Position numbers and translations under genes: made by a program. Positions 1 through 64,000 of a stretch of 64,000 nt of DNA are shown piece by piece. Numbering within the stretch: the stretch's first letter is position 1; each line of letters begins with the position of its first letter. This stretch comes from Ylistrum balloti (taxonomy: Eukaryota). The notes below the pieces were generated by a model. That model worked only from the letters and a program-made list of their open reading frames with translations. It had not been told where the DNA came from and searched no databases. The stretch lies in NCBI RefSeq assembly GCF_031769215.1, contig NW_026782376.1, forward strand, positions 682,001-746,000, read 5' to 3'.

Positions 1-401
1 ATATCTGAGAAATCAGTCATGCTATTTTATAGAATATGGTGAGACTTTTTAATCTGTATGGATATATTCCATTGATACTAATTTCGTCTAAACATATAAG
101 ATTATTGATTTGAGTCTTTATGCAGCATGTTCTACACCATGGACATCATTCAGCTATATATCATGATATTAGCACCCCGCATTTCAAACTCTCAATAGAA
201 ATATCATCCTTTATTCCTAACTGGAAAGTTTATGTGTGGTGTAGAAGACGTCCTAATATACACCAATTCCTTTAAATTTGGATGACAATTTCCCATTTCT
301 GATAAGTTTTGGTCCAAATATCGCGTTGAGGAACGATTACGTAAAACCGGGTGTAAACCGATTGAACCAATTTCAATTTTTTCTTCCTGTTATTTTTCCA
401 G

Positions 402-593
402 CGGTGGTGGGGCACTACCCCGTGTGTCCCCGGGGGTGTACCAGTTGCTCACGGTTTAACGGGTGTGTCACCTGTCGACCACGCCTGTTTTTGTTCCTGG
501 AGAGAAGAGGTATGAGACAAAGAGGCGTGTGTACCCACAGTTGTCCACCAGATTATTACGGGGTCCGACGTCAGGAGTACAGCGTCTGCTATC
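402..593 (+). CDS. RSPO: RSPO exon: furin-like repeat 1 (ZNRF3/RNF43-binding module)
   Basis: tttttccag acceptor, gtaagt donor at 594, 8 Cys, LERRGMRQ motif. Confidence 0.95.
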
Positions 594-3500
594 GTAAGTA
601 ACCAGTGAGAATAAAGACACTGAAGATGTTTACATCAATTATACTTGAAATAGGGCTGCAACCATTATATATACAGTAAATATCATAATAAACACCCACT
701 GATCATGGGATGGGGGAGATTGTGATATGATCCTGTGCTCTGTTGTGTCAATACTCTCTTCTACGGGGAGAAAGTCACAAAAAAAATATTTAAAATAGAC
801 GCGGCAGAATTTTAACATAAAAAACAGACAAGAGAAATATGAATGTTATGTCGATGTAATTGTCTTAATCTGCGCTGGAAGTCAAACGTCAGGCTAAACC
901 ATAAATGTAAATAGAAAATTGCACAATAAATCCATTTTCCTAGGTTAATTCAAACTCAAAGTGCTGTCCAAGGATAAATTTTCCAAACCTAAATGTCGAC
1001 ATATTACTTATGTCTCTTTACTAAAATCAATACACTCGTATTTTTACATTATCTACTTGTGACTGCTAAAAAATACATCAGTTTTCTGTGTATTTCCTTC
1101 CGAAATCCACAAATCTACAGATCACACGTACAATGCACAACAATGTGAATACAAACGAATTAGATTTTAGCTCTCTTAACATATTAGAAAATAATACATC
1201 GTGTATGTTGATAAGTACAACGTACTAACACATTATCTATTAATAACCAATCGATGGAGCTAACTCAGAGAGAACTATGGAATTCTTTGGGGCTTTTTTT
1301 TATTTCCTCTGAAATGGAAAACAAAATACTGTATGATAGAATTAATTCAAAATATGTCTTTGAAAATCTTGATGATTCTTCTTTCTTTCTTTTCTTTCTT
1401 TAATCGGGCGATGGGAGAGATGCCTCGTCATGAGTAGTTATTGCCCTTTGATCACGATTAATGACACGTGTCGCAAGTAATGGCGCGTGTCGGAAATAAA
1501 CACGCGGACACGTGTAGCGTCCAGCCTTGAGTGATTTAGCCGACTGGTATCTATAAACAGTTTAGTCTAAAACAAAGCGCAAACACCCTTATTCAAAATT
1601 GCTAGAACATGGAATTATGGTATACAAAATAAGAGAATTTTATCGGAAACTGGAAGTTAAAGATCAAACCGCTATAGTATTTAGAAAAAAAAATCGACAG
1701 AAAGTTTTTATTCTTGATGTGGTCACTATGGTAAATTAAACTTTAACATAAGGAAATACATTTGGTGATTACAAATTATAAACGTTCCCTTACGTACACA
1801 TTTGATTTTACGTCGATGTCTTAGAACGAACCTAGCTGTATATCTTTCCAATCGGTAATTTTTCATTTTTCATTAATACTAAGACAACGATGTGTAATTG
1901 ATTTTAAAAGGGAAAAATGAAAAATATTATATATATCTATATATATATAAACGAAAAAAAATACATATATATATATATATGGGTTTGTTTTGCTGTTTAT
2001 TTGGTTTTTTGCTGTTTTTTGTTTTGTTTTTGTTTTTTGTATTTTTTTGTTTTTTTATCAAGCAAAAGCCTGATGGATTAATTACATATAATAGCGTATC
2101 ATTCATAAACTGTCATACTATTCCATAGCTATCAACAAGTGATCGTTTCGGATTTTATCAACAATAAGTCAATTATATTTTGTTCGTAGTAATAGAGGTG
2201 AAATTGACTATATTTTTACGACCGTCGTATATTTTCCGGAATATGATAGCAATCGTGTGCCTTCCGGTTTCAATTTTATACTAACGCCTGTAAACTGTCT
2301 AGTCGTGATATACTCATTACGGAGTGAAGTCACTTTACGAGGATGAATACACTTCATTTGAAATTCCCACACTGATTTAGCACCAGATATTCGATTTAAC
2401 AAGATAGTCTTGTTATCGTCAGCGATATCTTAAATGCGAAGGAATAAAGAGGCGCTCGTATAATGATTTAATCTCTATGTTACGTTGAGAGTGCGAGTGA
2501 TTCAGAATTGTCCAATAATCTCTGACAAAATATCAACAGAAAACCAATTCACAGGCCATATGTAAAACGCTTCCCGATTACCGAAGACATAACACTATCA
2601 TATCATTTGTTTATGTTAACGGCTATCTTAAAACACACGCCATCTTTTTACTCTACTCTCTCAATGTTCACTAATACTGACTCACTCACATCGTAATTTT
2701 AAAAAGAATTTTCGACTAAACATATAAAGTCCTTATTAATAGAATTAAAAGAAAACGCCTACAAACATTGTACATTACTCTTCTAACTGCATTTTAAATG
2801 TATCAGAATTGAAATTCAGTTTCTATAGAAAATATTATTAATCTATTTTTCTGCTACCTTATCCCACCTTTACTCATATATTACGTCTATAACAATACTG
2901 TAGGTCGTTTATGAACGTTTTCAATATCTCGTTTTAGTCGATGACGTTAAATTACTGAAACTTTAAAATGTCTCTATCTAAGCTGTTTTCTAGTATGTAA
3001 ACTAAGATTAGTGTAGTATCTGTGTGCTTGAATGAAGGATTCAAGTTGGCTCCAGAAGTGAGTATATCGCAGCTTGCGAAACCTGGTTTTACTTTTCGGA
3101 TAATTTTCAAAAGATATCACTTAAGTCTCCATTTTTGCAGTGTAATACAAGCAAGCAGTAGAGTATTTCACAAAGGCTCATTGTAACTTAATGATGAAAC
3201 TCACAAAATTTAGTAAATATTGTATCCTTTCTGTTTTTGGATAAGAAGAAAAAATAAATATTAAACAGCTAAAATCCTTATTGCATTATCAAACAACAAT
3301 CAAAGTCTAGGAATCTCTCCTTGCAGGATGCTCTAAGATGGCTATTTAAATTGAACATTGAATCCTCCATATATTGTAAATATTTGAGTTTTATCAATGA
3401 CGACAACATATTAAATAGTGTATTACTCACAGGTGATATAATGTCTCTGAGAAATGTCGGCCACGGGCCCTGATCTAAGAGTATCATCATTCTGTAAAAT

Positions 3501-6500
3501 GGTCTGATCTATCGTAACTGTGCACTTGTGTGACCGAGAATACCGGACAAAATAGAGAAGCTTTTCCATTTATCACTGATATTTGCCTATCACTTCAAAA
3601 GTGTCTTCATCATGAAGTTCACAATAGAAGAAAAAACTCGAACGCGCCGCGCGGATGAATACATCCCTGCCCCAGCTCCTCCTTGCTCACAAAGGACGAC
3701 TCGAACACAATATATTCCCCATGTATGACAATCTGAACTATGACTTCTTCGGCTTTGAGTATGAACCTGCCACCCACAACGACCTTAGTGTACCGTTCAC
3801 GGCAGAAGTAATTAATAAATATCAAAGAATCTGTCTGAATTCGTCATACAAAATCCCATAATAGACACCATTTTACTTTTAAATATTTTTTTTGTGATTT
3901 TGTTTAGTCAGTGTAGGGTTAAAAACGAAGTGCAGTTTTATATGCATGAATGTATTAATGCATTTTGTGTGTGAAAATCATTGGGATATTATAATTCATT
4001 GAATCGGTGAAGAAAATTCCCAACAAAGGAACACGAATGTTAAAGATGGCGTCTACTTCTAATTTATGACTGTTACTTTTTAAAATAATTAAAATAATTA
4101 AAAAAAAAAATAGAAAACAGATAAGTGAAAAAAAAGTGTTTTGTGAAAAGCTATATTATTTTTCTCTTAATTGTCATTTTAATTTAAAGCAGAGACTGAC
4201 AATAAAATTAGATTGCTATAGGAGAGATAAGACTTATAGTTGTGAGGGAATACATGTAGGTGGAAGCTGAGATTAGTTCGTTTTATAAAGTTTCACGCTG
4301 AGATAGATGAAAGAAAAACCAGCATCTAGTAAGACCTTCTAATCTAATCGGCTAACAACGTCATCGTCATTCTTAAATTAGGACCTAAAACAAGAGAAAT
4401 ATGAATTAATGTTTTCTAAATCATTTTTTTTTCTTTTTGCAAATATACCTCTTCCAAGACTGATGACGTTGAGAAACGTACTTACGTGGGGATATGCAAA
4501 TATGTTAGTGAGATCTGTTAAACACATAATACTTAAATACAAACATAAATAGATAAATGAATAAATAAATAAAGGGAAGTTGCTTCCTCCAGTTTTAACG
4601 AACAGCTCTTGGCCGTCCTTACATCACTACGCTGCAGATAGGGCGTAAGAATGGTGCTTGCTGCCCTTATTATATGATTGCATGAGGCGACTCACTTCAC
4701 TATCTTGCAATCCATATACTCTTTCACTCATACAACGCTTTTATTACAAATGGATGTCTTGACGACGCTGCCACACGCTTGGACTTGGAGTTGAGTGTTC
4801 ACAAAATGATTTTTTAAAGACTAGTTTCATAAACTTAGACAGGAAACAAAAAACGTTTAAGACTAGTTTCATAAACTCAGACAGGAAGCAAAAACTATAA
4901 TTGAAAGATCTTATGAGAAAAAAAGAGGAAATATTTTCTTTGGTTTTGTCCCATATGTCCTTAAGAGTATATTTTCACATGTTTTTTCCTTTGAAAAATG
5001 ATGTTACGGAGACGTGTTTTTCTGATGCACACGAAAAAAAATAACAAGATCGGGAGATCAGTCATGTTCATTTGTTAACAAGAAACACTGACTTAATATG
5101 TTAATATGCCGGTGTCCATGAATTTCAGACCCTGCAGATATGCGTTCCTATATAACATTTTAATGTTTTGGTATTGATAGTGTTTGATCTTCTCTAACAG
5201 ATTGTCAGATTCCGAATTGTGAGACGTGCTTCAACCAGAACTACTGTACCCAATGTCGGCCTCCATATATATCCTACAGGGGGCGCTGTATCGAACGATG
5301 TCCAGACGGACTACATTATGCAAATTATTCCAAAGACTGTCGCATGATAGGTAAAGTATATCGGTTTGCCATCAACATATTAACAGTTGAAAGAAAACCA
5401 TCAGTATTGGCAGCGAATCCATCGCATTAGGTGTTTTTTGGTCTATTAACACCCAAACTGTCTTGCTACATTTCCACCTTTTTTCGCTACTCATAGATTA
5501 GTCTCGGTTTCATGGTAATTTAGAATTGTAGAGAAAAAAAAGAAGAAAGTCACTTCCTCGACTAATGGGTACTTCAGTTTCTAGATCTATGCTATGTGCG
5601 TTGCCATAATTCAATAATTTCATTTTCTGTTGCGACAACTTGTTTTACAATTGTAGAAGAGTAAGGGTTGAAAGATTTCTTATGATGCGATAATTTTGCC
5701 TTTGTTTGGGCATGCTTACAGTCGACTGTATGGTGGGACCATGGGACCCGTGGGGACCGTGCACGCGGAATGGTCAAACGTGTGGATACACATACGGAAT
5801 AGCCACACGGACACGACAGATTCTGGAGCATCCGTCTCCAAACGGAATAAGTTGTCCGGCTCTGGCAGAGAATACTTGCTGTCGCATGACGATGCGACAT
5901 TGCGCAGGTGAGGAGAGGTTTCAAGCAATTGGGATCGGGTTTTTTAAAGCTACTGTCTCTAAAAAAATAATTATGCATCTGGATTTCAGCAAAATAGGTT
6001 CTTATTTGGTTCCGTGCATTGTCATTATCTTGCTATATATATGCATGCGCTGCCGAACGATTGGGGAATTAAGTTAATCTCCGCCAAAACATTCCATCTG
6101 TTATAAGTTTGAAACTTCTCCCTGTCCGTCTAAATTAAACTGTATAGATTCTTGTCAAATGAATAGTATGTTAAACCAAATGTATACAACTATATGAGCG
6201 AACAATTGTAAGTCGAGAGACTTTTCTATTTCTGAGATGCGAATATAAAACAATAGAATCAGCCGTAGTTTCAGGGTCAAATGTTACTGAATTTACGTCA
6301 ACTTTCAACCTATATGTGGCATTCCGTGCGTGGGGAATAAAATCTCATATGGTTATTTAAGTTAACGAATTTATGCAATCGTAGTGATGTACACGAATGC
6401 CTCTTACACGTGTTCTATGGATTACAAGGTGATTTTTTAAAATATAATTATTGAATATATTCAATAACTTGAACATGACAAGGGAGACAACACGAAAACA

Positions 6501-9500
6501 CAACACGGAATGAAATGATTAGTAAGGTAGCATAATGGGAACGAAATACAGGACAACGTATTCAATCAAAAATATTTTTAAATTTTGCCATTGGAGATTA
6601 AAGACACATAAAAAATACCAAACGATTCGGCAGCAAGTGATTACTAACGTAATCAAAATTTACTTATATATTTATATTTTATTTATATAGAAGCCCTTCC
6701 TATTAAGCTTAATCGTTAAAATTCAATAATGAACCGAAAGTATTGACCGAATATTTCTATTACTGATATAAAATACAAAATTTTGTCATTAATTTTTTAA
6801 GACGTACATAATTAAGCAGGTATACACCCAATCACTTTTATGCTTTTTACTATGCTTTGCATGCAGTTAATACTAAACTTTTATATGTATAGTTTTGAAT
6901 GCATGAGTTAACCTTGTCAAATATGATGTATGTAGAATCCCGCCACGTGGTGGTATATCGAATCAGTTCGTCGACGCAGCAACGTAACCGAATTAAAGCA
7001 TGCATATGACTACCTATAAATGGAAAGAAATTAACCTGTTGTGAAAGGTTAGCGGAATGTGTTGTTTTCTTGGTACTCATAAACAACTTGAGTAAATACA
7101 AATTCGTGTATATGAACATTTATTAAAGAATTTATGATAAAGCATGTTTTCCGTTGCAATATAAAATGGAAGTTTTCTCCAATCCAATAACTCATCGACA
7201 ATTTACACTACAATACTGCAGTCTTCTCCGGCTTTTCAGACGTCGATGTTCCTCGGGTCTGAGGAACGGATTTTTTATAATGAAAATCTCCAGAAATTAG
7301 CCTCTATTTCAATAAACACATGGCACGAGGGATTGATTAAGATATGTATAAAACTTTACAAAAGATTATAAGAACAGTTCTTGGAAATGACATTAAAAGA
7401 TGGTGAGGAACAGATATAGAAACTACACCAGGAGTTGATGAGATAATCGATTGATTAAGGTTTGCTTCCTTTTATTGTGGCTGCACTGTGCACACATTGA
7501 GACGAGGGAGGGATTACTTTAACTGTATATAACTGCATTTGATTGAGCGGACATATATTGCTTTCCAATTATAGTGTTGTCTCCAGACGATTCGCTCTAG
7601 TAGAGTATCACTGAGAGGCAATCGTTTCCAATAAGGTCGACATGTAAAATGATGAATGCTATTTAGATCGTTTGTACAGAACATTATAATTAAAATAACA
7701 CTAAAATCACAATAAGACATTATAGTCATTGCACGAAACGGTCTAAATATATAATAAATAAACACAATATCATATACGCATTTCTAAAACAGTATTACAA
7801 TGTATTTATTATTAAGAAGCGTTGTTGATCTTCATTACTGTAATTATATGATGTAAAAGGAAGCCGGATGAAAATGAAGAAAAATGATTAGATTTAATAT
7901 CTTGTCACCTACTCCACACGCAGGGTAAAGAGAATCACGAGATTGGTTGCCTTTAAAGGTTATGAAACATTTGATAAAATGTTTTCATCCATTAACTTGT
8001 ATATAATACGTACATTGTATATATGTTACAGTTCACTGCTATTAACAGTAACGTTTACATTTACTGACCATATCTAAAATTGCAAATTGTAAAAGTTGTT
8101 TGGATTGACGATGAAATTTTTGCTGGTTTTTACCAAATACTTGAAGTTATATAGGTTATGTTTTCACAGACGTCATGATTTTTTTTTCAATTAATGGTAA
8201 TTTTTTTATCGCGATATTACTTCGCTTGAAAATCTTTTCAGTATTCACGATATCTAACACACACGTTCAGTTTGAAGTCGGGAATGGTTTATGGGGGATA
8301 TTTTGGAGTGCGGGAAATTTTGGGTCAATTCCCAAATGTAGTTGACAACATTATTTATCACTGTAAATATCACCACGGAAAATAGATATGAAAATAACAA
8401 GAACGACATCCACTGCATTGCGAAGTACTGACTGGTCACGTGGTCAGCATTTGTGTTTACGTAGCCTTTGTTGAATAGTTTTGTAATAAGTACGAATGAA
8501 ACTTTTGTAAACAAGTTGGTTTAATGGGTTCATTATTCAGTGTAACTAATCACGTCTTTGGTTCAAGCGGTTTTCTTTTCATTTCTATTTCATTTTTTAG
8601 CAAATACGTACCAGACAACATGCACTTTTTAATAGGCTTCAAAATGTTTATACAGCTATTTACTGTGAAGAATTGGAAAACGCACCTTATACTTGTAAAG
8701 GACTCAGATTTGATGAATTTCCAAGTCAAAAACTTTCACTGAATAAATGTTCTTTTATGTAAACATGGAAATAAAATCTTGGTACTTTAAGGTATTTTGC
8801 TTTTCAAAAAGTTCAATCTAAAATAAGCAAAAAAGATGTAATTTGTGTTTTACATATCCGTTAGAATTTATGTGTATGTTCTCAAATTGAAATGTATTAT
8901 TTCAAAGTTTTAGAACATAACGCAATTTCAAAATATTTGAAAATAACCGTGTAGAAAGTGTGAATTCTCTAAATTATAACGGAACAAATACATTATTTCG
9001 TATATATAAACGCGTGTTATCTACGGTAAGATAAATCACTTGGTAACCTCGTGTGTGTAATTACTCGGTTTGACCGTTACAGACCACACACGGCCATGTT
9101 GACCTTACACTTCTCCGAATTAAGCGGTTCCTATCACAATGTTTTCTTTGTATATACTTGTTGACAGAAATCCTCTGAACTAGTCAGCAGCACATTTTCG
9201 TCCACAACGTAATTTTCACTTGATGTTTACATAACTTGCCTCGGAGTGGTTTCAAAGCGTTTTCGTCAAGCAACTTTAAGGCGAATGATATTTTTCACAA
9301 TAAGTTACAAAATTGTAAAATGCATAGTGCCAATTATATTTTGGAATCATGGATACCATAATCCTATTGTATATCATACTGTATTAAATTTGTTATGACT
9401 AGAACTTTGAAACCGTTTCCATGTTACTTTTGGTTTTATAAGAATTTTGCATGAATCCCGATATATTTTTATAATGCATGTGATTTCTGTTAATTAACAT

Positions 9501-9974
9501 CCGGTCGATCTTTAATACAAGTATGAGTATAAACCGGAAGTGGAAATACAAGAGTGGAGCATGGTCCGGATGTGCCTCACTGACGTGTTCATTATCATCC
9601 TTTTTTATATATAATTCTAATGTATATTCAATCCTGGCTAACAATGACCCAATCTTGGGGAGGTTAATCAAACTATAGCCTGATGAGGCATCTAATGTAT
9701 ACTTCCAGATCTGTTACTCAATAACTCAGATCTTACGCTTGAGAAAAGGAAAAAGCCATTTGGAAAACGAAAGAGACGACGGAGACGAAAAAAGAAACGA
9801 AAGTACAGAAAAAGAAAAAGGGGAAAGAAACGAAGACGCGGAAGAAAGAACAAACATCGAAATAGAAAGAGATTACAAAGAAAACGAAAACAAAGATTAC
9901 AAAAAAAGGCATGGGAAGTGTTTTGTGGCCGCGACCGAGTGTATAATGATATTCATATTCTTTCTAATGGATAA
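402..9974 (+). CDS. RSPO: R-spondin family protein; 5' signal-peptide exon lies outside the window. Coding exons 402-593, 5201-5350, 5722-5907, 9709-9974
   Basis: Four exons with GT-AG boundaries, all joined in phase 1, give one open frame: FU1 (CPRGCTSCSRFNGCVTC...LERRGMRQRGVC), FU2 (CQIPNCETCFNQNYCTQC), TSP1 (VDCMVGPWDPWGPC...CRMTMRHC) and a K/R-rich tail ending at TAA 9972-9974. Domain order and one-domain-per-exon layout match vertebrate RSPO1-4 (established knowledge). Confidence 0.95.
1400..1560. promoter_or_regulatory. Candidate intronic enhancer in RSPO
   Basis: CCTTTGATC (TCF/LEF) at 1445-1453, CACGTG at 1465 and 1509, ATTAAT/TAATGG homeodomain cores, CpG-rich. Confidence 0.35.
4605..4700 (+). 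mobile_element. Probable SINE 3' remnant
   Basis: GC-rich island ggccgtcc...gcatgaggcgact resembling invertebrate SINE tails; recalled similarity only. Confidence 0.3.
5201..5350 (+). CDS. RSPO: RSPO exon: furin-like repeat 2 (LGR-binding module)
   Basis: ctctaacag acceptor, gtaaag donor; HCQIPNCETCFNQNYCTQCRPPYISYRGRCIERCPDGLHYANYSKDCRMI. Not present in the ORF track. Confidence 0.93.
5722..5907 (+). CDS. RSPO: RSPO exon: thrombospondin type 1 repeat
   Basis: cttacag acceptor, gtgagg donor; WDPW motif, TRTRQ, C-terminal CRMTMRHC. Confidence 0.95.
9709..9974 (+). CDS. RSPO: RSPO terminal exon: polybasic tail
   Basis: acttccag acceptor; phase-1 join gives DLLLNNSDLTLEKRKKPFGKRKRRRRRKKKRKYRKRKRGKKRRRGRKNKHRNRKRLQRKRKQRLQKKAWEVFCGRDRVYNDIHILSNG*. 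The ORF track shows a different, acidic frame here. Confidence 0.88.
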
Positions 9975-12900
9975 AAATGAGGGCATACATCTTATGTGTC
10001 TCGTTAGTGCTATACAAAAGTGTATGGTGGATCGTTCCCTAAAGAACCTATTATTATATATTATACAGGTTCAAGTGAACGTACTGTGAATACAGACCCA
10101 GTAATGGATCAAGGTTCTTCTGTTAGTGATTGTGAGATCGAGAATGACTAGGTGTTGCTGTCTTCAATAGAGAAGTTTAAAGAACAAACACTATTTGGGA
10201 ACCACCCATTTGACACGCCATCTCTGTTGAAGTTGGCCATGAGCAATCAACAGTGTTAAAACAAGAAACCGAATTTCTTTTGAATGTGTTTTGTACTTAA
10301 AAAGTGATATTTATAATAATGAAGAATTAATTCTCAGTTGAACTTCCGGAACTGATGATGTTTACTTGCGGTAGAATTCTGCTAAGGAGTTTAATGTTCT
10401 TTTCAACTTACTGCATCATTTAACAGTGGCGTCATTGCTTATTTTATTTTTTTGTGAAGAAGTCGTAGGGAAAATGTTTTGTTTCAACTAACTACGTCAT
10501 ACAAGGGCGGTTTAAGGAAAATAATCTGTGTCTAAGATGGAGTGCAAAGGCGGGTAATATTCTGGTTGTGTTTTTTTGTGACTGTGACGTCACTGCCATA
10601 TTATTCCATACCTACATATGTGATTTAAGATGCAGTGTACCCAGAGAGATGGATTTATATATTTGTGTACAAGATGTATTTTAGTCACATTGCTTGTCTA
10701 TAAATGTGATATTTGAATAGCGTTTAGCATATATGATTGAGCTCAATGTAGCACCAGGCGGTATAGAAACTGCCGACGTGAGCACTGTGGAACATCGACA
10801 AATGTTTATAATTCCACACAATATAGCGATTAATCACATGGATTCAAAGGAATTCAACTTCATACATTTAACGACGTAAACATATGATCCTGTCAAACGT
10901 GCGAATGACTTGATTAAACAGAAAAAAGACAGCGATCATTTTTTAAATTGTTTACAGAAATTTCAGACATTTTTTTTGAAATATGGATTTGAAACAATTG
11001 AGCTTGGTTCAAAAGTGATAAATGAATAAATGTCCGTATAGGAAACTAGTAGGATTATAATGTGTGGTTCATGTAATTGATTTCGAAGGTATTAATGCCA
11101 ATCACTTTGATTTTTATGTTCCTATTCAATTGCAAACAAAAATATTGTATTTATTTTGCAGTATGTACAGTTGTATTTCTATAAAGACAAGCGGTGTTGG
11201 TATGAAATATTTTATTTGAAGGCAAGGTATAAGATATTTTATTTGAAGGCAAAAGAGCTATATGCTATAGTTGTGTCCTGACTACACTTTGATGACATTT
11301 TAATTATGATAAATATATTTATGTACATTGTTTTTAGGAAACGATGTCCACCAGCGTACGATTATACATGTATGTACAGATTACTTTTTACCCTGATAAA
11401 ACAATAAAAAAAACCCAGTTTTATCACTATATAAGTCTAACATGAAAGCAATTATTTCATCTGTTCGGTTATTTTAGAAGTTTCAAAATACATATTTGTG
11501 TATTTATGATTTTTAATGGAGTTTAATGATATCAGTCGCGTTAATACCTCAGTATTGCAGTCATACGGATGAGGGCAGTCAACCATTGATTGGATATTCA
11601 GTCAATAGAACCATATTGTCGGTATTTCATAAACCATTTTAGTTTAAATGAATTGGAATCTTTGTAAGATTGCTTCCAAGACAAACGCCATTGCACTTAA
11701 TATCGTAATGCCTAAATTAGCATAAACGAAGACTTAAAAAATATTTGCGATTTCCAGTTTGATTGCTCCTGAATTCTGACTAGTGATCAGTTGGTGACCA
11801 ACGCCAACATTACAAGGCACTTAGTAGGATTTTTCTAGTTTGAGATTATATTCAGACTCGGTGAACTAAATATTGTTTTCGTAGTTCATTTATACAACTG
11901 CATTGTAGTGCAATATATCGATCAATGACGATAACAAAATATCGTTCGTTTCAGAAAGGAGGATTATAATGGTGTATTGTACGAGTAGCCATCCATCTTA
12001 TTGGGCACGCATGATTTTTTTAGATCCCATTTCTATTTGACATCGTTTACCTATAAGGATAGTGAAACATGTTAAGGGATGTATATTGATGTCAGAACTA
12101 TCTTTAGCACTACAGGTGAAGATAAAGACCTTTCATTTAAAAATAATTCATCGGACATTTCATTATTCAAGATTTCCAAAAGGATAAGTTAAAAATTGAG
12201 CCTGCTTTACTCTAGATTTATAGAATATCTCTCCTGTTAAAAAGCAGTTGAATTTTCACATATGAGAATAAATTATTGAAATTCCAGTGTTTCTGTATAT
12301 ATTACTGAATAAAACAATTAGCGATTCTTTTAGATAATATTATGTCAATCAAATTTTAAACCACACATATTGTCTGATGTTGTTTCTTTGAATATACCCA
12401 AACATGTACTGTAAAACCATAAGCTTACGTGGGGCTCAAATTTCGTGGTTTTCATAGAATTTCTTTTTCATGGGCACTTGTATTCGTGGATCAAGAATGC
12501 CTACGAAATCAACAAAAAAAACAGCTCTATGAAAATAGAGGATTTTTCACTACAAAAATTTTAATTTTCGTAATCGCGTAAAAACCAAAACGGTAACGCA
12601 CAAAAATTTGGTCTTGTAGAAAGGAAAGTTGTACAAGATTTATGTAACAGAACATTTTTAATAGTTGGTAGAATATAACATTTACAGAATTAAAAATTCA
12701 AATAAGAATGCACGTTTTTGTTGTTGCTTTTTTGTTACCTTTAGTGTCCAAAAGACACACCAGTGAGTATCACATTGTAATACACTTAAACATTAGATAC
12801 AACAGTGAATTAATTAATTTAATAAGTAATTAATAAATCTGTATCACACAGCTGTTCCGTCCTTCAAGGACTCGTCAGTGATGTTAAGGTCTGAGTTTTG

Positions 12901-15900
12901 CGAGCATTGAAGCGACAGAGGAAATTCCAAAGTGATCGAGACAGAATTTCAATAACTGTAGTAATTTTCATAAACCTGACAATTTAAGTGCAGATGTATA
13001 CTCTGAACCATGCCAACATTTGAATGAAATCAAACGTAGTATGCAGGATACGACAAATCTCGGGGACGGAAAGTTCACCAGCAGTGACTTCCGCCTCCAA
13101 TGGCAAAGATTTCCAGGTCATCCTCAAACTTGAAAGTTTGCCACTGAAGGGTTCACGATCTTGTATCTATCGAACGCTTTGATTTCAGGTAGGACTTTGG
13201 TGTTATATCAATACCTATGTTTTTGTTCTTAGTTCACAAAACAGCAAAACCTAAATAACAATATTGTAAAATATATTCCAAATTGTTAAAGAAATACATC
13301 TTTTATGTAACACAACAAGCACGATAGAATTATAGCAATACAAATAAGACACCGAGGAAATAACGAGACAAAATGAAATGGAGATGTACACTCACGAAAC
13401 TGTGGAACCACTATTAGATGACCCAGTGGGATAAACGAATTCTGTATCAGATAAATCAACCAGCGTTATTGTACGTCTCTTCAAGTAACTTCAACCTGCC
13501 AAGTATTTGGACGTTTATTTTCTAATATGAAAACATTAAATGCTAAAGTATCCTGTCATATAGACTATTTAACCTGATGAGACACTCGACCTATATGATG
13601 CGAAGGATGATGTTGATGATGCTGCAGGTGTGTGTAGGTGGCTCACAATTGATGGAATTGGCAGATATCTGTTTATATTACGGAGTCTGTCAGTAGCTAT
13701 AGATTGACTGAAGATTTTTTCTATACCTCGAGGAGAGGTATTTGTTGAATATATATGATAAGTCGTATACTGAGGATACTTCATGATTTCCTGTTAAACA
13801 TCATAAAAAATACTAGTATTATACAATACCTTGATGCTTTATCTGCATTTTTCACGAGAAGAAGATTATATTTTTGTCGGTGAGACAATGGAATTTATCA
13901 ATAAAATAAAAAAGAATTTCTTATCATTAGTAATGATGAAACTTTTTATTGGTGATATAGCTTTCGTAGTTTTGACTAATCAGAGCGGTGCTTTTAGTCC
14001 CTGCAGAAAATTTCTCCTGTTCTCCTTTTCGCACGAAATTGAAGCGGAGAATGAATAAGTTTGAATATGGTTTTCCATCAAATCTTTTTCATGTACAATT
14101 CGAGTTTTCACTAATGTTAAAATTTTAATGTGTTAAACAGTTTTGTTGGAGATTCCTACCAGATAACAGTATGAAACGGTAGATTATCACGTAAAGTGGT
14201 CTGTTTAAAATGACGTCATCTTACTGTCAACCGTAAATGCCAAAATATGCTACAACGTCAATATTTCCAAACTACTTTTGAAATGTAAATGACTTACTTA
14301 TTTCTCTGCTACCGCTACTTTAGTTTAACACTGGCGAAATGGAGATTACTGTTAACAGCGTCGTCAGGTGGATTCCAACCATCGCCGGCCGTTTCAACCC
14401 TTATTCTGCGACGTCGTCTGATTGGCGGGTCAGCAGTGGTGTTTAATGTGCACCTTAAGCAACAATATGTTCTCTGTGCTTTCTCAGCTATAATCTTAAT
14501 AACTGTCTGTCCTCATGTTCATGTCAGTCCGACTTTCTGGATCATTTTCCATATTGAATCTGCAGGGAAACCCCCCTTCCCCATTAATAAAAAAAATATA
14601 AAAAAATGAAACAATTTTTTAAAGAAATTAAGAGACAGTAAGCAACAAAACCGAAAGGAAGTGAATATCAATAAATTGTAACTCGTTTTTTTCCGAAGAG
14701 ATCTATAAACAAAATCCGACTCTTTTAGTGAGAATTACGAACGTCTGCTGTGTCATCAATGATATTGGCTACATAAAGATTTAGTATACAAGAATCAGTT
14801 TGTAAAAACGTGTTAGATAACACGATATACATTGGTAACACAAAGAGGTTGCAACGAAGGATCCACTGAATATTCCATTGCCCAGATATAGGCATCTTAG
14901 TTATATCATGTGATTGGCTGAAATATGGTAGTGGTTTTATAAAATATGTTTATATTGAATAAAGCTATGACTACTGCTATGATCTATATACGCATCCAAT
15001 CGCCATGCAGACATTACTGTTACAATGAAACATCAATATCAATAGACTGCTAATGAACTGCCACATACCGCTGGACGTGATGACGTAATTACACGTAAGA
15101 ATGCTTCAGGGATACTTTCTTGTTTCACACCTTTCTTTTTCCTTTTTTTTTTTTTTTTTGTTTATTTTTTTTCTCAAATACAACTCATGGGTTTGCACAA
15201 CTTGATACATCAAAATCATTCTTCGTGCATGTGAAACTGTATTTGGTAAGAATGTAATGAATTGAAACTTTCAAGTAATTTCTATTTCTTCAAAATAGGA
15301 TATGAGTGGTTACAACACTGCTAAGCATACACACTAACATCACAAACATTGATACCCATATTGCGCGTTTGAAAGAATGAAAGAAAATTCCGTGTTTCGC
15401 CATTTTTTCGACGCCTAGCAAGGACATTGTAAATGTCAACAAGCCCTTGAATGTCAAACCATCTACAACATTCAACCCAATAAGACAATGAAGTTAGAAA
15501 ATTACTATCTGGGAACAGAACAATCATAAAGGCCTGACTTATCACACATATACGGCTATTTAATAGTTTTCTTGTAGTTTTAAGGAAAAACGTCATATTG
15601 ATATATGTGTGTATAGCTAAAACTGAAATTTAAGGACACAGCAAAGCTTTGTTTCCAGTTCTGAAAAGAAAACACATGGAATTCGGGGAACATTTTGTTG
15701 TATGGACATGCCAGCGAACGAGATCTTGACAACAAGCTCAAATAGCACTTAAAAATCATTTCAATCTGACCTTAGTCATGATTGAATGTAAACAAAGACA
15801 ATACAGGCAAACCGAATCTTGAATAAAGAACAAAAGAAACGTGTCCACGGGGATCTCTCTGTAAAGGGACAAAAGGAATACGACAACATGTCCCTGGAGG

Positions 15901-16363
15901 GTATCGACAATATCCGCCTTGTAAACATCGGTCAATCAAGGTAAGTAATGTCACGTTCCATAATGAGAACAATGTCAACAACAATGGAACCACAAAGCAT
16001 ACTAACGAGCATCAAAAACGCCAAAATTCATATTGCACAAGGATATAGAATATTTCCGAATAAGATCCTTTTGAAGATCATAAGAATTCACCATTATCTC
16101 TGTTAACCTCCTGCATATCTCGAATCCCTCTGTACTGAGTTTATTACGAAATACGTTCCAGCGTACCGCAGCTCACAACAAATAAATCTGAACCTCCAGT
16201 AGGATTTATATGAATATAACAAGGTGTTATTAAGAGAGCGTTTGTGGCCAGTGGAAGATTAAATATATGAAGACATTTTTTCTTGCTTGATTAATGGATC
16301 AAAAGATGTTCGTAATTTCCAAAATCCACATTGCTTTTTAAGCAACTTTTGTATCGCATTAAA

Positions 16364-16466
16364 AGGTTGTAACCCTAACAGTGCTTATCAAAGCATAAGG
16401 TTGTAACCCTAACAGTGCTTATCATAACAGAAAGATTGTGCTCCTAACAGTGCCTATCATAGCAGA
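16364..16466. repeat. 34-bp tandem repeat, 3 units
   Basis: ggttgtaaccctaacagtgcttatca recurs. Confidence 0.7.
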
Positions 16467-17092
16467 AAGAGAATCTGTTAAAAAAATGAAAAAATAAAGA
16501 CTTACACCAATACACCCGGAATACTAGAAGGAAAATAAGACTAGGTGCTCCGAAAGGATAAACGTTTCCAGCTTCCTTGTCGACAATTAGAAAGTCTGCC
16601 TAAAGTATCAGTCAACCCAAGTAATTGTGTACTATTCTTCATTGTAAGAACAAGATAAGTACTAGGAGGCTAGGATAAAGACAAGAAGTAAATTTAAGTG
16701 ATTGTCGACAGATCTACATATAGCAATAACCACCAGCTGACTTTAAAAATCCTGTTTTCATTAGCAAATCAGGAAAAGAGTCGACGATCAGGTGAAAATG
16801 AGCCAGAGTTTAATGCTTGATTCAAAGACAATTAGGGTCCTAGGGCTATCATGACAGGAGATACAGTGAAAACACAAGGAACAGAAAGGCAAAATACGAG
16901 TTTCATGATGAATATGAAACAGGTTGATGTGTTTATTTTGAATTGTTTTAGCAATGAAGAAAGAAATGTGTCTAAAATTACGGATCATGCTGTATAATGT
17001 TCATGGATGAAGAAACCCGAAGTTGTAAAGCATTCCTAGTACAGGTCCAAAATCCTCTGCGGTTCGTTCTACAGAAGGACCTAGCCCCACTT

Positions 17093-17313
17093 GTATAAAA
17101 CATCTCAACTTGAAATTTCCTCAAGTCGAGATTTTCCTCAGCTGATATCTCCTCAAAAACGGCTTGTATAAAATTTTCTCATGGAACAGGAGGAAGTCAT
17201 CGGCTAGGATGTCCTGAAATTCCTTGAGGAATTTTCATACAAGATATTTTCAAGGAGATATTAGCTGAGGAAAATCTGGGCTTGAGGAAATCTGAAATTG
17301 AGATATTTTATAT
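17093..17313. repeat. Long imperfect inverted repeat (arms about 95-100 bp, loop about 20 nt)
   Basis: gtataaaacatctcaacttgaaatttcctcaagtcgagattttcctcagctgatatctcc pairs with ggagatattagctgaggaaaatctgggcttgaggaaatctgaaattgagatattttatat. Confidence 0.85.
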
Positions 17314-17314
17314 C

Positions 17315-17665
17315 CTGAGCAGCTAGAACAATAATTGTTGTATGAAATTCGTAATATTGGGAACACGCCTTTGAATGTCGAATCAACTTCAACATATAAA
17401 CATGATATGATGAGGATGTAGGAAGGTTGCTATCCAGAAACAAAAAATAAAAAAGGAGAAAACTGAAATCATCACGCTTTCCGTACAGCTTTGTGTCCCT
17501 GTCAGTTTCATTGCAAGGTACATGTACGCGGCAGATGTAAAAGAGTCTGTCGTGTCCTTGATTTCCGATTTTGGTGGTACATACGATGAACATAACCAAC
17601 AAATCTCTTTAAATTAAAAGACAAGGCATCATCAAGGTATGTCAGATACCTTAATTGTGAAAATA
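17315..17665 (-). mobile_element. Degenerate Penelope-like retroelement reverse transcriptase fragment
   Basis: Two overlapping frames give RYLTYLDDALSFN (YIDD-type motif) and TKLYGKRDDFSF...DSNLPTSSSYHVYMLKLIRHSKACS. These resemble the TKLYDKRDDF...SNIP...AYGVYISQLIRY.RAC RT C-terminus I recall from invertebrate Penelope-like elements. Confidence 0.8.
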
Positions 17666-17892
17666 AATCAGAACATGCGGAGGGTTTCATCATATTCCGT
17701 CTCCGTTATTAGAATGTCTAAATAAATAAAGGAAGGGGTATCGCGTATAAAATTACAAAGTTTTACCGAATATTTGGTTTGTTAATAATGTACGTTGATA
17801 TATTGAAATAATAAAAATAGTATGTTTGTGGGCTAGCGAGACTGAGCATCGAACTCGAAAACTTCATAACGGAAGGCGATATATGCTATCAA

Positions 17893-17897
17893 CCAAT
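17893..17897 (+). promoter_or_regulatory. CCAAT box (NF-Y-like, aaccaatcag) in the IQANK1 proximal promoter
   Basis: About 145 nt upstream of the ATG, in a CpG-retaining stretch. Confidence 0.5.
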
Positions 17898-18038
17898 CAG
17901 ATTAAGTCTTTTTTTATTGCTAAGTGCGGTCCTGTGTTGTTGACAAATGGAGGATGGTGTATGAAAACACCCTTGCAACTTGTTATTTTGCTTGACTTTG
18001 CATCTGACATCACCAAGAAGAAACAGATTTGACTGAAA

Positions 18039-21000
18039 ATGCCTCCTAAAAAGCCAGTTCCTGCGAAAGCACCTGCGCGACCTGCAGCAAAGCCTGCACC
18101 AGCGAAACCAGCAGGGAGGGGGGCTCCCGCAAAGCGAGGTGCTCCGGCTGCAGGTATATTGTATAAACAGTCGATAGCCCTACTAATCCAGCTGCAGTCA
18201 GCCGGTGTTTAAAATCTGTTGTCAGAGTTCTTCACATGTGTTTTATTTATATAGACTTCAATATTACAAATCCACTATATCACTGCGATAATAGCGACAT
18301 TTGTTTGAATCTAACCACGACGCACATTATATACTATACAGTACAATTTACTGTTTGGACACCCCCCTCCCCCCTCACATATGCTTATAAGTTAAATTCT
18401 CGCTCATATGGTTAGCGATAACTTACCTGGCACCTATACCGTATTGTATGTTAATTGTAGTAAAATTGCATAATATCAACTTGCATCAATCCAAAAATTT
18501 TCCTGTCTACATGTAACATTCTTTTCCTGGTAAAATGATATGAATTATGGCAAAGCCATTTAGAGTGATAGTAGTATATAACTTACTTATTTTTATTGTA
18601 GCAAACAAACATGACAAAACATTTGCTGACAATAATCATTTAACCTTAAGTGTAAGGAACTCTTTCTTCCTTGAGTATTGTATTTATTGTGTTCCTAACT
18701 AGTTCATGGTGTTTTGTTATTCCTTGTTTATCCTTATGGACAATCTCTTTAAAGTTACTAATCATATAGTCATGTTCAGTCTGCAGTCTCTAGTTGTCTG
18801 TACACATGATGAACATCTTGGTGAATCAGACTATTTGTTTCATGTCGGCTATGTTGCTATCTGCCATTGGCGCAAAGCATTACTAGGAATTCCACTTACG
18901 AGTCACAACTTCATGTCTGATAGTATGTGTGAAAATTTTCACTTTTTTTTTCTTTGCGTGTGTAATCTTTAGGGTTTGCTTCGAAGGGGACATTCAAGCT
19001 ATTAATCACAACAAGCCACTCAGCTAGAGAGAACCTTTCTTTAGCTCGATCGTTTGAGCATTAGACTAGTAAGCAACAGATTCCATGTTCCATTGTCTAG
19101 CAGAGGCATTGAAATAAATAATGACCTCTGTTACATTGGCACGCATTTAGGGACTCTGGAATAATTTTTAGCATTGTCCCACGTATGTCGAGGTAAAACT
19201 TTGAAACTCAAAGACAAGTGATTTTCTGGAGAGAGAGTATTTAACCCTGGTAAATACTGCCCGCAATATACTGCTCAGCTATGGAGAACTTCTCTTAAGA
19301 CTTCCTTTAAGACTAGATGACCAAGTTGTGTCCAAATTTGATTTACCAGTAAGGCAAGCTAGCAGTGCCATGCAGAAACTTTCTGTTATTCATTAAGTCT
19401 CAGTCCAAAAAATCTTTATCAGTAACATGAGAATGTGAATTTTTTCCTCACGTTTTTTCCTGTAATATGTTTTTTCTTTAAACAGGTTAGATTAGTGACT
19501 GTTCGACAGAATCCTTTTAATACCTAAGTCAATAACACACAAATAAATAGCAGAAAATCTGCAAATTTTAGGTGTAAAGAAAGGAGGAGCAGCTGCTCCA
19601 GCAAAAGGTAAAGCAGAGCCAGCAAAACCTAAAGAAAAAGTTTGGACCCCAAAGGATGATGCAGCCAGGAAAATACAGTGCAAGATCAGACAGTTTTTGG
19701 CCAAAAAAAAACTTGCACAAAAGAAAAAGGAAAAAGCAGACTATGAAGAACTCATGGATAAACTTGAAAAAGAGGTAATTTATAAATTTTGATAAAGTAA
19801 ACAACGGGATATGCCAGTGGGTACATATTCAAACAACTGTAACAAATTCTGTCAAAAAATAGTAAGTAAACAGAAATGGAAATTCATGTATTTCAGCTTT
19901 GAGACATACAGCTACATCTCAATATAGTGAGTCATGTTTATGACATTTTCATTTAGAAAAACCATAGTGTATCATCTAATATTTACATTAAGGCACTTCA
20001 TCTTCTTAATTTTACAAGTGTAAAAGAGATGAAAGGACAATAGCTCTGAATCGGTTTTTTTTCTCTGCTGCAAATGAATAAAACTCTCCTTCTAATCCTG
20101 AAAAGCATATGTTAAAACAACAACAACAACAGCAAAAATCTATACAAAAAAGAAAGAAAAAAAAACCCCCAACTGTTCCAAGCTGACAATTGATGAACCG
20201 AAGTACCCAGTGAAACCCAGGTGGCCGGGCAGGTGACCCCTTACCAAGTATGCTACCACTGCGCCACCTGACCACCTGATCTATTTTAACACGTAGGATC
20301 AAACTGTGCAGCATGGCTGAGAGAAATGGTGTTAGTTACCTGCTCAGAATACCTTTACCGGACACTGTGTATCACACGACATTAGACGTAATCTATCTAT
20401 ATACACCAGGTGAATTGTACTTATTGATCTCATCAACTTTTGTTTAGGCATTTATGAAGTTAGTTCAAATGGAGCAAGAAGAAGCAGAACGTCAGCGTAA
20501 GAAGGAAGAAGAAGAGAGGCGAAGAAGACAGGCTGAGGCCAAGAGAAGGAAGAGGATGCTGGAAGCAGCCTTTGAGGGAGATCTTGATGAAATTATGGCA
20601 GTATTACAGGAGGTTTGTATAAAATAGCAAAGTTACTTTCCTTACATCACACAAGTTATTACCACATTCCTTATTTTATCATATATCAGTTAATATCACA
20701 TTCTTAATAATGTTACATATTAGTTGATATCTATGTTAATATCACATTCTTTATAATGTTATATATCAGTTGATATCTCTGTTAATATCACATTCTTTAA
20801 TTATTATCACATTCTTTCATTATTATATATCACATATTTTGTGTTATATTTTATGATAGAAGAATTAATCTTCATCTCTATAAAGACACTGTCAGCGGAC
20901 TAAACACTGAAAATATTTTCAAATTTAAAAAAAGAAGATACAAAATTGAACTTAAAAATTTGTTTTGTTGTCAGGTCAAAGATTTAGATGATAAAAATGA

Positions 21001-24000
21001 AGTAGGAAAGGACTCCATTGGGATGGCTTTAAGAAATAAACATGAGATGGCTGTTGTGGAATGTGAAGATCCCAATGATAACACACCTCTGTCTGAGGCA
21101 GCAAGTAAGTTAAGAGTTTCAATTCATTTGATATGGTGCTTTTTCTAATTTGGAGGTTTTCCTTGTCCTTTTACAGTTGTAATGAAGATTCCTACTCAAA
21201 TAAAAAAAAGTAATTCACCCCCCCCCCCCCCCTTTTAACAATTTAATTGCTTGAATTATCAGTCCTGAGAGAAAACAGCATACAATTGCTAAAGAACTGC
21301 TATCCTATATTTTTTTACTTTTACCTGTAGATGGTGGAAGTGTGGAGACCATAAAATTTCTTCTTGACAAGGGAGCTGACCCTAACACAAAGGGTCAGTT
21401 TGGCCGTACACCTCTTTACCGAGCTGCTTTCGCTGGACATCTGGAAGCTTGTCAGGTATAGTTCTTAATTAAGAATTATATGTTTTAAATCTCTTTGGTC
21501 GATTCAAGAATTTGAAAATTTACATGATGTTCAACATTGTTTCTACTCTTGATCAAGTACCTGAAATGATTTCATTTAATATTATAGTCAAATAAAGCAA
21601 TGAAATCAGATGTAATTTTGGCAACATTTTTACTTTCTCTCTGTAATGATAAGTTATTGACAGTTTTATTTTGGTTTATTTGGTTAATTTGTTTTTTTGG
21701 GCAGTTGTTACTTCAAAATGGTGCTGATCCAAGAATCTATGCCAGTGATAGCCAGACTCCACAACAGGTAAAACGATTTGCCACTCGTCATAGCTTTCTT
21801 AAAATGAAGAAATATATATACATTGTCAATCATGTTTCCATTCTAGAGAGTGGCATGTTTTTACCACACATATTGTGTAATTCAAGGGCAAATGACGATA
21901 AAAAGAAAGAAAGAAAAAAAAATGGATGTTTATTTCCCATACATTATATTGATACAGTTATCAATTTTACATTTACAGTCTTTAAGTAGATTTACAAATA
22001 AAATGTATGGATTCAGTGTTATTTACATTTATTTTGAAAATTCACAAATTTGTATAAATGAAGATGAAAGTGACTTGTTTACTCCAGTGTAGTATACAGG
22101 AGACATGACTGAATTTTCCTTGTTTAAAGTCTTTGGAATGCAACCTTAAGATTATCTCCCTTTATTTTTAGATAGCCTCTCAGAAAGCTGTACAGGACTT
22201 GATAGGGGACTGGGATGTTGCCCAAACAGATATCCTACTGGCTAAACTTGAAGCAGCCAAAGAACAACGCATGGAAGAACAAAGGAAGAGAAATGAATTT
22301 GAGCAGAGCAAGTATGTATCTCACTTCACATTGGATTGTACATTGGTGCTATTTTGTTTTTGTCTTTTTGTCCACACAGACAGACACAAGCACCATCGTA
22401 AAAACCAGTTCTGTATAGCATGCTGGAAGTTTAAAGATGCAACTCAAAATTACAGAATATAACTATGATTGAGGTTTGGGATGGAAAAATCTGCAGCAAA
22501 CAGCTCCCAGAATTAATAATGAGATAGAACTTAACACTTGATCTGTACATTTTTTCAACTGAAGTCAATAGTCAGTTTTCATTTGTTCTTTTTTCGTTTA
22601 TAAGCTATCAAAAAGATGAGAATTTATGTTAAAGTCCAGGTACATGTATTATGTTTTATTTATTTTTTTTTTATTATTATTATTTTTTTGTGTATGTGGT
22701 TGTGTGTTTTTGTTTTTTCACTTTATTATTGTGTTGTGTTTATAATACACACATTTCTTTGTTACAGACTTGAAAGCAAGGTTGAAGCTGCTCAACATGA
22801 ATATGATGTTTTACAGAAACAAGTTTGTATACTTTTAAACATAAATTAATCTTTGAATGCAGATTATACACTAGTATACATTCATAGGGATTACAGATAT
22901 CTGACTGTAAAGTAAAAAGTTGACAAATCAAAAGATTCTTCAGTCTGTGAATTACCAGCAACAAGTTCTTTTCAAATGATGTTTATAATTGTGTCAGAAA
23001 TACTGATGTCAGACAACCCCATACTATAGTAATTTTGGTTGTGAATGCTAAAAAACATGTAAATATATTGAAACATTTTATGCAAATTACTTAATGTGAC
23101 CTCATATATCATTGGGTTAACTTTTTTATTATTCATTATCTTTTAACCATGTACTTACCAGGTAATCTTGTTCTGTTACTTTTACTTGTTTAAATTTGAT
23201 ATTGCATTGAATTAACAATTAAAATGTATTTAATTGTTTTCTATAATGGTGAATTTTGTAGAGAACAATTCATCATTGTGCATATCTACATTAAAAACTA
23301 TTACTAAAAATGCTTTCAAATTTGAGTTCTCAGACAATGTTTCTCTACAGCATGTTTATATGTAAGGGACATGAATATGGAGGGTTAGTCATTTCCAAGA
23401 TGCAGCATTTCTGTACCAGACATTTTGTAACACTGGCTGTACATACCTGAGCATTTTTTTATTTCTTTCAATTTCCTTTATTCTAGTTAAATAAAGCTTA
23501 CTGTGAGCTTGAGAAGAGGATCTCGGAACATGATGAGGCGATGAACAGTGGATTTGATCGTCCAGATGTCACCCTACAGGTAATTTGATATTCACTATGG
23601 ATGGATAAATTTTGTAAATCTGAAGTTAACCATGAAAAAAATCTGTTTAGAATTATTCCTGATTTTGATTAATTGAATCCTGACCATCATTTATTGTATT
23701 TCTTCTCCAATAAGCCCAAGGGGCCAACACAGTACTTCTTTCCGAAGTCAAGGGGTGGGCTTATTGCAGGACATTTTGAAATCATGTTGGCTATTAAAAT
23801 TAAGATATATATGGATGGGATTATTACCTGATAAATATGATAGGTAAAAGTGTTATCTATAAATATTTTGTTTGTAGCATATCTTGATATGTACAAGCAG
23901 TCAATATATTCATCAAGGTACAAATGTATTTTGATAATTCTTAAAAGTAAATTGACAATGAAATAAAAGGATAAAGACATATTTCGGAGGGGTTTCCAGG

Positions 24001-27000
24001 ATCACATGTTGGGATATATAAGATGCTGTCTCATTTTGTCATAAGAATGGAGACAGACAACCTGTAACCAACCATCCAAATTGCCATAAGCCTGACTAGG
24101 AATGGTGATGTTTTGATAAACCATTAATAATGGAAATTTTAGATCGAAAATCTGCATATATCAACACTGTTGAATGAGTGCATGTAATTTAATTCTTTGA
24201 GGTAGAAGAAACAGAAAGTGAACTAATATATGATGTATTTATGTCTAGTCACATTTTCTTGAAAGATGCTACAGATTTTGACATTATCAAAGTGTGATCC
24301 CTCTCTTATCACAGGCAATCCATGATGGTGAGGATGAAGTTGAGGTATTGAAACTGAATACAGAGAAAGCTCGAGAAAAGTTAGCAAACGCCAAACTGGA
24401 ACTCCGTGAACAGAAGAGAGCAGGACAATGTAATTGGGTTTTTTTTTCTTTTCCTTCCTTGGCAGGAAATTTCTGTATATCATCTTTTCTGTTTTTTTGT
24501 TTTTTTTTGTTTACAAGAAAACACCTTTGTGATAAAGATTATCCATTAAACAGAAGAAGAAGAATAGTGTTGCAAAATTGTTAGACTGTGTCTGGTTTCA
24601 GATTGAAGGTCCATCGTTTGAATCATAATTTACTGTTACTGTAAAGCATGCTTGAGAGAAAATAAAGGACCATTTTAGGGGACTTGGATGCTCCCTCCCT
24701 GAAACATGGTCCGAGGGGCAATTCCAGAAAAAATTGAAATATACATGGCTGGAGATTGCACTTTTTTGATGATAAAACCTGTATTATGATATTTAGAGGG
24801 AAAATGTCTTATTGAAATTATCAATTCATTTTGCCCATTTATAAAGACTTTATTCAGTTAATCTTTATCCCATCTCCAGCATACATGCATACATGTATCT
24901 GGCAACTGAACTGCTGAAAATTATTGATTTCAATATTTATAGATTATAAGATATGAAAACAACTGAGGTATTTATTGACCAATGTGGCATATATAGCTGG
25001 TGACCCTGCATCCCCATTTTTCTCAATCAACAATGGCCATGTGTTGCCGTCTAGAATATTGTACAAAGCACACACAAGTGGATAGCACCTTTTCCTACAA
25101 ATTAACAGTTAGATACAGTAGAGCCAAAACAATGAATTTAACTGCATCATACAGCTGTTTCATGCTTCTAGGGCTCTCAAGTGATGTTAAGGACTTAAAT
25201 TTTGAAGTCTAGAAAGGGACAGAGTTAGATCCAAAGTGTTGGAAAGAATTGTCAAAATTTAGCTGGGCACATGCACTTAAATAAACAAATAAATAAATGA
25301 ATAAATAACTGATTTTTTATATATCTGTTTATTATGTAAAGTATGTATTTATATTCTGAATCTTGCCACTATACAAATGGTTACAGCAAAACTCTGGGAC
25401 TAAATGTCCACCACCAGTGTCTACCACCTGCAGTCTTAAAGATTGCAATACAAAATATCTTTAGTTTTCAATTTATGAACAGATGGAGCTGATGTGTCAG
25501 TGAAGCAAAAGAAAATGGAACCTGGACACTTTTTGAAAGACAGATGTTATTTAAGTATAATACAATAATGATAACGTTTATTTTATATATAGCTGCTCTT
25601 GATGAAGAGGAACTACCAGGGGTCAAAGTAATGACCCGAGAACTGGAAGATGTTTTACTTAGGGATGTGGGTAATAAAATCAAAGACTCTGGCAAGTAAG
25701 TTCACAGCTAATCAACATATTAAGTCAGCCTTGTATTTCAAAATTCCATTCAAAATATCTTAAATGCAATAAAGAGTTAAAAGAAGTCTCATGATGCAAG
25801 TAATCACTTTTCACAAGTTTATTGTTTTAAATGGGAACGTTGAGAACTGCAATTTGGAGCTTCAGCACTGATTTCATATACAAACAAAACTGTGACATAA
25901 AAATTAGATGATCCTTGTATACATAGTCAAACCTGCTAAAAAGGCCACTCTTTGGAGCAGAGGAATAAGGTTGTTATAATAGACAAATGGCCTTTATATA
26001 GAGGTTCAATATAGATATATCATATTGGGACCAAATGAAAGAGACAGGTATATGATAAATAGAGGTGGCATTTACCGACAGGTTTTTGTTATATTGAGGC
26101 AGCCTTTATAGACAGGTAAATGATATTCAGAGGTGAACTTAACAGAAAGGTGTTTGTTATATAGAGGTGGCCTTTATAGACAGGTAAATGATATGCAGAG
26201 GTGAACTTTACAGAAAGGTTTTTGTTATATTGAGGCAGCCTTTATAGACAGGTATATGATATGCAGAGGTTAACTTTACAGAAAGGTTTTTGTTATATTG
26301 AGGCAGCCTTTATAGACAGGTATATGATATGCAGAGGTTAACTTTATAGACAGCTATTTGATAAATAGAGATGATCTTTATATACGGGTATTTGTTAAAT
26401 AGAGGTGGACATTATCGACAGCTAATTGTTGAATAGAGGTGGCCTTTATAGACAGCTAATTGTTCAATAGAGGTGGATTTTATAGACAGGTCTGTGATAT
26501 ACAGGGGTGGACTTTATATACAGGTATGTGATATGTAGAGGTTATCTTTATATACAGCTAGTTGTTAAATAGAGGGGACCTTGTTAGACAGGTATTTGTT
26601 ATGTAGATGTGGTCTTTATAGACAGGTACATGTATTTGATTATAGAGGTGGTCTTTATATACAGGTATTTATGATGTAGGAAGGTTTAGGTGTTGGCTAT
26701 ATTTATGAAATATAGTTAGTGAAAGAGTATCTTTATAAACTAAGCTTGAGCATCACAATTAAGATTTGTTGTTCGTCCATGATGGCAAATCTCAGTAGAG
26801 ATCAATTTTATAATTTTATCTTGAGATCTGAGAAATCATTTGTGATATTGAAGCCATGTAATGGTTTCAGTCATTCAGGAATATTTTAATGGTTCACAAT
26901 ACTTTTTAATTTGAAACAAAGTTTATGATCTGTTTCATTATTCACTGGATTTTTTCCCTTTTTTTAAACCAGGTGGCCATTGATCATCGATCCTAATGCC

Positions 27001-28382
27001 CAGGTCGCAACCTTCCTACGTTATCGTGACACAAACTACCTCAATGCCCTTAGTCCAGCCCAGATGGAGGCAGACAAGGCCAGAATGGCAATCATAGGGT
27101 CTATAAGGTAAAATGTTATACCCTCCCATGCCTCTGTTATGTAATAGTAAGGAGTGATGAAAAATGCCCAGGCTCTACCAGGTCTCTGACTCAATTGAGC
27201 AAACAAGACTCACTCTAAAGATAAATACACTTGATCTGCTGTTCAAGTAAAGGCAAATTCCCACTTGTCCAGACTAGTCACAACCCTGGTTATTTATTTT
27301 CAAGTAATCAAAAAATGTTCATTTTCCTATGCAGCCTCCACTATTACAGTAATTAGTGACCCCAAATTCACGATAGGAAGGAGTAATATAATGTCAATCC
27401 TGACCCCACTTAGGCTCAAATTAATGAACGTTTTGCTCCTTAACCAGATAATCAACCTTTGGATAAAGAGAAATACACAAGTCAAGAACAGTAATGTGTC
27501 CTGAATGTATATCCATTTGTCTTCTGTCAGAATAAATTTTGAGGAAAATTTAACAGGTATTTTCATTGATTTCATGGACTCTCCTCATCCATGAATATAT
27601 GCATATTTACCTGAAATTAGATAATTAAATGTTAAAAAGTTGATATAAATTTTTTTAAGTTTCAGTGGATTTCTTCAGTATCATATACATCAATGAAAAG
27701 AAGTGTCCAGAAAAAATGATTTGTGAAAAAGTATGTAATTTTGTGCGATATGAAATATATGATCTTGAGGTTTATTTAAGTCCTTGATTTTATGTATAAG
27801 GTATGGTAAACCTCTGGTGTTGGATATGATGGAAGTTGACATGTTCGACACTGTTACTATGAGGTTTGATGAAATTCTTGAGGGCCTCATGGGAAAGATT
27901 ATGGACAAAAGTGTATTGGAGGAAGAAATGTAAGTATTTTCTCATGGTAATTAATATATGATTAAAGGTTTCTCCAGGCCTGTTAGATTTTAATACTTTG
28001 TTTGATTATTATATAAGATACTTGAAAACTAATATTTCAGAGAAATCAAATGTCAAACACTAAAGAGAGTAATCATTAAAGATGAAAGCTTTTAAAACAT
28101 TTACATCACTTAGGAAACATTTCTCTATGAGAGATTTTTCTTGTCATATACAAATTAACTAATCTGGGTAATGGTTTTGTCATTTCCAATTCATATGTAT
28201 TATTCATTCTTTACAGATACTTAAAATTGGTGAAAAAATCAGATGGAGACGAGTACGCAAAGACAAAGTTCAATGACTTACGGACAAAAAATTTCCGATT
28301 TTTCATAATCACTAAGAATCCATATCCTCCAGATGAATTATTGGAACAAACCTATGTCATCCGCATGTACGTACCTACCTGA
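18039..28382 (+). CDS. IQANK1: IQ motif and ankyrin repeat domain-containing protein 1-like, 578 aa, 14 exons: 18039-18153, 19572-19774, 20448-20612, 20975-21104, 21331-21455, 21705-21767, 22172-22311, 22768-22822, 23487-23579, 24315-24429, 25593-25695, 26973-27107, 27801-27929, 28217-28382
   Basis: All GT-AG, phases consistent, 1737 nt in total. P/A/K-rich N-terminus (MPPKKPVPAKAP), IQ motif (AARKIQCKIRQFLAKK), ankyrin repeats (NTPLSEAA; GADPNTKGQFGRTPLYRAAFAGH; GADPRI), coiled coil, and C-terminal WPLIIDP...FLRYRDTNYLNAL...RYGKPLVLDM. The symbol rests on recalled architecture, not a database search. Confidence 0.9.
19040..19108 (+). mobile_element. tRNA-derived SINE head remnant
   Basis: tagctcgatcgtttgagcattagactagtaagc...ttccatgttccattgtctagcagaggca has degenerate A/B-box spacing but cannot fold as an intact cloverleaf. 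Confidence 0.45.
20191..20275 (-). mobile_element. SINE remnant (tRNA-like head plus V-domain-like core)
   Basis: On -: ggtggcgcagtggtagcatactt ... tttcactgggtacttcggttc. Confidence 0.4.
20685..20835. repeat. About 47-bp AT-rich tandem repeat in IQANK1 intron 3
   Basis: taatatcacattct recurs. Confidence 0.65.
25920..26690. repeat. Degenerate about 31/62-bp minisatellite (atagaggtggcctttatagacaggt) starting at a tagtcaaacctg end; probable non-autonomous DNA element
   Basis: The repeated motif is visible throughout 26050-26670; the matching second terminus is not clearly found. Confidence 0.7.
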
Positions 28383-28560
28383 TGGCGTTTTCATCGCCAT
28401 GGATTCTGGAATCCTGATAAATTAAGCCGAATGTACAAATTATTAAGAAGAGATCTGAATGTTGAAAGTTGTTGGTAAAGCATAATTTATTGTTACAGTA
28501 GGGAAATTTAATGATTTTCAGTTTGAATGCCAATTGAAAAAACATAAATAAGAAATATGA

Positions 28561-28566
28561 AATAAA
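28561..28566 (+). terminator. Candidate polyadenylation signal AATAAA for IQANK1
   Basis: AATAAA about 180 nt after the stop codon. Confidence 0.4.
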
Positions 28567-29564
28567 ATTACTTGAAAAAGTCAGAAATGTAGATGACTAA
28601 GGTCCAATTGAAACTGGAGTCTTTTATAGACATGCAAATGGTAGCTATGCAAGATGTTACTAGTACTGGGTCTGTAAGATCATTGAAAATATTGCTTGTC
28701 TAAGGTGCTTTTATCAAAAACTACATGTAAAGGTATTCTGAATTTCCTGACATCAGTCCCAAATGAACTTATTTCATGTTTATGTTGAATTCCCTTAAAT
28801 ATTTGCAATTTACTCCTGAAAATATCCTTCACAATTTACCAATTTCCCAAGATGGGGGTAAAAAGGTGTCTTCCCAAACCAGTGAAAGAAAAAGTTTTTT
28901 CTGCCTTCCTGTAGTTAGATACATGTATATGTAATCACAGTGATATGTTTTATCTCTATCAAAGCCAAATCAATAGTAAAATATACATTGTATACAATAT
29001 TTAGCTGTGGTAAATTATCTTACTTTACCAAAGTATAACAAGGTAGGAGACTTCACTTTCACAGAGTTTGGGGTTCCATTCCACATTAACTTTTACACTA
29101 TCATCGTTAAAAAAGTGGATCACAGTACTTCATGTGCTGCAAGGTTTTTTATTCTTTAATTGTAATTCTAATAGAATAAATTATGATAAGCAATGTACAA
29201 TCAAAATGTATAATAATTCATTACATTGGTCTCTACTGTACAGGGTAATTGATGTGTCATATCATTTGTTGTAGAGGTACAGTTCTATTTAAAAATGGAT
29301 AAAAAACTTTTTCAACAGATCAGCTATCACCTTTGATTTAGATAGACATTTTATCTCCTTATGAGAGTTGTGCTGTAAATTTGAAACCCAGTGGTAGAAT
29401 ATCCACTTCTAAGATCTCCATTACCTACGGACATTGTTCTGGATGTTTTTAGCTGGGACTGGAAGTAAAAACATGGAAAACTGTATAACTCCAGTCTTTC
29501 CCAGGGTTTCCATGGACAAAATATGTTGTCCATGGGAAATCAAAGCCAGGCATGTTTCTATAGA

Positions 29565-29660
29565 GAATACATGGTCAGTGTCTTAAAATATCAGCTGTAT
29601 ATTTAGCAAGGGTCCCAAGTCAAAATACAGCTTACATTCTAAGACACTGGCCATGTATTC
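29565..29660. mobile_element. Short palindromic element (about 38-bp arms), probable MITE remnant
   Basis: gaatacatggtcagtgtcttaaaatatcagctgtat ... atacagcttacattctaagacactggccatgtattc. Confidence 0.6.
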
Positions 29661-30933
29661 TGTTTATCCTGCAACATTGAATGAAAATCAGAAAATCGAA
29701 ACTTCAGTAGTTTGTTCTTCAGTCTTTGTTTACCTGTCGACGTTTTGCTGAATTTTGCCCGATGACGTTCACCAAAATAATTGCTCTGTGCAGAAATGTA
29801 GTTTCAAAATTTAATGGATATGACAGTGATTTTATGAATTTTCATAAATAAACTTATTCATTACAACAAATAAAATCACTTATTTCAACAGTTATTTATA
29901 TTATTAAACATATTTTCAAAGTAAATTCAGAGAGTATATTTCAGTTGAATTACCGCACATGCTAAAACACAGCTGCTTTCCGTCACTAACAAACACAGCA
30001 AAAATATATATGGCAGCTGTGTTTTGACAATGGCACTGCCAGGTACATGATAAAGTTCAATTGTTGTTTTATATAATATCGTCCAATAATGTATACATAC
30101 ATTGTAAAGTATGGAAAATGTACATATTGGAATCTTATACTGTAAATCACTAACATTTTGTGTGGAATTAATTTTTGCATCAATACACGAGGAGAGTCAA
30201 TCACTAATTCAAATCCCTTGCTGGTATTTGTACTTAAATTAGTCTTGCTGGCATCCATGTCAATTGGGTATGACTCCATGTTCATTCGAAAATTTAAAGG
30301 CATTACTGGATCAACATTCGGGAGATCATGTATTTCAAATATGTCTGAAGTGGTAAGTTTGCAAAATAATTCAGAGTAATATTAAAGATTAAGCTGTTAT
30401 TCCAATATGCATAAAGCTGTATACCAAGGTAGTGCACAACCGAGAACTTGCGTATGTAAATACCTCTAGCTATATAGGTAGAAAATAGCCTCAACTTCTC
30501 TAAATATTGGATAGAAATTTTTTCAAAGGAACATTTAATTTTGTTTTAACTGTAAATATCATTGAAATTATTTTAATATATCTTTACTAACATCATGTTT
30601 TATTAATTTCATTTTACTGTAAATCATGTGTTTGTAAACAGAGAAGTTTTCAAAATGTTTCTTCAAAACAATTTTATGTCCAGTCCATGTAACTACATCT
30701 TGGAGATGTAATTAAAATCTTTTATCTATGTTTTGTTACTTTTGTATCTAGATTTTACAATTTAAGGTATTAAATTACTATTTTTATAAATTTTGTAGTT
30801 TGTTGATTTGTCACAGAATACAGTGATAAAATATTAACTATAGGACTTCCTTAGATACGTTAACCGCTATCACTACTTAATTAGCTTAACTGGTAGTATT
30901 ACCGTAAAAATTAAGCATTCTTTTTTGCTAATA

Positions 30934-31748
30934 TGAGGGCTGATTGATAAGTTGTGAGCCTTGCATTGAAGAAATTAAGAAGGGATGTCCTTTTTCCACT
31001 TTACTCTTCCCTGACAATTTAAAGCTGTGTACCCTAAGACTAGTGTCATTTGGTCAGTTTATGTTGAAGAATTAGCACTATAAAGTAAACAAGGCAAAAC
31101 CGAAAAAAATAGTTGGAAAGAGCAGTGTGATTCAACATTTCCATAAGAAAGGTCAAGTAAGTAAGGATATCCATACTGATATGGTAGCAACACTAGGGAA
31201 TGATGCCCCTTCATATGCTACAGTGAAAAGGTGGGTGGCCGATATTGCCATGGCTGACGGGCGAGTTACAGAGAGATATAGAGCCAGTGCAGCTGGGATT
31301 TCACAATAACGATTACATACCATACTTACGGAAGATCTTGCAATGAGAAAGCTTTCAGCCTGTTGGATACCAAGACTTCCAACAGTTGATCTGAAGCACA
31401 CCAGGCTCTTTATCGCATGCTAATCAAACCGTTTAGGGGCAGATCCTGTGGCTTTGAATTGATTAAGCCTTTGTCTTATTCACCTGATCTCGCTCCATCA
31501 GACTTTCATCTATTTCCAAAATTGAATTGAAAAAGTACCCAGTTTCATTCAAATGATGTCATACCTGCAGTGGAGGACTTTTTGAATGGTGAAGAAAAAG
31601 ACTTCTTTAAAAGTGGCATTGAGGCCCTGAAACATTGCTGGCAAAAGTGTATAGATACTGAAGGGGATTATGTTGAAAAATAATGCAATATGTCTACCAG
31701 AAGTAAAACCGTTAAATATGGGGCTCACAACTTATCAATCAGTCCTCA
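30934..31748 (+). mobile_element. Internally deleted, non-autonomous mariner element (815 bp)
   Basis: TIRs tgagggctgattgataagttgtgagcc / ggctcacaacttatcaatcagtcctca (1 mismatch), TA on both flanks. Transposase remnants: HFHKKG...DIHTDMVATLGNDAPSYATVKRW, RKLSACWIPRL, YSPDLAPSDFHLFPKL, WQKCIDTEGDYVEK*; most of the catalytic core is missing. Confidence 0.93.
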
Positions 31749-33646
31749 TATATCTAGTCTTAGATCTTTACGCATATTTTACTTTTTTTATTTTCAACAG
31801 CCTTATGCTTGGTAATAATCCCACTCAATATAATTACTGCTCACTAACTAACAGATTCTATTTCATTGACAAATAATAAGCCCACCCCAGGAGTCCGAGG
31901 TCACCTCCCTTGGCTTATTTCATGATAAACTGTCAGTATTTACCATCTGATAGCTTCAAAATTTGTAGTTAGCTGTAAGTTAAATACAGGAAAATATAAC
32001 CTGGTCTTATAATACTTAGATATCCTGTACAGATTTGACCTATGAAATCAAAACCCTTCATTTAAGCCTCATGCTATCTTCTACTGCAAAAATTCTTGAT
32101 AAGTTATTGATAGAATTTAATGTATTTAGGTCATCTCTTGGGTCCAATTCAGTGGCATTCCAATTGCATAGTTTCATTCTTTCTTGAACTTTTGTGAGAA
32201 ATGACAAAGATTTTAGTGAACAACAATACACAGAGAAAAATATGGATACTATCAGAAAGTTCAGTGCGCTACAAACTGCTTATGTTACAATGATAGCTAA
32301 ATGGTCTTAATGGAAGCATTAAGGTTCACAATGTTCAAACTCTAAAGAGATTTCAGAAGGACCTTGACCCGTACCATTAATTTGATCTTTGTCTTGTTCT
32401 ATAAAAGTTTTGATCTTTTCTCTTCATTTCTATTTTCCTTGTAATAATCATATGCATTCTATAAATTCCATTTGAGAAATAGTGATAATAATCCAAACTT
32501 GCAATGTGTCTGCCGTTTTGTTTCACTGATTAGTCTCAAAATTAAACAAGCACAACTAGAGACATGCATAGTTATGAAATTTGAGAAGATGTACCAAGTA
32601 CAAACTTTCCCCATTGAAATCAAAGATGGCCACATGTTTGCCATTTTGGTATTTTGATCAGTCCCAAAATCAGAAGAGCACATCTAAGGCCAAAGGGGAA
32701 CTATCTTATGAAATATGAGAAAGATCCACTCGTTAAAAAAAAGCAATAACAATCTATGTTTATTAGAAACCAAGATGGCGATTTAGCTTTCTACCTAAAT
32801 CAATTATGAACTAAGGACCAGAGTGAACCTAAACACTTCTCTAGAATCAATGATAAAAAAATGTTTTTAGGACAGACGACAAAAGTAGGGCAGTTTGAAC
32901 AACCAACTATCGGATGGTGATGATGGTCTAAAAAGACAACAAACAACAGTAGTATTTGATAGATGTTTATTTATGGAATTTGTGAAACAAAAGAAAACAG
33001 ATTGCCATGTATGATGTGTCAATAAGCCTAACTGTGGCCTAATTTCCATGCTTGATTTGTCAATATGCCTAACTGTGGTCCCGTAGGCAAAGGGTTCAGT
33101 GTTGCACTAGGCCTCTAGGGCAAGGATTAAAACTACCCTACAGTCCCATCACAGAGTCACCCTTCATTCTCCTGGTAGGGAGCTCCTGTCAGTGCTGGTA
33201 TCTTAGAAGTAAAAATATACCAGTAACATAAATAATTCAATCACTGTGTCCTCCCAAAGTATTACATGTTTGATAAAACACGCAAACAAAAATCAGAAAA
33301 CAGAAAGATAAATAAAACAGAAATTGTGTAAATATAATAATCATAATACTGAGAGAAAATAACGCCCTTTAGAGTGGGAAAAGGAGGGAAAGGGAGAATC
33401 TCACCTGAAGTGAAATAATTCTAAATACTTAAATCTATTTTTACTGACGTTTTATAACGAGAACCTGTCTCAACTGACCCACATCCTTCTAATCCTGGTC
33501 TTAATCTGTACTAGAACTATTGTGTATTTAACAGCCATGCCTCGTCATTCTGACCTATCTTAATGTGTATAATACTAACATTTAAATACGGTTAAACAAA
33601 ATGATACACAAAAATGTCATCCAGTACTTTAGCAACATAATGATAC

Positions 33647-34072
33647 AAAACAACAGACCTATGGGCCTTAACAGTCACCTGAGGTCTTCAGGTCTTGGGA
33701 CAGCTTTAGAGCCTGTCCATTAGTTCCAGCTTTAGGGCAGACAAAATGGAAAATGATATAGGAGAACTAACAAAGTTTATATTGTTTTCAAGTTTAAAGG
33801 CTTAATATTAAATCAATTGGAACTGAAAACACTGTCTGTTGTTGTAGTTCAGCATATTTGACCCCTGTGACCTTGTAAATGAAAGACTAGGTCATTTATT
33901 TGAACAAACTTGGTAGCCCTTCTTCCCAACATGCTATTGACCCAATACCATGACTCTTGGCTTTTTGGTAACTGAAAACAAGTTGAAAAGTAAATGATGC
34001 ATGACGCCGGAGAAAAGATGATTGCAATAGGTCACTTGAGACTAGTCTCAGGTGGTCTCAGATGACCTAAAA
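33647..34072. mobile_element. Non-autonomous element remnant (probable Helentron-associated, HINE-like)
   Basis: aacaacagacctatgggccttaacagtcacctga start, tcaggtggtctcagatgacctaaaa end, gtcacctga/tcagg subterminal inversion, inserted in an A-run. Family assignment is inferred. Confidence 0.55.
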
Positions 34073-34319
34073 TTGTCATCCAGTACTTAAGCTACATAAT
34101 GCATTATTGATGATTACCCAACCCTCAATTAATTCTCTCCGACCTGTGAATTTATCACACTTCAAAACATGTAATGTTTACAGTGTCATTAAATTGTGTT
34201 TCGCTCTCCCAGTTTTTAATCAAAATTGTTTAAAAGTTTTGGTTATATCTGTTTCCATTTAGTTTAGATATACTGAAAATATGTATTACAGATGCTGTAC
34301 AGTTGATCATGCAGGTCTC

Positions 34320-34415
34320 TTTAATCCAGTCACCACTAATCTTGTCATCCCATCTGGTATTAATCCAGTCACCACCAATCTAGTAATCTCATCAGGTATA
34401 AATTCTGTCACCAAA
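34320..34415. repeat. 39-bp tandem repeat, about 3 units
   Basis: ttaatccagtcacc at 34321 and 34360 plus a degenerate third copy. Confidence 0.6.
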
Positions 34416-36289
34416 TCTTTTCAAAATCCAAGCAATGCATCTGAGACCATTATTGCCCTCTTCTGATATAGATACACAACTGTTTGGTTGTCCTGCCATT
34501 TCATAATCCAACAATTCTACTGGATATAAAAAAAGGCTACAATGAGGAACAGATAATGTCCTAAGGTGACTGGATTGTCTATTGGAGTGGAGGTGGTGAA
34601 TTACCTTTGAGAAAGAAGTGGTAGAGATTTTCTACATGGAAATGAAAATGGAGTTGGGTGGACTATTACTAATAACATTGACTAGATTTCCTATCATGAA
34701 AGACAGTAACTGAAATTTTTTTCAAGGAATGAAAGGAACACGTTTTTGTCTTCTTGGGCTAAAGTTGACAGGGTTTATAAAGAACTGGATAATCTACTTG
34801 AAACAAAAGTGACAGGATAATATCTTGAGAAGAGAATGGATTATCTACTGAAAACGAGACATTTTTAAGATGCAATAAACCTAAAACTGGATTATCTCAT
34901 GAAGAAAAAACAATGAAAGGCAGTGGGGTTACCCTGCTACTGGTAATAAAGGTGGAGGATGACTGGATTATTGAAAATACCTGTACAGTATCTCTTTATG
35001 AAGAACTCTTTTTGGATTGGAGGCTGTATTAATGTCACAGGTTGCATATTTATTTAAATCATTAGAAAACTATGATGATGTGATCAATCATTGAAGAAAA
35101 TCAACTCACACAAGTGTTGCACCCAAATCCCTTAATCTTCAAAGTGATTCATACATGTTCATGTCAGGAGATTTTTCAATACAGACAGCCAGTAAAAGTA
35201 GTTTGGTTGTATACTGCACTGAAGACATTACAAAAGAAGTTAAAATATCATTGGATTTCCTTTTAGCAAAAGACACCTGAAGACTGTATAATAAGATAGA
35301 CCGCAAATATATGGTTGGGGATTAAAAGTTTTCATTAGAAGTGATCTAATATAGAGGTTAAATAACTATGAAATATATTGCATTGGGACTTGAAACCAGT
35401 GGCATTTAAAGTCTTTTTCATCAAGGAATATTCTATTGTAAATGTATAGGAATTTTTGCACAAAAACAAATATAAATAAAATTAGAGGACATGGAAACAA
35501 AAATTTGAACAGAAATTTCATAAGCTGAACTTAAGAGCTAACACTTAATAGGTTGCCATTACAAGACCAACTTTCATTGAATAGAAAAAACACTTAAGTG
35601 AAACAAAATACTTGTGGTTGCTTCAGCATATACCTCTGTTGCAAAGGAGAATACTCTATCTGGACCAAGTCAAAGAAAAAATGGCTATAACAAAACTTTT
35701 CTTGTATTATGTTTTCGTGTCCATTGGAACCCTTTACCAAATAATGATTAAAACTGGTACAAAATGTGTGAATACTAACATGGTAGGTAATACCAGAACT
35801 ACTTCTGTTGTTTGCTGGTATCTATAGATTAGATATAAGTTCTTCTTGTTAACAATAAATACAATTAACAACTTATCAAGACAAGGTTACACAATGCAGA
35901 AAAAATATGATTGTTATTTCTTTACTTAAATCAAGACCACAATAAAAGACATTTGTGCAACAAAATTCTCAAAGTGAAAGAATTTATATTCTAACTGAAA
36001 TTGTATTGATGAGAAAATGTTTTCTTCAGGAATGAAAACCACCTAGAATTAAACATTATTTTGTGACTCTGTTATGTTGCTTAAGATATACTGTACATAT
36101 ATATATTGGAATCATTAAATTATCATACTTTACATATTCAAAATATTATGATTTTTTACAATTGACATATTCATGTACAACTCCTCAATTAACATAATAA
36201 ACGAGTGAAATTGTATTATTAACTTACCTATGTAAAACTGTATATTTTATTCACATATGATTAGACATGTGATGATGTTTCATTAATTT

Positions 36290-36430
36290 ATATGCCCATA
36301 TAAAGCTGTACACCTCATTTACATAGCCCTGTAAAGCTGTACATCTAATTTACATATTCATGTCAAGTGGTACATCTAATTTACATATTCATGTAAAGCT
36401 GTACACTTGATCATGTAAAGCTGTACAATT
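36290..36430. repeat. About 31-bp degenerate tandem repeat
   Basis: tgtaaagctgtaca...atttacatattca recurs 4-5 times. Confidence 0.6.
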
Positions 36431-39400
36431 ATTTGGATACATTTTAGTACTATTTGCTTTTATGTATAGGAAAAAGTTTAATTCTCAACCTCCATATTAA
36501 TTAAAACTTTCCACAAAAATAGAATCTTTGCACTACATCAAAAAATAAAATACTATTTACATGCATCTACAAAATTACCTACAACACTAGTTCTTATGCA
36601 GTATAAGTCAGTGGATCTATAACATAGAATTCAAAACTGCATAAAAATGCTTATACTCAACATATGCGTTTGTATGCTGACAAATGACCCTATTACTTAA
36701 AGTCATATTCCTGTTATAAGCTTTATCATGAAGTGAAATTTAAATGCTTTTGGTATCTTTGGAACTAGCTGATAAGTTCCAGTGAAAGAAATACGATAAT
36801 TGGTAAAATATTTTGTCCATGAAGCCTTCCTCTGTTTTATGTATATTAGATTACAAGTCATGGTAAAATGTGAACATTTCACAATATTCTACCCAAGTAC
36901 AAAAATTATTATTCAAAATTTAAATTTCACTCAAGATTATCCTCTAGACTTCATATTGTTAAAATGGCAAGAAATTCTGTAAATGTTTCCCTGTGGATAA
37001 CTGGCTTTGATATCTTTAAATGGTTAGTCGAGAGAAAATATTACAAATTTAAACAGTCAGTTTGTCTGCTGAAAAAGCTGACTGATTATACCTACAGAAA
37101 TCATATGTCCCCTGCTGTACTAAATTTCCTACCACCCTTACAAATATAAATATAAAAGCAGAAGGCAATAAATAACCCATTTCAGAAGCTAATTATTTAG
37201 CAGACTGAGCAAATAATGAAGGAAAGACAACCTAGCTATAACACTGGAGTATGCTACTCTCATTTAATGCAGGGAGGGTTCAAATGCTTAAAAAGAAATT
37301 AGAAATTAAAATTCACAATCGAAACTTTAAACAACAAAAGAATAGTTTTAATCAAAATCTCACATAGCACTACAAATTATAATAAATCACATCTCTATAA
37401 GTTAATAAATTACAATTAAAAATAAGTATCATACAAATTAATGTTGTTTAATGAAGTACAAACATCTTTCACCCTCTTGAACATATATTTTAATTGTTTA
37501 TCACAAGTTCAACCTCAAACCCTAAACAACCTTGTGAAGGCTAAAGGAAACTACCATAAAATTTGCACAAAAATCAGTTGTGTAAGATGTGTGGTACATG
37601 TGTATTAATCATTATCATAATAGTAGTCAATATTATATTTCTCACTCCACATCTTTCCAAAGAGGCAACAAATTAGTATTCTTAAAGGCAACTCAACATT
37701 TTGAAATACACAAATGTTTACAAATTAAAAAAAAACTGCAGAAAAAGAAGTGATGTTTTTGGAACTTTTCACACACTGAAGATACAATTTCTTGTTTTGT
37801 AAAAATAATTTCAAAAAAATAATGACACATGTTAAATGAATATGTCCTTGTATATCTTTTTGTTGGTAAAAAGATATCTATGGAATTCATTGGAGTAAAT
37901 TTTAAGTTGAATGAAACATTAATTTCAACAAAGAACACAATTTAGCACCAATCACTGACATGGTGGCAATCTCTACAAAAATAACAGCATTTCAACAACA
38001 TACAACTAGATACAGAGGGACTAGATAGGGTTGATAAAACTACACATTGACCTCATTAAAGGACTAAAACTGTAAAATTTCCTGCAGATTTCTAGGTTAG
38101 AGTCAACATTAAATACAGAATTTATACAATCTTTATGTCAAGGTTTAGTACATTATATTTTATCCTCTAAAATAAAATCTTTACTCAGATCTGATAAACT
38201 ACACTGACAAAGGCAGAATACTTTCTAAAGAAATAGATTATTGACATGAAATATGCAAAACTCTGATATTAATATCTCGGGTCTATAATGACACTGAATA
38301 CACAGCAATTAATATCTAGGAAAAACAAGGGATTTTTTTTGAAATTCTTTACCATTTCTAAGCCATGATAACCAACAAACTAGGACTCTCTTAAATAAAA
38401 TATATCAAACAAACTTCAGTATTCAGTGAAAAAAAAACTACAATAAAATTCTTACTTAGAACCTTTACATTAATTTCTTTTAAACATTTAAGAAATGTTT
38501 CTGATTTAATTCTTTAATAAAGGGACTCTATTCCACGATTTTCAAAGGTGGAAAAAACATGGAAGAAAAGTACAAAAAAAAAAGACAATGAAATGGAAAA
38601 ACATAGTCTACTTTCAAGGCCTTCCATGAAAAAACACATCTTTTCTGCATCTAAATTTTGGTAAACACAGGAAGCATAAAAAGAAAGTAACTAATTATAA
38701 TTTTTTTAAAATTTTTTTTTGCTTGCTCTTCTCTTGAGTCGTTATATTTTTTAAACTGAAACATTTTATAGACAACTGATTTTGTTGATAAGTAAAGCAA
38801 ACTTGAAAATGTCTAAGAAGAATATGTAAAAATCATCAGTATATGTAAAAAAAAAAGCCATAACTATAATCAAGTGTGATGATTCTTTTTTCAATCTTTC
38901 TGGATTTCATAATTCCCTTTTCACTTTCAATAGTCATGATTTTTAAATATTTCACATCTCAAAATAAGTTTCCATTTTTTTGTGACAGTAGATCATTAAC
39001 TTATCTCAATATTGCTGTGAAAGGTACTTTATATCACATTATCAGACTAAGAATGGAATGAGTTGATTATATCACAGGAGTGTCACTTTGGGATACCTTC
39101 GACATATTTCTAAGTACAATATGTCCATCTTTTAAGTATAATTAAATAGAGAAAAACAGAGAAGAAACAATTAAAAAATTGATATGTGACTCTAGGGTAT
39201 ATTTAGATTACACAAATGTTCACTTTTAGAATTGAATATTCACAAATATTCCTGAAATTCAAAAATTCATGGCTTAATGATTCATTATCTTCAAAAAAAA
39301 TAAATAAATAAATAAAAATCAACTCCCACATGGTCAAACATATTTAGATACCAATGTTTATTACATGTATGCAGAAAGATTAAGAAAACTGAGCAAAAAA

Positions 39401-40792
39401 AAAAGTTTACTAAACAATTAATTGAGAAATATTTTTGTAAACAAAAAATGTGAGTTTGAACCCCTGAGCCAGCAATTTGATCTAGAGTCATCAGAGAGTG
39501 CTACCAGGTGATGTGTTTAAATTTTCACTCATACAATGTACATTTGTATTATCTTCAGCAGCACATCAACTTCAAAACCAAAAAGACAAATGTTTATGAA
39601 ACGGAAATTAAGTTGGTAATCATATCATTACAATAAGAAAACCTAAAAATGTCTGTGACTACGATTATCCTCAATTCTGGTAATAATTTATCAAATATCA
39701 TAATGGTTCAAAATACGAGTCTATTTGATTGCACAAATCTGATGAGTGTCAAAACTAGGAAAAAGATATTCTCTTAATGGCCGATGGTAGAGTATTTACT
39801 GAATGATAAGTTTGTCTTTATCAACAAAACTATTCCTCTAATCTTTATTATGCAAAGTTTAAAATACTGGGCCTGTAAGGACGGGTAATCTGAGGATAAG
39901 TATTGAGGACGACATTCACCTGACAGGAAAAATCAAATAAACCATGGATAGGAAATCTATGTGTTGGTCAAAAAGTGAAAAATAATGAGCTGAACTAAAA
40001 TCACATAAATTGGAATATGTTTTAGGTAGAGGGCGAGATTCAAAACATACGATTCTTGTGTACGAACAACCATCACACATTATGTAGAAATGTGTATATT
40101 AAGTAAACAAATAAAAACATACATAAAAAAAATCACCAACTAATCTGCACTAATTTGCTTGTAATATATAATTTACACCTTCATTTACCTGTTATCTGTA
40201 CCAAGATCAAGTAACTGAGAATTAATGTCCTTGACCTTTTACATCTGATATTGTTTATTATGCCATCAAAAAGCTTATTGCATTAATATGAAATGAAGAA
40301 TCCTTCTGCCATCATTTCCATGCACTTTTGTAAACAACTAATCATTGGGTATTTCATCCAATCTTCTAACATCTTTAAATAAATCTTAACAATCAAAAAT
40401 ACATGAACACTGTATTGATTGTAACATTATGTCAAAAGTGTACAAATTTAGAACAAAATGGGTTATTCCTTAGAAAACCTTCCTTGAAAGAAAGAAAATT
40501 ACAAAAAGTAGTAGACTAATTTTTCTCTTCACAATTACCTTAGAAACAAATACTTCAAGGTCAGAGTTTGTTGATGTAACAGACAGAAAAATAAAAATGT
40601 CCAAACTTCTACCTGAACCAAAGTAAACAAATGTATTCAACACTTACCACAGTCTTTTCCTCAGAACATTAACACAAAAGTGAAGTCTAAGTTCGTTAAG
40701 TAGAACTATAAAATCTTAAATATGCAGACAGTGTGTCAACTTCTGAGTTTGGTTGAATAATTGAAATACAGAATGGGATAAAAACGTGTAAT

Positions 40793-61422
<20,630 letters not shown>

Positions 61423-62019
61423 CTGAAAATAAAATACGGAGTATATAATACAAAAATCAAACTTCATCTTCTTTACATTTAGAATTCTACAAAAGCTTGT
61501 CTTTCAACCTGGTTTGATGATATAGAGTAACATTTCCACAAAAATTCTATTGTCTCCAAACTTTTGATCAAAATTATTTACCATCTGACACACTGTGCCA
61601 AACATTTGCCATTTATGAATGTTATGTTATTTCTCATTCAGTTGTTGAATTGCAGTTAAAATTTTGACATGAAAAGGAGTAACAAAGAAGAAAAATGTGA
61701 ATGTCAGGAGAAATGATCAGGTGGAGATAAATGCAGTGACATTACAATCTTATCAATTTTCCTTGGGTGAGGGGTGATTTTTGTGTTGATATTTCGGGTA
61801 TGTTTAATCCACAAAGTAATATGTCAATGAATGTTGAGTACAACTTCTATATAACGATGTTTATCAACCACATGAAGCGTCCACAAAATTGTGATTAAAA
61901 AAACTACTTATTCCACACAAATTTTACTCAAGTTATTAGGAGTTACGTCATATGCCTTTTCTCAAAAAGTCAGACTACACATTAGATTTGGCTAAATACT
62001 GTTATCTCACAAGGTTCCA

Positions 62020-62500
62020 TGTTGAACAGGTAAATTTTACCATGTCCTTAAGTGTCAAATATTGTAAAATCTAACTGGTGTCAGATTGGCAAGTTAACTT
62101 CTGATTGAATACTTCAAATATTGTATATCTCACAAGGTGTCAGATTGAACAGGTAAATTTTTACCAAATACATAAAGTGTCGGATAAAGTAAATCTTACA
62201 AGGTGTCTAACTGAACAGGCAAATTTTGACCAAATGATTTATGCGATATTACTTATCTTGCAGGTTGTCAGATAAGACAGGTAAATTTTGACCAAATGAT
62301 TTATGCGATATTGCTTATCTTGCAGGTTGTCAGATAAGACAGGTGAATTTTGACCAAATGATTTATGCGATATTGCTTATCTCGCAGGTTGTCAGATAAG
62401 ACAGGTGAATTTTGACCAAATACTTTAAGTTTCAGATATTGTAAATCTCACAAGAATCAGGACGGACAGGTGAATTTTGACCGAATATAAGTTTCAGGTA
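62020..62500. repeat. Degenerate about 62-bp tandem repeat; three near-perfect copies at 62215-62420
   Basis: caggt(a/g)aattttgaccaaatgatttatgcgatattgcttatcttgcaggttgtcagataaga repeated. Confidence 0.8.
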
Positions 62501-63371
62501 GTTAATCTAAAAGGGTGTCAGAATAAACAGTACAGCATTCATGCAGGTCTCTTTTTTAAAAAATCTCTAGCCTCTTGAAATATATGTACAGGATGCAAGC
62601 ATGTCCACATTTCCTGCTAATCAATAATTTTACTTTAAATAGTCTTTTGCAGAAATACACTGTGTGTAGCTGTGACTTGTTACAGAGATGTCCATTGATC
62701 AGACCCAGCGTGTGCATCTTAAGTAGAGGCTATTACACTTATTTACTGGTTGCCGACTCAACGGAGTATATAATTATTGATTAAAGATAAATAGTGGACA
62801 TGACTCTGCCATTACGTGAATGCCACCTCTACACAGAACAACACTGGTACAGAACAACACAGTTCACCAGACAAGCTGTTTTACAAATCATCCTATAGTT
62901 GCGCTATTGCTCTAATACTTCATATTGATTTCACTCAGCCCAAGCTGATTTTCTTTACTGTCAATAAATCTTAGGACCAAATCGGATGAAAATGTCCATA
63001 TTTATATATGCTGGTATTTAACTAGTATACTACATCTTCCACTGAACCAAGTATCAGTGCAAATCATGGCTGTATATAATGGCTGTATATAATTTGAAGT
63101 GTTCATTTATTGGGTAATGATATTTACATGTATGCTCTCATACATTAATTTCACAATTTCCCCTCACACTAAACAATTGTATATCAGGTGATGATGACAA
63201 CATAATTTCTGAACTGCAATTTACACCTTAGCTATCCAATGCTCGATGTAAAATTGTTGTGATGATGGTTATCATCGTCATCCGAAACACATCAACAATA
63301 CAAACACTAATTCATGGAATCTCTGATGTTGGTGCTACATCTCCTATTTTCTTGCTGTATTTTCTTATCTT

Positions 63372-64000
63372 GGAAGAGATCAACAAAAAGGCCTGGGAAG
63401 GTGAAGAGATCAGCGAAAAGGTCTGGGAAGGGGAAGAAATCAACAAAACGACCAGGGAAGGAAAAGAGATCAACAGAATGGTCAGGGAAGGGGGAAGCGA
63501 TCAACAGAAAGGCCTTGAAAGAAAAAGAGATCAACAGAAAGGTCCGGAAAGGGGAAGAGATCAACAGAAAGGCCTGGGAAAGAGAAGGAATCAACAGAAA
63601 GGCCCAGGAAAGGGAAGAAATCAACAGAAAGACAAAGGAAGGGAAAGAGATCAACAGAAAGGCCCAGGAAAGGGAAGAAATCAACAGAAAGACAAAGGAA
63701 GGGAAAGAGATCAACAGAAAGGCCCAGGAAGGGAAAGAGATCAACAGAAAGGCAAGGGAAAGGGAAGAAATCAACAGAAAGGCCCAGGAAAGGGAAGAAA
63801 TCAACAGAAAGACAAAGGAAGGGAAAGAGATCAACAGAAAGGCCCAGGAAGGGAAAGAGATCAACGGAAAGGCAAGGGAAGGGGAAGAAATCAACAGAAA
63901 GGCCCGATTAGGGGAAGAGATCAACAAAAAGGCCGGGGAAGAGAAAGAGATCAACAGAAATGTCAGGGAAGGGGGAAGGGATCAACAGAAAGGTCTGGGA
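63372..64000. repeat. 30-bp purine-rich (+ strand) minisatellite running off the window end
   Basis: Unit approximately aagagatcaacagaaaggcccaggaaggga, more than 20 variant copies. Confidence 0.92.

Follow-up and report, generated by a model that had tools for sequence, protein, structure and literature searches.

The window analysed here, a 64,000-nucleotide stretch of DNA from the saucer scallop Ylistrum balloti (Pectinidae), raises the question of whether a mollusc carries a true R-spondin and, if so, through which partners such a protein would act on Wnt signalling. In an earlier review, the R-spondin/Lgr5/Rnf43 module was regarded as a vertebrate-only add-on, with the first R-spondin appearing in deuterostomes (de Lau et al. 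2014; PMC3937510). A survey of 430 genomes has since reported RSPO genes in molluscs, annelids and brachiopods, inferred a bilaterian origin for the family and found the same residues conserved (Cheng et al. 2025; PMC12111769). The initial annotation of the window described a complete-architecture R-spondin from a probable protostome and proposed that, if the host were a mollusc, the RSPO-ZNRF3-LGR module would be bilaterian-ancestral.

The R-spondin gene of Y. balloti comprises five coding exons, each encoding one protein module, and four of these lie on the + strand within the window:

C519:649600-649687 (same contig, contig numbering), outside the window: coding exon 1, signal peptide, found via the Argopecten orthologue
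402..593, + strand: coding exon 2 of 5, FU1 (the ZNRF3/RNF43-binding domain), matching PF15913, R-spondin-2 in the PDB and Argopecten
594..5200, + strand: phase-1 intron of 4.6 kb between FU1 and FU2, donor GTAAGT at 594-599, acceptor AG at 5199-5200
5201..5350, + strand: coding exon 3, FU2 (the LGR-binding domain in vertebrates), matching PF15913, RSPO1/2 in the PDB and Argopecten
5722..5907, + strand: coding exon 4, TSP1 repeat, matching TSP1_spondin, R-spondin-2 (8xft) in the PDB and Argopecten
9709..9974, + strand: coding exon 5, basic tail, stop TAA at 9972-9974, matching Argopecten

The FU1 exon (402-593) is bounded by an acceptor AG at 400-401 and the GTAAGT donor at 594-599. All introns of the gene are of phase 1, such that FU1 is flanked by phase-1 introns on both sides, and the codon that spans the FU1/FU2 junction (C+AT) encodes His, matching the Argopecten irradians orthologue. 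Together the exons sum to 882 nt, or 293 codons and a stop; none of the five is interrupted, and each of the ten splice sites is canonical and in matching phase. Exon by exon, the gene is 87-92% identical to the 297-residue R-spondin-2-like protein of A. irradians (92% for FU1, 87% for FU2 and 88% for TSP1), a comparison that confirms every junction. An alternative in-frame acceptor is present in the tail exon at 9729/9730; the acceptor at 9709 is supported because the tail exon is 87% identical to residues 205-297 of the Argopecten orthologue. No RNA run containing the Y. balloti locus was found, as the sequencing-run search gave DNA runs only, and the splice junctions thus rest on homology.

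The signal-peptide exon opens with ATG, encodes the hydrophobic core ILWILVTFHLMV and closes with RLKR, where the GTAAGT donor is in phase 1; residues 1-30 of the Argopecten orthologue match it at 87% identity. It was located solely by a whole-genome search with that orthologue; a hydrophobicity scan, a donor scan and tblastn placed no such exon in the 30 kb directly upstream, and the FU1 exon lies 32.7 kb downstream of it across the first intron. Judged by eye, the N-terminus is predicted to be a signal peptide and the protein to be secreted. The arrangement first described for this locus, FU1, FU2, TSP1 and a basic tail on four phase-1 exons, is confirmed to the base (402-593, 5201-5350, 5722-5907 and 9709-9974). 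Its description as a complete architecture needs correcting for the window itself, since the signal-peptide exon stands 32.7 kb upstream, outside the window.

The gene is almost certainly a true R-spondin. Searched one exon at a time, the protein matches R-spondin profiles at levels well beyond chance. Both furin-like repeats exceed the 28-bit cut-off of Pfam Furin-like_2 (PF15913), FU1 over positions 2-54 of the profile (E 2e-19) and FU2 over positions 57-102 (E 5e-11), and the TSP1 exon matches TSP1_spondin (PF19028; E 1e-10) with 41.9 bits against a cut-off of 41 bits. In the PDB, FU1 is matched by R-spondin-2 (E 8e-18) and FU2 by RSPO1/2 (E about 1e-10), with R-spondins the only matches to either below E 1e-6; for TSP1, human R-spondin-2 (8xft; E 7e-19) is followed by thrombospondin-1 at E 0.076. 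The FU1 and FU2 exons encode eight Cys each, and all 16 furin-repeat Cys are kept. FU2 contains a CFNQNYC loop together with an NYS sequon at the position of the N-G-T in human RSPO1, and TSP1 contains WDPW as its WxxW motif along with seven Cys, the extra one forming a CC pair. The tail exon, with 43 K/R in 87 residues, runs from an N-N-S sequon through a 56-residue basic core (41 K/R) to the C-terminal motif AW..FC....VYND and the stop. In the library searches, every named protein was an R-spondin. With the Furin-like_2 profile, this locus is the sole match in the Y. balloti genome, and the R-spondin is a single-copy gene. A generic furin-repeat or TSP1 protein was ruled out, as the strong PDB matches are R-spondins and there is no other Furin-like_2 locus.

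The residues that contact the receptors in RSPO1, whose roles have been reviewed (PMC3937510), are largely retained. Within FU1, the stretch LERRGMRQ keeps the equivalents of R66, R70 and Q71 with I69 replaced by Met, and the four ZNRF3/RNF43-contact residues S48, N51, R66 and Q71 are all identical. The LGR-contact positions show F106 and R87 unchanged, Arg for K59 and Tyr for F110. Among 27 RSPOs from eight phyla, the R66-equivalent Arg is invariant and the Q71-equivalent Gln is at least 90% conserved. Position 110 is Tyr in most lophotrochozoan RSPOs, a state shared by the scallop, and position 106 varies among them, with His or Tyr in a nemertean and a chiton. The motifs singled out by the initial annotation are borne out: LERRGMRQ, read as the Arg, Met and Gln of the ZNRF3/RNF43 finger, shows R66 and Q71 kept and I69 changed to Met in the PDB alignment, CFNQNYC with F106 kept and F110 as Tyr is present in FU2 with its NYS sequon, and WDPW is present in TSP1 at 5722-5907.

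Compared with vertebrate RSPO1-4, represented by structures such as 4C8V, 4KNG and 8XFT, the scallop gene has the same module order, one-module-per-exon layout and phase-1 introns, and it keeps the furin-repeat cysteines, S48, N51, R66, Q71, R87, F106, the WxxW motif and the RSPO1-aligned sequon. Unlike the vertebrate genes, it is a single gene with Tyr in place of F110, Arg in place of K59, an extra TSP1 Cys and a Cys-bearing C-terminal motif. The lophotrochozoan R-spondins are of the same family and architecture, and share with the scallop the Tyr at 110 and an N-x-S sequon after TSP1; identity is 87-92% to Argopecten and 41-66% per exon to Sinanodonta. They show no difference of substance from the scallop gene, which is the Y. 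balloti member of this group. NCBI already names R-spondins in many lophotrochozoans, as had been anticipated of automated annotations, including Argopecten irradians R-spondin-2-like, Crassostrea virginica R-spondin-3-like, Octopus bimaculoides R-spondin-2 and Lingula anatina R-spondin-2. Among the NCBI proteins listed for the Sinanodonta query, Argopecten was present and a Y. balloti R-spondin was not.

The relationship of these genes to the four vertebrate paralogues was addressed in a small tree of RSPOs only, without an outgroup of other furin-repeat proteins, in which the Argopecten orthologue stood in for the Y. balloti gene. Here, a split with 96/95 support separates 28 lophotrochozoan from 17 deuterostome rows. 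The pectinid gene nests among bivalves in a lophotrochozoan clade sister to the deuterostome RSPOs, in keeping with the expected R-spondin grouping, and genes of the scallop type fall outside the vertebrate RSPO1-4 clade (86/94 support). This branching, beyond the 96/95 split, makes the scallop gene a pro-orthologue of all four vertebrate genes, and neither an RSPO2, as in the NCBI-style name, nor an RSPO4, the label of Cheng et al. That study places protostome genes in the RSPO4 subfamily (Cheng et al. 2025; PMC12111769), a placement unsupported by the small tree here.

A ZNRF3/RNF43-type PA-RING ligase, the partner that the initial annotation proposed to seek in the genome, was found on contig C344. 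The locus consists of three collinear ZNRF_3_ecto exons, one exon each for the TM segment and the RING-H2 domain, and a tail exon of 585 codons; as a set they match an NCBI ZNRF3-like protein of Y. balloti whose 898 aa comprise a PA-type ectodomain, TM segment, RING-H2 domain and long tail. The protein is far closer to human ZNRF3 (E 5e-59) than to RNF43 (E 2e-18), and it keeps intact the four R-spondin-facing residues Q100, H102, K125 and E127 (human numbering). Its fast-evolving tail exon matches the Y. balloti protein of NCBI at 100% identity, compared with 80% for Mizuhopecten, 73% for Argopecten and 81% for Pecten, and the suspected protostome host is accordingly the mollusc named above. 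This ligase is the presumed receptor of the scallop R-spondin; in protostomes, the homologue that has been described is PLR-1 of C. elegans, a species to which the conserved control of Frizzled by these ligases extends (PMC3937510). By sequence comparison, both faces of the FU1-ZNRF3 interface are conserved in the scallop.

The complex, also proposed for modelling, was co-folded from FU1 and the scallop ZNRF3 ectodomain and scored 0.75, the best of three controls scoring 0.00. Agreement between the runs is at least 83% of contacts, and the partner pLDDT is 76 or higher. In benchmarks, 51 of 78 solved complexes reach the mark used for such scores, as do 2 of 108 mismatched pairs; among eukaryotes, the figures are 39 of 65 for solved pairs lacking a similar earlier complex and 2 of 126 for unrelated pairs. 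The model puts the equivalents of RSPO1 S48, N51, R66 and Q71 at the interface, and the contacts with the lowest error join His48 and Gln46 in the ectodomain piece (human H102 and Q100) to Gln37 and Met35 of FU1 (RSPO1 Q71 and I69). Because RSPO-ZNRF3 complexes have already been solved, the score may reflect memory, and the model indicates likeness to the known complexes, not binding. Taken with the interface residues, we consider it probable that the scallop R-spondin engages the scallop ZNRF3.

The explanation that best accounts for the locus as a whole, and which we regard as likely, is that of a single secreted Y. balloti R-spondin, a lophotrochozoan pro-orthologue of RSPO1-4, that is predicted to potentiate Wnt signalling via ZNRF3. 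The secreted protein would bind the protease-associated ectodomain of the ZNRF3 orthologue through the FU1 hairpin, and this binding would clear the ligase from the cell membrane, sparing Frizzled and thereby potentiating the Wnt signal. A second anchor could be provided by FU2 via an LGR, by TSP1 and the basic tail via heparan-sulfate proteoglycans, or by both. In the literature searched, no measured ZNRF3 binding, LGR binding or Wnt potentiation was found for any protostome R-spondin.

As for the LGR partner, type-A LGRs occur on contigs C196 and C716, with TSHR/FSHR as best PDB matches, and type-C LGRs occur on C488 and as many single-exon LRR-7TM genes, most with LDLa and with RXFP1 as best 7TM match. 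The LRR-7TM genes on C397 and C499 lack LDLa and their 7TMs are RXFP1-like too; for the C499 gene, the scores are 195 bits (LGR4) and 201 bits (RXFP1). The Pfam 7tm_1 genome scan scored the best 147 of 760 candidates, and querying the genome with a type-A 7TM gave 32 LGR-type loci, followed by a gap down to ordinary GPCRs. Among the 20 LGR-type loci (22 places) that were read, found with a type-A 7TM query and not with LGR4/5/6 or rickets, no type-B LGR was seen, all being type A or type C/RXFP1-like by motifs or PDB match. Of the three-part module first proposed as bilaterian-ancestral, two parts, RSPO and ZNRF3, are shown; for the LGR part, the queries used gave type-A and type-C receptors and no type-B orthologue. 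That the action of the scallop R-spondin depends on an LGR is plausible but somewhat doubtful.

These observations give some weight to a reading in which the protein is a true R-spondin that works without LGR, its FU1 acting on ZNRF3 and its TSP1 and basic tail on HSPGs; in that case, LGRs would have begun to capture R-spondin only in deuterostomes or vertebrates, with the protostome type-B LGR remaining a bursicon receptor. The searches brought up over 30 type-A and type-C LRR-7TM genes and no type-B LGR, F110 of the LGR "phenylalanine clamp" is Tyr, and positions 106 and 110 are variable in lophotrochozoans. The tail is extremely basic, with K/R at 41 of its 56 core residues, and LGR-independent, HSPG-dependent signalling is established for vertebrate RSPO2/3 in work cited by Cheng et al. 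(PMC12111769). Additionally, molluscs conserve bursicon, which in insects is the ligand of the type-B LGR (PMC3937510). Nonetheless, the charged LGR contacts persist (R87 unchanged, K59 as Arg), as does F106, and the F-to-Y change is conservative. That no type-B LGR was found is itself weak evidence, coming from a search without an LGR4/5/6 or rickets query in which only the best candidates were scored, and type-B LGRs have been reported from cnidarians and bilaterians, in a tree that labels mollusc sequences (PMC4079206). On balance, we consider this LGR-free action unlikely. Less likely still is its extension to the ancestor, whereby the first bilaterian R-spondin acted on ZNRF3 via proteoglycans and LGR4-6 were recruited only in deuterostomes; the bivalve tail may also loop back onto TSP1 through a lineage-specific disulfide that joins the extra Cys of the CC pair to that of AW..FC, generating a constrained heparan-sulfate-binding loop.

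The preferred reading, potentiation of Wnt via ZNRF3, must also be weighed against an R-spondin by descent whose main role in molluscs is not in Wnt signalling, for example antagonism of BMP receptors via TSP1 and ZNRF3, or gonad and sex differentiation. Vertebrate RSPO2/3 do antagonise BMP signalling through ZNRF3, according to studies cited in PMC12111769, and R-spondin is mentioned in bivalve gonad-transcriptome papers. The best-conserved surface, however, is exactly the ZNRF3-binding hairpin, the control of Frizzled by ZNRF3/PLR-1 extends to C. elegans (PMC3937510), and nothing points to another pathway, which leaves a principally non-Wnt role improbable. A decaying or silent pseudogene copy that merely looks intact could be entertained given the lack of an RNA run with the locus and an unusually long first intron (32.7 kb), but this very improbable reading was rejected on the open exons, the canonical splice sites and the 87-92% amino-acid identity to another pectinid genus; the 882-nt frame and all furin-repeat and TSP1 Cys are likewise kept, the locus is the only Furin-like_2 one in the genome, and a related RSPO of the bivalve type occurs as an 894-nt ORF without interruption on an assembled contig of 1347 nt, interpreted as a spliced transcript. 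A deuterostome host or contaminant contig, to which the high identity to vertebrate RSPO2 for a protostome gene (E 1e-17 to 1e-19 for FU1 and TSP1) might point, has a negligible chance of being correct and is refuted by the 100% identity of the ZNRF3 tail exon to the Y. balloti protein, the 87-92% identity of the RSPO exons to Argopecten and the placement of the pectinid gene among bivalves, with the contig itself spanning 2.39 Mb.

Mollusc R-spondins, their bilaterian origin and the conservation of their residues have been known since Cheng et al. 2025 (PMC12111769), and the scallop gene is in this respect a real but ordinary find. It nonetheless provides a clean counter-example to the deuterostome-first view of older reviews. 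For nomenclature, the lophotrochozoan genes are better treated as pro-orthologues of the four vertebrate paralogues than as RSPO2, RSPO3 or RSPO4.

The R-spondin of Ylistrum balloti is a real, intact and ordinary gene. The exons and motifs described for it at 402-9974 proved exact on three-frame translation and on reading the DNA around each boundary, and the features in the window are:

402-593, + strand, furin-like repeat 1 (FU1) exon; acceptor AG 400-401, donor GTAAGT 594-599
5201-5350, + strand, furin-like repeat 2 (FU2) exon; donor GTAAAG
5722-5907, + strand, thrombospondin type-1 repeat (TSP1) exon; donor GTGAGG
5872-5877, + strand, CC pair in the TSP1 exon
9709-9974, + strand, basic C-terminal (tail) exon; stop TAA 9972-9974
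9923-9925, + strand, Cys of the C-terminal AW..FC motif

The window is free of N. Introns are phase 1 throughout, and the codons split at the three internal window junctions encode His, Val and Asp. A second in-frame acceptor is possible in the tail exon at 9729/9730; the 9709 acceptor and every junction residue are confirmed by P0185, the 297-residue Argopecten irradians orthologue (named ‘R-spondin-2-like isoform X2’ by NCBI). The first whole codon of the FU1 exon (window 404-592) is GTG, encoding Val in the protein. The window start falls within the first coding intron. The architecture that the initial annotation called complete thus holds for FU1, FU2, TSP1 and tail, while the signal-peptide exon lies outside, upstream on the same contig, C519, of which the window is 682001-746000. 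Scanning the 30 kb immediately 5' of the window did not reveal it. A whole-genome search with P0185 matched all four window exons (87-92% identity) and gave a fifth match at C519:649600-649689, 87% identical to P0185 residues 1-30. This piece opens with ATG, encodes a hydrophobic core and closes with ...RLKR and a single further base, followed by a GTAAGT donor, so that this exon is phase 1 too; the codon split at its junction with FU1 encodes Thr, which Argopecten has as well. Together, the five exons make up 88+192+150+186+266 = 882 nt (293 codons and a stop), and the gene spans ~42.4 kb, 32.7 kb of which is the first intron.

Searches with the separate exons in both Pfam and the PDB establish the gene as an R-spondin. 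Furin-like_2 (PF15913) matches the FU1 exon at positions 2-54 (E 2e-19) and the FU2 exon at 57-102 (E 5e-11), and TSP1_spondin matches the third window exon (E 1e-10). Against all PDB chains, FU1 and FU2 retrieve R-spondin-1/2 only (best E 8e-18 and 1e-10, respectively; next family for FU1, E 0.3), and the TSP1 exon matches human R-spondin-2 at E 7e-19 as against 0.076 for thrombospondin-1. The tail matches no Pfam family and is rich in Lys and Arg (43 of 87 residues; 41 of 56 in its core). The gene is single-copy, because the Furin-like_2 profile finds no second locus across the 648.5-Mb assembly. The sole other clear gene noticed downstream in the window is FAM135-like, and includes a 569-codon Ser-rich open exon (50121-51830, minus strand). 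Human FAM135A and RSPO3 both lie on chromosome 6, and FAM135B and RSPO2 on chromosome 8; this neighbourhood might be an old linkage.

A protein-library search with FU1 returned 283 proteins at E ≤0.001, 200 of them at E ≤1e-10. As the initial annotation had cautioned, such proteins are already widely named, including those of gastropods (Aplysia, Physella, Babylonia, Bulinus, Lymnaea, Biomphalaria, Elysia, Haliotis, Lottia, Gigantopelta), bivalves (Argopecten, Crassostrea virginica as ‘R-spondin-3-like’, Sinanodonta, Solemya, Tegillarca), cephalopods (Octopus, Sepia), the chiton Liolophura, the brachiopod Lingula, the nemertean Tubulanus and the annelids Lamellibrachia and Ridgeia, along with deuterostomes (a starfish and vertebrate RSPO1-4). 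P0187, a bivalve-type RSPO, is encoded by an 894-nt ORF that runs without interruption on an assembled contig of 1347 nt, which we read as a spliced transcript. Maximum likelihood on 45 FU1-FU2-TSP1 cores (181 columns; no outgroup, midpoint root for drawing only, five long-branch rows) separates 28 lophotrochozoan from 17 deuterostome rows (support 96/95), nests the pectinid row, in which Argopecten P0185 represents the Y. balloti gene, among bivalves, and recovers a vertebrate RSPO1-4 clade (86/94) with the starfish outside. By these splits, the scallop gene is the pro-orthologue of all four vertebrate paralogues. Database names are inconsistent, with NCBI using R-spondin-2, -2-like or -3-like for lophotrochozoan orthologues (P0185, P0030, P0189, P0192); Cheng et al. 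2025 (PMC12111769) file them under RSPO4, whereas in the tree they fall outside all four vertebrate subfamilies.

The host was confirmed as a mollusc, and hence a protostome, by a fast-evolving 585-codon ZNRF3-like exon on contig C344, which is 100% identical to NCBI ‘E3 ubiquitin-protein ligase ZNRF3-like [Ylistrum balloti]’ and 80%, 73% and 81% identical to Mizuhopecten, Argopecten and Pecten, respectively; Y. balloti is a bivalve of the family Pectinidae (Mollusca, Lophotrochozoa, Protostomia). R-spondins had been assigned a deuterostome origin and the module considered vertebrate-only (de Lau et al. 2014; PMC3937510). A survey of 430 animals has since recorded RSPO from Mollusca, Annelida and Brachiopoda, with none in Arthropoda, Cnidaria, Porifera or Placozoa; it inferred that the gene arose in the bilaterian ancestor, and reported R66, Q71, F106 and F110 as near-universally conserved (Cheng et al. 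2025; PMC12111769). Neither mollusc R-spondins nor their bilaterian origin are therefore novel. The literature searched yielded no work on the function of any protostome R-spondin.

Receptor-contact residues, with roles as in de Lau et al. 2014 (PMC3937510), were numbered through HMMER alignments to human RSPO1, which bore out the Arg, Met and Gln of LERRGMRQ, the retained F106 and the F110-to-Tyr change. The scallop protein is identical at all four ZNRF3/RNF43 contacts S48, N51, R66 and Q71, retains R70, and has Met for I69, as in RSPO2. Two LGR contacts, F106 and R87, are retained, and K59 and F110 are replaced by Arg and Tyr, respectively. In 27 FU1 domains (molluscs, brachiopod, nemertean, annelid, starfish and vertebrates), the Arg at R66 never varies and the Gln at Q71 is at least 90% conserved. 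Tyr is the commonest lophotrochozoan state at position 110 and, on these alignments, is no scallop oddity; at position 106, a nemertean has His and a chiton Tyr. In the alignment, the NYS sequon falls opposite the N-G-T of RSPO1, and WDPW retains the WxxW C-mannosylation motif.

Other features are lineage-restricted. In all bivalve RSPOs with a complete C-terminus (Y. balloti, Argopecten, Sinanodonta, Solemya and three assembled transcripts), a seventh TSP1 Cys forms the CC pair, and exactly one Cys occurs in the C-terminal motif (A/T)W..(F/I)C....V(Y/F).D. Chiton, octopus, nemertean and annelid proteins have neither, and Lingula has one tail Cys without the CC. This bivalve-only distribution suggests a disulfide, intra- or inter-chain, that would join TSP1 to the end of the tail. 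The furin-type R-x-K/R-R site RLKR (G000:C519:649675-649686) lies between signal peptide and FU1, and its counterparts in the majority of the lophotrochozoan RSPOs examined (RVKR, REKR, RTKR, RGKR, RSKR) indicate that a short propeptide may be cleaved there. Directly 3' of TSP1, the N-x-S sequon of D-L-x-x-N-x-S (window 9718-9726) is common to bivalves, chiton, octopus, brachiopod, nemertean and annelids, and is absent from the starfish, vertebrate and non-sacoglossan gastropod rows examined.

The genome also encodes a ZNRF3/RNF43-like PA-RING ligase. ZNRF_3_ecto (PF18212) matches three collinear exons on C344; the exons downstream of these encode a TM segment, a RING-H2 domain (zf-RING_2, E 4e-9) and a long tail. 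The annotated 898-residue protein, P0001, aligns with human ZNRF3 at E 5e-59, as against 2e-18 for RNF43, and is identical to ZNRF3 at the R-spondin-facing Q100, H102, K125 and E127, which other bivalves also keep, with an occasional Lys-to-Arg change. Co-folding of FU1 (window 410-592) with P0001 ectodomain residues 22-178 scored 0.75, against 0.00 for the best of three controls, with at least 83% of contacts agreeing between runs and partner pLDDT at least 76. Of solved complexes, 51 of 78 pass the mark, compared with 2 of 108 mismatched pairs; for eukaryotes, the figures are 39 of 65 solved pairs without a like older complex and 2 of 126 unrelated pairs. If the residue numbers are read as counting within each co-folded piece, the lowest-error pairs join ectodomain His48 and Gln46 (human H102, Q100) to FU1 Gln37 and Met35 (RSPO1 Q71, I69), and Lys70 (K125) contacts Asn17 (N51). 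These predicted contacts are those of the known R-spondin-ZNRF3 interface; because like complexes are already solved, the pass speaks for likeness, and is not proof that the scallop copy binds.

No type-B LGR was found in the genome, a weak negative because no LGR4/5/6 or rickets sequence was available as query. A 7tm_1 genome scan that scored 147 of 760 candidates gave none. A long ORF on C196 is a type-A receptor with the hinge motifs YPHHCCAF and FNPCEDVMGY, which we take to be type-A hallmarks. With its 7TM domain as query, 32 LGR-type loci precede a gap before ordinary GPCRs. C716 is type A (best PDB matches TSHR/FSHR) and C488 type C (RXFP1); the remaining loci inspected are single-exon LRR-7TM genes, mostly with an LDLa module. 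The LDLa-less C397 and C499 nonetheless have RXFP1-like 7TM domains, C499 scoring 195 bits to LGR4 and 201 to RXFP1. These single-exon receptors, of relaxin-receptor/GRL101 type, form a large expansion of at least 25 loci (contigs C1046, C586, C568, C116, C15, C644, C693, C493, C8, C171, C560, C1032, C129, C630, C635 and others), several in tandem pairs; C397, C837, C44, C471 and C499 lack LDLa. Type-B LGRs are reported to be ancient, occurring in cnidarians and bilaterians (PMC4079206), and the tree of that paper labels mollusc sequences.

The proposal of an RSPO-ZNRF3-LGR module is accordingly right in gene identity, host and its ZNRF3 leg, with the LGR leg unproven. The most likely mechanism is that FU1 would sequester ZNRF3 and so potentiate Wnt signalling; either an LGR or a proteoglycan may serve as the second anchor.
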